Shown here one piece after another: positions 1 through 64,000 of a DNA stretch of 64,000 nt. Both the position numbers and the translations under genes were made by a program. The notes under the pieces are model-generated. The model had not been told where the DNA came from, ran no database searches, and saw only the letters and a list, made by a program, of their open reading frames with translations. The DNA comes from Gemmatimonadota bacterium. Its GTDB lineage: Bacteria; Gemmatimonadota; Gemmatimonadetes; Gemmatimonadales; GWC2-71-9. Where the stretch lies: positions 1 to 64,000 of the forward strand of contig JAZDCZ010000409.1 of NCBI GenBank assembly GCA_036679605.1, given 5' to 3'. Position 1 is the first letter of the stretch. Every line of letters begins with the position of its first letter.

Positions 1-83
1 ACAATCATCCCAAGCGGTACGGTTGCAGCAAGCAGCAACCACGTAACCAAACGCAAGCTGCGAGCACGACGGAGGGACGTCAT
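1..83 (-). CDS. Partial CDS running off the window edge; signal-peptide-like N-terminus
   Basis: Manual translation from ATG at 83: MTSLRRARSLRLVTWLLLATVPLGMI (basic then hydrophobic). Confidence 0.35.
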   Translation of the reverse strand, partial: MTSLRRARSLRLVTWLLLAATVPLGMI

Positions 84-236
84 TTCGAGTTTCTTCTCAT
101 TATTGGACCGGTATGAATAGAACCGAAAAGTATGGCCGTGTCCAGTCCGAATAACCCGGTACTATAAGGCATGAGCCGTGGCGCGTATCTTGAGCACCAC
201 CGACATTGGCTTAGACGACTCGATCGGAGAATGCGA

Positions 237-689
237 ATGAAGATGACGACAGCAATTATTGGCCTAGCTTTGACATCCACGGTTGGCATCCACTCACTAC
301 TATCCCAGGAAACACCGACGTCACCTGCTGAGGTCGTCGACGCATTTCACTCAGCGCTTGCGGATGGAGACTCCACGGGTGCATTGGCCCTGCTGCTTCC
401 GGAAGTCACGATATTCGAGAGCGGCGGCGCAGAGATGTCGCGCGATGAGTTCGCATCGCACCATTTGGCGGCAGACATGAAGTTTGCGGTGGGTACGACT
501 CGAGAGGTGACGAGCCGACAAGAAAGCCAGTCAGGTGACTTCGCCTGGGTCCTGTCTAGAACTCACACTTCGGGAACGTATGGCGAACGGAGCATTAATT
601 CGGTCGGAACTGAAACCGTGCTCCTGAAGCGAACGGATCAGGGCTGGCGGATCCGCCACTTTCATTGGTCGTCGAGAAGGCAACAGTGA
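237..689 (+). CDS. Secreted NTF2/SnoaL-like (DUF4440-like) protein
   Basis: Signal peptide, VVDAFHSALADGD, C-terminal GWRIRHFHWSSR; GGAG upstream of ATG 237 (track ORF starts at 171). Confidence 0.75.
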   Translation: MKMTTAIIGLALTSTVGIHSLLSQETPTSPAEVVDAFHSALADGDSTGALALLLPEVTIFESGGAEMSRDEFASHHLAADMKFAVGTTREVTSRQESQSGDFAWVLSRTHTSGTYGERSINSVGTETVLLKRTDQGWRIRHFHWSSRRQQ

Positions 690-782
690 CCGAGCTGCTT
701 ACCGGTCAAAAGTGGATTCACCGGTTCAGGGGATAGGGACTGCCAAATTGCCGTTCAAGTCGGTAACTTAGCCCGCTGAAAG

Positions 783-1178
783 ATGAACGGCCTACTAAGA
801 GTACCGGTGAGGAAAGCCATCTCCACCCTAGCCGTTGCGGCGGTTACGATTGCTTCTTTCGAAGCTTTAGCCGGCGAGATGAGCGATGGCGACATCCACC
901 ACGAGAATGTGGCGGAGGCTGCAGTGCATCACGATGCACTGCAGTTGCGCGGCGATCACGGGCATGAGGACTCCAACTCCCCGACGGGCCAGAGCCAGGG
1001 GCCAGAGCATAGGCATGGCACATCGGCCGATCACTGCACCCATATCCATGGCACAGGTCTGACATCCGGGGCTGCACTGGTCGAAACGAATCTTCTAACT
1101 ACCACCACGTCGTTCCACCACCTCAACGCACCTACCGACCGCACCGCGTCAACACCGACACAACCTCCCAAAGCATAG
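783..1178 (+). CDS. His-rich exported leader protein (CzcI/DUF2946-like) upstream of RND operon
   Basis: Signal-like N-terminus, many His (DHCTHIHG), C-terminal PTQPPKA. Confidence 0.65.
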   Translation: MNGLLRVPVRKAISTLAVAAVTIASFEALAGEMSDGDIHHENVAEAAVHHDALQLRGDHGHEDSNSPTGQSQGPEHRHGTSADHCTHIHGTGLTSGAALVETNLLTTTTSFHHLNAPTDRTASTPTQPPKA

Positions 1179-1281
1179 CCTAGTCTCTCGGATTCGTAGG
1201 CAAGCCGAATCCACCCACGGTTCCATCAACTGAGACATTTCAAAAGGCAGCGTGGCCTACGCCACGTTGGAGGTATTCAGC

Positions 1282-2541
1282 ATGGTATTCATGTTTTTGA
1301 GCGCGGCATTGTTGTCACCTTGTCAAGACACCGTTGTCCTTGGACTGGAAGAGACCGTCGCACGCGCGGCTGCGGTGAGCCCAGAAATGATCGCAGCTGA
1401 AGGGGCTATTAGCGCGCCACGCGGCGCGCGAGCGGAATCATTCTGGCCGTTCCCATTCAACCCAACCGTTGAGTACGGTCGAGTTCGGCGCAGGACCCCA
1501 ACGGGCACCGTCCATGACCGCCAGTGGGCCGTCACTCAGGAGATCGAGATCGGCGGCCAGTGGTTGTTCCGCCGTGGCGCCGCAAACCGGCTGGTTCGAT
1601 CGGCCGAAGAACGGGTCGCCGACACCCGCCGTCTCGTAGGCTTGGACGCTCGACTCGCCTACCTCAATCTCGCCATTAGTGAGCGACGCGCTGCGCTCAC
1701 GGATTCGAATGCCGTGTTCGCGGAGAGGCTAGCTGACCTTGCGGTGCGGCAACTTGACGCAGGGGAGATCAATCGACTCGAACACAACGCAGCGGTATTG
1801 GAGGCGGCTCGGGCCCGCAGCGCTGCAGAACGAGCCCGCGCGGAACAGGGAGCGCGGGCGGCAGAACTCGGCAGGCTCCTGGCGCTAGGAGGCGACACTG
1901 TCGCAACAACCAGACAGCTGCCGGACGTTCCCATATTGCCTGCTGATGCCTATGCAGTCGCCCTCAATCTCGCTCTGGGACGCCGCTCAGACCTCTTCGC
2001 CGCACGGTATGGCGCCGAAGCGGCGGATCGGGCGTATACGGCAGCACGTCTGTCGTTCCTACCTAACCTCACAGTCTCGGCGTTTTCGGGCCGCGAGGAG
2101 GGTACTGACGACTTGTTTGGGTTCGCCGTCGGATTCACCGTGCCGCTCTTCCACCGCGGCCAGTCTGCCAGTGGTCTGGCAGCAGCAGAGCGCGCCTTCG
2201 CGGGCGCGCAGCTCCTGGCCACGGAACGGCTCATTCAATCGGACGTGCGTATTGCGGTGGAGCGTTACGTCCGTGCCCGCAGAGCGGAACAGCTGTTTGC
2301 CACCGACGTGCTTCGAGCTGCAACGGAGAATGTCACGCTTACGGAGTTGGCTTTGAGTGAAGGCGAGGTAAGTGTGACCGACGTCGTGGTGCTGCGTACC
2401 GCCGCCGTGAACGCCCAATTGGAATACCTGAATGTACTAACCGATGCGACAGCAGCGTGGTTTGAATTCGCCGCGGCGTTGAACACGTCACCGGCGGAGC
2501 TAGCCACACTTCTCAATACAGGAATGGAGGACCCACGATGA
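1282..2541 (+). CDS. czcC: TolC-family outer membrane efflux protein (CzcC-like)
   Basis: OEP-like repeats, QEIEIGGQ; GGAGG at 1269-1273 before ATG 1282; first of an OMF-MFP-RND triplet. Confidence 0.85.
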   Translation: MVFMFLSAALLSPCQDTVVLGLEETVARAAAVSPEMIAAEGAISAPRGARAESFWPFPFNPTVEYGRVRRRTPTGTVHDRQWAVTQEIEIGGQWLFRRGAANRLVRSAEERVADTRRLVGLDARLAYLNLAISERRAALTDSNAVFAERLADLAVRQLDAGEINRLEHNAAVLEAARARSAAERARAEQGARAAELGRLLALGGDTVATTRQLPDVPILPADAYAVALNLALGRRSDLFAARYGAEAADRAYTAARLSFLPNLTVSAFSGREEGTDDLFGFAVGFTVPLFHRGQSASGLAAAERAFAGAQLLATERLIQSDVRIAVERYVRARRAEQLFATDVLRAATENVTLTELALSEGEVSVTDVVVLRTAAVNAQLEYLNVLTDATAAWFEFAAALNTSPAELATLLNTGMEDPR

Positions 2542-3674
2542 CTCGATCGAGACTGTGGGTCGCTATCGTGAGCATGGGTGTGGCCGCTTGCGGGAGTGGC
2601 GCGGTGGAAGAGGAAACACCTTCGGACGAAGCAAGTCTGGATATTGTGGCGCTCGATTCGCTTCAGCTGGCCTCAGCCGATCTCCGCTTCGCAGCGGTCC
2701 AGGTCCTTCCTCCCGACACGTTGCGTCTCACCGGTTCAGTCACCTTCGACGCGGCACGCGTAAGTCATGTCGGTCCCCGGATGCAGGGCCGCATTCGCCG
2801 GGTGCCAGTAGAAATCGGTAGTACGGTTCGCGAGGGGGACACGCTGGCGGTGCTTGACAGTCCCGAACTTGGCGCAGCGCAGGCCGCCTGGTTTAATGCG
2901 TCCGTCGAGCGAGAGGTCGATCGGCAGAACTACGAACGAGCCGAGCGGTTGTATCGCGACGGCATCGTTTCGGAACGACGCCGTCTCGAAGCCGAGGGCG
3001 AATTCCGACAGGCCGAGGGCGCGCTGACAGCCGCGGAGAGGGCGCTGGCGGCACTGGGTGCTGAGCCGGATAGTGCGGCCTCCAGTGTCTTTGTGCTGTA
3101 CGCGCCGCTGTCCGGGATCGTCGCGGACAAGCACGCGACCGTCGGCGAGGTGGTGGGACCCGATACCCGACTGTTTACGGTCGCAGATCTCACGCGCCTG
3201 TGGATCCTGCTCGACGTATACGAGGCCGATTTGTCGCGCGTCACGGCGGGGACGCAGGCCGTCATCACGACCCGTGCCTACCCTGACCGGCTTTTTGATG
3301 GACGACTGGCTTACGTGGGCGCGATCGTTGACACAACCTCCCGGACCATCAGGGCCCGCATAGAGATTCCCAATCCCGACCTGGCGCTCAAACCCGGCAT
3401 GTTCGCTCGTGCTGACCTCGTGTTGCACGACACTGCGGAGACCGTTGGCGTTCCACAGGATGCCGTGCAAACTCTGGACGGCAACACGATCGTATTCGTG
3501 CCGGAGGGATCCGGCCGGTTCCGTATCGCCGCTGTGGTGACAGCTCCGTCTCGGGCCGGCGGGTGGGTCAATATTCTCAGTGGTGTGGTGTTAGGGGATA
3601 CGGTGGTGACCGCCGGGAGCTTCTCCCTCAAGTCGGAGCTCTTGAAGAGCAGCTTCGCTGAGGAGGGACCTTAA
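2538..3674 (+). CDS. czcB: RND efflux periplasmic adaptor (CzcB-like), lipoprotein
   Basis: Lipobox VAAC, SPELGAAQ, APLSGIV, LKPGMF; ATGA overlap with czcC. Confidence 0.9.
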   Translation: MTRSRLWVAIVSMGVAACGSGAVEEETPSDEASLDIVALDSLQLASADLRFAAVQVLPPDTLRLTGSVTFDAARVSHVGPRMQGRIRRVPVEIGSTVREGDTLAVLDSPELGAAQAAWFNASVEREVDRQNYERAERLYRDGIVSERRRLEAEGEFRQAEGALTAAERALAALGAEPDSAASSVFVLYAPLSGIVADKHATVGEVVGPDTRLFTVADLTRLWILLDVYEADLSRVTAGTQAVITTRAYPDRLFDGRLAYVGAIVDTTSRTIRARIEIPNPDLALKPGMFARADLVLHDTAETVGVPQDAVQTLDGNTIVFVPEGSGRFRIAAVVTAPSRAGGWVNILSGVVLGDTVVTAGSFSLKSELLKSSFAEEGP

Positions 3675-6600
3675 ATGATCGCTCGCATAATCGACTTTGC
3701 ACTTCGCCAGCGGTTACTCGTCATCGTCGGAGCCGTGGCGCTGGTCGGAGTTGGATACCAATCCGCCCGCACGTTGCCGGTCGATGCGTTCCCTGACGTC
3801 TCGCCGGTTCTGGTTCAAATATTCACCGAGTCCTCCGGCTTGGCCCCCGAGGAGGTCGAGCAACTCGTCACCTACCCCATCGAAGTCTCGATGAATGGTC
3901 TTCCGGGGGTGACTCGGATCCAGTCGATCTCGATGTTCGGGCTCTCCGTCGTGAGCGTATACTTCGACGACGCCACCGATATTTATTTTGCCCGGCAGAT
4001 TGTCTTCGAGCGCCTCCAGTCCGCTCGTGAGGACATCCCTCCCGGTCTCGGCGATCCGGAGTTGGGACCGATCACCACCGGATTGGGCCAGGTCTACCAG
4101 TACCTCGTCACGGGCGAGGGCGTATCGGTGGATTCTTTACGGACGATTCAAGATTGGATTGCCAAGTTCCAGCTCCGAACGGTACCCGGCGTGACGGAGG
4201 TGCTTTCCATGGGCGGGAACGTCAAGCAGTATCAGATCCAACTCCATCCGGGACGGCTGGTCCAATATGACATCACGGTTCCGGAAGTGGTGGTTGCCCT
4301 CGAGCGCAACAACGAGAATGCCGGCGGAAGCTACTTGGTCCGGGGGGCGGAGGAGTTTCTGGTTCGTGGCCTAGGCTGGGTCAGCACGCTCGACGACATC
4401 GGCAACGTCGTAGTGGCCGAGCGGGAAAACGCACCCGTGTACGTGCGCAACCTCGGCGAGGTCACGTTCGGCTCGCAGATCCGCCGTGGTGCTGTGACCG
4501 TAAACGGTAAGGGCGAGATGGTAGCCGGAATCGTCCTGAAGCGCATCTTCGAGAACACATCCGCCGTGATCGGCGGAGTGAAGCGCATGGTGGACCGGAT
4601 CAATCGATCGCTGCCTCAAGGGATTGGCCTGGTCCCGTTCTACGACCAGGCGGACCTCGTAGAGCGGGCCATCGAAACCGTGCGCAGCGCCCTACTCGGG
4701 GGCGGCCTACTGATCGTCATCGTCTTGTTCGCGTTACTGGGAAACGTGCGCAGCGCGTTGGTCGTGACCACGCTGCTGCCGGCGTCTGCCCTCTTCGCGT
4801 TCATCATCATGCGCACGACCGGCCTGTCGGCGAACTTGATGTCGCTAGGCGGCTTGGCCATCGGTGTCGGCATGATGGTGGACGGAGGAGTGGTCATGGT
4901 GGAAAATATCTACCGACACCTGGCGGAGCATCGTGACGGCAGCGTTCCTCGGGCGACACTCATCCGCCGCGCGGCGCATGAGGTCGCCCGGCCGGTAGTC
5001 TTTGCAATCATCATCATCATCGTGGTTTTCCTTCCCCTGTTCACACTGGAGGGAGTCGAAGGAAAGCTATTCAAGCCGTTAGCGCTGACGATCACCTACG
5101 CTATGTTGGGCTCACTGGTTTTCTCCGTGACCTTGGTGCCGGTATTGTGTTCGATGTTCCTCAAGGCAGGAAAGGACGAGGACACTCGGATCGTGCGGAT
5201 GTTCCGGAGCAGCTACGAGCCCGCCCTTCGCTGGTCGGTTAAGTACCCCAAGAGGGTAGTCGGGGGCGCGGTTGCGGGGTTGGTTCTCAGTTTGGGTCTG
5301 GTTCCCTTCCTCGGAACCGAGTTCGTCCCCGCTCTCGAGGAAGGATCGATCCTCTTTCGGACGACGATGGCTCCCAGCGCCGGTCTCAACGCCGGAATCA
5401 AATTGGCGACTAGAATGGAGCGCCTCGTATTGCAGTTTCCGGAGGTGGTGGACGCCGTCTCGAAGATCGGCCGGGCAGAGCTCGGCGGCGACCCGGAACC
5501 GGTCAATAATATCGAGACCACGGTGACGCTCAAACCGTTGGAGGAATGGGAGAGCGCGAAAAGTAAGGCGGAGCTGGTCGACGCCATGCGGGATCGGTTG
5601 AGCGCAATCCCCGGGATCGCCCTGAACTTTTCCCAGCCGATTGCAACGCGAGTGGACGAGTTGCTATCCGGTGTGCGGGCCCAACTCGCCATCAAGCTAT
5701 TTGGGGACGACTTGGACACGCTCGTGGTCAAGGCGTCACAGATCGAAAGGGTGATCGCGGGCATCCAAGGGGCGAGGGACGTGCAGACGGAGCAGACGGT
5801 CGGACAACCGCAGATCGTCGTAAGAATCGACCGCGTTGCCGTGGCGCGCCTCGGTATCAACGTGGCGGACGTACAGGACGTGATCCGGGGTGCGGTCGGC
5901 GGCGCCGTGGCCGGTCAGGTATTCGAAGGGCAACGCCGTTTCGAGGTCTTCGTCCGATACGGTGCGGAACATCGCAGCACTCCAGCGGACATACGGCGGG
6001 CGCTGGTCGCCGCGCCGGGCGGCGCTCACGTGCCCATAGGGCAGATCGCCACCGTAGAGGAATTGGTGGGGCCCAAACGCATCAGCCGCGAGGCAAACCA
6101 GCGGCGCATCGTAGTGCAAGCCAACGTCGAAGGGCGCGACATGGGAGGATTCGTCGCCGAGGCTCAGGCGGCAGTGGCGGCAGCCGTACCGTTGCCGGCC
6201 GGCTATTTCGTCGTCTGGGGTGGGCAGTTCGAAAATCAGCAGCGGGCGATGGCTAAGCTCTCGGTGATCGTGCCCATGACGATAGGGCTGATTTTTCTTC
6301 TGCTCTTTTCGAGCTTCAATTCGGCGCGACAGGCGTTGTTGATCATCCTCAACATCCCGTTTGCTTTGATCGGCGGTATCGTCGCACTGTTCCTGTCCGG
6401 TCAGTATCTCAGCGTGCCTGCATCAGTCGGCTTCATCGCGCTCTTCGGCGTCGCCGTGCTGAATGGCGTGGTGCTCGTATCGTATATCAATCAGCTCAGA
6501 GAAGAGGGGTTGGAAAGCGACGAGGCCGTGATCCGTGGGTCTCTTCTTCGCCTCCGGCCGGTCCTCATGACCGCGCTCGTGGCAAGCCTCGGATTGATCC

Positions 6601-6749
6601 CGCTCCTGCTGTCCTCCGGAGCAGGATCGGAGGTGCAGCGACCGCTTGCGACGGTCGTGGTCGGAGGGCTTGTGACATCAACGCTACTCACCTTGCTAGT
6701 GCTCCCCGCATTGTATCGGGCGTTCGAGCCACGGCGCGTAACATTCTAG
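3675..6749 (+). CDS. czcA: CusA/CzcA-family heavy-metal RND permease (CzcA-like)
   Basis: DAFPDVS, SANLMSLGG, RLRPVLMTA, QRPLATVVVGGL; lacks the CusA Met motifs. Confidence 0.92.
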   Translation: MIARIIDFALRQRLLVIVGAVALVGVGYQSARTLPVDAFPDVSPVLVQIFTESSGLAPEEVEQLVTYPIEVSMNGLPGVTRIQSISMFGLSVVSVYFDDATDIYFARQIVFERLQSAREDIPPGLGDPELGPITTGLGQVYQYLVTGEGVSVDSLRTIQDWIAKFQLRTVPGVTEVLSMGGNVKQYQIQLHPGRLVQYDITVPEVVVALERNNENAGGSYLVRGAEEFLVRGLGWVSTLDDIGNVVVAERENAPVYVRNLGEVTFGSQIRRGAVTVNGKGEMVAGIVLKRIFENTSAVIGGVKRMVDRINRSLPQGIGLVPFYDQADLVERAIETVRSALLGGGLLIVIVLFALLGNVRSALVVTTLLPASALFAFIIMRTTGLSANLMSLGGLAIGVGMMVDGGVVMVENIYRHLAEHRDGSVPRATLIRRAAHEVARPVVFAIIIIIVVFLPLFTLEGVEGKLFKPLALTITYAMLGSLVFSVTLVPVLCSMFLKAGKDEDTRIVRMFRSSYEPALRWSVKYPKRVVGGAVAGLVLSLGLVPFLGTEFVPALEEGSILFRTTMAPSAGLNAGIKLATRMERLVLQFPEVVDAVSKIGRAELGGDPEPVNNIETTVTLKPLEEWESAKSKAELVDAMRDRLSAIPGIALNFSQPIATRVDELLSGVRAQLAIKLFGDDLDTLVVKASQIERVIAGIQGARDVQTEQTVGQPQIVVRIDRVAVARLGINVADVQDVIRGAVGGAVAGQVFEGQRRFEVFVRYGAEHRSTPADIRRALVAAPGGAHVPIGQIATVEELVGPKRISREANQRRIVVQANVEGRDMGGFVAEAQAAVAAAVPLPAGYFVVWGGQFENQQRAMAKLSVIVPMTIGLIFLLLFSSFNSARQALLIILNIPFALIGGIVALFLSGQYLSVPASVGFIALFGVAVLNGVVLVSYINQLREEGLESDEAVIRGSLLRLRPVLMTALVASLGLIPLLLSSGAGSEVQRPLATVVVGGLVTSTLLTLLVLPALYRAFEPRRVTF

Positions 6750-6758
6750 GGAGAAAAA

Positions 6759-7103
6759 ATGAAGCTCATTCTCGCAATTATCAAACCCTTCAAGCTTGCG
6801 GAGCTTGTTGATTCCGTCAGGGAAAACCCTCACTTCCCGGGCGTGACGGTATTCGAGGTTCGCGGGTTCGGGCATGACAAGACCGCACCTCACGTTCATG
6901 GAAGAGCCGAAGACCTCCGTGACTTTACAGACCATGTTGCCTGCCTCATAGCAGCATGCGACGACGACGCCGATGACATCGTCGAACAGATAGACTCTGT
7001 AGCACGCACCGGACGTGCAGGAGACGGGAAGATCTTCGTTCTCGACCTCGAGCAGGCCGTGCGAATCGGGACCGGCGAACGCGGAGAGCAGGCACTCTGT
7101 TGA
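6759..7103 (+). CDS. PII-family protein associated with metal RND efflux
   Basis: MKLILAIIKPFKL, VRGFG, TGRAGDGKIFV, RIGTGERG. Confidence 0.9.
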   Translation: MKLILAIIKPFKLAELVDSVRENPHFPGVTVFEVRGFGHDKTAPHVHGRAEDLRDFTDHVACLIAACDDDADDIVEQIDSVARTGRAGDGKIFVLDLEQAVRIGTGERGEQALC

Positions 7104-7145
7104 CACGGGTGATCAGCACCCAGTTTAGAGTCGAGATCATGGAAA

Positions 7146-9074
7146 TTGAATAGCGCCGAACCTGGCTACTCGTCGTGGCGCACTGCCACCGCACGGCGGA
7201 CTTACGTGTCGGGCGTATTCTGGCTCGGCGGAATGGTGATCGCCTTCAACACGACGGTACCGCATGCGGCTGGCTGGCTCCGCGTTCGTCTAGACATTGC
7301 CGGCCTGGTGCTACTGGTTGGTGCACTCATCGGCGGTTGGAATTTCTTCCCCAAGGCACTAAGCGGCATCAGGAAGTTCCGCTTGGACATGAACTTCCTG
7401 ATGACCGTAGCGATCGTGGGCGCGGTGCTGATCGGTGAGCCCATTGAAGCCGCTGCGATCGCCGCGCTCTTCTCGTTCGCCGAGCTGCTAGAAGCGGCGG
7501 CCGTGGTACGTGCGCGTAGGGCGGTAGAGGAGTTGGTTCGCTTGACGCCTGAGCAGGCAAGTCTTGTGCGCGAAAACGGTGTAGAGGAGGCTGTACCCAC
7601 CGGGAGTCTCAGGATAGGAGATTTAGTACGGGTTCGGCCTGGCGAGAAGATACCGATCGACGGAAGAGTCATGGACGGTGAATCCGGAGTTGACGAGGCT
7701 AACGTCACCGGAGAATCTATCCCCGTTTCCAAAGTCGTAGGCGATCCCGTGTATGCCGGCACAACCATCGTAGAGGGCTATCTCGAGATCGAAGCGACAA
7801 CCGACGCGTCGGATACGACCATCGCGCGCCTCGTTCGTCTCGTCCGACAGGCACAAGCCAGGAGAGCACCGATAGAACGATACGTGGATCGGTTCGCCCG
7901 CTACTATACGCCCACCGTAACGGCACTCGCCGCGCTCACAATGGTTGTGCCTCCACTGTTCGGATTGGGTACCGGTTTGGACTGGTTCACTCGCGGCCTA
8001 GCGTTGCTCGTCATTGCGTGCCCTTGCGCCCTTGTAATCGCGACGCCCGTAACCGTCGTTAGCGCCCTGACTAGCGCCGCACGCAACGGTGTATTGATTA
8101 AGGGCGGCGAGTACCTAGAGGCGCTGGGGGCCACCTGCGCAATGGCGTTCGACAAAACCGGTTCCCTCACAGAGGGCCGACTCTCCGTAACCGACGTTCG
8201 TGTTGTCAACAAGGCCTCTAAAGAACTGGTGCTGGGGCTGGCCGCAGCAGCCGAATCCAGATCGGAGCACCCCATCGCTCGCGCAATCGTTGAGAAGGCA
8301 AGAAACGACCAGGTGAAGGAGCTTCCTGTTACCGACTTCGAGGCTCGTCCCGGGATCGGCGTTGTAGCGACGGTGGATGGGCTTGAGATCCGTCTTGGCA
8401 CGACAGACTTGTTCCCCGACTTAGATCTTCCCCCAGCACTGGAAGAACTGGAGTCGGAAGGAAAGACGGTTGTAGTGATTGGTGATGCCGACAAAGTGTT
8501 TGGCATGATTGCCCTTGAGGACACGTTGCGACCTAATGCACGAGCGGTCCTAGGCCAGCTTCGAAAACTGGGCATTCACGAACAGCTGATGCTGACCGGC
8601 GATAACGAAGCCGTGGCTCGCGCGGTAGCGAGCAAAACCGACATTAGCGATGTCCGAGCACGCCTGCTGCCACACGAAAAGGTACAAGTGGTCGAGGAGT
8701 TGAAAGCGCACCACAAGGTTGTCGCCATGTTGGGCGACGGAGTAAACGATGCCCCAGCTCTCGCCGCCGCTACTGTAGGTATTGCCATGGGAGCTGCAGG
8801 ATCGCCAGCGACGATTGAGACAGCCGATGTCGCACTGATGGCCGACGATCTCAAGGCGCTACCCTATGCCGTGCGAATGGCGCAGCTGACCAGGCGACTC
8901 GTTCGATTCAATATCGCTTCCGCTTTGACCCTCAAGCTATTACTGGCAGTGGGCGCCGTCGGAGGGGTCGTTACGTTGCTGGTAGCAGTTCTGGTCGGCG
9001 ATATGGGAGCATCGATTCTCGTAACCCTCAACGCGATGCGCCTTGCGCAGACCCGACCGAACATGACAGACTAG
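7146..9074 (+). CDS. P1B-2 heavy-metal ATPase (Zn/Cd/Pb; ZntA/CadA-like) without N-terminal HMA domain
   Basis: [26 protein letters not shown], late-TM Lys and DMG; TTG start uncertain. Confidence 0.88.
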
Positions 9075-9089
9075 ACGTCGGAGCGTATC

Positions 9090-9791
9090 ATGGTAAACAT
9101 GTCACCGTATCGAATGCGGAGAAGGCTCAGCTGGCGGGCGCGATCGCCCGTAACCCTCGCTCTCGCAGTTGCGGCCGTTGGCGTGGGGTGCGGAGCCGGC
9201 GAGCGCGACACGAGGGTCGTGGTCTCGCCAGACACCGTCATCATAGCTGGCGGGACCGTCATAGACCTGTCGGCCAAAAAGCTCGATGTACTTGGTCACG
9301 CAATCGAGAATATCAACATTCTTTGGACGACCATGGATTCCATGGTCGCGACGGTGTCCGCGGCCGGCCGTGTACGCGGAGTGACCCCGGGCACTACATC
9401 GGTCCTTGCCGAAATGAACGGACGGAAGGGAGCGGCGGTGGTGAGTGTTATGAACGAGGACCAGTTGCCATCACTCTCGCGAGACGTCCAGCCCATTCTG
9501 ACTTCCAGGTGTGCAACCGCCGGATGTCATGCCGGCCCCAAACCCCCGTTTCACCTGGATCTCGCAAGGGGTGGGTCCTATACAAATCTAGTGAACGCTC
9601 CGGCGGTCGAGTTGAAAATGAAGCTAGTGACCCCGTACCTCCCGCGAAACAGCTACTTGCTGTTCGAACTTCGAGGTGAGGGACGAGAGCCGGGAACCGG
9701 CATTCCGCATGCGCACAAGGGGTTGCAAATCACCAACGCAGAGATTGCCGCAATCCGAAACTGGATACTCGCCGGAGCAAATAACAACTAG
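9090..9791 (+). CDS. Lipoprotein with Ig-like domain and CX4CH cytochrome-c-like domain
   Basis: Lipobox GVGC, VATVSAAGRVRGVTPGTT (Big_2-like), DVQPILTSRCATAGCH, IRNWILAGA. Confidence 0.65.
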   Translation: MVNMSPYRMRRRLSWRARSPVTLALAVAAVGVGCGAGERDTRVVVSPDTVIIAGGTVIDLSAKKLDVLGHAIENINILWTTMDSMVATVSAAGRVRGVTPGTTSVLAEMNGRKGAAVVSVMNEDQLPSLSRDVQPILTSRCATAGCHAGPKPPFHLDLARGGSYTNLVNAPAVELKMKLVTPYLPRNSYLLFELRGEGREPGTGIPHAHKGLQITNAEIAAIRNWILAGANNN

Positions 9792-9962
9792 ACGCCGGTA
9801 GGTCTGGAGTCCGGGCCGAGACTCGTTGCCGCCCCCGATGTCACCTATGTGTCTCGATGTTTATTATCACAACGTAATCCAACTCCGCCTCCCCGAGAGA
9901 GACTAGCTCAGGTCGACGCGACGCATGTCCACGGTGACGTCCGTCTCTCGAGTCATGGCGTC

Positions 9963-11765
9963 CTACCCCGCGCAACAGGATAGCTTTGCCACATCCTTGT
10001 CAAACGCCTGCGCAGCGAGCTTGATCCCTTCCGATAGGGTCAAGTACGGGTGGAACGCCGATGTCAGGTTCTCGATCGTGAGTCCGAACTGGACGGCGAG
10101 CGCCAGTTCTGTAATCATCTCGCCCGCTTCCGAGGCCAGGATATGGGCACCGACAATCTTCCGTGTGTTTGCGTCGGCCACAAGCTTCACGAAACCACGC
10201 GTGTCGCGTGCCGCAAGCGCACGGGGCACGTGCTCCAGCGGCAACTCTGCGGTTAGTGGCTCCGCGCCCTGCGCCCGGATTTCCTCTGTCGTGAACCCCA
10301 CTGAGGCCACCTGCGGATCGGTGAACGTGACCTTGGGCAAAGCCGTGAGATCGAACGGCCTAGCATTGCCGGTTAGGGCATTCTCTGCGGCCGTGGTCCC
10401 GCCGTAGGCAGCGACGTACACAAACATCGGCTCGCCCGTCACGTCACCCGCGGCGTATATGTCGGGATTCGCCGATTGCAGGTATTCGTTCACCACGATC
10501 TCGCCCTTCTTGCCGAGCGTCACACCAGCCTCGGCGAGGCCGAACCCCTCGGTGTTGGACCGCCGGCCAGTGGCCACCAGGAGTTGTTCTGCCGTCACAG
10601 TGCCGGCGCTGCCGTCCTGTTGGAAGCGCACGGTGTAAACCCCGTTCAGCTCGACCCGCTCGATCGTCACCCCTGCGTGGATCTCCATTCCCTCTGCTGT
10701 CAGGTACTCGGAGAGCGCGTCGCCGATTGTGGGGTCCTCGGCAGGCACGATCCGTGGCAACGCCTCGAGTAGTGTCACCTGCACCCCGAGTCGCAAGAAC
10801 ATCTGGGCTAGCTCGAGCCCGACAGCGCTGGCTCCGATCACGATCAGCGAGGACGGCAGCGCGTCCAGAGCCATGGCCGAGGTGCTGTCCAGATACCCCG
10901 TCTCGGCAAGTCCGGGTATCGGCGCAGCCCAGGGGGACGCTCCAGTGGTGATCACGAGTTTTCCAGTTGTGATGTGGCGCCCATCAGCAAGCGTAATGGA
11001 CGTACCTGATGTCACCGTTGCCCGTTGCTCGAACAGGGTCACTGCTTCATACGATTGCAACACATCACGATACTTCGTCTCACGCATTCCCGTGACGAGC
11101 GCATCTTTGTGGTCCCGCACAGCCGGCCAATCCGGCCAGCCGTTTGTGGCGGCAATGCCCTCGAATGGGTGATGGGTGCGGCGGTGGTTTGCTTCGGCTG
11201 CGCGGATCAGTGTTTTGGATGGGACACACCCCACGTTCACACAGGTGCCCCCCAAGGTACCAAGCTCGGCCATCGCCACCCGGGCGCCCAGTTCCGCACC
11301 TCTGATCGCGGCGCCGAAGCCTGCCGACCCACCGCCGACGATCACGAGATCGAAGTCGCCGTCTCCCCGCGAGATGGGCGTGGTAGCGGTGCGATCCGAA
11401 CTCCCCCGGATGAAATCACCAACTCCCTCCAAGGCCTCGGTGCCCTCTAAGCGCTTGATGTAGTAATCAGGGGCCTTCAGGAACACCTCTCGGCAGTAGG
11501 GGCAACCACAGTAGGGGACTTCTTGCCCCGCATACTCGAACGTGAAGGTCAACTCCGGTGTTTTTTCCGCTAGGCAGGTTGGGCAGGCCACCAGATCCTT
11601 GGTTCGCTGGAGGTGCTGCTCGGGATCAGCGGTGAACTCGTCGGCGCAGTCCTGGCAACAGAAGTGGTATTCGGTGTTGTCATAACTGTACGTCGCCGCC
11701 TTTTCTTTGCTGATTCCTAACCTGACCAGGGAACAACCGCAGTAGGGACAAATGAGCGTTTTCAT
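9963..11765 (-). CDS. merA: Mercuric reductase with two N-terminal YHS/TRASH-like Cys repeats
   Basis: GGGSAG FAD motif, GGTCVNVGCVP, FVYVAA, FHPYLT, C-terminal LSCCAG. Confidence 0.95.
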   Translation of the reverse strand: MKTLICPYCGCSLVRLGISKEKAATYSYDNTEYHFCCQDCADEFTADPEQHLQRTKDLVACPTCLAEKTPELTFTFEYAGQEVPYCGCPYCREVFLKAPDYYIKRLEGTEALEGVGDFIRGSSDRTATTPISRGDGDFDLVIVGGGSAGFGAAIRGAELGARVAMAELGTLGGTCVNVGCVPSKTLIRAAEANHRRTHHPFEGIAATNGWPDWPAVRDHKDALVTGMRETKYRDVLQSYEAVTLFEQRATVTSGTSITLADGRHITTGKLVITTGASPWAAPIPGLAETGYLDSTSAMALDALPSSLIVIGASAVGLELAQMFLRLGVQVTLLEALPRIVPAEDPTIGDALSEYLTAEGMEIHAGVTIERVELNGVYTVRFQQDGSAGTVTAEQLLVATGRRSNTEGFGLAEAGVTLGKKGEIVVNEYLQSANPDIYAAGDVTGEPMFVYVAAYGGTTAAENALTGNARPFDLTALPKVTFTDPQVASVGFTTEEIRAQGAEPLTAELPLEHVPRALAARDTRGFVKLVADANTRKIVGAHILASEAGEMITELALAVQFGLTIENLTSAFHPYLTLSEGIKLAAQAFDKDVAKLSCCAG

Positions 11766-11813
11766 TGTCCACCTCTCAAGTGACTGACAAACTCAAGACC
11801 GTGCATGCCGGCG

Positions 11814-12581
11814 CTATGCTTCGGCTAGTTCTGCCCCACCCTCCTTGATCCCACCAAAAACGAACGGCACCAACCACCGCCGGTCTTCGTCCGTGAGGAA
11901 ATGCTGGATCAACAACCCTAGAGCGGTTCCAAACACCACATGGGCAACAAAGGTGAGCAAGAAAAGTTGCGGCCACGCGAAGTTGTAACCGAACAGTCCC
12001 ACCATCGGGCCCATGGGCGGCCCCATCATCATGCCCAGCTCAAGGACAAGGGACCATGATGTTGCCCAGAGCACTCCGCTAAGGTACGACTTCCGCTTCC
12101 CCCAAACAAAAGCATAGAACAGTCCGAAGTTCGCGCCGTTCAAGTAATGCACCGCCAAGCCCACGGGGTAGAAAAACGCGAAGTTAGCACTACCCGTGGC
12201 CATCTTGCCAAACATGACTGGCGTGTCGGCGGGAAGCCAACCATGAATCACCCCGGCCTGACGCACGGCATCGAGCGCGATAGTCGCAACCGCCCCGAGG
12301 CCGAACCCCACGACGATGCGGCGAAATACGTCGGGGTACCGCCGCCGGCAGTAAAGCGCGATACCCAGAAGAAGAAGCATGGCAGGAACGTAGACCAACG
12401 GTACGTACCACTTTGCGAACAGGTGGGCAGTGGATATCACCTGAGGACCCATGCGGATGCCCTTGAAGTACTCCGCGTAGCCGAACGAGAACGTGACCAG
12501 CTGAATCGGAACCGCACCGCCGGCCACGAACGCTAACGTCGTGAGGGCAACACGGCGGTTGTCCATCTTCGCCGCAGGCAT
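11814..12581 (-). CDS. Uncharacterised multi-pass membrane protein in mer operon
   Basis: About 6 hydrophobic segments; HYLNGANFG, GMMMGPPMGPM, AHVVFG. Confidence 0.75.
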   Translation of the reverse strand: MPAAKMDNRRVALTTLAFVAGGAVPIQLVTFSFGYAEYFKGIRMGPQVISTAHLFAKWYVPLVYVPAMLLLLGIALYCRRRYPDVFRRIVVGFGLGAVATIALDAVRQAGVIHGWLPADTPVMFGKMATGSANFAFFYPVGLAVHYLNGANFGLFYAFVWGKRKSYLSGVLWATSWSLVLELGMMMGPPMGPMVGLFGYNFAWPQLFLLTFVAHVVFGTALGLLIQHFLTDEDRRWLVPFVFGGIKEGGAELAEA

Positions 12582-12592
12582 CAGTCCTTCCC

Positions 12593-13069
12593 TTACTGCC
12601 GAACGGAGCTGACGATCTTTTCGACGACTCCGCGCAATTCGGTGGCAATATCCGCTAATCCGTCGTAGGGCGCGAACTGGTGGACGGGATCATGATACCG
12701 GACCATCACCTGGCCGTTTGGCGCCTCCATCACGAGGATCTTGAGCGGCGGCTCAATTCCCGCGTTCCGGTTCGTCTCGATGACTTGCTTCATGTAACGG
12801 GGATGAAAGAAGAAAACTTGGCGCATCCCCCCAGTGCGCATGCCAACCATCCGGAGCATCTGCTGTGGGTTGACTTCGTTTACCACCATCAGGTTCTCGC
12901 CCTCGATCGCCTGTTTGAGAGTGGCGAGCGTGGCGTTGAAGTCGTGCGCCGACCGCACGGTTACCAAGAAATCCGGCGGTGGTGCGCCCTGCGCTACCAC
13001 CGTCTGCACCGCACCACTCATGAGAACGGCTGCACTGCATACTGCGAGACTACGCCTGATCTGATTCAT
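12593..13069 (-). CDS. Secreted DUF302-domain protein
   Basis: Signal peptide, SAHDFNATLATLKQAI, GIEPPLKILVME; GGAG before ATG 13069. Confidence 0.8.
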   Translation of the reverse strand: MNQIRRSLAVCSAAVLMSGAVQTVVAQGAPPPDFLVTVRSAHDFNATLATLKQAIEGENLMVVNEVNPQQMLRMVGMRTGGMRQVFFFHPRYMKQVIETNRNAGIEPPLKILVMEAPNGQVMVRYHDPVHQFAPYDGLADIATELRGVVEKIVSSVRQ

Positions 13070-13098
13070 TCTGATTCTCCTTTTGGTAGGGATGCCAC

Positions 13099-13428
13099 TC
13101 AGCAGCACCCCGAACCGTTCCCCCCCTGTAGCGCCGCAACAATCTTCTCGACCGTTGGTACTCCCTGAAAACGCCCGTCAGCATTCGCATACACACGACA
13201 ACAGTTGGAATCGGACTCGGAACCCTGTCCGTCGACATCCTGTTCGTCCACGAGGATCGTGGGAGAGCCGTACTGCTTGACGTACGATGGCACACCGTCC
13301 GCCTCGCGGTCCCACTCGTCCCAGACGGGCGTCTCGCCGATCGCGGCGAAGGCGTTGCGTAATTGCTCACGAGCCGCCTCCACATTGGGACAATCCTTGT
13401 CCGTTACCAGTTCAACACGGTGGCTCAT
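13099..13428 (-). CDS. Thioredoxin-fold protein (DUF2703-like, mer-associated)
   Basis: DCPN, YGSPTILVD, CCRVY, C-terminal GCC. Confidence 0.75.
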   Translation of the reverse strand: MSHRVELVTDKDCPNVEAAREQLRNAFAAIGETPVWDEWDREADGVPSYVKQYGSPTILVDEQDVDGQGSESDSNCCRVYANADGRFQGVPTVEKIVAALQGGNGSGCC

Positions 13429-13440
13429 GCCGATCATCTC

Positions 13441-13854
13441 CTAGTTGTGTACGTGCGTGGTGTCATGCACATGCGCGCCTTCTGACTCATCCACCGTTCC
13501 GTTTCCTGCGCCCACCTCCGCCGTAAAGTCCGTGAGTCGTGCCAATTCGGCGATAAACGTCTCCGGATTGGTCACCCTCGGATCGAAGGTGACAATCGCA
13601 CGACCCTTCTCGTACGAAACCTCCGCGTCGTCTACCCCATCCACGTTCTTGAGGGCCACACGGGCCGTCACGGCACACGTCGGTCAGGTCATACCTGTCA
13701 CCGCGAGGGTGACCATATGGGAATTCGGCGCCGCCTCGATAACCATGGCCGCGCGATCGTGTCCCGCCATCTCCTCATGATCCGATTCGACTGAGATCGC
13801 GATCACAACGACACCGACGATACCCGCAAAGACCGCCCATTCAGCTTTGGACAT
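13441..13854 (-). CDS. MerP-like HMA protein with in-frame TGA (candidate selenocysteine, GMT-U-PTC)
   Basis: One continuous frame from ATG 13854: ...VTLAVTGMT[TGA 13686-13684]PTCAVTARVALKNVDGVDDAEVSYEKG...; sits at the merP position after merT. Confidence 0.75.
13650..13670 (-). promoter_or_regulatory. Candidate bacterial SECIS hairpin
   Basis: 13 nt after the UGA: UGA-C-GGCC[CGUGU]GGCC-C-UCA; G in second loop position; loop starts 21 nt after UGA. Confidence 0.5.
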
Positions 13855-13870
13855 CTGTTTCTTCCTTACT

Positions 13871-14209
13871 CTAGAGGAACCACTGGGACCACGTGGGATA
13901 GGTCGCGGCCACCGCTGCGAACGCAGTCGCGATCCAAAGCGTCGTCTTGCTACGACGCCGCACCCTGGGGTCAGCGCACGGCTTGTCAGAATTACACGCC
14001 TTCTTCTCTTCGCGATCGACGAGATAGAACCCGCCGAACAAGAACAAGCCGGTTGCGCCAAGGAAGTAGGGTCTCAGCGGCTCGAACGTGCTGCTCAGTC
14101 CCGCGCCGGAGACCCCTAGGGTGACAGCCACAAGAGGCCCGGCGCAGCAGAGTGCCGACCCGACCGCTGCGCCAACCCCTCCAAATGCTGTCATCGTTGC
14201 TTTGATCAT
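13871..14209 (-). CDS. merT: Mercuric transport protein MerT
   Basis: SALCCAGPL, FEPLRPYF, ACNSDKPC; ATGA overlap with merR stop. Confidence 0.9.
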   Translation of the reverse strand: MIKATMTAFGGVGAAVGSALCCAGPLVAVTLGVSGAGLSSTFEPLRPYFLGATGLFLFGGFYLVDREEKKACNSDKPCADPRVRRRSKTTLWIATAFAAVAATYPTWSQWFL

Positions 14210-14607
14210 GTATCCTCGCTGAGAGCTTCGAGAATCGGACACTCGCTCGCGGGTTCTCGGAGGTCGCATGCCCGCGAAAGCTCGACCAACACCGTTCTCA
14301 TCCTCTCCAACTCGCTGGTCTTCTTTTCGACCATCGCAATCTTCTCTTTGGCTTTGGTCTCGACCGCCGCACATGCAGCCCTATGCTCAACCCGAAGATC
14401 GAGGAGCTCGGCTATCTCCTCCAATGAGAAGCCGATGTTCTGCGCTCGTTTGATGAATCGGAGTCGGGCCACGGCATCAGGATCGTACTGGCGGTATCCC
14501 GACGCGGTTCGCGGTGCTCTTGGGAGCAAGCCGCGGCGCTCGTAATACCGGACGGTTTGGATATTCACCCCAGCGCCCGATGCCACCTGGCCAATCTTCA
14601 TCGCCAT
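14206..14607 (-). CDS. merR: Hg-responsive MerR-family regulator
   Basis: MKIGQVA..VRYYERRGL HTH; three Cys (AACAAV, RACDL, ECPIL); AAGGAG RBS. Confidence 0.88.
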   Translation of the reverse strand: MAMKIGQVASGAGVNIQTVRYYERRGLLPRAPRTASGYRQYDPDAVARLRFIKRAQNIGFSLEEIAELLDLRVEHRAACAAVETKAKEKIAMVEKKTSELERMRTVLVELSRACDLREPASECPILEALSEDT

Positions 14608-14628
14608 ACATCTCTCCTTGTGCTCACT

Positions 14629-14660
14629 ATGATAAACCCTGTACCATAGTATAGAGTCAA
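14629..14660 (-). promoter_or_regulatory. mer promoter/operator
   Basis: TTGACT-CTATACTATGGTACAGGGTT(20 nt)-TATCAT, with an imperfect GTAC-N4-GTAC type dyad. Confidence 0.85.
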
Positions 14661-14712
14661 GCGTCTGTGCACCTGCGGGTCCCAAGGAATGGAAAAGGCC
14701 ATCAAGATCTTT

Positions 14713-14759
14713 CCCAAACGTGACCGGGGGATCGCTCCCCCTCGGGTTCTTCGTTTGGG
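14713..14759. terminator. Long hairpin between DUF2911 gene and mer promoter (possible terminator)
   Basis: CCCAAACG/CGTTTGGG outer stem and GGGGGA-TCGC-TCCCCC inner stem; no adjacent U-tract. Confidence 0.4.
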
Positions 14760-14813
14760 GGGTGCGAGAGAGTCAAGCCCTACCTCGGTTGGGTCATCAA
14801 ATCCGAGAGGGGA

Positions 14814-15455
14814 TCAGTTTCCACCGGCCGAGATAGCGACGCGCACCCTGGTCCGTTCCCACTCGAGAATCACGTGAACGGTACCGTCCGATGAATCCTC
14901 GGCCCGGATAGTGAACGTTTCGACATGACTATCCGTTCGTTCGCTTGCGACCTTTCCACGCCCCACTTCCTGCGCCCGGACTTCGTCCGTGTAAGAACCT
15001 TCCTGTCCCCACTGCGAGTACGAGCGGTTCACGATGATCTCCCATTCGGCCTCGCCCGGCACGGTGTAGATCGAATAGGTGCCGGCCGGCACCCTCACGC
15101 CGACAACCACCAGGGCGACCGGAGTGCGCAGCAGTGTGGGTTCGTTGGCCCCCGTGCGCCAGATTTTCCCGAAGGGGACAACGCCCATCTGGGCGACGGA
15201 CCCTTCCGCTCCAGGGCTACCGATCATCGTGCGCCCTCGGGAAGACGGGCGGCCGTAGCAGATCTTCACTTCTTGTCGGGCCACACTGAACGTCAGAGAA
15301 TCGAGGGGACTTGTGCGTCCTTCAAGAGGCACAATGTCGGTCCGCGCGATACACGACATATCCACCTGTGCCGAAGCGGGTGCTGCCTGGATCAACGCCA
15401 TGCCTGCGGCCATGGTGATGCTCGTCAGGAGCACCGATAAGACTCTTGTAGTCAC
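14814..15455 (-). CDS. DUF2911-domain secreted protein
   Basis: YGRPSSRGR, VPFGKIWRTGANEPT, VPAGTYSIYTVP. Confidence 0.88.
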   Translation of the reverse strand: MTTRVLSVLLTSITMAAGMALIQAAPASAQVDMSCIARTDIVPLEGRTSPLDSLTFSVARQEVKICYGRPSSRGRTMIGSPGAEGSVAQMGVVPFGKIWRTGANEPTLLRTPVALVVVGVRVPAGTYSIYTVPGEAEWEIIVNRSYSQWGQEGSYTDEVRAQEVGRGKVASERTDSHVETFTIRAEDSSDGTVHVILEWERTRVRVAISAGGN

Positions 15456-15525
15456 ACTTCCCTCCAGCAGTAACGGGTTGTAAAGGCCCTGCCACGACAG
15501 TACCGTTCGAAAACAGCAACGTAGT

Positions 15526-16467
15526 TCACATATGCGTTTCGATTTTCAAAACCACGGTGTAGTCGAACTTCGGCTCCCCACCCCGAAGATTCCGGTACAC
15601 CGGCAGCTTCACACCGCCCAATAGTGCCCAGTTGCGATAGGTGAGCCAAAACCCCGGGGATATCGCAAGCACGGTTCCTCCGGTCTGCCCTTGTCTTACG
15701 CCGTTGATAACGGTGCGCCCCGCCGTCACCCCGTTGAACTCCACCAGCAGGAGCGGATCGACTCCGGTGAACTTGGGAAGCCACGGACGAATTCCGACCG
15801 CAGCATCGTACCGGTACTCATTGCCGCGCTTTCGCCCGAACGCCTCTCCATTTGCCCGGACCAAGGCCGATGTCCAGAGGTAGTACCGTAGCCCGTCACG
15901 TGAGACCGTGCCCCCGACCAGGAAATCTGTGGATCCCGAGCCCAACGGCGGGTCGCTGCCGGTGTTGGCGAGCGGGACCTTGACACCCCCGATGAGAGCC
16001 GCGTGATACTGGGTCGGCCCGCTGAAGGAGTGGTAAAACCGCCATTTGGCTCGCAAGACCGCGTCACCGACACCCGTCGCATCACGATTGACCTGACCCA
16101 CTCCCGGCACCAGTCCACGCTCCGACTTGCGCTGAGTGAGCGGGACCGCAAGCGTCAGCGTGAGATCCTGCGTCACACCGTATTGGAACTCCGTGTGAAG
16201 CGCTTGCTGTTTCACCTCGGTCGCACCGGAAGCTTTGGTAGCATCGGCCTCCAAAGAGACACCCACTCCTCCACGCCAAATGGTCTGCGGCCCAAGGCCA
16301 AAGATGGGATTGTGGCGCGCCACGGGACCCGCAGGCATCGGCATCACCGGACGGCGGGGCGGCACCTGCCCAACCGCTGCGCTGGACGCTACAGCACTCG
16401 CGATGGCCCCCAGCGCGGCAACTTTCAACAACGCGTACATCGTAAATTTCCTCAATGCGGACATCAT
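15526..16467 (-). CDS. Putative outer-membrane beta-barrel transporter
   Basis: Signal peptide, GVGDAVLRAKWRF, GVKVPLA, LGSGSTD, alternating beta pattern. Confidence 0.7.
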   Translation of the reverse strand: MMSALRKFTMYALLKVAALGAIASAVASSAAVGQVPPRRPVMPMPAGPVARHNPIFGLGPQTIWRGGVGVSLEADATKASGATEVKQQALHTEFQYGVTQDLTLTLAVPLTQRKSERGLVPGVGQVNRDATGVGDAVLRAKWRFYHSFSGPTQYHAALIGGVKVPLANTGSDPPLGSGSTDFLVGGTVSRDGLRYYLWTSALVRANGEAFGRKRGNEYRYDAAVGIRPWLPKFTGVDPLLLVEFNGVTAGRTVINGVRQGQTGGTVLAISPGFWLTYRNWALLGGVKLPVYRNLRGGEPKFDYTVVLKIETHM

Positions 16468-16493
16468 AAATTTCCTCGCCGGCGAACCGAGCC

Positions 16494-16856
16494 CTACGGT
16501 TTTCGATCGAAATCAGCGAACTCCGACTCGAAGTTCCGTGTGACCTTTGCAACCTCGAACCCGGCGTCTTTCACAGCCTTCTTGAGCAGATCGTTGGAAA
16601 TGTCCGCGTCATCCTTGAGCGTGATCGTTGCAAGCCCGGTCTGCAACACGATCTCGAGATCCTCTACGCCATCCAGTTTCTTGAGCTTCTTCTCGAGTCC
16701 GTAGGCACAGAACGGACAACTCATTCCCAGGACCGTGACCTCGATCTGTCGTGACTTGTTCTCGGGGGCCGCAGCCGCCTCCTCCTGAGCCCACGTCGCG
16801 GGCGCGGCAATGACCAAAGCTGCCGCCGCCGCTAGCGTTGTTCTTAGGACGTTCAT
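16494..16856 (-). CDS. Periplasmic HMA-domain metal chaperone
   Basis: Signal peptide ending TWA-Q, VLGMSCPFCAYGLEKKL, VKDAGF. Confidence 0.88.
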   Translation of the reverse strand: MNVLRTTLAAAAALVIAAPATWAQEEAAAAPENKSRQIEVTVLGMSCPFCAYGLEKKLKKLDGVEDLEIVLQTGLATITLKDDADISNDLLKKAVKDAGFEVAKVTRNFESEFADFDRKP

Positions 16857-16939
16857 TTTCCTAGACTCCTTTCCTCTACGTTGTACTTCTCCCCAAACAG
16901 AAACTTCTTGAATCGTGGTCGCCGGCGAGTCACATGACC

Positions 16940-17998
16940 CTACATCGGCGGCATGGACTGGAACCAATGGTGAAACCACGGTACGTCGTTGGGCCGCATG
17001 GTCGAGTGGGTAAACCCCTCAAACCAGTCTTGCAGGCCCGTCACACCCAAAGTCCAGTGCAGTCCCCACCACCACGCCACAGACGCCAGCGCACCCACGA
17101 GGATCGCTACCACCAACCATACCAACACCTTCTTGCCCAACTCGACTCCGAGTAGGCCGAAATAACGATGCAAGGTGAACGGCATGACTAGCGTTCCCAA
17201 ATAGAACGCCGAGAGGCCGGCATACGTCACGAACTGCGCCTTCCACAGTCCGGCGGCGAATAACGCATTGCCCACGAGAGGCGCGCCTGTGACGTAGGCC
17301 AGTAGCAAGCCGACTACGCCGTTTCCGACCTGCACGAGCGGACCCTTCGTACCCTGCAGTGACAAGTATCCGGGTGATTGACCGAGAGCGAGGAAAAACC
17401 CAACGCCTAACAATCCGAAGAGCAACGGCCACCACAGCGAATAGATCTGGCCGGCCAGTGACATCCCGATCCGCGCCAAGACCGGCCCCCGCCTGGCGAT
17501 CGGTGAGGCTTGGGGAGCTAACTCGATCTCGCGCGCGGCGTCCTGCCGCGCCGACTCCCACAAACTTTCTGGCGTTCGCTTGAGCCCGTACATCAGCACC
17601 ACGAGAGCGACAGCCACAGCAACGAATTGACCCACTACCGGTTGCGGTCCGTTCAGCTCCACAATGAAAAACACGAACCAAAGAAACAGCGCTTGCGCCG
17701 AGACGAGGTACGCCATCACTCCGATCGGGCTGACCCCGTGCGCCAATAATTCCTTGGCCTGCCGGAATATCCGGCTGCGGCTCGGAGGGCTCAGCACCCC
17801 AAGGAGCGCGGCCAGCCCCACCGTCCGCCACCCCTCGTCGCGGGCCTCGAGCACGCGGCGGCGCCAAATATCGAAGAAGAACGATTCGCTCAGGGCCGTG
17901 AGCGCAACCGCAAGCGCCCAGACCCACCAGAGCATCAAGATGAAGTGACCGCCTGTGACCCTCGCCCACAGGATCGTGCTTTCAATGAATGGAGGCAT
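16940..17998 (-). CDS. Uncharacterised permease-like membrane protein
   Basis: 8-9 hydrophobic segments; loosely DUF318-like; tail WFHHWFQSMPPM. Confidence 0.65.
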   Translation of the reverse strand: MPPFIESTILWARVTGGHFILMLWWVWALAVALTALSESFFFDIWRRRVLEARDEGWRTVGLAALLGVLSPPSRSRIFRQAKELLAHGVSPIGVMAYLVSAQALFLWFVFFIVELNGPQPVVGQFVAVAVALVVLMYGLKRTPESLWESARQDAAREIELAPQASPIARRGPVLARIGMSLAGQIYSLWWPLLFGLLGVGFFLALGQSPGYLSLQGTKGPLVQVGNGVVGLLLAYVTGAPLVGNALFAAGLWKAQFVTYAGLSAFYLGTLVMPFTLHRYFGLLGVELGKKVLVWLVVAILVGALASVAWWWGLHWTLGVTGLQDWFEGFTHSTMRPNDVPWFHHWFQSMPPM

Positions 17999-18012
17999 AG
18001 TGATCTACCCTG

Positions 18013-18987
18013 TTATCTAAAAAAGGAAAAGCGAATGCGGGTGCCGAGCTGGACCCGAGTACTGTATTCCAGCTGGGTCCCATTAAGGTCCTGCACAACC
18101 GGAAATTGTACCGATCCCTCGAACAACAACCACGGGGTCGGGATCCACTGGAGATCCGGGCTAAGGAACACCAAGTGACCGCCGGAGTTGGGATTCGTCG
18201 CGCCGCTGATCTCATCTCTTCGGAGCACTTGACCGTTCAGTTCCAGGTATACCATCAGGGACTTATCCCGGAGAGTCTTGTAAACCCACGGTGCAACCCG
18301 GAAGCCTACGGCGACGTCATAGCTGTAGACGTTGCCCGCCTTGAAGCCGTCGTCCCTCGTATTGACGCGGTAGCCCGCGTTGGCAAGAAGCCCCATGCGG
18401 TCGCGCGTCATCGTGAACAACACCTTAAACGGGAAATCCCACGATCCGGACCCTACCTGCAGCGGGCGGGGAGCGTTGGTCCCGTCCGGCAAGTCGGCCC
18501 CGGTCCCACCCACCGGGATCTTGACCCCGCCTTCAATCCCCAAACGCGTGGTCCCCTTGAGACGATTCTTGCTCAAGAAAACCCACTTGGTGTCCACGAG
18601 TACGTCGCCCACTCCACTGCTCGTATAGTTCCGGCGCGTTCCGTCCGGCGCCGTAAAGTCCATGGATTTGCGCACGAACGGGACGATGACGCGAGTGGTC
18701 CACATCGAGGTGATCGCATACGGCAGAACCCCGAACGGCTGCACGAACACGTCTATGTCACGTTGCATCGGATCGGGAATTCCCGTCCCGTCCCGTCGCA
18801 GATCTTCCCGTCCTAGGAATGCGGAGAAGGTGCGCAGTGCTTCCTCCTCGAATCCCGTCGTGATGGCGGTTTCGGTGTGGAAGGGGAGCGCTTGTGCTGC
18901 CGCCTCAGGTGGCGCCAAGACCGTCACAGCATTCAGGACTATAGCCAAGCAAGATCCGGTAACGATGTTGCGTTGAGTTCCTTTCAT
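18013..18987 (-). CDS. Putative outer-membrane beta-barrel transporter (paralogue of 15526-16467)
   Basis: Signal peptide, SGVGDVLVDTKW, GVKIPVG, QVGSGSWD; TGATG overlap with ATPase. Confidence 0.7.
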   Translation of the reverse strand: MKGTQRNIVTGSCLAIVLNAVTVLAPPEAAAQALPFHTETAITTGFEEEALRTFSAFLGREDLRRDGTGIPDPMQRDIDVFVQPFGVLPYAITSMWTTRVIVPFVRKSMDFTAPDGTRRNYTSSGVGDVLVDTKWVFLSKNRLKGTTRLGIEGGVKIPVGGTGADLPDGTNAPRPLQVGSGSWDFPFKVLFTMTRDRMGLLANAGYRVNTRDDGFKAGNVYSYDVAVGFRVAPWVYKTLRDKSLMVYLELNGQVLRRDEISGATNPNSGGHLVFLSPDLQWIPTPWLLFEGSVQFPVVQDLNGTQLEYSTRVQLGTRIRFSFFR

Positions 18988-21464
18988 CAGACCGCACACT
19001 CCACACTTCCGTCCGTGTGATCTGTGCGTTGCACGCGGAAACCCGCACTCGCCAACACTTCGGCGAGGCGCTCGCCAGGCTCCGCATCCCCCTCCCAGTC
19101 CACTGTTACCTCCTTGGTCCGAGGATCAGCCGCCACGTCGGTCACTTCCTCGAGCCCGCCGAGGCGATCCCGTATCGTGCGGGCACATCCTTCGCAGTGC
19201 ATGTCCGGCACTTGGAGCAACAGTTTTGTCAGTGCTGCTTCACGTTCCTCCTGAGGGCAAGCCGGAGCTTTTTTCACGTGTTCGGCTCGACCCAGTAGCC
19301 TTCCCCAGAACGAATTCGCCAGCACGGCGCTGACGCTCGCGACCATCGCCACCATCGCCCAGACGGGATGGACCACTCCTGTCGTGGCCAGCGGGATGCC
19401 TATGCCATTGAAGCCGAACGCCAGGGTCAGGTTTTGCACGGTCTTCCGGTACGAGGTGCGGCCGATGGCGATAGCATCGCTCACCCCTTCCAGTCTGCTG
19501 TGGATGAGCACTACATCGGCCGACTCGATGGCGATGTCTGTCCCGGCGCCGATCGCGATGCCGACGTCGGCCTGGGTGAGCGCCGGGGCATCGTTGATCC
19601 CGTCCCCCACCATGGCCACGCGCACGCCCGTCGCCTGGAGTTCCCGGATCTTGGCCGCCTTCTCCTCGGGAAACACTTCGGCGATCACGTTCTCGATCCC
19701 GACCTCGCTGGCCACGATGCCGGCTGTCTGCCGGTTGTCGCCGGTCAGCATCGTCGGCTCAATACCAGCCTGCTTCAGGCTCGCGATGGCCTCTCGGGCA
19801 CCGTCCTTGACCGCGTCGGCGATGGCAATGAGTCCGATGAGTTGAGCGCTGCGGGCAACGCCCACGACGGTCTGCCCACGGCCCTCCAGCTCGTCGAACA
19901 TTGCGCGGGCATCGGTCTCAAAATAGACATCGTGTTCTTCGAGCAGCTTCCGACGACCCACTACGATGTGTTCGCCGGCAGCTTGCGCCACGACACCCCG
20001 GCCGGTCACCGACTCGAACCAGTCGGCCGCTTCAACGTCCAGTCCCCGCTGCTCAGCATGAGCCACAATCGCTTGGCCCAAGAAGTGTTCGGAAAGCAGT
20101 TCGGCAGAGGCCGCCGCGCCAAGAACGTCGCTTTGCGAGGCGTTGCCAAAGGCCACCACCTCCACGACCGTCGGATCACCCTCCGTGATAGTCCCCGTCT
20201 TATCCAGTACGACCGCGCGAATGTCCTTCATGATCTGGAACGCCTCAGCACTCCGGATGAGCACACCCTGCTCGGCAGCCAAGCCCCCGCCGCGAATGAG
20301 CGCGAGTGGCGTCGCCATCCCGAGGGCGCACGGGTATCCCATGACGAGCACACTGAGGGCTGCGAAGATCGCACGCGTCAAGTCCGGGGACCCAACGACG
20401 ATCCAGGCACCGGCGGTCCAGATGAGAAAGGCCATGGCAGACACCGCCAGCACACTGGGCACGAAGTACGTGAGAATCGCGTCGACGAGCTGAATGATGC
20501 CCGGCTTCATCGCGCGCGCTTCCTGCACATGCTTGGCCACGCGCTGAAGGAAAGTGTCATCACCCACGCGGGTGACTTCGATTAGGAGTGAGCCCGCCTT
20601 ATTCACCGAACCGCCGATCACCTCAGCACCCAGCGCCTTCTCGACAGGAAGTGGCTCGCCCGTCACAATGGACTCGTCCACGGCCGAGGCGCCCTCTACC
20701 ACCTTCCCATCCACCGGAATGCGCTCGCCCGGTCGTACCCGAACACGATCGCCCACTCTTACCTCTTCAATAGCGACCTCGATCTCGCTGCCGTCCCTTA
20801 CCACGCGTGCCGTGTCCGGCTGGAGTTCCAGCAGCTTGCGCACCGCCTCCTGGCTCCGAGCGCGGACGGTTGTAGAGACGTAGCCACTCAGGAGGTGGTA
20901 CGTCATGAGAAAGGTCGCGGCCGCGAAGAAGTCAGCGGGAAAGTCGGGAGCCACAAACCCCAGCAACCCCGCGACGTAGGCACCCGACGCCCCAAAGGAC
21001 AGCAGGACGTGCTGGTTGAAGATCCGCCGTCGCAGGCTTCCCCACGCCATGCGGAGGACGTGCGAGCCCACCCCGAAGACGGCAACCGTCGCGATAACGG
21101 CCTGAATGGTTCTACTTCCCGGGATATGGATGCCGACCCACATCAGCGCCATGAGAACAATCGAAACCGTGGCGAGCGCCGTGTTAACAAGGAGCTTACG
21201 CGTCTCGCGCCGCAACTCCTCCCGCTGCTCTTCGTAGGCCAGCACACGGTTCGGATCTCGGACGGTGTAGCCCAGGTCGCGCAACACGTCTTTCACGCGT
21301 GCTTCATCGATGCGCTCGGCGTCGTACTCGATCAGCGCTTCCTCATGCGCCACGCTGACTGCCACCGTCTCGACGCCCTCGGTGTTCGCGTAGGCGCGGC
21401 GGATGCTCTCCTGGCAAAAAGAACAATGCATTCCGCCGACGTTGATTTGCAGTTTGTTGGTCAT
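18987..21464 (-). CDS. P1B heavy-metal ATPase, YPC variant, with N- and C-terminal HMA domains
   Basis: [38 protein letters not shown]. Confidence 0.9.
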
Positions 21465-21495
21465 TCGCCTCTCCCGCCCGTTCCGACTGCTAGCC

Positions 21496-21527
21496 AATGT
21501 AAACATTGGAGTCTACTCCAAAGTCAA
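21496..21527 (-). promoter_or_regulatory. ZntR-type MerR-family promoter/operator
   Basis: TTGACT-TTGGAGTAGACTCCAATGTT(20 nt)-TACATT with perfect dyad TTGGAGT-AG-ACTCCAA. Confidence 0.88.
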
Positions 21528-21580
21528 GACCCTGCTTGGACCTTTAGATTGAGCCCCAGACCCGCCCTTGCTGTGGAAAC

Positions 21581-21604
21581 AACCTTTGTGTACACTCCAA
21601 GGTT
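21581..21604. promoter_or_regulatory. Second imperfect operator copy upstream of regulator
   Basis: AACCTTTGTGT-AC-ACTCCAAGGTT dyad sharing the ACTCCAA half-site. Confidence 0.55.
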
Positions 21605-21637
21605 CCGACATGCGTCACGCCGCACTGGAGGACACGA

Positions 21638-22030
21638 ATGCGTATTGGAGAGCTAGGGAAGTCGGCGGGAGTGACCCCCGACACTATTAGGTATTACGAG
21701 CGTGAAGGCCTGCTGCCTCGCGCAGACCGCACCCCCAGCGGTTACCGGGACTACAGGGCAGAAGTCGTGGATGACCTGCGATTCATCAAGAAGGCGCAGG
21801 CGCTAGGGCTCAAGCTCAGCGACGTGCGCGAGGTCCTGGAGATCTCCTCAGGGGGCCGGGCACCGTGCGAGCATGTGCGCGCAACCGTCTCTGCACGCCT
21901 CACGGAGGTAGAGCGACGGCTCAAGGAACTTCGGGCGCTGCGGTCGACGCTTCGGGAGACGCTGGAACGGCTTGACCGCGCGCCGAAGCCGAAGGCTGGG
22001 TGCCGATGTGCCGTGATCGAGTCGGCCTGA
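21638..22030 (+). CDS. MerR-family heavy-metal regulator (ZntR/CadR-like)
   Basis: MRIGEL..IRYYEREGL, APCEHV, GCRCAVIE; GGAGG RBS; divergent from ATPase. Confidence 0.9.
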   Translation: MRIGELGKSAGVTPDTIRYYEREGLLPRADRTPSGYRDYRAEVVDDLRFIKKAQALGLKLSDVREVLEISSGGRAPCEHVRATVSARLTEVERRLKELRALRSTLRETLERLDRAPKPKAGCRCAVIESA

Positions 22031-22110
22031 CACAGCCACCCGCCTTGTCGGAACACAACGGTTGGTGTTGGGGTTGTCTAGCATATGGAGCCATGCTACC
22101 CATTAACACG

Positions 22111-22443
22111 ATGACAGCCTCGCGACGATCCAAACTCTTGGCACTGTCCATTACAGCAGTGCTGACCCTTCAGTACACGGCGCCCGCCGTTTGTACCATG
22201 CGCGGGCGGATGGGTTCTGACGTGAGCATGACCGCCCACACCGGTGAGTCGGCGTGGGAAACCCCCGGATCATCGGCCTCGTGTTGCACATTGACCGAGT
22301 GTGGCATGCCTAACGCGGCCCCGACCGTGTACGGAATGGGCGAGTCGCCGGGTGTCGCTACCCATCGGATAGAGGTTCCCGTATGGCCGTCGTCACATCC
22401 TGCTAACGACCCAGCGCCTCTTACCCCACCCCCCGAAGCCTAG
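22111..22443 (+). CDS. Cys/Met-containing exported leader protein (DUF2946/CutF-like); start uncertain
   Basis: Signal-like N-terminus, CCTLTEC, C-terminal PAPLTPPPEA. Confidence 0.6.
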   Translation: MTASRRSKLLALSITAVLTLQYTAPAVCTMRGRMGSDVSMTAHTGESAWETPGSSASCCTLTECGMPNAAPTVYGMGESPGVATHRIEVPVWPSSHPANDPAPLTPPPEA

Positions 22444-22537
22444 CCTTTCTCAGGAGTAGTGTATCCACGCGCGACGCCGGTGCGTCGTGCAGAACACCAT
22501 GTCGCGCGGTCTCGGCCGCGCGAGAGAAAGGTATGAA

Positions 22538-23827
22538 ATGCGCAACGGAACATGGGGCGTGCTGGCGTGGGTCATCATGCTGTGCTCGCCAACTCCGCTC
22601 CACGGACAAGATCCCATACTTCAGACCGCTGGGGTGCGGGCATACATCAACCGGGTTCTCGCCGGAAACGCTCATTACGCAGCCGCCCGATCGAGAGTAG
22701 CGGCCGCGACCGAGCGAATCGCACCGGCCGGAGCCTTGCCCGACCCCACGCTGGGTCTAGGAGTTATCGCCGTCCCCGCCCCGTCGTTCGATTTTACCGC
22801 CGAGCGGATGACTCGCTTGCCGGTCAAAATCCAGCAACGGTTTCCCTTCCCCGGAAAACAGGCGGCGGCTACCGGCCTGGCCCGCGCCGACAGCGCGGTC
22901 ATCGGCGAGTCTTTCGAATCCGTCGAGGCCCGTCTGGTGGCTGCGGCCGTACAGGTTTATTACGAACTGGCGTACGCTGAGACCTCCGTGGATGTCTGGC
23001 GTGCGCGTGTCACTCTGGCCAATCAAGCCATAGTGACGGCGCGGGCGCGTTACGAGACCGGAGCCGTTCCCCAGACGGATCTGCTCCGGGCGCGACTCCG
23101 CCGAGCCGAGTTGGTGGAGGAGGGGAGCGCCCTCGAGGCCGCTGTCACGCGTGCCCACGCGGGCGTTGACGCGCTACGCGGCCGACCCGACAGTACGATG
23201 ACGGCTTTATCTCTCCTGACACCGGACGGACGCTCTACCGTCGATGTCCAGGACGATTCGTTGGACGCGGACGCACTCATGCAGCAGCTAGCTGACACCA
23301 GTCCCGCTCTCCGCGTGGCGGCCGCGCGCGTCCAGCGCGCTCAAAGAAACGCACACGTGTTCAACATCGCTTCTCGACCGGATTTTACCGTGTCACTGCA
23401 ACAGGGCATCCGCTTCGGTGGCAGGCAACCGTTCGTCACAGCGTTAGTCGGCATTTCCGTTCCGCTGTGGGCGGGGCGGAAGCAATCGCCGGCGGCCCGA
23501 GCCGCTCGATTCGACCTCGACGCTGCGAGACAGGAATACGACGACCTCCGGGCCCGTCTTATCGGTGATTTGCGCGACAAGGTTGCCACGATCGAGGCGC
23601 TCAAGGCCCGGGAGCGCCAAACGTCGAGAGAGATCATCCCCCTGGCGGACGCGGCGAGTACCTCCGCCCTCCAGCGCTACACAGTGGGAGCAGTCGAGTT
23701 CACTACCGTCCTGGAGACCCAAGACAACGTGTTCCGCGCCCGGCTACGGCTGGCGCGACTCATTGCCGATTACGGCGCCAGCCTGGCGCAGTTAGCCGCG
23801 CTCGTGGGAGAGGAGTGGTACAGATGA
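22538..23827 (+). CDS. TolC-family outer membrane efflux protein (Cus/Sil-type system)
   Basis: AGALPDP, QRFPFPGK, GISVPLW; AAAGGT before ATG 22538. Confidence 0.85.
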   Translation: MRNGTWGVLAWVIMLCSPTPLHGQDPILQTAGVRAYINRVLAGNAHYAAARSRVAAATERIAPAGALPDPTLGLGVIAVPAPSFDFTAERMTRLPVKIQQRFPFPGKQAAATGLARADSAVIGESFESVEARLVAAAVQVYYELAYAETSVDVWRARVTLANQAIVTARARYETGAVPQTDLLRARLRRAELVEEGSALEAAVTRAHAGVDALRGRPDSTMTALSLLTPDGRSTVDVQDDSLDADALMQQLADTSPALRVAAARVQRAQRNAHVFNIASRPDFTVSLQQGIRFGGRQPFVTALVGISVPLWAGRKQSPAARAARFDLDAARQEYDDLRARLIGDLRDKVATIEALKARERQTSREIIPLADAASTSALQRYTVGAVEFTTVLETQDNVFRARLRLARLIADYGASLAQLAALVGEEWYR

Positions 23828-25059
23828 GAGTACGAAACCTGATGATCCTTGCGTTCTTTGCAGCCGGATGCAGTGGCGGCGGGAGCCCCGGGAGGAGCAA
23901 GAAAGGGGCGGAGGCCACGGGAGCCCCGATGCAAGATATGGCCGATAAGGCAGCACCTGCGCCCCAAACGCGTGATTCGGCGGGGATGGAGATGAATGGA
24001 GGTGGTCCGATTCGGCTCACCACGCGCCAGGCCGCCCTGGCCGGCGTGACGTTCGCGGTGGCACGAGAAGCGCCGGTGGCACGAACGGTCCGCGCGGTGG
24101 CCATGGTGGTTCCCAACGAGCGGGCGCTCGGCATCATCAATACCCGCATCAGTGGCTGGGTTGAAAAGCTCTACGTCAGCGAGACGGGAATCCACGTCGA
24201 AAAGGGCGAGCCACTCTTCGAATTGTACGCTCCGGATCTCGTGACAGCGCAGGAAGAACTACTCCTCGCCAAACGTCTCATGACGACTGCCGGTGGAGAC
24301 TCGTTGGTGAGTGCCGCGCGCCGCCGTTTGGCCCTGTGGAACGTCGAGGAAGAGACAATCGCCGACATCGAGCGCAGCGGGACAGTGCGCCGCCGCATCA
24401 CGATTCGCTCGCCGTATCGCGGCCACGTCCTCGAGAAAAAAGTCATCGAAGGACAGATGATCCGAACCGGTGATCGGCTCTTCAAGATCGCTGATCTCTC
24501 GACGGTGTGGATCGAGCCGGCAATCTTCGAGCAAGACATCCCATTCGTCCGCAAGGGACAACGCGCGAGGATCACCTTTGACGCGCTCCCCGGCCGCACC
24601 TTTATCGGACGCGTCACCTTCGTGCATCCGACTCTGGACATGGGTACACGGACACTCCGAGTTCGTGTCGAAATGCCCAACGAGCGCCTCGAGATCAAAC
24701 CGATGATGTACGGAACGGTCGAAGTGATGAGCGAGACCGCCCGAGGAGTAGCTGTGCCGTTGACCGCGATTCTCCCCACCGGCGACCGTGACCTTGCCTT
24801 CGTGCTGCATGGCGGCGGAGTGATGCCGACGGAGGTGGCAGTCTCCGTGCGCGGCGATTCCGAGATCGTCGTGACGAGCGGCATAGCAGCGGGCGACACC
24901 GTAGTGGCTTCCGCCACCTTTCTCTTCGATTCGGAGTCGAGTCTCGCCGCCGCCATGCAGGGGATCATGCTCAACATGGGAATGGGACTCGACATGGGCG
25001 GAATGGATATGGGCGGCGAAGACATGAAGGACATGCAGAAGGAAGGGCGACAGCAATGA
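23824..25059 (+). CDS. cusB: CusB-like RND adaptor, Met-rich
   Basis: Lipobox AAGC, ISGWVEKLYV, YAPDLVTAQEE, FLFDSES, Met-rich tail. Confidence 0.88.
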   Translation: MRVRNLMILAFFAAGCSGGGSPGRSKKGAEATGAPMQDMADKAAPAPQTRDSAGMEMNGGGPIRLTTRQAALAGVTFAVAREAPVARTVRAVAMVVPNERALGIINTRISGWVEKLYVSETGIHVEKGEPLFELYAPDLVTAQEELLLAKRLMTTAGGDSLVSAARRRLALWNVEEETIADIERSGTVRRRITIRSPYRGHVLEKKVIEGQMIRTGDRLFKIADLSTVWIEPAIFEQDIPFVRKGQRARITFDALPGRTFIGRVTFVHPTLDMGTRTLRVRVEMPNERLEIKPMMYGTVEVMSETARGVAVPLTAILPTGDRDLAFVLHGGGVMPTEVAVSVRGDSEIVVTSGIAAGDTVVASATFLFDSESSLAAAMQGIMLNMGMGLDMGGMDMGGEDMKDMQKEGRQQ

Positions 25060-28000
25060 TTGCGAAACTCATTCAGCTTTGCATCCGCTGGCGTGGGCTC
25101 ACTGCGATCGCGGCAGTCGGCATCATGGTAGGCGGTGTCGCCGTCGTTCGCACTATGCCGATCGACGCGATCCCGGATCTCTCCGACGTTCAGGTGATCG
25201 TGTTCACCGAGTACCCGGGGCAGGCTCCACAGGTCGTCGAGGATCAGATCACCTACCCGCTCGTCACAGCTCTCCTCGCTGTACCGGGAGCGACAGTCGT
25301 ACGCGGGCAGTCTATGTTCGGACTCTCTTTCGTTTACGTGCTGTTCGAGGAACGGACGGATCTCTATTGGGCCCGCAGCCGAGTGTTGGAGTACTTGAAC
25401 TCCGCCGGGGCCGAACTTCCGGAAAGTGTACGCCCGCAGCTCGGGCCGGATGCCACGGGCGTGGGGTGGGTCTTTCAATATTCCGTAGAGGGCGAGGGCT
25501 ACACTCTGGATCGACTGCGCTCGATCCAGGATTGGTACCTGCGCTACGAGCTGCAGCGGGTCCCCGGTGTATCCGAAGTGGCCAGTGTCGGTGGCTACGT
25601 GAAGCAGTACCAGATCATCCTCGATCCGGCGCGTCTCCTGGGATTCGGCGTAACCGCCGATCAAGTGATTCACGCGGTGCGCACTTCGAATCTCGATGTG
25701 GGCGGCCGCACCGTCGAGATCGCCGGAGGCGACTACATGGTACGCGGGTTAGGCTACCTGCGCGGCGTGCAGGATATCGCCGGCCTGGCCGTGGGCTCCG
25801 GGGCCGGAGGCGTGCCCGTTCGGGTTGCCGACGTGGCCGACGTAACGATCGGCCCGGACATCCGCCTCGGACTTGCCGAGCGGAACGGCCGCGGTGAGGT
25901 GGTCGGCGGTGTGATCATCATGCGCTACGGCGAGAACGCACTCAAGGTGATCGAAGGGGTCAAAGCAAGACTGGCCGAGCTGCGGGAAGGTTTACCTCCC
26001 GGTGTCGAGATCATCCCGACCTACGATCGGTCGCAGCTGATCCACCGCGCCACCAGCACCCTCTGGCGCACCCTGCTCGAGGAATCGATCATTGTAGGGT
26101 TGGTCTGTATCGTGTTCCTCCTCCATGCCAGAAGCGCGTTTGTCGCGATCGCCACTCTCCCACTCGGCATCGCGATGGCGATGGCTGCCACGCGCTGGAT
26201 GGGTGTCAACGCAAACATAATGTCGCTGGGCGGAATCGCCATCGCCGTAGGCGCGATGATCGACGCCGCGATCGTGATGATCGAGAACATGCATAAGCAC
26301 ATCGAGCACGAACCCGAACGGTCTCGCTGGGAACTCGCAGCGATCGCAGCACGCGAAGTCGGCCCCGCACTCTTTGTGTCGCTGTTGATCATCACGCTTT
26401 CGTTCATTCCGGTGTTCTCGCTGCAAGCACAGGAAGGGCGGCTATTCCGACCGCTGGCGCTCACCAAAACGTTCGCAATGGCCGCGGCCGCCATGCTTTC
26501 CGTGACGGTCGTACCGGTGTTAATGGGCCTGTTCATCAGGGGAAACATCCGTCCCGAAACACAAAATCCCATAAATCGATGGGCTATCCGTTTGTACCGG
26601 CCGGTGCTGCGCTGGGCACTCGCGCACCGGATCATAGTGCTTGGAGGCGCAGCCGCGTTGATCGCGGCGACCGCCTGGCCACTTTCCAGAATTGGAAGCG
26701 AGTTCATGCCGCCGCTCGAGGAAGGCTCGTTGATGTACATGCCCAATTCAATCCCCGGCCTGTCCATCACCCAACAACGGCGCCTGCTGCAGAAGCAAGA
26801 CAGTATTCTCTTGACCTTTCCGGAGGTTGAGTCTGTGTGGGGCAAGGCCGGCCGCGCGAGAACGGCCACGGACCCTGCACCGCTATCGATGGTTGAAACG
26901 ATCGTGAACCTGAAGGACCCATCGGAGTGGCCCGAACAGCTGTCCCAGGACCAGCTCATCGCCAAAATGGACCGGCAGCTTCGCTTCACCGGCCTCATCA
27001 ACAGTTGGACTATGCCGATCAAGAATCGCACGGAAATGCTTTCCACCGGCATACGAACGACACTGGGAGTAAAAATTTTTGGACCTGATCTCCAAAGTAT
27101 CGAGAAGATCGGAGGCGAGATCGAACGGCTGCTGGCGCCGTTGTCCGGCACCGCCAGCATCTATGCCGAGCGCTCGTTCGGCGGACGGTATCTGGACATC
27201 CAACCGAACCGTGAGACCATAGCTCGCTATGGACTGAACGTTGGAGACGTGCTGCGCGTAATTTCAACAGCCGTAGGCGGCATGAACATCACAACCACTG
27301 TAGAAGGTCGCGAGCGCTATCCCGTGCAGGTGCGTTACGCCAGAAGCCTGCGGGACAGCCCGACACGACTGCGCAACGTTTTAGTCGCGACACCGCAGGG
27401 CTCGCAAGTTCCCCTTTCGCAGCTTGCTAGCATCGGCTTTACCGCCGGCGCCCCTCTGATCAAGAGTGAAAACGCACAACTAGTGGGAATCGTGTTCATC
27501 GACGTACGGGGCCGTGACGTGGGCGGTTATGTCCGAGACGCTCGGCAAATGGTAGAGCAAGAGATCACGCTGCCACCAGGCTACCGACTGCAGTGGAGCG
27601 GGCAGTACGAGGCGATGGAGCGGGTAAAAGCACGGCTAAAGGTGGTCGTGCCCCTGACGCTCGCAATCATAGCACTCCTGCTCTACCTCAACTTTATGAA
27701 TTTGGCCGAGGTTGGCATCGTGATGCTATCGCTTCCCTTTGCACTCGTGGGTGGCGTGTGGCTGATGTGGGCGTCGGGTTTCAACTTCTCGGTGGCGGTC
27801 GCGGTGGGCTTCATCGCCCTGGCGGGAGTATCCGCCGAGATCGGCGTCGTGATGTTGGTCTATCTCGACCGGGCGTGGGTTGAGCGCATCCGCAGCGGTA
27901 ACGAGGAGGCGCTCGTTGCAACGGTCGAGCGCGGAGCAGTGCTCCGGGTACGCCCCATTCTCATGACCGTGACCGCCATTACCGCCGGATTGATGCCGAT

Positions 28001-28139
28001 TCTTTGGAGCCACGGCACCGGAGCCTCGGTGATGCAGCGAATCGCGGCACCGATGATCGGGGGTATGGTAACCTCCACCGGTCTCACTCTGGTAGTGATA
28101 CCGGTGCTGTACCACCTGTGGCGGACGCGAAGCGTGTAG
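25056..28139 (+). CDS. cusA: CusA/SilA-type Cu(I)/Ag(I) RND permease
   Basis: DAIPDLSDVQVI, YWARSRVLEYL, LMYMP, PLSMVET, WTMPIKNR. Confidence 0.93.
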   Translation: MIAKLIQLCIRWRGLTAIAAVGIMVGGVAVVRTMPIDAIPDLSDVQVIVFTEYPGQAPQVVEDQITYPLVTALLAVPGATVVRGQSMFGLSFVYVLFEERTDLYWARSRVLEYLNSAGAELPESVRPQLGPDATGVGWVFQYSVEGEGYTLDRLRSIQDWYLRYELQRVPGVSEVASVGGYVKQYQIILDPARLLGFGVTADQVIHAVRTSNLDVGGRTVEIAGGDYMVRGLGYLRGVQDIAGLAVGSGAGGVPVRVADVADVTIGPDIRLGLAERNGRGEVVGGVIIMRYGENALKVIEGVKARLAELREGLPPGVEIIPTYDRSQLIHRATSTLWRTLLEESIIVGLVCIVFLLHARSAFVAIATLPLGIAMAMAATRWMGVNANIMSLGGIAIAVGAMIDAAIVMIENMHKHIEHEPERSRWELAAIAAREVGPALFVSLLIITLSFIPVFSLQAQEGRLFRPLALTKTFAMAAAAMLSVTVVPVLMGLFIRGNIRPETQNPINRWAIRLYRPVLRWALAHRIIVLGGAAALIAATAWPLSRIGSEFMPPLEEGSLMYMPNSIPGLSITQQRRLLQKQDSILLTFPEVESVWGKAGRARTATDPAPLSMVETIVNLKDPSEWPEQLSQDQLIAKMDRQLRFTGLINSWTMPIKNRTEMLSTGIRTTLGVKIFGPDLQSIEKIGGEIERLLAPLSGTASIYAERSFGGRYLDIQPNRETIARYGLNVGDVLRVISTAVGGMNITTTVEGRERYPVQVRYARSLRDSPTRLRNVLVATPQGSQVPLSQLASIGFTAGAPLIKSENAQLVGIVFIDVRGRDVGGYVRDARQMVEQEITLPPGYRLQWSGQYEAMERVKARLKVVVPLTLAIIALLLYLNFMNLAEVGIVMLSLPFALVGGVWLMWASGFNFSVAVAVGFIALAGVSAEIGVVMLVYLDRAWVERIRSGNEEALVATVERGAVLRVRPILMTVTAITAGLMPILWSHGTGASVMQRIAAPMIGGMVTSTGLTLVVIPVLYHLWRTRSV

Positions 28140-28152
28140 GCCTTCCATGTTC

Positions 28153-29667
28153 CTAACCAACCTTCTCCAGCGCAGCCTCTAGCGCCCCACCATCCTCATC
28201 AGATAGAGCCGCTTCGGTGAGTTGCCGCACGGCGGCCGCGGCGTCACTGTCGCCCCCCAGCCCGTCGAGCGCGGTCATGATTGCTGCAAAGTTCTTCATA
28301 CCGTTGGCATGCGTATCGCCATACCCTTTTATCAGTCGCTGGCACCTGGCAATCTCGACTGCCAGATCGTAGTTGGATCGCGCCGCATCCAAGATTCTCG
28401 TAAGCCACCGGTCGATGAGTGCCATCTCTCGTCGGTAACGGTAGGATTGGCGTCGCCAGCGTCTCAGACCCGCGAGAAAGTAGAGCAGTAGAAAACCCCT
28501 CAGCTTGGTTGTAGGTACCTGACGACCATGTCCGAATATCTTGCCAAGTAAATTTCGCACTCCCCTGTTCCGCATGACTAAGCTGCCGATTGGAGCTGGC
28601 AGTATGTCACTGATTTCCTCTACTCGCGGGTGCAAAAACTCAACCACATGGACCAATTGATCGGGCGCAGCACCAACCTCCTCCCGAACCCGGCGAAATC
28701 GCGCGGATCGGGTCTTTAGATCGGCCACTCGGATCGCATCCTCATACGACATCCATAACGCGAGATGGCGAGCTGTCTCTGCAGTAAGACGGTATGTAGC
28801 GTCGTCGCCTCCGTTATCAACCTCCAGCACTTGCTCGACGCAATCGAGGTACGCGCTCGCATACTCGATGTCTTGATAATCCGCGAGTCGTCGCACTCCC
28901 TCGACGACGAGGTCAATCGTAGCCTTGGGAAATTTTTCGTCAATTCGATCGAGCAGCACCTTGGCTCGGGACGCAAGCTTCGTCGCGGTCGCGGGGCGCT
29001 CCCCTCCCTCAGCAAGGGCATGCGAACCTCCACTTGTCGCCCCATCGAACCCAGCGCTGAAACCGGCGAGGTTTTTCTCAACGGCGATACCGCTGCGTAT
29101 GATCGCGCTCTCGTAGTGCTCGCGCTCGAATGGGAGAGGTGCGGCACCGGCCAGCGCGCCAAACAAGACCGAACTGATCACGCTCTCCGTCGCGTCAGCG
29201 AGACTTGCCATGTCGAAGGTGATGCAATGCTTCGCATTCGTCTCGAGCGCCTTTAGCACCTCTGTTCCATCGGCTATCCCATCGCCCATCACCATTTTCT
29301 CGGCAACCGAATACTCACGATGTGACGAGGCTACCACCGTCGTACGTTCTGGACTCACTAGGCCACGCAGCACAGCGCGGCCGGCTTCCATGAGTTCCGC
29401 TGCTATAACTACGTCGACTTGACCGGGAATCGGCATCAAGGCAAGGACCGGATCGCGGCCTGCTTCTCGTGCAGCCTGCTCTGGGAATAGTTCGATGTAG
29501 TAGATCGTCGCACCGGTCCTCTGGGCCACTCCCGGCACAGATGTAGCTTGTGCCAGATATCCATTATGCTCGGCGACGTCGACGATCCAACTGGACAACA
29601 CTCCACCACCCTGACCGCCCATAGCCGCAATGACGATGGATATCGCACGAGGTTCCTTATTGGACAT
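28153..29667 (-). CDS. iorB: Indolepyruvate oxidoreductase beta-family subunit with long C-terminal domain
   Basis: AMGGQGGGVL, SVPGVAQRTGAT, LIKGYGDT. Confidence 0.88.
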   Translation of the reverse strand: MSNKEPRAISIVIAAMGGQGGGVLSSWIVDVAEHNGYLAQATSVPGVAQRTGATIYYIELFPEQAAREAGRDPVLALMPIPGQVDVVIAAELMEAGRAVLRGLVSPERTTVVASSHREYSVAEKMVMGDGIADGTEVLKALETNAKHCITFDMASLADATESVISSVLFGALAGAAPLPFEREHYESAIIRSGIAVEKNLAGFSAGFDGATSGGSHALAEGGERPATATKLASRAKVLLDRIDEKFPKATIDLVVEGVRRLADYQDIEYASAYLDCVEQVLEVDNGGDDATYRLTAETARHLALWMSYEDAIRVADLKTRSARFRRVREEVGAAPDQLVHVVEFLHPRVEEISDILPAPIGSLVMRNRGVRNLLGKIFGHGRQVPTTKLRGFLLLYFLAGLRRWRRQSYRYRREMALIDRWLTRILDAARSNYDLAVEIARCQRLIKGYGDTHANGMKNFAAIMTALDGLGGDSDAAAAVRQLTEAALSDEDGGALEAALEKVG

Positions 29668-29675
29668 CGGCGAAT

Positions 29676-31817
29676 TTACGAGAACGCGCGAACGCCACGT
29701 CTACGGTCGGACCTGCGTTGCAGAAAGCCGATGATGCCCTTACGCAGTGACCCCACGAATCGGTCCCACATGTTGGGATTGAATATGATGTCGGCCCGGT
29801 AGAACGAGGGACAAAGAACGGCGGCATGAGCCACCGAACCGCACACCCCACAACCAACGCAACTATTATCTACATAGACCACCGGATCTTCTCGTAACGG
29901 ATCCGGATTCGGTTTGATCGTTAGGGACGGACAGCCGGATAGCCTGACGCAAGAGTGATCACCAGTACACGTGTCGCCATCGACACCAAAGCGTTCCTTA
30001 ACCACCCGTTTCCCATCGTCGATCATCTTGGCGGTCAGCGGTTTCACGCGGCGTTGGCGGTTCAACTGGCACTCGCCCTCTGCGACGATGATCTTGGGTC
30101 CTCGCGAACGGGTCGTCATGGCCTCGCGCAAAGTATTGAGCATCTTTGCGATGTTGTAGGTCCGCACAGTCCGAACCCAATCGACCCCCACGCCACGCAC
30201 CGCTTTCTGGATCGACCGCCGCGCCGAGCGCGTTGCAATGTTGGCCCGTGAGGACGGAATGTATTGCCCACCGGTCGCTGCCGAATAATTGTTGTCCACA
30301 ATGACGATCACCCCGTCGTCCTGATTGAAAACGGCGTTGGTAACGCCACTGCTGAGCCCATTGTGCCAGAAGCCACCGTCACCCATCACCGTGAGGGAGC
30401 GGTGCTCCGTCGATGACCCAAAGGCCGAAGCCGCCGCCGGGCCCAGGCCATAGCCCATGATCGAATTGCCGAGGTTAAACGGGGGCAGCGTCGCGAACGA
30501 GTGGCAGCCGATATCGGCACTGATGTGAACGGGGCCGAGTTCCCTCTCCAGCAATTTCACCGCAGTAAACAGCGGTCGCTCGGGGCACCCGGTGCAGAGT
30601 CCGGGCGGCCTCGGCGGAATCGTCTTCTGCAGCTCAGTATCGGGGGCGGAAACGGTCACCTTCCGCCTGGCACGCTCCTCGATCAACCCAGGCGTCCAGC
30701 TCTCTACAAAATTACGGATACCATCGAGAACGACTGCGCCGGTGTATTCACCCGCCATCGGCAGCACGCCTTTGCCAACGATTTTCGTTCTCAGATCTAC
30801 CCTGTTGAGATACTGGTTGAGCGCTTGCTCGATGAAATCTGGTTGGCCCTCCTCAACCATGAGCACTGCCCGCTTGTCGGCACAGAACCGCGTTATCTCC
30901 CGCTCAACTAGCGGGTAGGTAACGTTGAGCACATAGAGTGGCACGCGACCGACGCCGAAACTGTCAGAGAGTCCCAGAAGCTCCAACGCCCGCACGACGA
31001 AGTTGTACATTCCGCCTTGCAGAATGATGCCGATATCCTTCACATCACCGTCGAAGAATTCATTCAGGGTATGTTCCTCTATGAAGTCGACGGCGGCCGG
31101 CCAGCGCCGCTCGACCTTGTCCTTCTCCTGCATGAACGTGAACGGCGGCAGGATGATCTTATCTGCCGCGCGGCTGGGTTGCTCGAGTGCCTCCTGAACG
31201 GTGAGTGGAGGGCTCTTATTGTCCTTGGCAACGAAGTGGCCGGACACGTGACACGCCCGAACCCGCATTTCGAGCATTACCGGCGTATTGCTGCACTCCG
31301 ACAGCGCGAAGCCCACCTCCACCGCGCGGGTCAGGCTTGGGAGGTTGGGTCGCGGATCCAGCAGCCACATTTGTGATTTCATGGCGAACGCATGTGTGCG
31401 TTCTTGCATGATACTGGCCCCTTCACCGTAGTCCTCGCCCAATATGATCAATGCACCACCCTGAACGCCGGCAGAGGCAAGGTTACTGAGCGCGTCCGAG
31501 GCGACATTCGTGCCGACGGTCGATTTCCATGTCACGGCACCGCGCAGAGGATAGTTGATCGACGCCGCCAGCATTGCGGCTGCACTGGCTTCACTGGCAG
31601 AAACTTCGAAGTGAACACCGAGTTCATCGAGAATTTCTTGGGCATCACCGAACACATCGATCAGGTGCGAGATTGGCGCACCTTGATAGCCGCCTACGTA
31701 GGCGACCCCGGACTGGAGCAGTGCTTTCGTTACGGCGAGAATCCCCTCACCACGAAAAACGTCCCCCTCACCAAGTTTCAGAGACTGCACTTCCTTAGCG
31801 AATGATCGCTCGGCCAT
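29676..31817 (-). CDS. iorA: Indolepyruvate ferredoxin oxidoreductase alpha subunit
   Basis: GYQGAP, RPPGLCTGCPER, DIGCH, MGDGGFWHNG, ferredoxin-type Cys motifs. Confidence 0.9.
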   Translation of the reverse strand: MAERSFAKEVQSLKLGEGDVFRGEGILAVTKALLQSGVAYVGGYQGAPISHLIDVFGDAQEILDELGVHFEVSASEASAAAMLAASINYPLRGAVTWKSTVGTNVASDALSNLASAGVQGGALIILGEDYGEGASIMQERTHAFAMKSQMWLLDPRPNLPSLTRAVEVGFALSECSNTPVMLEMRVRACHVSGHFVAKDNKSPPLTVQEALEQPSRAADKIILPPFTFMQEKDKVERRWPAAVDFIEEHTLNEFFDGDVKDIGIILQGGMYNFVVRALELLGLSDSFGVGRVPLYVLNVTYPLVEREITRFCADKRAVLMVEEGQPDFIEQALNQYLNRVDLRTKIVGKGVLPMAGEYTGAVVLDGIRNFVESWTPGLIEERARRKVTVSAPDTELQKTIPPRPPGLCTGCPERPLFTAVKLLERELGPVHISADIGCHSFATLPPFNLGNSIMGYGLGPAAASAFGSSTEHRSLTVMGDGGFWHNGLSSGVTNAVFNQDDGVIVIVDNNYSAATGGQYIPSSRANIATRSARRSIQKAVRGVGVDWVRTVRTYNIAKMLNTLREAMTTRSRGPKIIVAEGECQLNRQRRVKPLTAKMIDDGKRVVKERFGVDGDTCTGDHSCVRLSGCPSLTIKPNPDPLREDPVVYVDNSCVGCGVCGSVAHAAVLCPSFYRADIIFNPNMWDRFVGSLRKGIIGFLQRRSDRRRGVRAFS

Positions 31818-31866
31818 GACAATCCTCGGTTATAAGACGATGAGCCCGACCCTCATTGCTTTTCGT

Positions 31867-32658
31867 TCAACCCGCCGGAGCCAACGCCAACACACGCAGC
31901 GGGCTGCCGGAACCGTTGACGATCTTGAGTGGTGCTGCAATGACCACGGCACCCGTCGGCGGCAGTTGATCTAAATTCGCGAGACTCGCGAGGCCAAACT
32001 TGTTCGCACCGTGCATCAGCGTGTGGCACGGGAATGCCGGCTCAAAGCCAAACGCCTGCCCCGCGTCTGTGCCGACGCACTCGTTGCCAAATCCCAGCAC
32101 GTCCCGCTCCTCGATCAAGAACCGAACCGCGGCCGTGTCGGGCCCCGGCGAATGCGGACCGTCCTCGCCCGCGTTCAGAAACTCATCTGCACCAGTACGC
32201 TTCGACCAGTTTGTGCAGAGCAGCACCCATGCCCCTGCCGGGATCCGGCCATGCTCCTTCTCCCAGGATTCCAAGCGCTCGGGAGTGAGAAGAAGATCAG
32301 GATCGGCAGCGACCTCATCGATTACGTCGATGACGCATGCGGGTCCGATGAAACGCTGCGACAAGATATTGTCGGTCCGGTTGTTGTCATGGTCCTTTCC
32401 AGTCACCCAATGGACCGGCGCATCGAAATGCGTGCCAGTGTGTTCACCGCAGGCGAACGCGCTCCAATACCAACCCGGACCGCGATCGTCATAGTGCGAC
32501 AATTCGTTGATTGTAAACGGCGGCGACGCCGCAAACTCCGGTGGCAACTGTATGACCGGTGTGTCGGGAGAAAGAGGTTGTGTTAGATCGACCACTCTGA
32601 GTCGCCCACTCGCGAGGTCTACAATTAGTGTAGCGAGGGTGTCGTTGTTCGACATCAT
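31867..32658 (-). CDS. Cyclase-family hydrolase, isatin-hydrolase-like
   Basis: GEHTGTHFDAPVHW, GPHSPGP, GTDAGQA, GSGSPLR. Confidence 0.85.
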   Translation of the reverse strand: MMSNNDTLATLIVDLASGRLRVVDLTQPLSPDTPVIQLPPEFAASPPFTINELSHYDDRGPGWYWSAFACGEHTGTHFDAPVHWVTGKDHDNNRTDNILSQRFIGPACVIDVIDEVAADPDLLLTPERLESWEKEHGRIPAGAWVLLCTNWSKRTGADEFLNAGEDGPHSPGPDTAAVRFLIEERDVLGFGNECVGTDAGQAFGFEPAFPCHTLMHGANKFGLASLANLDQLPPTGAVVIAAPLKIVNGSGSPLRVLALAPAG

Positions 32659-32698
32659 TGATTCGCTCCGCTCTCGAGTCCACTTGAAGCCATGGTGA

Positions 32699-33832
32699 TC
32701 ACCGCAGGTACCGCCGGTGGCGCGTTAGGCTATCGAGCAACCGCTCGATGTCCTCCAAGTCGTTATAGAAGTGTGGTGATATCCTTAAGTTACCGTCGCG
32801 GTAGGAAGTCACAATGTTATCTTCTGCCAGCGCCCCTACGATCGCCTGTTGGTCGCTCGCCTTGATCGCAATCATGGCACCGTGAGCATCGTCTTCGGCA
32901 GGGGTGGCGAGCACCAGTCCTTGGGTCTGGACACCCTCTTTTATCGCCCTCGTAAGTCGGGAAATATCGGCCTCGATCTTCTCCACTCCCGTTGACTGGA
33001 TCAAGCCTACGCCGGCCAGTGCCGCGTACACGTTGGCCACCGGTGGCGTGCCCGACTCGAACCTTCGGGCGGTGGGCGACGGATCGTTCTGGTGAATATC
33101 CATGGCAAAGATATCGCGCTGTGCAAACCAGCCGGAATGAGTCGGCGTCAGCTGTTCGATGAGGTTCTGCCGCACATACAGCATCGCCGTGCCGGCAGAA
33201 CTCAGCAGATACTTGAGAGTGCCTCCCACCAGGAAATCGACATCCAGCCCCTTCACATCAATCGGAAACGTACCGAGCGCCTGATAGGCATCCAGCATCA
33301 CGAGTGCGCCGTGATCGTGCGCAAGATCGACAATCGGACGCACATCCTGCTTCGACCCGTTGCGGTAACACACCGACGCTATGGATACGAGCACAGTCCT
33401 GTCATCTATTATCTGCGCGTAGTCTTCGAATGGGATGCGTCCATCACATTCGGGCACGTGGCAAATCTCTGCACCTCTGCACTGTTGCGCATGCCAGATC
33501 TGGGCTACGGTGGGAAACTCCAAATCACTTATGACGATCTTATTGCGCTCACCTGAAAACTCGAGCGCACTTGCTAAGGCATTGACTCCGCCGGAGGCAC
33601 AGAAGGTTACGGCCACCTCATCCGGCCGAGCATTGATGAGACTCGCGAACGCTACTCGGGCCGATTCGTAGAGTTCGACCCATCGATCCCAATCGGAGCC
33701 GGCCTCGTTCCAATCGTCCAGATACTGCCGGTAGGCATCACGTACGTCTATAGACAGCGCTCCGTAAGAACAACTGTTGAGATAGGCCTTGTTTTCGAAA
33801 ATCGGAAAGCGCGATCGAATGGACATGTTCAA
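32699..33832 (-). CDS. Class V PLP-dependent enzyme (kynureninase/desulfurase-like fold)
   Basis: YLNSCSYG, LDAYQ, GGTLKYL, RRFESGT, RISPHFYN. Confidence 0.88.
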   Translation of the reverse strand: MNMSIRSRFPIFENKAYLNSCSYGALSIDVRDAYRQYLDDWNEAGSDWDRWVELYESARVAFASLINARPDEVAVTFCASGGVNALASALEFSGERNKIVISDLEFPTVAQIWHAQQCRGAEICHVPECDGRIPFEDYAQIIDDRTVLVSIASVCYRNGSKQDVRPIVDLAHDHGALVMLDAYQALGTFPIDVKGLDVDFLVGGTLKYLLSSAGTAMLYVRQNLIEQLTPTHSGWFAQRDIFAMDIHQNDPSPTARRFESGTPPVANVYAALAGVGLIQSTGVEKIEADISRLTRAIKEGVQTQGLVLATPAEDDAHGAMIAIKASDQQAIVGALAEDNIVTSYRDGNLRISPHFYNDLEDIERLLDSLTRHRRYLR

Positions 33833-33853
33833 TCAGTTCTGAAAAACCCGATG

Positions 33854-34213
33854 CTAATCGAGTTCCACGAGTCCAATCGTGTCCGGCTTGTTAGGTACGA
33901 TGCAAATAAACTCGAACGGCTCCTCCCCTGTCGGGTTGTACCAGTGCGCGACACCCGCGGGAATGTATACTACATCGTCTTTCTTGACTTCGATGATATC
34001 GTCACCGATGCCGATCTGTGCCTTGCCACGGAGCACATATTGCTCGTGCTCCACGGTGTTGGTGTGTGGTGGCATACTCCCACCAGGTTCGATTGTGAAC
34101 TTGCGCATAGAAAAATTGGGAGCCTCGTCCGCACCTACGAGTACCTGGCGGGTGATCCCTATACCGACCTCCACCGGTTCCGCAGCAATCTCGCGTGCTT
34201 GTTTTACCGTCAC
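33854..34213 (-). CDS. Cupin-domain protein
   Basis: PPHTNTVEHEQYVLRG, YIPAGVAHWY. Confidence 0.88.
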   Translation of the reverse strand: MTVKQAREIAAEPVEVGIGITRQVLVGADEAPNFSMRKFTIEPGGSMPPHTNTVEHEQYVLRGKAQIGIGDDIIEVKKDDVVYIPAGVAHWYNPTGEEPFEFICIVPNKPDTIGLVELD

Positions 34214-34865
34214 TTAGGACCTCCAATTAGGATCGATCAAGATACCCATAATATAAAATGTCGGACTGCTCTCAATCTGACGATGTGGATATTAGCGACT
34301 TCAGCTTGGCACCGATTGTCACGCCTAGGGCCCTCCTCCATGGTCAAACTCCTTACGACGAGGTTGGACAGCCTCCACATATCCCGATGAGGCACACAGA
34401 TTTGATACCTTGGGCAGGATTTGGATACTCGGCCTTGCCGAGCTTATCTTATCTTGTCACCGAAGTGGCTCGGTGCCCAAGGCTTGCAAAGGGGGTCCGT
34501 TCAAATGGTTTGGAATCCACTCCATGCACTGGCGTTTACTTTGGTGAGGCTGCACATTTAGTCCTACCCAGTATCGCACTTGTGGGGTCCACCCAATTGA
34601 TCGAGAAGCTTGATCAGGCCCATGGCACCATCGAAGAGATGAGCGGCTCCTAGGCCTGGAAGAAAACAACTAAGACCAAGATGGAGAAGCCGTTATGAGG
34701 AAGATGTACTGCCCCAACTGCGGTGGCGAACGCACCGACGGTTCCATGCCTGAGATTCCCTGCGACACATGCGATTTGGCGATGCCGCGCATCGGTGAGC
34801 CGTGCGTGTGTGAAAAAAAGGATTCGGGTGTGAGGCCGTCCAGTGATCACGCCCCAAGACCTTCG

Positions 34866-35687
34866 TCAGGCTAGGTCGTACCGCGATTGTGGTAGCATGA
34901 CAGAGAGACCGATCATGGCAAGGAGCGCCAGGTTGGGAAACAGAAACGGCGTGAAGATCGGAGCGCCGTAAAGAAAATTCTCCCACAGCCCGCCAGGTCC
35001 TGTGAGATTGGCCTGCAAGTGAAAGAAGAACCCAAGCACTCCCACCGCTACTTGGATGGCGAGCACGCCTAGGCAGATCTTTAGAAAGCGCGGGTTCGCC
35101 GGGCTCGCCACCGCGACGAGCAGGGCACCGATCGCGTAGGCGCTGGCAACTACTGGAATCCATTCAGCGAACTCGAAGAAACCGTTCTGTGCATGATCCA
35201 GTAAGGACAGCACGAAGTTCCCAACAAACCCTGCCAGCGCGAGAAACACCACCCATTGTCCCCATGCCAGTGACGAGTGCTTTTCCATTCGGTTGAGCAA
35301 GACTAGCAGGCCGAGTCCTGCGTACGAGAGTGGCGCAGCAAACGGCGCCATATAAACAAGGTTACGGATGGTCTGGTTCTGGAAGAAGTGGCTGTCCAGA
35401 TGAAGCAACATCCCAATCACTCCCACGCCGATACCCGCCCAACCCACGATGCCGCCAATTCGTGTCGGGACCCACTCCACCGCGCCAACGATAGCGCGCA
35501 GGGTTCCGGGCACTAGGATCACCGTCGCGACTATCGAGAACCCGAACGGGATCCACTCAGCCCAGTGGCGGAACGAATTGATCGAGTGAGCGATGTAGAT
35601 GTCCACGGCCAGAAATGCGAAGTTCGCGGTGACGAAGGCCTCGAGGAACACCGCCGGGTCCTTCAGCCGCATTGGGCGCAGCGTCAC
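34866..35687 (-). CDS. Membrane protein with internal duplication, coupled to multiheme cytochrome
   Basis: Two repeats of H-x-x-N-x-F..AEWIP..G..H..AP; 4-nt overlap with upstream gene. Confidence 0.75.
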   Translation of the reverse strand: MTLRPMRLKDPAVFLEAFVTANFAFLAVDIYIAHSINSFRHWAEWIPFGFSIVATVILVPGTLRAIVGAVEWVPTRIGGIVGWAGIGVGVIGMLLHLDSHFFQNQTIRNLVYMAPFAAPLSYAGLGLLVLLNRMEKHSSLAWGQWVVFLALAGFVGNFVLSLLDHAQNGFFEFAEWIPVVASAYAIGALLVAVASPANPRFLKICLGVLAIQVAVGVLGFFFHLQANLTGPGGLWENFLYGAPIFTPFLFPNLALLAMIGLSVMLPQSRYDLA

Positions 35688-36919
35688 TGCCGAGGTCCGC
35701 GCCGGCGCAAGTCGGCCGCGATCTCCTCCAATTCACTGAGCTTCAAGAGCAACTCGTAATTGCCATGCCACTGCACGAAGTCGGGACCACCCATGAACGC
35801 CCCGTGCTTGGTCGTTCGGCCATAATAGTGCCAAATGTCGAACGCTAGAAACTTGATGGGTGCGTCAAACGGCACACCGCTGATCAGTCCAGCAGACCGC
35901 AGTTCGCTCATGATGTCCAGGCTCTTCTGCACCTTGTCGTTGGTTGATTCGACCACCTCCTCCGCTGCCGCGTAGAACGCCTCGATCCGCGGTTTCGCGT
36001 GACACTTCATGCAGACCTCTTGCATTTCGGTCTGGCCTCTGGCATAAGTGGGGCGCTTCTCCGAGATAGCGGCAAACAACCAGTACGAGAGCCGCTCGGT
36101 CACGTCATGGGTGAACTTCATCCCTTCCAATCCACTCATATGGCAGGTTGCACAAGTCGGTACGGGCATGTCTGCGGTCGTCAGATTTCTCGGATCGGCT
36201 TTCAGGTTCAATGACGCGCGCTGCGAGTTGAAAAGCACCCCGTGCTTCGACTCATTGTATATCTCTACCTGCGAGTGGTCCGGCCCCATATGGCACTGGC
36301 CACAGGTGGCCGGTTCACGAGCCAAGGCAACTGACGAGATATGGGCCGCGTGGCACTCGGTACAATTTCCTATCGAGCCGTCGTCATTCGGCTGCCCAAT
36401 ATCGTGGCACGCCTGACAGCCAGACTCGGCGGCGCCCGCTCCCTCCAACCTGGCCAGCGCATTGGCCGGTCGTTGTACGGCACCGGGATGAAACCTCTCG
36501 GCGAAGTCGATCATCTCCTGCGTGAAATCCTGACTTCCCCGAACGGCGGCCCACGCGGGCGCTCCGTGACGGCTGCGAACAAACTGATCGTATTGCGTCG
36601 AATGGCATTGTTCGCAACTCTGGGCCGTCGACATCTTCGCGATCGTAAAGCCCCGATGGTCCAGCGCCTCCTGCCCTTCCAACACCTGATGGCAGTCCAA
36701 ACAGGTCACTCCCTTGCCGGCATGCACGCTCCGCTCGAACTGATGGACGATAGCTCCGGTTTCTTTTGCATGGCATTCGGCACATTTACCGGTCGCTCGT
36801 ACGAATTGAGCATTCGGCTGAGCGGTATCTCTCGTGGGACGTGCCCGATTCAGGAGGAGCGCCGATACTACCAGCGCGGTACCAATAACGACGGCTATGA
36901 AAACAGATCGGAACTGCAT
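35684..36919 (-). CDS. Octaheme cytochrome c, hydroxylamine-oxidoreductase-like
   Basis: 8 CxxCH motifs, CHMGPDH, YNESKHG; N-terminal TM anchor; GGAG RBS. Confidence 0.88.
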   Translation of the reverse strand: MQFRSVFIAVVIGTALVVSALLLNRARPTRDTAQPNAQFVRATGKCAECHAKETGAIVHQFERSVHAGKGVTCLDCHQVLEGQEALDHRGFTIAKMSTAQSCEQCHSTQYDQFVRSRHGAPAWAAVRGSQDFTQEMIDFAERFHPGAVQRPANALARLEGAGAAESGCQACHDIGQPNDDGSIGNCTECHAAHISSVALAREPATCGQCHMGPDHSQVEIYNESKHGVLFNSQRASLNLKADPRNLTTADMPVPTCATCHMSGLEGMKFTHDVTERLSYWLFAAISEKRPTYARGQTEMQEVCMKCHAKPRIEAFYAAAEEVVESTNDKVQKSLDIMSELRSAGLISGVPFDAPIKFLAFDIWHYYGRTTKHGAFMGGPDFVQWHGNYELLLKLSELEEIAADLRRRGPRQ

Positions 36920-37117
36920 CCAAGGTCTCCTGGTCGAGGGATGACACCCAACAGTCTTGGCCTGACTATGCAATTACAAGATGGTACACGGTCGGCGATA
37001 GCGCGAGCATCCAAGGTCTTGTCAGGAGGGCTCGACAGCGCCAATATCTCAGAACATACTTTGGACCTCGGCAAATCAAGTTCCTATCGAAAACGAGCCC
37101 CATGCAAACGCCTACGC

Positions 37118-39963
37118 ATGACTGACCAAGTAGAACGCCTCAGGGCAGCTCTGGCTGACCGATACCGGATCGAGCACGAGCTGGGCAGTGGTGGGATGGC
37201 CACTGTATATCTCGCAGAGGACCTGAAGCTCCGCCGCAAAGTTGCTGTAAAGGTGCTGCGACCCGACCTGGCAGCGACGCTCGGTTCGGAGCGGTTCATC
37301 CGCGAAATTGAGGTTGCTGCCAAGCTCCATCACCCCCATATCTTGCCACTCCATGATTCGGGAGAGGCCGATGGGTTTCTCTACTATGTGATGCCCTACG
37401 AAGAAGGCGAATCGCTGCGAGAAAAGCTGACGAAGGAGGGCGAGCTACCCATCATGGAGGCTGTGAGCCTCCTCAGGGATGTGGTGGATGCGCTAGCCCA
37501 CGCGCACGAGCACGGGGTGGTGCACCGTGACATCAAGCCGGACAACGTCATGGTGGCGGGGCGGCATGCATTGGTGACGGATTTCGGCATCGCGAAGGCG
37601 GTGACCGAAGCAACCGGACGCCAGCAACTCACCACCGTGGGCGTTGCACTCGGCACGCCTCTCTATATGGCGCCGGAGCAGGCGTCAGGTGATCCGAACA
37701 TCGACCATCGGGTGGACATCTATGCCGTAGGTGTACTGGCCTACGAACTGCTGACGGGACGGCCGCCCTTCACCGGCACCACACCACAGATGGTGCTCTC
37801 CGCACACATCACGGAAGCACCTGAACCGATAACGAAGTACCGAGAGACTGTACCGCCCGCGCTGGCGCTGCTGGTGATGCGGTGCTTGGAGAAGAAGCCC
37901 GCCGACCGGTGGCAGAGTGCTGAAGAGTTGCTGTCACAACTTGGAGCGCTGGCGACGCCGAGCGGCGGGATCACACCGGCGCAAGGAGTGGCGCCTACGC
38001 GTCCCGTATCGCGGAAGCGTTGGTATACGGCCGGTGCAGTTTTGTTCGGAGTAATCCTCGTCACGGCGTTTGCGACGTCTCGATTCGTGAAGGTCGGCGG
38101 CTCGGGCACGCTCATTGGACAGAATGTATTAGCCGAGCACGATCTGATTCTCGTGGCGGAGTTCGAGAATCGCACGGCCGATTCACTGCTTGGTGCGACC
38201 GTCACGGACGCAATTCGGGTCGAGTTGCAGCAGTCGCCGGTAGTGGCGGTGATGGGGCAGCAAAGCATGTGGGATGGGATGCGACGCATGGGACTGGAAC
38301 CGGGGGCGGAACTGCCGGGCGATCAGGTCCGCGACCTGGCCGAGAGAGAGAATGCCAAAGCCTATGTGATCGGTGACGTCGGTCGGCTTGGCGCCGGGTA
38401 CCAACTCACGGCGCGCGTGGTTGCCACGGCCGGCGGGAGCGAAGCGCTGACGGTACGAACGACTGCGCCCGACGACGCCGGACTCATCGGAGCTGTCGAG
38501 GACCTCGGCAGGCAGCTCCGTCGAGATATCGGTGAATCACTGCGAACCGTGCGAGCAGCGCCGCCGCTGGCTCGGGTCACCACAGCCTCTCTTCCTGCGC
38601 TCCGCGCCCACATGGCTGGAGTGCGGGCGGCGAACGACGGGGACTTCAGCCGCGCGATCGCGCTGCTGCAGGAGGCCGTCAGCTTGGATACCACCTTCGC
38701 CGCAGCTTGGACCTCACTATCGGCCATCTATACCAATCAGAATCGGTACAACCTGGCCATGGGGGCGCTGGCTCGCGCGTTCGCGTTTCGCGACAGGCTT
38801 ACCGAATTGGAACGGCTCGGTGTCACTGCGTCATATCACCTGAGTCGGCGTGAGTTCACCGAGGCCGAGGCGGCGTACATCCGACTCTCCGAATTGCAGC
38901 CCGAATTAGGGCCTCCCGCGGCCTACGCGGAACTCCTGCTCCAATCCGGTCGCTTGACCGAAGCCGAAGCGATCTCACTGCAGACGATCGAGGCACAACC
39001 ACAAGTCGCTGTGCCGTACTGGAACGCGGTGGAGGCGCAAGTGGCGCAGCGGCGATTCCACGCCGGCGATTCCACGCGGCCGACTCGACGCTGGCAGTGA
39101 TGGCTCGCCACCTACCCGGCCACCCATGGCTGGGGGATCTCAAGAACCGCGTGAACTTCGCCGAACGCGACTTCGACAAGGCCGAGGCGTTTTGGGATGC
39201 CGTGGAGGCACGGGGGTTCGACGGGCCCCCGGGTTACTCGCAATCGCAACGCTGCGCCATAGCAGGGTACCGTGGCCGGATGGCCGAGATGGAAAAGTGT
39301 TTGCCCCAAGGGAGGTCCGGGAGCTTCGAGATGGCGCTCGCCGCCGTGCGGTTTACCGGGGACACTGCCTCGGCCGGCGGGCGACCGATCGACGTCGATA
39401 CACTGCTGGCAACTGAGGGCGTTCCGTCACGGGTGGTTGGTCAGGTCATTCTCGGTCTCGCGGAGATCGGGCGCATGTCTGATGCGCGCCGGCTCATGGA
39501 CGGGTGGCGTGAACGCTATGGTCCCGAGGATCTCGGGTACCGTGTCTATGTCGGGATGGCCGCCGGAGCGATCGCCCTGGCCGAAGGCGACCCGGATAGT
39601 GCCGCGTCGGCGTTCCTTGCCTACAACCAGTCGGGATACGTAGGGGCAGAGCACGTCTACAACCGTGGGCTTCCCGAGGCAGCAAACGCAATAGATGTGG
39701 CCGGCCAGCCGGACTCGGCCATCGCGCTCTACGAACGCGCGCTCGCGTCACCGTCGGTGTTCGGGAACTTATACGAACTCACTTGGTATCCGCTGGCCCT
39801 CCACCGCCTTGGCGAACTGCACGAATCGCTGGGACATCGGGATGAGGCCATCGACTATTATCAGCGCTTCATCGAGCTGTGGAATGAGGCCGATCCCGAA
39901 CTCCAGCCACAGGTGAAGGCCGCTCGGGACCGACTTACTGGGCTTGTTGGGGAGCGTCGCTAG
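37118..39963 (+). pseudogene. Ser/Thr kinase-TM-TPR gene split by frameshift (ORFs 37118-39100 and 39097-39963)
   Basis: LGSGGMATVY, HRDIKPDN, DFG, YMAPEQ; 14-bp tandem duplication shifts frame. Confidence 0.85.
39050..39077 (+). repeat. 14-bp perfect tandem duplication (CGGCGATTCCACGC)x2
   Basis: Read directly from sequence. Confidence 0.95.
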
Positions 39964-40021
39964 ACGAAATCCCGACTGGGCCCGGGGACCGCCGGCATCT
40001 ACCTTTTGATCGCATGATTTT

Positions 40022-41242
40022 CTACAACCCTTCGTTTGGTGGTGTGGCGTACTCGTTTGATATCTGGCGGCGGATGAACTGGTTAAGCAGCGGTACTGCA
40101 AAGGAGTAGCGGCCGTGTCTGTTCTTGTAGATCAAGCCCGAGTTTGAGAGCGCCACGAGCATCTGACTAATGTGACTTGAGCTAAACGGCTTGTTCAGCA
40201 GCTGTTTGGACTTCTCGGCGATCTCCTGGACGGTAAACTCGGCCGCGGCGGCGTCCAGTTGCGCGATGACTGTCATTAACTCCCGCTGTCGATCAGTTGC
40301 GCGGGCCCAGCGACCTGCAAAGAAGTCAGTGTCCAGTTTTCTTCTGATTTCGGCAACTGGAACCCTTGGTTGTCCCTGCACGAATGCGTCATAGACCTCG
40401 CGGCAGATGAACTGAATGAAATAAGGATAGCCACCTGAGACTTCTACGATGAGTTTGATGGATAGCTCATCTAGCTTGACAGGGCAGCGGGTGTTCTCGA
40501 TTGGCTTCAGTATCGCGTCTCGGCTTTCCGGCTCTGCGAGGCTATCTAAGAACACAACACGGAACATCCGCTCAGCAAAGGTTCGGGCCTCCACCAGTTT
40601 TGGGAAGAGCGGTGGGAGCCCAGCCAGGACAAGCATGAATGGGATGTCTTTCTTCTGAATGGATTGAAAGACGTCAAGGAGCAAGGAAAGCGGGTAGTTG
40701 TCTTTCGCAGCGTGGTCCGCCAAGTTCTGCGCTTCATCGTAGGCAAAGATCAACCCGCTAGCAGAGGTCTGCTTCAGGACAGACCAAACCACCTCCAGGA
40801 CCTGTTTGAGTTTGTCGGAGGGCAGGCCAGGTGTGGACGTGTAGATTGACTGGAGAGTCTGGAAATCAAGTTTGATTTCATCTCGGGAGGGGGTCGCTCC
40901 AAATCCGATATTCGATCGTTCGCGTTCTCCCACTACGAACGATGCCGTCATGACGGAGAGATCGGTGAGGAGACGAAGGACTATTCTCTCTTCGCTGATG
41001 CTGGATGACTCGGATAGATCGGTGCCAACCCAACGCCATTTTTCCTGGATAGCGATGGGTTTCAAGGTGTCCAAGAGGACCGTCTTCCCAACACCCCGCA
41101 GCCCTGTGAGGACGAGATTCTCTAGAATCACCTCCTGCTCAAGCAAGCGCCTGAATTCCTCGGTTTCCTGGGCGCGACCTGCTAGGTATGGAGGTCTGTG
41201 GCCGGCTCCCGGACGAAACGGATTTGCGAATTCCTTAGCCAT
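40022..41242 (-). CDS. AAA ATPase (AAA_16-like) with probable C-terminal winged helix
   Basis: NPFRPGAG..LAGR, GLRGVGKT, FAYDEAQ, SGGYPYFIQ. Confidence 0.85.
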   Translation of the reverse strand: MAKEFANPFRPGAGHRPPYLAGRAQETEEFRRLLEQEVILENLVLTGLRGVGKTVLLDTLKPIAIQEKWRWVGTDLSESSSISEERIVLRLLTDLSVMTASFVVGERERSNIGFGATPSRDEIKLDFQTLQSIYTSTPGLPSDKLKQVLEVVWSVLKQTSASGLIFAYDEAQNLADHAAKDNYPLSLLLDVFQSIQKKDIPFMLVLAGLPPLFPKLVEARTFAERMFRVVFLDSLAEPESRDAILKPIENTRCPVKLDELSIKLIVEVSGGYPYFIQFICREVYDAFVQGQPRVPVAEIRRKLDTDFFAGRWARATDRQRELMTVIAQLDAAAAEFTVQEIAEKSKQLLNKPFSSSHISQMLVALSNSGLIYKNRHGRYSFAVPLLNQFIRRQISNEYATPPNEGL

Positions 41243-41278
41243 AGTAAGGACAATTTAGGATAATATCTAACTTTATGC

Positions 41279-41300
41279 AATTGACTAAATTTAGTCTATT
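41279..41300. promoter_or_regulatory. AT-rich palindrome upstream of ATPase gene
   Basis: AATTGACTAAATTTAGTCTATT with perfect 14-bp core GACTAAATTTAGTC. Confidence 0.55.
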
Positions 41301-41324
41301 GTGTGTGGCAGTATTGATTCCACT

Positions 41325-41909
41325 TTACTCTTTTGATATCAACACCTTAGAGCTAACCTCTTGTCCTAACCTTGTGCGCATGACTACACCTGTTCGTGCC
41401 AACACTCCCACAGGCCACCCCTTCGCCTTTGCGCCCGAAGGACCGGTAAGGCTGATTGACCGTGCAAATCGGCCCGATCCGTCGAAAATCGAGGCACGCT
41501 GCGTGATGAGACCCTGAAGTACTATCAATGAGTCACTGCGATAGCGCATTAGATTGGTTATGGACTGAAACTCCCCCGGACCGGCGCCTTCGCCACCGGC
41601 TGTAGTTACGTGCACGCCGAGTGAATCGTACAGACGGATCGTCTTGGCACCGTTCTCGGCAACTATTATGGTACCGTTATCCAATAGAAGAGCATCTGCA
41701 ACACGATAAAGCGTGTACTCACCCGGTCCATCGACGGACCCAATGGACACGACCGGTAGGCTCGACACTCGCCAGCGGTTGGAGTCGGTCCACTCTGGTT
41801 GGAAAGACGTGACTACTCTGATGCCGGCGCTATCCGCCACAATCACGGCCGGGCGTTCAGTCCTCCCGCAGGCGGTGAGAAGTACTACAGCAACTGTCAG
41901 AAAGCGCAC
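41325..41909 (-). pseudogene. Truncated 6-bladed beta-propeller lipoprotein
   Basis: Parallels the first ~45% of 41956-43251 (DSAGIRVV, GGEGAGPGEF), then ends in AT-rich sequence. Confidence 0.65.
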
Positions 41910-41955
41910 GATCGAATGGACGACCTCAGTTTGAAGAGAAGGCGATTTCTGGGAA

Positions 41956-43251
41956 TTAGGGTTTCCTCAAGTCGTACAGCCGAACGTGTTCCAAATCCAT
42001 GTCATCAGTCCACACACCTAGCACGTAGTCCTCTCCTATATCCAGTGCTCGAAAGCGTTCGGGGAACCCAACACTGCCGAGTAGGATTCCATGTCGATCA
42101 AACACCGTCCAACATATCCGGTCATCCCCCGGAAGGCTGTACTCCTGGACCCACAGGTTGCCAATGTTGTCGATCCGTACCGTGGCATAAGCAGGCATGG
42201 CTGGAGAGTGCGGCTGCCCGCGCAACAGACCATCCATGACCTGCAGTGAACGTTCGTCGGACGCTCTCTCCTCGAGAAAACTCTTGCGGAAGAGATCAAG
42301 GTGGGCTTCGGTTACTTCGATCAGGTCACGATCCACACGAATCAACGACCTAAGACCACCGCCCGACCCGTGCATCTGGATCTCGTACGTGTCGTTGGCA
42401 GCCACGTAGAACTGGTCGCCGTGCACCGCAAATGTCGTTGAGCGTCCAAACACGAGCCAGGCGCGCACCCTTTTGCCATCACCGTTGATGCGCAGGAAGC
42501 CCTCATCCGTCCCAGGATACGACCCAACACTGCTGCTCGAGTTTCCGTCGAATGAGTAGCGATAGAGTGAAGCATCTCCACGATAGAATCCTAACGGAGC
42601 TTCGAACACGCTTGCTGACGAACCTTGGATCAAGAAACCCGCGGTTGTGAAAACCCCCAACACAAAAGGGTATGGCACTCCCTCGGTCGCTCTGAGTGCA
42701 ATCGATCGTCCAAACCGCCCCCTCGTATCGAACACGGACAAACGCCGGTGCTTGAGATCGTACGCTATCAACGAATCCGCAGCGAAGCGCTCCACCCAAC
42801 CGACGTTTCGAAACTCACCAGGACCATCACCCGCACCACCCGTGGTGGCATCATACGTTCCGTCACGATCGTAGAACCGTAACTCGTGGGTACCGGCATT
42901 GGCGATCATTATGCGGTCGTCGCCTAGCTGGATGGCGCTCGCCACACGGAATAGCTGATAGTTGGGATCGTCCTGCCGGTCACCGATGTCCACCGTCGGC
43001 TGATCGGCCAGCCGCCATGCCTCGCCCTCACTCCACACGGGGTCGGAATTCTCAACGATCGTCACACCGGAGCTGTCACGGACTGTGGAGGTATGATGCG
43101 CTGCCGCCGCACCCTCGCACCCAGCCAACACGAGCGAGCCAAGAACCAAACCGACTGCCGGCCCGACATTGCAAAACACAAGAGTTGAGACAGTCTGACT
43201 ACGATCGCGCATCGTGTCCGTGGCAGGGAAAGAGAAACAGAGCTTCATCAT
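41956..43251 (-). CDS. 6-bladed beta-propeller lipoprotein
   Basis: Lipobox LAGC, RDSSGVTIVEN, GAGDGPGEF, GNLWV; start uncertain. Confidence 0.8.
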   Translation of the reverse strand: MMKLCFSFPATDTMRDRSQTVSTLVFCNVGPAVGLVLGSLVLAGCEGAAAAHHTSTVRDSSGVTIVENSDPVWSEGEAWRLADQPTVDIGDRQDDPNYQLFRVASAIQLGDDRIMIANAGTHELRFYDRDGTYDATTGGAGDGPGEFRNVGWVERFAADSLIAYDLKHRRLSVFDTRGRFGRSIALRATEGVPYPFVLGVFTTAGFLIQGSSASVFEAPLGFYRGDASLYRYSFDGNSSSSVGSYPGTDEGFLRINGDGKRVRAWLVFGRSTTFAVHGDQFYVAANDTYEIQMHGSGGGLRSLIRVDRDLIEVTEAHLDLFRKSFLEERASDERSLQVMDGLLRGQPHSPAMPAYATVRIDNIGNLWVQEYSLPGDDRICWTVFDRHGILLGSVGFPERFRALDIGEDYVLGVWTDDMDLEHVRLYDLRKP

Positions 43252-43370
43252 TGCTCCTTCTCGCTAACACCTAGTACCGGACACCGGTTCCGACAAGTAT
43301 TGCTATTGGTCAGAGGAAACCAACGCAGCATTGGGGAACTTATTGGCATTAGTTACCTTACGGCTCTTCG

Positions 43371-43454
43371 GGAGGGCTAGTCCTAACTGGTAAGGCAGCG
43401 GTCTTGAAAACCGCCGCGCGCGAGCGCTTCGGGGTTCGAGTCCCCGGCCCTCCG
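43371..43454 (+). tRNA. tRNA-Ser(TGA)
   Basis: Acceptor GGAGGGC/GCCCTCC, anticodon arm GCGGT-CTTGAAA-ACCGC, long variable arm, GTTCGAG; CCA not encoded. Confidence 0.95.
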
Positions 43455-43478
43455 CTGGAGTGGCAAAACCTCAGCCAC

Positions 43479-44048
43479 TCACAATCCGGCAGTCGAACGC
43501 TGCAACTCCACGATCCACGCGGGAGTCTCGGCGAGGTACTCCCGTAGCGGCTTGGCGCGGGCGAAATAGTACCTCGCGTTTAGGCCCTGAACTAGAAGGC
43601 TGACTACGGCAACCCCACTGTACATCGCCACTGTGAGTGGTGTGATGAGGTCTGCCACCGACCCAACGATGTCTTCCAATTCGCCGAGTGCGGGCACGGG
43701 ACTAGCCAGGGTTCTGTAGATACTCCACACACAGTAGGCGACGAGCAACGTCATGAAGCCCAGTTGATTCTTTCCCAGGAGTTGGGGACCCTGAGGCTTG
43801 AAGTGACGTAGCAGTCGAGATCCCCTAAACTCATTCCACGCGACCAATCCCATTCCGAGGCTCATCACCAACGCCGTGAGGCTGAACAGGCCGAAAGCCA
43901 ACGTGACTGCGGCGAACGATCCGATGGTCCAGCCGTTGAACGTCGCGACCTTTGCCGCGCCCAGAACTTTCGCGGCTCGTTGGTTCGCCCTGGCCAATTG
44001 ATCACGCTGCTCCGGCGAGAGCGGTCCACCAGCCCTGAGTTCAGTCAA
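43479..44048 (-). CDS. Hypothetical membrane protein
   Basis: 189-aa ORF with about 4 hydrophobic segments. Confidence 0.65.
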   Translation of the reverse strand: MTELRAGGPLSPEQRDQLARANQRAAKVLGAAKVATFNGWTIGSFAAVTLAFGLFSLTALVMSLGMGLVAWNEFRGSRLLRHFKPQGPQLLGKNQLGFMTLLVAYCVWSIYRTLASPVPALGELEDIVGSVADLITPLTVAMYSGVAVVSLLVQGLNARYYFARAKPLREYLAETPAWIVELQRSTAGL

Positions 44049-44063
44049 CGCGTCGCCGGCCCG

Positions 44064-44252
44064 TTAGGCCTCCGGCCGCTCCCTTACCGGCAGCCCCCGC
44101 GCCCGCCGCCGTTCGGCGAAAAACGCCGCCACTTCACCGAGCTGCTCAATCACCTTGAGCTTCTCCCGGAAGGAGAGGGCCAGAAACTCACGATGCTGTT
44201 GGCGCCTATTCCCCTCCCACGTGGCAACGCTCCAGTCCACTGCATCACTCAT
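44064..44252 (-). CDS. Small hypothetical protein, partner of nucleotidyltransferase
   Basis: DWSVATWEGNRRQQHREFLALSFREKL; overlaps the upstream gene end. Confidence 0.6.
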   Translation of the reverse strand: MSDAVDWSVATWEGNRRQQHREFLALSFREKLKVIEQLGEVAAFFAERRRARGLPVRERPEA

Positions 44253-44455
44253 CTTCCAGATCTCCGTACAGCTGCTCGAGTTCGGCGACATCGGCGAGAT
44301 CCTGCGGCCTCCCGCTTGAACCGCACCACGAGGTCCAGATCTTGAGTGAACCGCCCATAGCCATGCGCGTTGACCGCCAGCCCTCCCACGACGATGAACG
44401 GTACTCCTACTTCGTTCAGAGCGCGTGCAACCGCCTCGACGCTGGACAATCTCAC
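44245..44455 (-). pseudogene. Internally deleted nucleotidyltransferase (DUF6036-like)
   Basis: IVVGGLAVNAHG..RFTQDLD joined out of frame to GRPQDLADVAEL. Confidence 0.7.
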
Positions 44456-44535
44456 TGTGCTACATCCAAGGACATGCTCCAGGCAACTTGTAAGGTCCAG
44501 TACAATCTGGCCACCGTTGCCAGAATAGTGAACCG

Positions 44536-45564
44536 TCAGCCACGCAATCGACCAAACTCCGCTCCAAATTCCGCTTCCATCCTACGCTTCGCGTCTACGT
44601 CCAGGAACGAAGCGCGCACCGCATTCAGCACTAGTCCTTCGATCATCTCGGCGTCGAATCCAAATGCCTGCGACACCTTCAGGTATTCATCAGTTAGCGT
44701 GGTATCAAACATCGGTGGGTCGTCCGAGTTGACCGTCACATAGAGTCCCCGTTCGATCAATTCCGGTAGTGGGTGTTCGGCTATACTCGAGACCACACCA
44801 AGGCACACGTTACTGGTGGGACAAACTTCGAGCGGGATCTTGCGCGTGCGCAGCACCTCGACCAATTCCGTGTCCTCGAGGCAGCGCACGCCGTGACCGA
44901 TCCGGGCGGCGTGCAAGATTTCTACTGCCCCCCAAATACTCTCCGCACCCATCGTTTCACCTGCATGTGGCACGGACGATAGTCCAGCGGAGTGAATTCG
45001 CTCGAATGCACGGACGAATTTCTCCGGAGGGTTGCCTTCTTCCGGTCCTCCCAGACCGAAGGCCACAATACCGTCATTCATTCCCCCAATCGCCCAGTCG
45101 GCGATCATGGTCCCGTGTTTAGCGTCGACGTTGCGCGGAATGTCCAATACGATCCCCATCCCGACACCGAGTTCGGACTCCGCCCAGGCGCGTGCGCGGT
45201 TCAGCGCAGCCAATTGAACGTCGAACTCGAGCCCTTTCTGCAAATAATGTGTGAAAGCAGTGTAGGTGACTTCGCTGTACAATATGTTCTGCCGAGCTTG
45301 CTCGGTTAGGAATTCACGAGCAATGAGTTCGATGTCGTCCGGCGTCCGGACACAGTTTGAAATCGCTATGTAGACGTCGATGAAATGTGGAAAGTCTACG
45401 AACTCATACCACTTGCGGATGCCTTCGACGGTATCCGCAGGGAGCGCCACCTTGTGCCGTTGCGCTAACTCCAGGAGCGTGGCCGGCCTGATCGACCCCT
45501 CCAAGTGCACGTGGAGTTCGACCTTGGGCATCGCCTTGATGAAACGGGCAAGACTATCTTGCAA
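44536..45564 (-). CDS. add: Adenosine/adenine deaminase
   Basis: PKVELHVHLEG, HAGE, RIGHG, EVCPTSN, NSDDP. Confidence 0.93.
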   Translation of the reverse strand: MQDSLARFIKAMPKVELHVHLEGSIRPATLLELAQRHKVALPADTVEGIRKWYEFVDFPHFIDVYIAISNCVRTPDDIELIAREFLTEQARQNILYSEVTYTAFTHYLQKGLEFDVQLAALNRARAWAESELGVGMGIVLDIPRNVDAKHGTMIADWAIGGMNDGIVAFGLGGPEEGNPPEKFVRAFERIHSAGLSSVPHAGETMGAESIWGAVEILHAARIGHGVRCLEDTELVEVLRTRKIPLEVCPTSNVCLGVVSSIAEHPLPELIERGLYVTVNSDDPPMFDTTLTDEYLKVSQAFGFDAEMIEGLVLNAVRASFLDVDAKRRMEAEFGAEFGRLRG

Positions 45565-45661
45565 TTGTCGTTGTACCCTTGCGGAAGTCGGCTTGTGAAG
45601 CTATCGAAGGTGAACCTAGCTGAACTCAGTCCAACCTGTCAAAAGACACCGAGGCAGCCGA

Positions 45662-45820
45662 ATGAAAGTTCCAGCAGAAATCTACCAGCAGATCGTCACC
45701 GAGATCTCGAGTGACTCGAGTCCGGTAGGAATCGACGCAAAGAAAACACACGTGATCATCCTACACAAGCTGATGGAAATCGAGAAGCGACTGACGGAAC
45801 TCGAGAAAAGAATCAACTGA
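45662..45820 (+). CDS. 52-aa hypothetical protein below ORF-track cutoff
   Basis: MKVPAEIYQQIVTEISSDSSPVGIDAKKTHVIILHKLMEIEKRLTELEKRIN; GAGG upstream. Confidence 0.65.
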   Translation: MKVPAEIYQQIVTEISSDSSPVGIDAKKTHVIILHKLMEIEKRLTELEKRIN

Positions 45821-45835
45821 CGCGGGTTCGAAAAC

Positions 45836-47224
45836 ATGGCCGTCACTATCCTGAGCATTGGGCTCCTCGTTTTCTTCGGTCACTTTCTGGCCGGGTTCTT
45901 CGAGCGCACAAAAATTCCGGACGTCTTGATCCTCATGCTGGCAGGGATGGTACTGGGGCCCGTTCTGCACCTGGTCCAACCGCAGGACTTCGGTAAAGTC
46001 GGGTCGGTGTTCTCCAACCTCGCCCTCATAATCATTCTCTTTGAGGGCGGCATTCACCTGAATGTCAAACACTTGAGTTCGGCTGCGCGAGATACTTTGG
46101 CGATCTCTCTATCTACGTTCGCAGTCACCGTACTTTTGCTCGCCCTCATAGCGAACCTGCTTCTTCCTGTCGATTTCCCAACGGCTTTGCTCATTGGGAC
46201 AATCTTGGGAGGAACATCCTCGGCGGTAGTCGTTCCATTGATACGTGCTCTTCGGATCGAGACTACGCCCAGCACGGTGCTGTTTCTCGAGTCCGCCTTG
46301 ACCGACGTGCTAGTCATAGTCCTGTCGCTGGCATTATTCCAAGGAATGGTTGCAAGCGGTGGAGCCGCCGAGCCGACTACGGGCGGGAGTTCTCTCACAT
46401 TCGAAATAGTGAGGTCCTTCGTCATTGCGGGAATGATTGGCGGTGCCGGCGCTTTCGTGTGGTCCGCCCTGCTGGACAGGATTAGGCAGCTCCCGAACAC
46501 GGTTTTTACCACGATCGCCTACGTCTTCATTTTGTTTGGCATCTCTGAGCTGGCCGGCTACAGTGGCGCGATTGCTGCCCTCACCTTCGGCGTTGCTGTC
46601 GCAAACTTCCCCAACATTCCTGACAGGCTGTTCGGGAAAGTATTCAGCTTCCGGCTTGCGGCCTTTGCCGAACACGAGCGCGCGCTATTCGCCGAGGCGG
46701 TCTTTCTGGTCAAGACATTCTTCTTCGTGTTCCTCGGTGTGTCGATGACCTTCGGCGACGGTCGCGCCGTAACGGCCGGCGCGGTACTCGCGGCGCTAGC
46801 TTTCCTGGCGCGTGTCCCGATAGTTAGGCTGCTGGCTCCGCCATCCGTAACTCGTCGTGACGCTGCTCTCATGACGGCGATGGTACCGAAAGGTCTGGCA
46901 TCGGCGGTTCTCGCCGCACTTGCGGTCGAGGCGGCCCTGCCCGACAGTGACGTAATCCAGGGAACCGTTTACGCGGCGATCTTCTTCAGCATATCGTTTT
47001 GCGCTGCGCTCGTGTTCTCGATAGAGCGAGGATTGCTCGATAGCGCCGCATCCAAATCATGGTTGCGGAAGTTTGCCCATCATGCGGAAATCGGCTCAGC
47101 CCCGTCGGAGGCGCTTGATCTCACTGCTCCGGTTCTGGAGCTGCCGGAAATGCTGATGGGACTCCAAGAACCAAACCTGATCACCGATCTTGCGGATGAT
47201 TTCGGAGACGAGGACCAAGACTGA
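45836..47224 (+). CDS. Cation:proton antiporter (CPA1/NhaP-like)
   Basis: IILFEGG, GGTSSAVV, LESALTD, PKGLASAVLA. Confidence 0.88.
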   Translation: MAVTILSIGLLVFFGHFLAGFFERTKIPDVLILMLAGMVLGPVLHLVQPQDFGKVGSVFSNLALIIILFEGGIHLNVKHLSSAARDTLAISLSTFAVTVLLLALIANLLLPVDFPTALLIGTILGGTSSAVVVPLIRALRIETTPSTVLFLESALTDVLVIVLSLALFQGMVASGGAAEPTTGGSSLTFEIVRSFVIAGMIGGAGAFVWSALLDRIRQLPNTVFTTIAYVFILFGISELAGYSGAIAALTFGVAVANFPNIPDRLFGKVFSFRLAAFAEHERALFAEAVFLVKTFFFVFLGVSMTFGDGRAVTAGAVLAALAFLARVPIVRLLAPPSVTRRDAALMTAMVPKGLASAVLAALAVEAALPDSDVIQGTVYAAIFFSISFCAALVFSIERGLLDSAASKSWLRKFAHHAEIGSAPSEALDLTAPVLELPEMLMGLQEPNLITDLADDFGDEDQD

Positions 47225-47313
47225 GACAGCTCTGCCGGTCGCGCTTGTCTTAGGCGACGATCCCTGTCACATTTCGTGCGGCGTGGCCAGATCCAGCGGC
47301 TCAGGTCCTGCCG

Positions 47314-47403
47314 GGAGAGGTGGCTGAGTGGCTTAAAGCGACGGTTTGCTAAACCGTTGTAGGGTTTATAGCCCTACCGAGGGTTCGAATCCCTCCCTCT
47401 CCG
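47314..47403 (+). tRNA. tRNA-Ser(GCT)
   Basis: Acceptor GGAGAGG/CCTCTCC, ACGGT-TTGCTAA-ACCGT, long variable arm, GTTCGAATC. Confidence 0.95.
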
Positions 47404-47409
47404 TCCCAT

Positions 47410-48285
47410 CTACGGTATGATCGTGTCGCGCTTGGCCGGCTTCTTGGCGATCTCTTCCACGATCAGCTTGGCGCGCTTCCGCGCCTCGCGCTCCGCATCC
47501 TTTCGCTTACGAATTTCCTTCACGTACCTGTTGAAATCAGCTCTGTTATCGGCCACGCGCGCAGAATAAATGATCTGCTCTCGCACGGCCGCCAACGCCT
47601 GAGCGTCCTTGGCCTGGTAGTAGTTGCCCTGCGGTGCCGGAATCAACGCCAAGATAGCAGACGGTATCTTGAGATCGCCCAGATAGACCCATTTCTCGTC
47701 CACGCCCCACGTCTTTCCATCTATGTCTCTCGTCCACTTCGGGATATCGGCAGTCCTAAAACCATCCGGCGGCAATGTGTCGATGAACGCGAGGATCCGT
47801 GCCTTGAGCGCCGAGTCGACCTTCTCCGCATGAGTGAGAGGATCGGACGAGCCGCTTAGTCCCAATCGGGCGTCCAGCGGGCCTACCCAGAAACGGCCAT
47901 CGCCATATTCGAGCCCTACCAGCGGTGTCCTACCGAGTATTGGATCGTAGTCCGAGAACCTACGGTCGGGCACGCCGATGGGCGCCACTTCAGGAACGAT
48001 ATCGACTCTGGGAACGACGCGTACGGCGCCGGACGGCGAGGGTTCTCGAGCAGGCGCAACTGCCGGAGCAGACGGTGGTCCGTCCGCAAACACCGGCACC
48101 GCAGATTGCCGTGTCCCGGTAGGGGCCCCCAGATCAATGAAACGGATCGTGGTGCGCGTTACGACCGAGTGCCCCACCCATGAAACAAGTATGGCGGCCA
48201 CGACCGCGTGTATGAGAGTACTCGCCACTCCCCAACGAGCTTGCGACTTGTCCGGGTCAGGCAGCCGAAAACTACGCCGTGGCAT
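47410..48285 (-). CDS. Hypothetical membrane-anchored protein
   Basis: N-terminal TM, Pro-rich linker; overlaps upstream gene. Confidence 0.7.
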   Translation of the reverse strand: MPRRSFRLPDPDKSQARWGVASTLIHAVVAAILVSWVGHSVVTRTTIRFIDLGAPTGTRQSAVPVFADGPPSAPAVAPAREPSPSGAVRVVPRVDIVPEVAPIGVPDRRFSDYDPILGRTPLVGLEYGDGRFWVGPLDARLGLSGSSDPLTHAEKVDSALKARILAFIDTLPPDGFRTADIPKWTRDIDGKTWGVDEKWVYLGDLKIPSAILALIPAPQGNYYQAKDAQALAAVREQIIYSARVADNRADFNRYVKEIRKRKDAEREARKRAKLIVEEIAKKPAKRDTIIP

Positions 48286-49459
48286 TCACCGCCCCCAAAC
48301 GAGTTAACGTCCGTCCGATTCGGCACGCCACTTCATCCCACCGGTCCTCCCCAATCGTGAACGCAACCCTGACATAGCCCTCGCCATTTTCGCCCAAAGC
48401 GGAGCCCGGCATGACCATCAATGCCTCTTGGTGCAATACATCATGTGCGAGCGAAGACGACGAGATTGCTCCCGGAAGCTCTAGCCACAGATACATTGCG
48501 GCCTGGGGCGGCTCCACTTGGAAACCCGCTTGCCCGAACGCAGCCACAGCAGCATCGCGACGCTTTCTCAGACAAGCACGCACCGGCTCGACTACCGACT
48601 CCAAGTTGCGCAGTACGGCGGCCCCCGCGTGCTGAACGGCAAGGAACGGCCCTGCGTCAACGTAACTCTTGATCTTGCTGAGTGCGGCAATCAACTTCGC
48701 CGACCCAACGGCCCAACCAATTCGCCAGCCCGTCATGCACGCGGACTTCGACAACGAGTGAAACTCCAGCGTGACATCCCGCGCTCCGGGAATCTCAAGC
48801 ACACTGGGCGCTACGTAGCCGTCGTAGGTGAGTTCACAGTAGGGATTATCGTAAGCCAACGCGATGCCGTTCACATTACATGTTTCGACCGTACGTTCGA
48901 GATAATCGCGCGGCGCAATAGCCGCGGTAGGATTGTTGGGATAGTTGAGAAACACCAGACGCGCCTTAGCCAAACGATCGCGCGGTAACTCCGACAGTTC
49001 CAGCAAGAACCTGTTGTCGCTAGTCAACGAAACAGTCTCTACCTGAGCGTTGGCCAGGATCGCACCTCCGGCGTACGCCGGGTACCCCGGATCCGGTACG
49101 ATACACACGTCCCCCGGATCGGCCAACGCAAGCGGAAGATGGGATAGGCCGTCCTTAGAACCAATAAGCGGCAGAACCTCTGCGATAGGATCAACCGAGA
49201 CGCCAAAGCGACGCTCCATGTAGTTGGCAACGGCCTCACGGAATTCCGTGAGCCCGGTTTGAAAGGAGTAGCGGCTCATTCGCGAGTCGGCTAAAGCCTC
49301 GTTCAGCGCTTGAACCGCCAGTTCGGGCGGTTGTAGATCTATGTCGCCGGCGCCGACGTCGATCACGTCGGCACCGTCGGCGACCAGTTTCTTCTTGGCC
49401 GCAGCAAGCTCGCTCACTACGTAGCCTGGAAGGCGACGCTCGCGGTCGCTAGTGTGCAT
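48272..49459 (-). CDS. Class I/II aminotransferase (LL-DAP aminotransferase-like)
   Basis: LIGSKDG, LNYPNNPT, EFHSLSKS..MTGWRIG. Confidence 0.88.
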   Translation of the reverse strand: MHTSDRERRLPGYVVSELAAAKKKLVADGADVIDVGAGDIDLQPPELAVQALNEALADSRMSRYSFQTGLTEFREAVANYMERRFGVSVDPIAEVLPLIGSKDGLSHLPLALADPGDVCIVPDPGYPAYAGGAILANAQVETVSLTSDNRFLLELSELPRDRLAKARLVFLNYPNNPTAAIAPRDYLERTVETCNVNGIALAYDNPYCELTYDGYVAPSVLEIPGARDVTLEFHSLSKSACMTGWRIGWAVGSAKLIAALSKIKSYVDAGPFLAVQHAGAAVLRNLESVVEPVRACLRKRRDAAVAAFGQAGFQVEPPQAAMYLWLELPGAISSSSLAHDVLHQEALMVMPGSALGENGEGYVRVAFTIGEDRWDEVACRIGRTLTRLGAVNATA

Positions 49460-51972
49460 CAGATTGCTGCTCCCACACCGTGGCGCTCAAAAAATTCCTC
49501 CACGGAGGCGAGCACGGTATTCCAGCTGCCGCTCGAGCGAGCAGCAGGCGGTAGCGATTCCATTAGCACTCTGCCGTAGTTGCGCGTCATAACCCTCGAG
49601 TCCATAAGAACGACAACGCCGATGTCCGATTTCGAGCGGATCAAGCGGCCGAACCCCTGCTTTAATCTCAGAGCCGCATGGGGCAGCAGATAATGCTTGA
49701 ACCCGTCCAGCCCTTGTTCTGATAGTGCCTCGAGGCGCGCCTGTGTCAGCGGCTCGCTGGGCACCTTGAAGGGCACCTTCGCCAGCACGAGTGCCCGAAG
49801 CGCCCTACCAGGTACATCTACACCTTCCCAGAAGCTATCGGTCCCTAGGAGAATCGCCGAACCCACGTCGCGGAAGCGGTGCAGCAGATGGTCCCGCTGC
49901 CCCTCTCCCTGCACAAGGAGCACACGACGGCCCCCAATTGTTCGCTTGAGCGTAGCAGCCGCCCGCCTGAGAGCGGCGTAGCTGGTGAACAGCACAAACA
50001 TACCCCCGTCCACGACTCGTGCGAGTTCGGCTACGGCACTCGCTATGGCGTGGTCGTGTCCACTCTGATCCTTCCGCGGGTCGGGAACGTCGGACGGGAT
50101 GCCCAGCAGGCACTGTTCCGCAAAATCGAACGGCGACGCCAGCGACTCTTCGTCCCGCAAAATGGCAGGCGGAAGGTCCAACCCGAGGCGGTCACGCAAG
50201 AACGAAAAATCACCGCCCGTTGCCAGAGTCGCACTGGTAAGTACCACGCTGTCCACCCTATCGAACAGAGATTCCTTTAATATGGGCGCCAAGTCCAGCG
50301 GGACCGCCGAAAGTCCGATTGGAAACGGCAGCGCGCCAACCGGCTTTTTTCCGCGCCGCTCGATCCAGCGCACCATCCTAGCTGTCTGTTGCGGTCGCAG
50401 TGTCAGGAGCAACCCGTCGGATGCAGACTGTAGACGCCGCACGACTCCGCGAAGCTCCTGCAACAGTTGCGACCGACTGTCCGGCTCCTCGTCCAGTTCC
50501 ATCCGATCGGCTACGGTATCCACTCCGTCGCGCAACTTCCCAAACACATTGACAAGGTTGTCCAGCGCAACGGTGAGACCGCGCCCCCAAATTTCATCTG
50601 AATCGAATGTGGCATCGAGCCTGATCGTGTCGCCCCGATCGTTCGACAGCCGGTCCGCCAACAGGACAAACACTCTGTCCGCGTGAGCACGTGCTGCCTC
50701 CACATCGGACAGCAGTGCATCCCGCACGAGTTCCGCAGAAGCCCTGCTAGCAGGGTCGTCCTTTTGCACGAGTTCCCTGAGCAGTGTGGGGATCAACCCC
50801 TTACCGTTCCGCTCCATCCTACCCAACAGCCGAGTTACACCACGCGATGTGACCTGAGCACCGAGATGCTGCGCGGCAGTATCCTCCAAGTGCTGTGCTT
50901 CGTCGATTATCAGCCTCCGGTACGGCGGCAAGACCGCTGCATCCGTCCAATTCTCCTGAACCCGCCGCACGGCAATATCTGCGGTCAAGAGATGATGATT
51001 CACCACCACTACGTCGGCCTCGGCGGCCCGGCGTCTAGCTCCGAAGACGAAGCAGCTGTCGAAATACGGACATTCGAGTCGAGTGCACAGATCGGCCTCT
51101 GCATCCACTTCATCCCACACATCGTAGGAGGGCGTGTCGGTCAAGTCAGCCAACGATCCGTCGGTCGTGGTTGCCGCCCACTCTGCGAGACCCTCCAACT
51201 CGCGATGCCGTTCCGGCCCCAGCAGCAATCCTTGCGCGTCCATCGCAACATTGAGCCTTGCCAGGCAGAGGTAGTTCGTCCACCCTTTGAGAAGAGCGAA
51301 TGTTGGCCGGTACTGCTCGTCGGCCAGCGCCTTTGCGAGCTGCGGCAGATCCTTGCCGATCAGTTGTTCCTGCAGGTTGATCGTGTTGGTCGATACGACG
51401 GTGCGCTCACCGTTAGCACGTGCCCACTGCAACGCCGGTACCAGATAGGCAAACGATTTTCCTACGCCCGTTCCAGCTTCGAGCAACGACACTCCGCCGT
51501 CGTTGTAGACATCGGTCACGTACGCAGCCATGTCGCGCTGGCTTGGACGATCTTCAAATTTGCCGAGCACCTCGGAGATCGGTCCGCTCTCGCCCAGCAT
51601 ATCGGCGACTGTCACTGCGTCGAGTCGCTCATATTCGGTTGCCTGCGGGATCTCTGTTACAACGTAGAGCGACGAAGCGTCGTTGTTGACGATACCGAAC
51701 CCGATACCGCTCTCGTAGCACTTTGCGGCAACGGCTAGATCGGCCTGGGAGGGTTCCAACACTCCGCCGGGGTGATTGTGCAGCACCATCTCACCTCGGC
51801 TGGCTACACCGGGCAACGCAAGCACCGCATCGGCGGTACCTCGCGCAACGGGACGCACAGCGGCAACGGTTCCCTCCGCATCGACTTCTGCAACAAACGA
51901 CACCTCGCGTCCGCCGGCAGCAGCAATCTCGGCAGCCAGCCGACGCCGGACTTCGTCTGACAGCGTCGTCAC
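49459..51972 (-). CDS. DinG-family helicase with N-terminal JAB-like domain
   Basis: HNHPGGVLEPSQAD, EAGTGVGKS, DEAQH, SFWEGVD, QGFGRLIR; GTGA overlap with upstream stop. Confidence 0.9.
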   Translation of the reverse strand: MTTLSDEVRRRLAAEIAAAGGREVSFVAEVDAEGTVAAVRPVARGTADAVLALPGVASRGEMVLHNHPGGVLEPSQADLAVAAKCYESGIGFGIVNNDASSLYVVTEIPQATEYERLDAVTVADMLGESGPISEVLGKFEDRPSQRDMAAYVTDVYNDGGVSLLEAGTGVGKSFAYLVPALQWARANGERTVVSTNTINLQEQLIGKDLPQLAKALADEQYRPTFALLKGWTNYLCLARLNVAMDAQGLLLGPERHRELEGLAEWAATTTDGSLADLTDTPSYDVWDEVDAEADLCTRLECPYFDSCFVFGARRRAAEADVVVVNHHLLTADIAVRRVQENWTDAAVLPPYRRLIIDEAQHLEDTAAQHLGAQVTSRGVTRLLGRMERNGKGLIPTLLRELVQKDDPASRASAELVRDALLSDVEAARAHADRVFVLLADRLSNDRGDTIRLDATFDSDEIWGRGLTVALDNLVNVFGKLRDGVDTVADRMELDEEPDSRSQLLQELRGVVRRLQSASDGLLLTLRPQQTARMVRWIERRGKKPVGALPFPIGLSAVPLDLAPILKESLFDRVDSVVLTSATLATGGDFSFLRDRLGLDLPPAILRDEESLASPFDFAEQCLLGIPSDVPDPRKDQSGHDHAIASAVAELARVVDGGMFVLFTSYAALRRAAATLKRTIGGRRVLLVQGEGQRDHLLHRFRDVGSAILLGTDSFWEGVDVPGRALRALVLAKVPFKVPSEPLTQARLEALSEQGLDGFKHYLLPHAALRLKQGFGRLIRSKSDIGVVVLMDSRVMTRNYGRVLMESLPPAARSSGSWNTVLASVEEFFERHGVGAAI

Positions 51973-53270
51973 GTCTTCAACTCTCGTTTCTTCGCGGCGG
52001 GAAACAGAACGTTGTTCAGAATCAGCCGGTAGCCCGGCGAGTTGGGATGGAGGGACAGGTCGGTCGGGGGATCGCCGATCTGATGTTGCGGATCTTCGGG
52101 GTCGTGTCCGCCCAGGAATGTCCACGTCCCCTTGCCAAAATTACCATGTATGTACTTGACCCACGGCGCACCCTTCTCGTCGGCCAGTACCGTTACGCCG
52201 GGCTTTAGTCGTTCACGCGTGAAAGAGGTAGTAAGACCATAGTAGTCAGCTATGACACTTCGGTGGCATTGTACCAGCATCGTGGGAACCGGGTCGATCT
52301 TCGCACTGAAGTTGAAAAGTTGAAACGCGCCGAGTTGCTGCCTTCGCCCCGGGTTATTCACCTGGTGGCCGTCTATGTCCGAGAAACTCGCTATCGCGGC
52401 AGATTGTTCGAGCCTTACTCCTTCAAACGCGAATGAACGATCCCACTGCATCCGCTGGGACGCGTTGGGATCCATTGGAGTGCCGTCGCTGTATTGGGCT
52501 GCGACATCGACACCTTCCGCCGCGAGCGCAATCTCCAACGTTTCCGTTGCCGTGCACATAGCAAAGAGAAAACCGCCGTCATCCACAAATTTGCTGATTT
52601 CCTGTGCCACTCCCTTCTTTAGGGCAGCCACTGAGCTGAGCCCAAGCGCTCGTGCCATCTGGGCGTTCTGGCGAACCATTTCAGTGAGCCAGGTTGTACC
52701 ACTATAGGTGAGGTAAAATTTCGAGAACTGGCCGGTGAAGTCTTCGTGGTGAAGATGGAGCCACTCGTAGTCGGCTAGCTTGCCACCAAAAACCTCGGCA
52801 TCCCAGACCTTGTCGTACTCGATACCCGCATACTGCAGTGCCATTGTAACTGCATCATCCCACGGGGCGACATTGGGAGGAACATATACCGCAACTTTCG
52901 GAGCCTTTTCGAGGGGCACTGCATCCTGATTGTTCGCTTGGATCACTCCACGAATAGCGACAACATCGGCGTCAGAGAGCCGTTCGACCGTAACGCCGTT
53001 CAGCGCTGCTTCCCTGTTCACCACGGGGTCCTCGGGAATCAAGAAACTCCCATCCCTATGATTGAGCAACCACTCCGCCCTACCGCCACGTTTCAGCACA
53101 CGGAACGTGACACCATATGCCTTGAGGTGATCGGCCTGCCGATCGTCCATGGGAATGAGTATCCACGACGCAGCACTCGAACCGCCGATCCGCCGGTCGC
53201 CGGATCCGCTTGCCAACACGACACCCAGGGCAGGAGGGCCGATAGCCCTCAAAAATTCGCGGCGCTTCAC
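51969..53270 (-). CDS. Conserved exported hypothetical protein (Tat-like signal)
   Basis: MKRREFL, HLKAYG, PWDDAVT, LHLHHEDFTGQ, GHDPED. Confidence 0.85.
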   Translation of the reverse strand: MKRREFLRAIGPPALGVVLASGSGDRRIGGSSAASWILIPMDDRQADHLKAYGVTFRVLKRGGRAEWLLNHRDGSFLIPEDPVVNREAALNGVTVERLSDADVVAIRGVIQANNQDAVPLEKAPKVAVYVPPNVAPWDDAVTMALQYAGIEYDKVWDAEVFGGKLADYEWLHLHHEDFTGQFSKFYLTYSGTTWLTEMVRQNAQMARALGLSSVAALKKGVAQEISKFVDDGGFLFAMCTATETLEIALAAEGVDVAAQYSDGTPMDPNASQRMQWDRSFAFEGVRLEQSAAIASFSDIDGHQVNNPGRRQQLGAFQLFNFSAKIDPVPTMLVQCHRSVIADYYGLTTSFTRERLKPGVTVLADEKGAPWVKYIHGNFGKGTWTFLGGHDPEDPQHQIGDPPTDLSLHPNSPGYRLILNNVLFPAAKKRELKT

Positions 53271-53274
53271 TGCC

Positions 53275-55014
53275 CTATGATTTGGGGATTACTCCGCGCA
53301 CGCGGTCCAACAGGCGTCTTGCCTCGGGCACCACCGCACTTCCTGGATAGCTGATGATCAGATGTTCCAGATGGGTCACTGCCGAATCCTTGTCACCTTG
53401 TTCGTCATAAACGAGGGCAAGCGCGAATTCCGCCAACGGAGCCGCGACGCCAGCCGAATCGATCTTCAGTGCCTCCCTCAGAAGAGCCTGCGCCTCATTC
53501 CAATCTCCGTTGCGTTGAGCCAGCTGACCGCCGTAGGTAAGTACGTCGGCGCGCCCCCCACTGAGAGTCAGTGCACGTGCAACCTGCTCCAGCTCCTTTA
53601 CGGCTTGGGCCGTATCACCGCTGACGAGTGAGAGCAACGCGTTTCCCAGTCTTGGGATCGAATCGGGTCCGATTCTCTGCATCAAAGCCAGCATCTCGGT
53701 GCGCCTCGTCGCCTCGTCACGCGACTGAGCGTAGGGGCCCGCCGCCCGGAAAAGCTCAGTAGCACCCTTTAGGTCACCTCGGAACAGTCGAATCCAACCC
53801 CGAATGGCCAACGTTCCCACGGTAGAATCGCTTTCCAACATGTCGGTTGCGCGATCGAGGTTGCCTCGTTCCAGCCAAGCCCAAGTGATCTTCTCCTTGA
53901 GTCGTGCTGTGTCGTCTCCGTGCAGTCTACCCTCCCACTCGCGCAGCCGCTTTTCTGCCTCCTTGACGTCGCCGGCATCGACCATAACGCGAATCAAGGT
54001 GGCTGTTGCCGCGGCTGCGTCGGTCGGCGTTCCACCGGAGTTCATACGATCGAGCACTCGTCTTGCCGAGGCCAACGCCCCTGCATCCGCAAAGGCTCGC
54101 GCTGCACCAAGTCTCGCGCGTTCGGCTTCCCGGCCCGTGCTTATCTCCGCGAGTCGCTCCAGCGAATAACCTCTTGCCCGTTCCCCCGCCGGCGTTCGCC
54201 CGGCATGAGCACGATCGGCGAACCGCCTGATCATCGGCGCCGCGAGCGCTGGTTCGGCCGGCAAGATACTCTGAAGCATCGTCCATCCCTCTTCCGGGCG
54301 ACCCCACGCAACCAGAGTCTCCGCAGCCAGGCGTCGCCCAAAGTTGTCGGCACGATCGTTCGACAGGACTCGAAGCACGTTGACGCGATCCACCTCAGGC
54401 ACCCGCTTCAATCCTGCTGCACCCGCCGCGAGGTACTGCTGGTTGATTCTGACGGCGTTGCTCCACTCCAATGCAGCATCGATCCAACGTTGGGCAGAAC
54501 CATACATGCGGCCCAATTCGGGCGCCAAGGCAGTTCCGCCCAACCGTTGGCGTCCGGTCAGCAAGATATCGATCGCTCTGTCGGTCTGGCCGGTGCGGGA
54601 GGTGGCGACCGCCCAATGGCGGTACGGTTCGACGCTCTCGGGTGACATCTCGACCCACCTTTCACCCGCGGCAGCAACACTGTCCGGCTGATTGAGCGAC
54701 GCCCACGTGCGCAGTTCTATCTGGTGCAACAACCGATTCGCCGGGTCGCTCGCAAACAGAGAATCCACAACTGAGATTACCGATTCGAGTTTGCCAAGTC
54801 TCGTAAGTACGCGCTCCAACCCCAGGAGTGCTACATCATTGGCTTGCGCTCCCGCCAGTAGTGCGCGATAAGCGTCAGCTGCTTCCTCGTAGCGGCCCCG
54901 CCGCTCCAGATCAAGTGCCCGACCTGTCACCACACCCGTCTGAGCAACCGTCACGGTTGCGGCAGTCGACATGAGCATGATGAGACCGATTGATCTATGG
55001 ACGGCGCGCACCAT
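53275..55014 (-). CDS. Tetratricopeptide-repeat protein
   Basis: Signal peptide, helical repeats, LIISYPGS. Confidence 0.8.
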   Translation of the reverse strand: MVRAVHRSIGLIMLMSTAATVTVAQTGVVTGRALDLERRGRYEEAADAYRALLAGAQANDVALLGLERVLTRLGKLESVISVVDSLFASDPANRLLHQIELRTWASLNQPDSVAAAGERWVEMSPESVEPYRHWAVATSRTGQTDRAIDILLTGRQRLGGTALAPELGRMYGSAQRWIDAALEWSNAVRINQQYLAAGAAGLKRVPEVDRVNVLRVLSNDRADNFGRRLAAETLVAWGRPEEGWTMLQSILPAEPALAAPMIRRFADRAHAGRTPAGERARGYSLERLAEISTGREAERARLGAARAFADAGALASARRVLDRMNSGGTPTDAAAATATLIRVMVDAGDVKEAEKRLREWEGRLHGDDTARLKEKITWAWLERGNLDRATDMLESDSTVGTLAIRGWIRLFRGDLKGATELFRAAGPYAQSRDEATRRTEMLALMQRIGPDSIPRLGNALLSLVSGDTAQAVKELEQVARALTLSGGRADVLTYGGQLAQRNGDWNEAQALLREALKIDSAGVAAPLAEFALALVYDEQGDKDSAVTHLEHLIISYPGSAVVPEARRLLDRVRGVIPKS

Positions 55015-58000
55015 TCAACCGCCGGAAATAGTCCAAAACGAGACGGCGTTCCTGGGGTGACAAAGAGCGCAGGTCTTCCCATGTGGGATACCGGTACCGC
55101 GGGCCAGCGGCGGAGTCGAGGCGTTGCAAGGGTGGTAGCTGAACCGTGTTGGGATCTGCCGTCTCGCTCAGGCGTTCTTCACGCTGATCTTCCTCGTCGC
55201 TCCGCAACGTGCGCCCAGCGTCCAGCAGACGTCGGAACAACCGCTCCTGACGTTCGATCGTCTCGCGATCTAGACGAGCCCCTTCGAGTTCTCGTGCGAG
55301 ATCGTTGGCCTCTTGTGCCAATTCACTTGCACTCGGCACCTGACCTTCAGCCTGCAACCGCTCCATCTCGTTCGCCAGCGAACGCTGCCTCTGCGCCAGC
55401 AATTGCATTTGCTGCATCAACTGCTGATCTCCGTTTTGCATGAGAGACAGCATGCCGTTCGTAGCGTTATTCAATTGTCCCTGCTGCTGTGCCATTTGGG
55501 CGAGACGTTCCATCGCCTCGCTCAGACCGGAACCGGATTGCGCATTCGCCACATCGGAGCGGGCGCGGAGCAGTGCATGCGCCAAGGAGTTCAGGCCATC
55601 AAGTGCCTCACCTGCCAGTTCGCCGGCTTGTCTAGTGTTCGGGTTTGCACGTTGCAATTGATCGAGCGCCTGCGACATGCGGAGCTTCGAGAAGCCCAGT
55701 GCGGTACCCAACTGCGGAGAGACCAGCGCGTTCTTTCCCGCAGCGCCCTGCAACCGCTCCAAGAGTTGATCGACACCCGACCGAACAGCGGCTTGTGCGC
55801 CGCGAACGTCGCCACCCGACTCGCCGCGATTGAGTCGCTCCATGATCTCCTGCTGCGCCTGCGCCAGGCTTGCAGTCTCCACTAGCGACCGATCCATTGC
55901 GTCCAGAACCTCCTGTCGCCACTCCTGCCGCAATTCATCGCGCTGTTGCCGGAGATCGGAAGCAAGCGGTTGCAGCGATTGACTAGCAGATTCACCCGAT
56001 TGCTTCGCCTGTTGACGCTCTCCACTCTGCGCCTGCGCACCAGCCTGTTGCATCTGCCCGGCCGCCTGCTGTGCACCATCGGCCGCGTTCTGTACACTCT
56101 CGTCCGATTTGCCGGACTCGCCCAACTGCTGTCCCAACTCGTCGAGCCGGGCGGCGAGGGAGTCTGCCTGTTCCGCCAATGCTCTTTCCTGTGCCGCAAG
56201 CACACTGTCGGACATCTGCGTATCGGTCGACTCGTTCCACTCGTTCTGACGTTGCGCCAACTCCTCAGCATCATCGGCCAGCGTGGTCATCTCTCCTTCC
56301 ATGGCGGCCCGCTCGAACAATTCCTTGCCCCGTTCCAGTTCATCCCGCAGCTGCTGGGCAGATTCCGCGAGCTGTTTGAGCGCTTCCCGCACTCGCTCCG
56401 CGTCAAGGTTTTCCACCGCATCTCGCAGGGCCTCCAAACGATCCCTTAGCTCATCGGTGATAGCTTTGTCGAGGAGATCCCTTATTTCATCTAGTTGCTT
56501 GTGGAATTCGGGGTCTGTGAGACCGGCGGCCCACGCCTCCTCAGATAGTTGACGGAGTTCTTCGGTAAGACTCTTCGCCCGCTTCAGCGCTTGTTCTTGT
56601 TTCTGCGAAAGTTCCGTCGCGCGCTCTACGGAATTGAACGGAAGATCGTCGGTTGATTGTTGTCCCGCTTGCGACGCTTCTGCTTCGGCACCGCGTTGTC
56701 GTTCGGCGGCCAGGTCTTGGAGTTCTTGGGTAAGTCGATCTTGTTCACTGAGTAGCGAATCGGCCCGCTCGCCGACGGACTGCGACCGGTTTCTAACAGC
56801 GTCCCGTAGTTCCGCCATCGACGGCAACCAAAGCAGATACTCGCGGCTCTCGCCCACATTCGGCTTGGGTGCGTTGTCACGCGCTCTGACCTTGAAGTGG
56901 GCCGTGTCACCTGGGAGAAAGCCCCGCTCGTTGAGATCGAGGACCCACTGAAACACCACTCGGTCGGTCGCGTTGCCGGGCAGCGGCAAATTTTCGATAA
57001 CCTGCTTGCCGGTCACACCTAGCTTGCTGACCCGCCAACTGACAAGCTCTACCTGCGTAAGCGCGTTGTCATCGTTGGCATCGATCACCAGTGGCTGCTT
57101 GAGCGTTAGAGAAACCGTGGTATCAGCTCCGGGAATGGGAACATTGACCACAGGCACACCGTCAGGTGCCGCGACCAGGTTCAGCTCCGGAAGTTCTTCC
57201 GCCGGCAGCTCGCCCGTTCGGGTTGCTACGCGGAGCTGCCAGCGAGCGCTCCGCGATACACGCAACACGCCACTGAAGAGTTGCCCTTCGCTCGCAAGCG
57301 GTACCGACCGCCGGTCGCTCTTCCATTCCGCAGAGCGAACGTCCAGGGTAACGCGGCCCCGCACAGAGATACTCGTTCCCACGGGCAACTGGATTGGCTC
57401 AGGGCCCGCTAACAGCGGCTCGTCGGGCCGCCCAAGGTAGGTGGGATATCGGGCGACGAGTTGGAGATCGGCCAAGAACGCCGGAAGCAGCACACGAACG
57501 TGAACCGTATCTGAGTTTCGGCCGCCGCTGGCAGCATGCAGAAAGAGATCACTGTCGAGCGGACCCAGGGTGATTTGCGTCTCACCAGCGCTGTCGAGCC
57601 TCAAGGATCTCGCGGCCCATGCCTCACCGGGCGCCCTCACCCACAGTGTTGCCACGTTCCTCCGGGCCGCTGTGAGCGAAACGACAACGCTGTCACCGCG
57701 CTCGACCTCGATGCGGTCCACCTCGACTCGTACCGGTCCACGCGAACCAAGCAATGTTGTGAGAGGATTCCAAAATTGTCGGCTATGACCCGATGTCGGA
57801 CCGGCTAGGAAGAACATCAGGACTCCGCCAGCCAGGACGCTCGCACCCGTGGTTAGAGAGCGACCAGCGTGGCGTCTAATGGTACCGAGCGCTCCCAGCC
57901 CATTCTCGTGGAGCCAACCAGCGGCCTGTCCGTCGGCAAGATCTGCCAGGCGGGAACTACCAACCTCACGATCCCAATCGGTGATACAGCCGATCGACCC

Positions 58001-58288
58001 GTGCCTCAAGCCACGACTCACTTCGACCTGGCGAGCCAGCGCCACCGTTTCGGTTTGCTTGAGCCTGCGACTCACCCAGAGAGCACCCCATACAAGAGCA
58101 GCGATGCAGCCCAACCACCCCAACAAAACGAATGCGGGAAACGAGCGATACAGACCGATGCGAGCCGCCAGCAAGCCCAGACTCAACGCAGCGAATGCGA
58201 GCCCTGTAGTAAGAGACGTACCCGCTGCCAGAACGCGACGTAACAACTCTTTACGTCGTGCCTCGAGCCACCGTCTAGTCTCAGTCAC
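54995..58288 (-). CDS. Large membrane-anchored coiled-coil protein (DUF4175-like)
   Basis: N-terminal TMs, beta-rich middle, Q/E-rich coiled coil, DYFRRL. Confidence 0.8.
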   Translation of the reverse strand: MTETRRWLEARRKELLRRVLAAGTSLTTGLAFAALSLGLLAARIGLYRSFPAFVLLGWLGCIAALVWGALWVSRRLKQTETVALARQVEVSRGLRHGSIGCITDWDREVGSSRLADLADGQAAGWLHENGLGALGTIRRHAGRSLTTGASVLAGGVLMFFLAGPTSGHSRQFWNPLTTLLGSRGPVRVEVDRIEVERGDSVVVSLTAARRNVATLWVRAPGEAWAARSLRLDSAGETQITLGPLDSDLFLHAASGGRNSDTVHVRVLLPAFLADLQLVARYPTYLGRPDEPLLAGPEPIQLPVGTSISVRGRVTLDVRSAEWKSDRRSVPLASEGQLFSGVLRVSRSARWQLRVATRTGELPAEELPELNLVAAPDGVPVVNVPIPGADTTVSLTLKQPLVIDANDDNALTQVELVSWRVSKLGVTGKQVIENLPLPGNATDRVVFQWVLDLNERGFLPGDTAHFKVRARDNAPKPNVGESREYLLWLPSMAELRDAVRNRSQSVGERADSLLSEQDRLTQELQDLAAERQRGAEAEASQAGQQSTDDLPFNSVERATELSQKQEQALKRAKSLTEELRQLSEEAWAAGLTDPEFHKQLDEIRDLLDKAITDELRDRLEALRDAVENLDAERVREALKQLAESAQQLRDELERGKELFERAAMEGEMTTLADDAEELAQRQNEWNESTDTQMSDSVLAAQERALAEQADSLAARLDELGQQLGESGKSDESVQNAADGAQQAAGQMQQAGAQAQSGERQQAKQSGESASQSLQPLASDLRQQRDELRQEWRQEVLDAMDRSLVETASLAQAQQEIMERLNRGESGGDVRGAQAAVRSGVDQLLERLQGAAGKNALVSPQLGTALGFSKLRMSQALDQLQRANPNTRQAGELAGEALDGLNSLAHALLRARSDVANAQSGSGLSEAMERLAQMAQQQGQLNNATNGMLSLMQNGDQQLMQQMQLLAQRQRSLANEMERLQAEGQVPSASELAQEANDLARELEGARLDRETIERQERLFRRLLDAGRTLRSDEEDQREERLSETADPNTVQLPPLQRLDSAAGPRYRYPTWEDLRSLSPQERRLVLDYFRRLNGARRP

Positions 58289-58953
58289 TGGGTGGCAGTT
58301 ACGGCATAGACGAACAGGTTGACACCCATCCGAATAGCTGCTTCCCGGACCTCGGGTCGGTCGTTGTGAACCTCAGCATCTTCCCATCCGTCTCCCAAGT
58401 CCGATTGGTATGAATAGAATAGGGCCAGCCGGTCGCTCAGAAAGATACCAAATGCTTGGGCCGGCAGATCGTCGTGCTCGTGAATCTTGGGTATCCCTTC
58501 GGGGAAGTCATAGACAAGGTGGAAAACCGGATGATCGAGTGGAATCTCCTCCAGCGGATTATCGGGAAATACTCTGGCGATCTCGCGGCGAAACGACTCG
58601 TCCATTCCATAGTTATCGTCGGCGTGGAGGAATCCCCCGCTCTCCAAGTACCTTCGTAGCGTCGCCGCTTCGGTTTCCGAAAACGTTACGTTCCCGTGTC
58701 CGGTCATGTGAATGTAGGGGATCTCCCAGAGGTTGGGATCGGAAAGTTTTACGACTCGTTCACGCACGTCCGCGTCCAGCGTGGTACGGTTCCGGATTGC
58801 GCTCAGGAGATTTGGAATGCTCGACGGATTGGCGTACCAATCACCGCCGCCGCCATACTGGAGACGGCCAATGGTCAGATCTCTGACGCCCGTTGGGGAC
58901 GAGCCCAAGAGTGCCACTGCGAGTGCAGCGACGGTCAGGATCCTCTGGTTCAC
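58285..58953 (-). CDS. DUF4159-domain protein
   Basis: YGGGGDWYANP, MTGHG, GGFLHADDNYG, DLGDGWED. Confidence 0.9.
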   Translation of the reverse strand: MNQRILTVAALAVALLGSSPTGVRDLTIGRLQYGGGGDWYANPSSIPNLLSAIRNRTTLDADVRERVVKLSDPNLWEIPYIHMTGHGNVTFSETEAATLRRYLESGGFLHADDNYGMDESFRREIARVFPDNPLEEIPLDHPVFHLVYDFPEGIPKIHEHDDLPAQAFGIFLSDRLALFYSYQSDLGDGWEDAEVHNDRPEVREAAIRMGVNLFVYAVTATQ

Positions 58954-59759
58954 AGGTCAGTAATCATTTTGTATGCGTCTCTGCGCGGAATGGCGAAGTC
59001 CTCCGCCACCTTGGCCGAGGCGTCCCGCCGACTCACGCCGTGGGAGAGCAGATCGAGCGCGCGTTGGCGCACCGCCGCTTCATCGACATTGTGTTCCGTT
59101 GGTCCGGACCCCGCCACACACACGGTCACCTCGCCCCGTGGTGGGTGCGCTTCGTAGTAAACCTGCAACTCGAGCAAGGTCCCACGCCTGACCTCCTCGT
59201 GCATCTTGGTTAGCTCCCGCGTTACCACCGCGGTCCTGTCCGGTCCGCAAGCCTCAGCAAGATCTCCTAGCAACCGCACCAAGCGGTTGGCAGCCTCGAA
59301 GATGACGGCAGTCCAGCTTAGATTGGCCGCGGTGTCGAGCAATCGGCGGCGGTCGCGTCCCTTCCTGGGCACGAACCCGAGAAATGTATACCGCCCAGCT
59401 GGAAGTCCGGACACGCTGAGTGCCGCAGTTACCGCAGACGGTCCAGGAACGGCAACGACCTCCACCCCTTCCGCGAGGGCTCTGGACACCAGGTCCGGAC
59501 CGGGATCGCTGATCCCGGGGGTACCGGCGTCTGTAAGGAGTGCCACACACTTTCCTTGCATGAGGGCGGTGGCCAGCTGCTCGAGCCTGGCAGGTGGTGA
59601 ATGGGCGTGAAAACTGAAGACCCGGGGTGACGCTCCGATTCGCCCAAGCAGGACGCGGGCTCGCCTTGTGTCTTCGGCGGCAACGACTTCTACGTCACCT
59701 AGGACGGCAATCGCGCGCTCCGACAGATCGCCGAGATTGCCCAGTGGTGTCGCTATCAC
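58950..59759 (-). CDS. rsmI: 16S rRNA C1402 2'-O-methyltransferase
   Basis: ATPLGNLGD, AEDTR, DAGTPGISDPG, RELTKMHEE. Confidence 0.93.
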   Translation of the reverse strand: MIATPLGNLGDLSERAIAVLGDVEVVAAEDTRRARVLLGRIGASPRVFSFHAHSPPARLEQLATALMQGKCVALLTDAGTPGISDPGPDLVSRALAEGVEVVAVPGPSAVTAALSVSGLPAGRYTFLGFVPRKGRDRRRLLDTAANLSWTAVIFEAANRLVRLLGDLAEACGPDRTAVVTRELTKMHEEVRRGTLLELQVYYEAHPPRGEVTVCVAGSGPTEHNVDEAAVRQRALDLLSHGVSRRDASAKVAEDFAIPRRDAYKMITDL

Positions 59760-59873
59760 GTAGAGCGTTTGAGCCTCTCTTGTGGCTTATGATATTTACC
59801 AAAAGCGGCGCGGGACAGATGAACGTCACGCGCCGCTGGCTCGATCTGCTTTCGGGCATTGGCCCGTTAGCAG

Positions 59874-60209
59874 TCAACTCAAGTGCTGGTCCAGCTTCTC
59901 GATGAGGTACGCTTTGGGTACTGCCCCCACCACCGTCTCTACCAACGCGCCATCTTTGAACAGTAAAATGCTCGGAATGGAGCGTACATTGAATTGTGCG
60001 GCGATTCTGGGATTGGCGTCGACATCGACTTTGGCAACCTTCACCTTACCCTCATATTCCTCGGCAATTTGCGCGACGACCGGCGCAATCACTTGGCACG
60101 GACCGCACCAAGTAGCCCAGAAATCAACCAACGCTAGTCCCTCATGCTGCTCGACCTCGTCGGCAAAGGTGTCGTCGCCTACATGGGACAGCAGTTCCAT
60201 CTCTGCCAT
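59874..60209 (-). CDS. trxA: Thioredoxin
   Basis: DFWATWCGPC, VRSIP. Confidence 0.95.
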   Translation of the reverse strand: MAEMELLSHVGDDTFADEVEQHEGLALVDFWATWCGPCQVIAPVVAQIAEEYEGKVKVAKVDVDANPRIAAQFNVRSIPSILLFKDGALVETVVGAVPKAYLIEKLDQHLS

Positions 60210-60289
60210 GTTTTACTCCCTCATATTATGTTGTGCCCACCCGGGACCAACCCGGGAGGCAGTTCAAGATTCCACGCACGGAGCTACCC

Positions 60290-60688
60290 GTGATTCCTTC
60301 TGATGCTCGGATCGCCCATATCGGCATCGCAGTAGCCGACCTGGATCAGGCAGCAACGTTCTACCGCGAGATCTTGGGGCTCGAACCTTCCACTATTGTA
60401 ACAGCAGACGGCGCCAGAATTGTTTCCTTGAATCTTGGCGGCGTCGAGATCGAACTCCTAACCTCCGAGGAACCCGAGAGTCCGATAGCCAAGTTCTTGG
60501 CCAAACGCGGGCCCGGAATTCACCATATTTGCTATCGCGTGCCCGACCTGGAGCAGACGCTGAGCCTCTGCCGTGAACATGGCTACCGGCTCGTAGACCA
60601 AGCCCCACGACAGGGAGCCTCCGGACACAAAGTGGCCTTCTTACATCCCAAGGCGACAAACGGCATCCTGATGGAATTTACCGAATAA
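60290..60688 (+). CDS. mce: Methylmalonyl-CoA epimerase
   Basis: IAHIGIAV, IELL, GPGIHHI, FLHPKATNGILME. Confidence 0.9.
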   Translation: MIPSDARIAHIGIAVADLDQAATFYREILGLEPSTIVTADGARIVSLNLGGVEIELLTSEEPESPIAKFLAKRGPGIHHICYRVPDLEQTLSLCREHGYRLVDQAPRQGASGHKVAFLHPKATNGILMEFTE

Positions 60689-60726
60689 TCCTTGGTCGCG
60701 CAGGACCTGGTTAGCTCTTGTGCGTA

Positions 60727-61209
60727 CTAATCGGTGCCGCAGTGCCGGACTGGATTCCCTCTCGCCTCCAGATCGATTTCACTAATCAGCCAGCCCCCGC
60801 GGTAAGTTATCAGGGTGAACGGTACGACAGGCGTACACCCATTGCGTGTAATTTGGACGTACACCACCTGTTCGCCCGGTTTGATGCCGAATTTGGGACT
60901 CAGCCCTCCGTCAGAGACTATCTGAAATTCTTCGTGCTCCAAATAGACTTTCATTATGGTGAGCCGTTGTTGCCACACGTCGGCGTCCATTTTCTCTGAT
61001 GCCGGCCCGCCCTTGGTGCCCCAGAATTCTCCCATGGCCACCAGGCTATTGGCATTCACTGCGTTCAAGAACCCACGGACTGTGGCTTCTGGACTGGCCG
61101 GTGGGAGCACTGACGAACCGCCGCTGCATGAGACGACCGCCAGCACCGCCATAATCGGTATAAGTTGACGGCCTGGTTGCGCAATCTGGGAAATCGTCGT
61201 GAATTTCAT
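60727..61209 (-). CDS. Hypothetical lipoprotein
   Basis: Lipobox VVSC; ARGNPVRHC tail. Confidence 0.7.
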   Translation of the reverse strand: MKFTTISQIAQPGRQLIPIMAVLAVVSCSGGSSVLPPASPEATVRGFLNAVNANSLVAMGEFWGTKGGPASEKMDADVWQQRLTIMKVYLEHEEFQIVSDGGLSPKFGIKPGEQVVYVQITRNGCTPVVPFTLITYRGGWLISEIDLEARGNPVRHCGTD

Positions 61210-61256
61210 CTGCAGCTCAAAGTTATAGCTTTCGAAAATTCAGGGCAAGGATCGGA

Positions 61257-62003
61257 ATGCGATTATACATCAACGTTGACCATGTAGCCACAATCAGGCA
61301 GGCACGGCGGACTGACGAACCAGATCCGGCGGAGGCAGCCGTTCTGTGTGAACGGGCCGGTGCCGACGGAATTACGATCCACCTAAGGGAGGACCGGCGA
61401 CACATACAGGATGACGACGTGCGTAGAATCGCCGCAAGCATAGGTACGGTGCTCAACCTGGAACTGGCGACTGCCGCGGACGTGGTAGCGGTGGCGACCG
61501 ACATCAAGCCCTACCAGGCTACAGTTGTCCCGGAACGGCGTGAGGAGATCACAACCGAGGGCGGTCTCGATTTGCCCGCAGCCGGCGATGGGAGGGCCCG
61601 TCTCCTGGAGACGATCCAACGACTCGCCGACTCCGGTATTCGAGTCAGCCTGTTCATAGATCCGAACATCGAGACAATCGATCGCGCAGCGGAACTAGGG
61701 GTTCCCGCCATCGAACTGCACACCGGAGAGTACGCGAACAACTATCGTTCATCCAACGAGGCGCTCGAGAGGTTGAAGCAAGCAACCGATCACGGCCAGC
61801 GAGCCGGTTTGGCCGTACACGCCGGCCACGGCCTGACCTACCGCAACGTCGAGCCCGTAGCGGCGATCCGCCAGATCGAGGAGCTGAACATTGGTCACAG
61901 CATCGTGAGCCGCAGTGTGACGGTCGGTATAGAATCTGCGGTCCGTGAGATGAAGACCCTGATCGACGGCGTCAGCGTTGACCGTGATCCGGACGGGTCA
62001 TAA
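61257..62003 (+). CDS. pdxJ: Pyridoxine 5'-phosphate synthase
   Basis: NVDHVATIRQAR, HLREDRRHI, TTEGG, ELHTG, HAGHGL, ELNIGH. Confidence 0.96.
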   Translation: MRLYINVDHVATIRQARRTDEPDPAEAAVLCERAGADGITIHLREDRRHIQDDDVRRIAASIGTVLNLELATAADVVAVATDIKPYQATVVPERREEITTEGGLDLPAAGDGRARLLETIQRLADSGIRVSLFIDPNIETIDRAAELGVPAIELHTGEYANNYRSSNEALERLKQATDHGQRAGLAVHAGHGLTYRNVEPVAAIRQIEELNIGHSIVSRSVTVGIESAVREMKTLIDGVSVDRDPDGS

Positions 62004-62032
62004 CTTACCAACCCTTTTCTTCCTGCTCTTAG

Positions 62033-63679
62033 ATGAACGAACAGATGGGCCTAATAGAGTTCTTTGCCATGGAGGCCGCCGACTATCTCGAGCGGCTGGA
62101 CGGTTTGTTGTCCGGCTCTGCCGAGCCTGACAGCGGCGAGTTCGTTCGGCTCACTCGGGCCCTGCGTGGTTCCGCCCTCATGGCCAACCAACGGGGAATC
62201 GGCGCCGCTTCGGAAGCGTTCGAGGATCTGGCCCGGGCGTTCAAGGAGCAACGCGTCGAGTGGAACGAGGCTATTAAGCAAACGGCTATTCGGGCGGTAG
62301 ACGATCTCAAGATTCTGGTGCGCAGTGTGGGCCAGTGGAGCGAAGCCGAAGACGCACAAGTCGCGAAGCTCGCCGCAACCTTGAAAGGCGCTGCTGGTGG
62401 CGCAACTCCGGATGAGCCGTCGCAAGTCGAGACCGGGCTTGATTCCGGCACCCGGGCGTTCATCGCGAGGGAAGGCGCTTCGGTCGCAAGTGCTCTAAAG
62501 GAACTCGGACAAGGTATCCAACAAGGAGCCATAAAGACCGGTCAACTGGACAGCGTTCTGAGGTCGATGCAGCCGCTCAGGGGTCTGGCGGTGCTGTCAG
62601 AACTCTCGCCCATCCCCGAATTGCTTGCTGGTGTGGATCGGGCAGTGAGTGTCGTGTTACAGCAGCCCGATCAACCCAACGATACCGCGCTCTTGTTCGA
62701 CGTGGCGGCTAGAGCCCTGTCGGGCGCCGCCCAGCAGGTCGCGGCGACCGGCGAGCCGAACCCCGACTCCCCGGAGGCCGGTGAGTTTGCACGACGCTTA
62801 CATGAGTTGCTGGACATCGGTGGCGAAATCGTTGACATAGAGTCGCTGTACTATGACGATGATGGGCCTCACGTTGTACACGAGGGAATCCAGCCGATCG
62901 CTCCGGGACGGCTCGTCGCGTTGGAGTTGGTGGCTCACGGTGAACATCTGAAGCAAGCGGCGGACGAACTCGAGCGGGCCCAGTGGGATACTCAACGCGA
63001 ACTGCGGGCGCTGGCGCTGGCCGGGACATTTAGATCGCTAGTTTCGGCGGCCGGTAGCACGTTGGCCCCCGCAATGACCGCGTTTACAGAGGCCGCCCAC
63101 AACGCGGTGCACCGCGGGGTCCCGCTACATCGAACTGCTGGGTTCGTCACTCAATTGCGCAAGGTCGGAGTCGCACTGACGGGTGCGGCGGAGGGTGAGG
63201 AGCTGCGATTGGAGCAGCAGCTATCCGAGGTAACGACCGCACTGGAGGCATTACAGGCAGCAACGCCTGACGCCGTGGTAGACCACTCCGAAATCGCTCT
63301 CGCCGACGGGCCGCCAAGCCGACCGCCTGCCCCATCGGCGGCAGTTTTGAGTCCGACCAAGTCCGTGGCATCGGAGGCGGGCCCCACTGATCTCGCCGAC
63401 AGCTGGATTGATTACGAGAACATTTCTAGCTCGCCCGGGCTGGGTGAGCCCTCTCTTGAAGAACTCCTCTCTGGATCACCGGCCACACCGGACAAAGCCG
63501 CCGAGGAAGATCTCGTCGCGATTAACGAGCTGTGCTATTCCGGTTCTGCCGCGATCGGGAGGGCTCACGACATACGGAGCGAAATCCAAGAAGTCTTAGC
63601 GGTAACAGCGATCGACCGGCCGGCTCTCAACGATCTCGTGGAGGAACTCCTAGATCTCGTCGAACTCGGCCAGCGCTAA
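62033..63679 (+). CDS. Hypothetical protein with N-terminal Hpt-like helical domain
   Basis: FFAMEAADYLERL..RALRGSALMA; Arg at the usual His position. Confidence 0.7.
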   Translation: MNEQMGLIEFFAMEAADYLERLDGLLSGSAEPDSGEFVRLTRALRGSALMANQRGIGAASEAFEDLARAFKEQRVEWNEAIKQTAIRAVDDLKILVRSVGQWSEAEDAQVAKLAATLKGAAGGATPDEPSQVETGLDSGTRAFIAREGASVASALKELGQGIQQGAIKTGQLDSVLRSMQPLRGLAVLSELSPIPELLAGVDRAVSVVLQQPDQPNDTALLFDVAARALSGAAQQVAATGEPNPDSPEAGEFARRLHELLDIGGEIVDIESLYYDDDGPHVVHEGIQPIAPGRLVALELVAHGEHLKQAADELERAQWDTQRELRALALAGTFRSLVSAAGSTLAPAMTAFTEAAHNAVHRGVPLHRTAGFVTQLRKVGVALTGAAEGEELRLEQQLSEVTTALEALQAATPDAVVDHSEIALADGPPSRPPAPSAAVLSPTKSVASEAGPTDLADSWIDYENISSSPGLGEPSLEELLSGSPATPDKAAEEDLVAINELCYSGSAAIGRAHDIRSEIQEVLAVTAIDRPALNDLVEELLDLVELGQR

Positions 63680-63686
63680 TAACACA

Positions 63687-64000
63687 GGGTCCCGTCGATT
63701 CGGCTGGACCGGTGTCATTGGGCTCGTCATCTCCGTCGCACTTCTCTGGTGGACGCTGCACGACGTATCGCTTTCCGAGGTCTGGGACCGCGTGCGCGGT
63801 GTGCGGGTGTTGCCCTTCTTGGCCGCCATAGCTGCCGCCACTCTCACCTTTCCTTTGCGCACCGTTCGCTGGCAATACCTTCTGAGGTTTGAGGGCAGCA
63901 CTCTCCCGCTTGTTCCACTGTGGCATGCAACAGCCATCGGATTCATGGCAACCAACCTGCTGCCCGCCCGAGCCGGCGAGTTCGCACGAGCCTATGCGGT
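63687..64000 (+). CDS. Partial lysylphosphatidylglycerol-synthase TM (flippase-like) protein; start unresolved
   Basis: Manual translation: GLVISVALLWWTL...RTVRWQYLL...IGFMATNLLPARAGEFARAY. Confidence 0.8.

Follow-up and report, generated by a model that had tools for sequence, protein, structure and literature searches.

A predicted selenocysteine form of MerP in a mer operon of Gemmatimonadota

Gene content of the locus and architecture of the protein

The window analysed here is a stretch of 64,000 nt (GenBank assembly GCA_036679605.1, contig JAZDCZ010000409.1) from a Gemmatimonadota bacterium, whose genome is referred to below as G000. Its minus strand carries a mer operon that includes a merP-like gene with an in-frame TGA at a predicted selenocysteine (Sec) position, called Sec-merP. 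The gene order is merR, merT, Sec-merP, a thioredoxin-like gene, a DUF302 gene, a gene for a 255-aa membrane protein and merA, and the successive gaps are -4, 16, 3, 29, 11 and 48 nt. From this anatomy we infer, as had been proposed originally, that the genes are co-transcribed and that the product of Sec-merP acts as a Hg receptor. The features of the locus are:

14629..14660, minus strand: MerR-type promoter/operator upstream of merR (TTGACT, a 20-nt spacer with an imperfect dyad, TATCAT)
14206..14607, minus strand: merR, co-oriented; three metal-binding Cys; best PDB matches 4ua1 and 5crl, with all three Cys aligned
13871..14209, minus strand: merT; PF02411, 75.6 bits; Cys-Cys in TM1 and a Cys pair in the loop
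13441..13854, minus strand: Sec-MerP gene, predicted; 137 aa plus TAG; TM helix at about residues 3-22, His-rich linker, HMA domain at residues 46-114, motif GMT-U57-PT-C60
13684..13686, minus strand: in-frame TGA, predicted Sec57, in place of the leading Cys of the HMA CxxC; the alignment of residues 46-96 with 3-53 of MerP 1afi places U57 on residue 14
13650..13670, minus strand: candidate bacterial SECIS; stem 13666-13663/13657-13654, loop CGUGU at 13662-13658, R-U pair +16/+32
13099..13437, minus strand: small thioredoxin-like protein, Cys form; NF049942, 44.2 bits (cut-off 70); distant to the DF (seleno)protein family
12593..13069, minus strand: exported DUF302 protein; PF03625; in 11 of 39 loci
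11814..12581, minus strand: 255-aa membrane protein with no Pfam or NCBIfam match; in 10 of 39 loci
9963..11765, minus strand: merA, mercuric reductase, Cys form (CVNVGC, C-terminal Cys-Cys); TIGR02053, 554 bits, above the cut-off of 454.45; N-terminal YHS-type domain PF04945

The merT start overlaps the merR stop (ATGA), and merT ends 16 nt before Sec-merP. The MerR protein scores 134.5 bits against TIGR02051, under the cut-off of 150.85. Its operator was missed by a consensus promoter scan because only spacers of 16-18 nt were allowed; spacers of 19-20 bp with a dyad are described for MerR-family promoters in passages of PMC3431237, and a MerR-type operator is present in 18 of the 23 merR upstream regions of the family. 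Across relatives, merT is the immediate upstream neighbour of the Sec gene in 41 of the 47 loci with room to see it, and the Cys-Cys pair of MerT is invariant in all 31 aligned copies. The 39 loci of at least 3 kb contain at least 36 merT, at least 22 merR and at least 11 merA genes at 47% identity or more; all neighbour counts in these 39 loci are lower bounds, and many of the loci end early. The thioredoxin-like gene, which starts 3 nt past the Sec-merP stop, is present in 17 of them. In two loci, L086 (82-750, minus strand) and L163, MerT and the U-containing MerP form natural in-frame fusions that have no separate TM anchor.

Several other features of the surroundings were observed. The window MerA has two Cys-rich YHS-type repeats at its N-terminus, where NmerA would be. 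At another locus (L140), a merA that is 89% identical sits beside a Sec-merP of just 41% identity, a sign that the operon may be a mosaic. A metal-resistance island occupies 3675-9074 (plus strand) and 15526-22030 of the window; it contains an RND pump, a P-II-like protein, two P-type ATPases, a permease-like protein and another MerR-family regulator (most of them named from inspection), as well as a second exported HMA protein with the motif GMSCPFC (16494-16856).

When translated through the TGA, positions 13854-13441 of the minus strand encode 137 aa with a single internal TGA (13686-13684), and a ribosome-binding site (AAGGAAG) lies 6 nt upstream. The original prediction had joined the ORFs 13684-14061 and 13441-13671; these do share a frame on the minus strand and are the two halves of one read-through gene, with the TGA exactly where the first Cys of the motif belongs (GGT ATG ACC TGA CCG ACG TGT). 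The aligned residue 14 of MerP is one of the pair, Cys14 and Cys17, that forms its Hg ligands. An intact HMA fold is indicated by the Pfam match (PF00403, 45.6 bits) and, in agreement with it, by a structure model and a fold search: the model shows residues 3-22 as a helix, followed by a linker of low confidence and, from about 46 to 114, a confidently modelled domain, and its closest match among structures is MerP 1osd (0.9 A rmsd across 71 columns).

A hydrophobic helix is likewise present at the N-terminus, with a KD19 maximum of 2.25 at residue 4 and the helix 3-22 of the model. Trp6 and His26 of this N-terminal region are invariant among the Sec forms, and together these features suggest a membrane anchor that is probably uncleaved. 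The His-rich tail noted originally exists in the window protein; it is not general, as the tail is free of His in 34 of 50 relatives. The conserved His-rich part is instead the linker before the HMA domain, with at least two His in 40 of 47 Sec forms. The leader of the Cys forms differs from that of the Sec forms, in that an extra CxxC is found in 14 of 18 Cys forms vs 0 of 47 Sec forms. As was expected of gene callers, Sec-merP has been split in the databases. A length-limited search of the protein collection gave one match (E <= 1e-12) among 22 candidates, the window's own 76-aa downstream half; this record lacks U57 and C60 and with them the whole metal-binding motif.

Conservation of the in-frame TGA and of the hairpin behind it

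In 401 genomes of the family, a search at the protein level yielded 48 matches (E <= 1e-12). Inspection of 36 loci from the protein searches showed TGA at the U57 codon in 18 and TGC or TGT in the other 18, and in all 18 TGA genes the codon for the second ligand is TGY. A DNA pattern (GMT-TGA-xx-C-xx-[T/A]-A-R) was then run over GTDB contigs and gave 102 matches, comprising 50 family members (above 80 bits vs the family profile), 2 other HMA proteins and 50 chance or out-of-frame hits; this later scan demanded TGY at the second ligand and is blind to UxxU forms. The 50 family members are labelled as Gemmatimonadota (48), Terriglobia (1) and 'uncultured bacterium' (1). Pooling with the genome searches and removal of duplicates left 50 distinct TGA sequences, the window's included and a few of them near-copies, to which L178, which has a different loop and escaped the pattern, adds a 51st. 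These 51 sequences share about 35-65% protein identity, and their frames are open on both sides of the TGA. The codon is kept across many genera, and it aligns with Cys of homologues, although the sequences are related to one another by descent. In a quick tree of the domain, the 51 Sec rows and 27 Cys rows are split by a branch with support 65, by which a single origin of the Sec forms is neither shown nor rejected. (The two other HMA proteins, L090 from Acidobacteria and L151 from Fimbriimonadaceae, have the motif GMT-U-GG-C and labels outside Gemmatimonadota; L090 is truncated after 25 codons. G000 itself has, on a 4.3-kb contig (C191, L039), a second merP of the Cys type followed by the start of a merA, which may be the host's or contamination.)

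The hairpin reported after the TGA could be confirmed: after a 13-nt spacer come two GGCC arms that pair around a CGUGU loop (+22..+26), at -8.7 kcal/mol. Sections of PMC13188914 constrain bSECIS elements to a stem of 4-16 bp, a loop of 3-9 nt with G at loop position 1-2, a distance of 16-37 nt from the UGA and an MFE <= -7.5; here the stem is 4 bp, the loop follows after 21 nt, and the energy is within that limit. As a single sequence, the hairpin is not more stable than shuffles (z of +0.1 to +1.1 in three windows and -0.1 in a fourth). Because its stability is unexceptional, its evidential weight comes from its conservation.

That conservation is seen in several ways. The 4-bp stem (+18..+30) is intact in 50 of 50 TGA sequences, with three replacements of G-C by A-U and one of C-G by U-A, so that the stem is kept through compensatory changes. 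In these 50 sequences, the four stem codons have a third-position entropy of 0.14-0.40 bits vs 1.0-1.94 for the other 23 scored, a comparison that uses free positions, since the amino acids T/A-A-R fixed in the pattern scan conserve only the first and second stem codon positions by construction. The 18 TGA genes found without the DNA pattern have G at +18 (17 of 18), C at +21 (18 of 18), G at +27 (18 of 18) and C or T at +30 (16 and 2), and the same synonymous sites are mixed in the 18 Cys genes. Five named pairs are formed in 90 of 90 cells of the TGA genes vs 82% in the Cys genes, where each of the two pairs governed by third positions is broken in 8 of 18. Covariation in the 18-row TGA alignment was no better than in shuffles (57 of 500). 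Five-nucleotide YGURW loops, almost equally far from the UGA, occur in the SCO-like CxxxU (CGUGA) and peroxiredoxin-like UxxC (UGUAU) genes of G000, which are the only two with such a loop in a hand-picked set of six that includes SelD. (Four of the comparison genes were redox-motif genes chosen by eye from the best 140 of 657 coding-potential candidates, and one came from a scan for SECIS-like words that, run blind over the genome, was too noisy.) One Cys-type MerP, L181 of genome G630, carries a full hairpin sequence (GGCC CGGGU GGUC) and may be a precursor or a reversion.

The host genome contains the machinery for Sec: selA (505 bits), selB (349.8), selD (365) and tRNA-Sec (72.5 bits) all score over curated cut-offs. 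The G000 assembly comprises 434 contigs and has 6.34% contamination; the sel genes lie on contigs other than the window's; its selD has one in-frame TGA of its own. Elsewhere, selA was found in 17 of 17 and 4 of 4 further TGA-carrier genomes, or 21 of 21 tested, and in 20 of the 28 genomes whose match has no stop. TGA is also used as a normal stop in the window, where it ends merR. (ARAGORN reports a second tRNA with anticodon TCA inside the G000 tRNA array; at 71 nt it is too short for tRNA-Sec. Contigs C125, C26, C390, C65 and C154 of G000 hold other selenoprotein candidates, with families named by eye as SCO-like CxxxU, peroxiredoxin-like UxxC, thioredoxin-like UxxC, AhpD-like CxxU and glutaredoxin-like UxxC; most have a hairpin after the UGA.)

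Sec machinery is therefore present, the TGA recurs well beyond this assembly and the hairpin is conserved, each the reverse of what had been named beforehand as evidence against the prediction. By comparative sequence evidence, the gene is almost certainly intact and its UGA recoded as Sec.

Relation to known families and a second Sec flavoprotein in relatives

The best NCBIfam match of the window protein is NF041115 (UxxU_metal_bind, 'metal-binding (seleno)protein'), at 79.5 bits, below the cut-off of 95; two orthologues reach 82.0 and 86.5 bits, and one (G067) passes at 97.4. In the catalogue entries (PMC13188914 Table 1; portions of PMC9312934) this family is given as 'putative mercuric reductase'. 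In the deep-Sep supplementary material (PMC12013277), NF041115 is represented by a short exported protein of the HMA type whose Sec takes the first Cys position of GMTCxxC, and the same material files CxxU and UxxS variants under 'putative mercuric reductase' as well. The window protein resembles NF041115 in having Sec at the same first-Cys position of a MerP-like domain. It differs in being UxxC with one Sec rather than UxxU with two, and in belonging to a family with a conserved TM helix, an invariant Trp, a His linker and a fixed place in Gemmatimonadota merR-merT operons; the text and tables of the catalogue that bear on NF041115 give no mer-operon context for it. The statement in the original prediction that Sec-containing HMA or mercuric-transport proteins had been predicted computationally is thus correct, as MerP-like selenoproteins with Sec at this site are catalogued under NF041115. 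Sec at this MerP-like site is already known from computation and is not categorically new. The window protein stands apart by having one Sec, by its probable membrane anchor, by its lineage and by a constant location within mer operons under MerR control; the open-licence literature yielded no report of a Sec-MerP encoded in a mer operon, nor of selenoproteins from Gemmatimonadota.

Other known systems are more distant. The protein is like MerP (TIGR02052; 1osd, 1afi) in fold, in the register of the motif and in its position after merT in a MerR-type operon, and it differs from MerP by the Sec in place of the first Cys, the probably uncleaved anchor and the long His linker; it scores 57.1 bits against TIGR02052, below the cut-off of 92.55. 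The MerT/CopZ fusion-like heavy metal transport selenoprotein (NF045683) shares the use of Se in a Mer-type uptake module and the MerT-HMA fusion seen here in L086 and L163, but in the window merT and Sec-merP are separate genes; against a cut-off of 375, the window scores 45.3 bits and the L086 fusion 68.7. In the MerT selenoproteins of the catalogue entries ('putative mercuric transport protein', CU or C/SxxU) the Sec is in MerT, whereas the window MerT keeps its Cys-Cys. The 'Mercuric transport protein MerP' of the GOS survey (PMC2398784) was considered as a member of the same family and rejected: the supplementary sequences under that name are two identical 33-aa read fragments without GMTUxxC.

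Outside the window, some relatives carry a second candidate selenoprotein:

L075, L078, L146, L184, L200-L204 and, from metagenomes, L209-L328: MerA-like Sec flavoprotein disulfide reductase, redox CxxxxC

In L075 (3255-4631, minus strand), L078 (5245-6624, plus strand) and L146, the flavoprotein gene stands beside Sec-merP, has TGA at the first redox Cys (GGT-U-VNEGC) and lacks a C-terminal Cys-Cys; it also adjoins Sec-merP in L276. With four candidates per genome scored, it is found in 5 of the 401 family genomes, at 71-100% identity, always with TGA and always together with Sec-merP (G000 is not among the five). A metagenome pattern scan gave at least 120 matches, which with the genome loci amount to at least 114 distinct sequences, or 108 after dropping 6 that are apparent broken lipoamide dehydrogenases or a fragment. 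Among the matches listed, 41 of 44 complete flavoproteins have no C-terminal Cys-Cys, most have a hairpin of their own at about +26..+43, and a merT-, merP- or merA-like neighbour is present in 14 of 31 loci of at least 5 kb. The flavoprotein narrowly passes the cut-off of TIGR01350, lipoamide dehydrogenase, and fails that of MerA. No NCBIfam selenoprotein model matched it at E <= 1e-30, and the 119-entry table of PMC13188914 showed no such family. The DUF302 gene and the gene for the 255-aa membrane protein (11814-13069 in the window) recur together in mer loci, also beside this Sec reductase.

Proposed role, alternative explanations and significance

Given the operon setting, the Sec protein probably serves as a MerP-like Hg relay. 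Hg(II) would induce the operon via MerR, as the operator and the MerR Cys residues suggest. During translation, SelB would bind the hairpin 18-30 nt past the UGA and insert Sec, a step for which the conservation of the hairpin argues. The N-terminal helix would then serve as an inner-membrane anchor that leaves the HMA domain outside, consistent with the basic N-terminus and with the fusions to the C-terminus of MerT. A selenolate is fully ionised, unlike a Cys thiol, and selenolate 57 may capture Hg(II) first, after which Cys60 would close a Se-Hg-S site. By analogy to MerP, MerT and MerA, the Hg would pass by ligand exchange to the MerT Cys-Cys and then to MerA for reduction. Hg-Se bonds are tighter than Hg-S bonds, and selenols hold Hg more tightly than thiols; for that reason, the hand-over to the MerT thiols is not obviously downhill. 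It is the weak step of the proposed mechanism, and trapping is the main rival. Also counting against the relay are the sequence closeness of the HMA domain to Cu-ATPase domains, its score below the MerP cut-off, and the sighting of merA (47% identity or more) in no more than 11 of the 39 larger loci, many of which end early.

The TGA might also be explained without selenium, as a nonsense mutation, an error of assembly or a codon read through with Cys or Trp, in a gene that would be a pseudogene or have a Se-free reading; this view could draw on the contamination of the assembly (6.3%) and on the unexceptional hairpin taken alone. Such an accident is highly improbable in view of the same TGA in 51 distinct sequences of about 35-65% identity with frames open on both sides, of selA in all 21 other carriers tested, and of the ordinary use of TGA as the stop of merR; in addition, a public contig set, which may be from the source sample, matches 13206-14150 with 0 differences.

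The remaining explanations accept a real selenoprotein and differ on what the Sec does. It might act as a trap rather than a relay, with the anchored Se-Hg holding Hg(II) stoichiometrically at the outer face of the membrane and releasing little to MerT, so as to buffer the cell or limit Hg uptake. The tight binding of Hg by selenols would favour this, as would the membrane anchor with its His-rich linker and the plain Cys of all 31 aligned MerT copies, but the coupling to merT and the two fusions argue for hand-over, and Se supplies only one of the two ligands; on balance trapping seems unlikely. It is also unlikely, and a shade more so, that the mer setting is secondary and that the Sec serves redox upkeep, through an easily re-reduced Se-S in an oxidising periplasm, or the binding of another soft metal (Cu, Ag or Cd). 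The HMA domain is by sequence also near Cu-ATPase domains, which score equally, the thioredoxin-like neighbour recurs, and the window holds a multi-metal island with, by inspection, an RND pump and two P-type ATPases; against these, MerT, a three-Cys MerR nearest to Hg sensors, the MerR operator and a MerA above its cut-off all point to Hg.

Beyond the relay, a broader picture may be drawn tentatively: a selenium-armed mer operon of Gemmatimonadota, in which Hg entry and reduction would both run on Se-Hg chemistry and resistance would be tied to the supply of Se. As part of this picture, which is less likely to be right than wrong, Sec at the Hg-contact site of the receptor would stand in for the extra leader CxxC of the Cys forms, and in some lineages a MerA-like flavoenzyme without the C-terminal Cys-Cys, encoded in the place of merA, would carry Sec at its inner redox site. 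At low Se, a stop at the UGA would leave 240 nt untranslated before the gene that begins 3 nt past the TAG (13441-13686 of the window, minus strand); it is a speculation that such a stop could make the downstream genes, merA included, Se-dependent.

These findings correct an annotation, as the one database record found is the 76-aa fragment, and they suggest a likely function for NF041115-type selenoproteins. A 2026 review, in the portion that treats them, states that the roles of Sec heavy-metal transport proteins need investigation. The long-predicted role of Sec in such proteins now becomes directly testable, since the family offers 51 Sec forms and 27 Cys forms of a single small domain that folds well and shares one operon setting. 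The toxicity of mercury is commonly attributed to its attack on selenoproteins; a Hg-induced operon with Sec at the Hg-binding site would be a natural test of the selenol as a reversible Hg relay.
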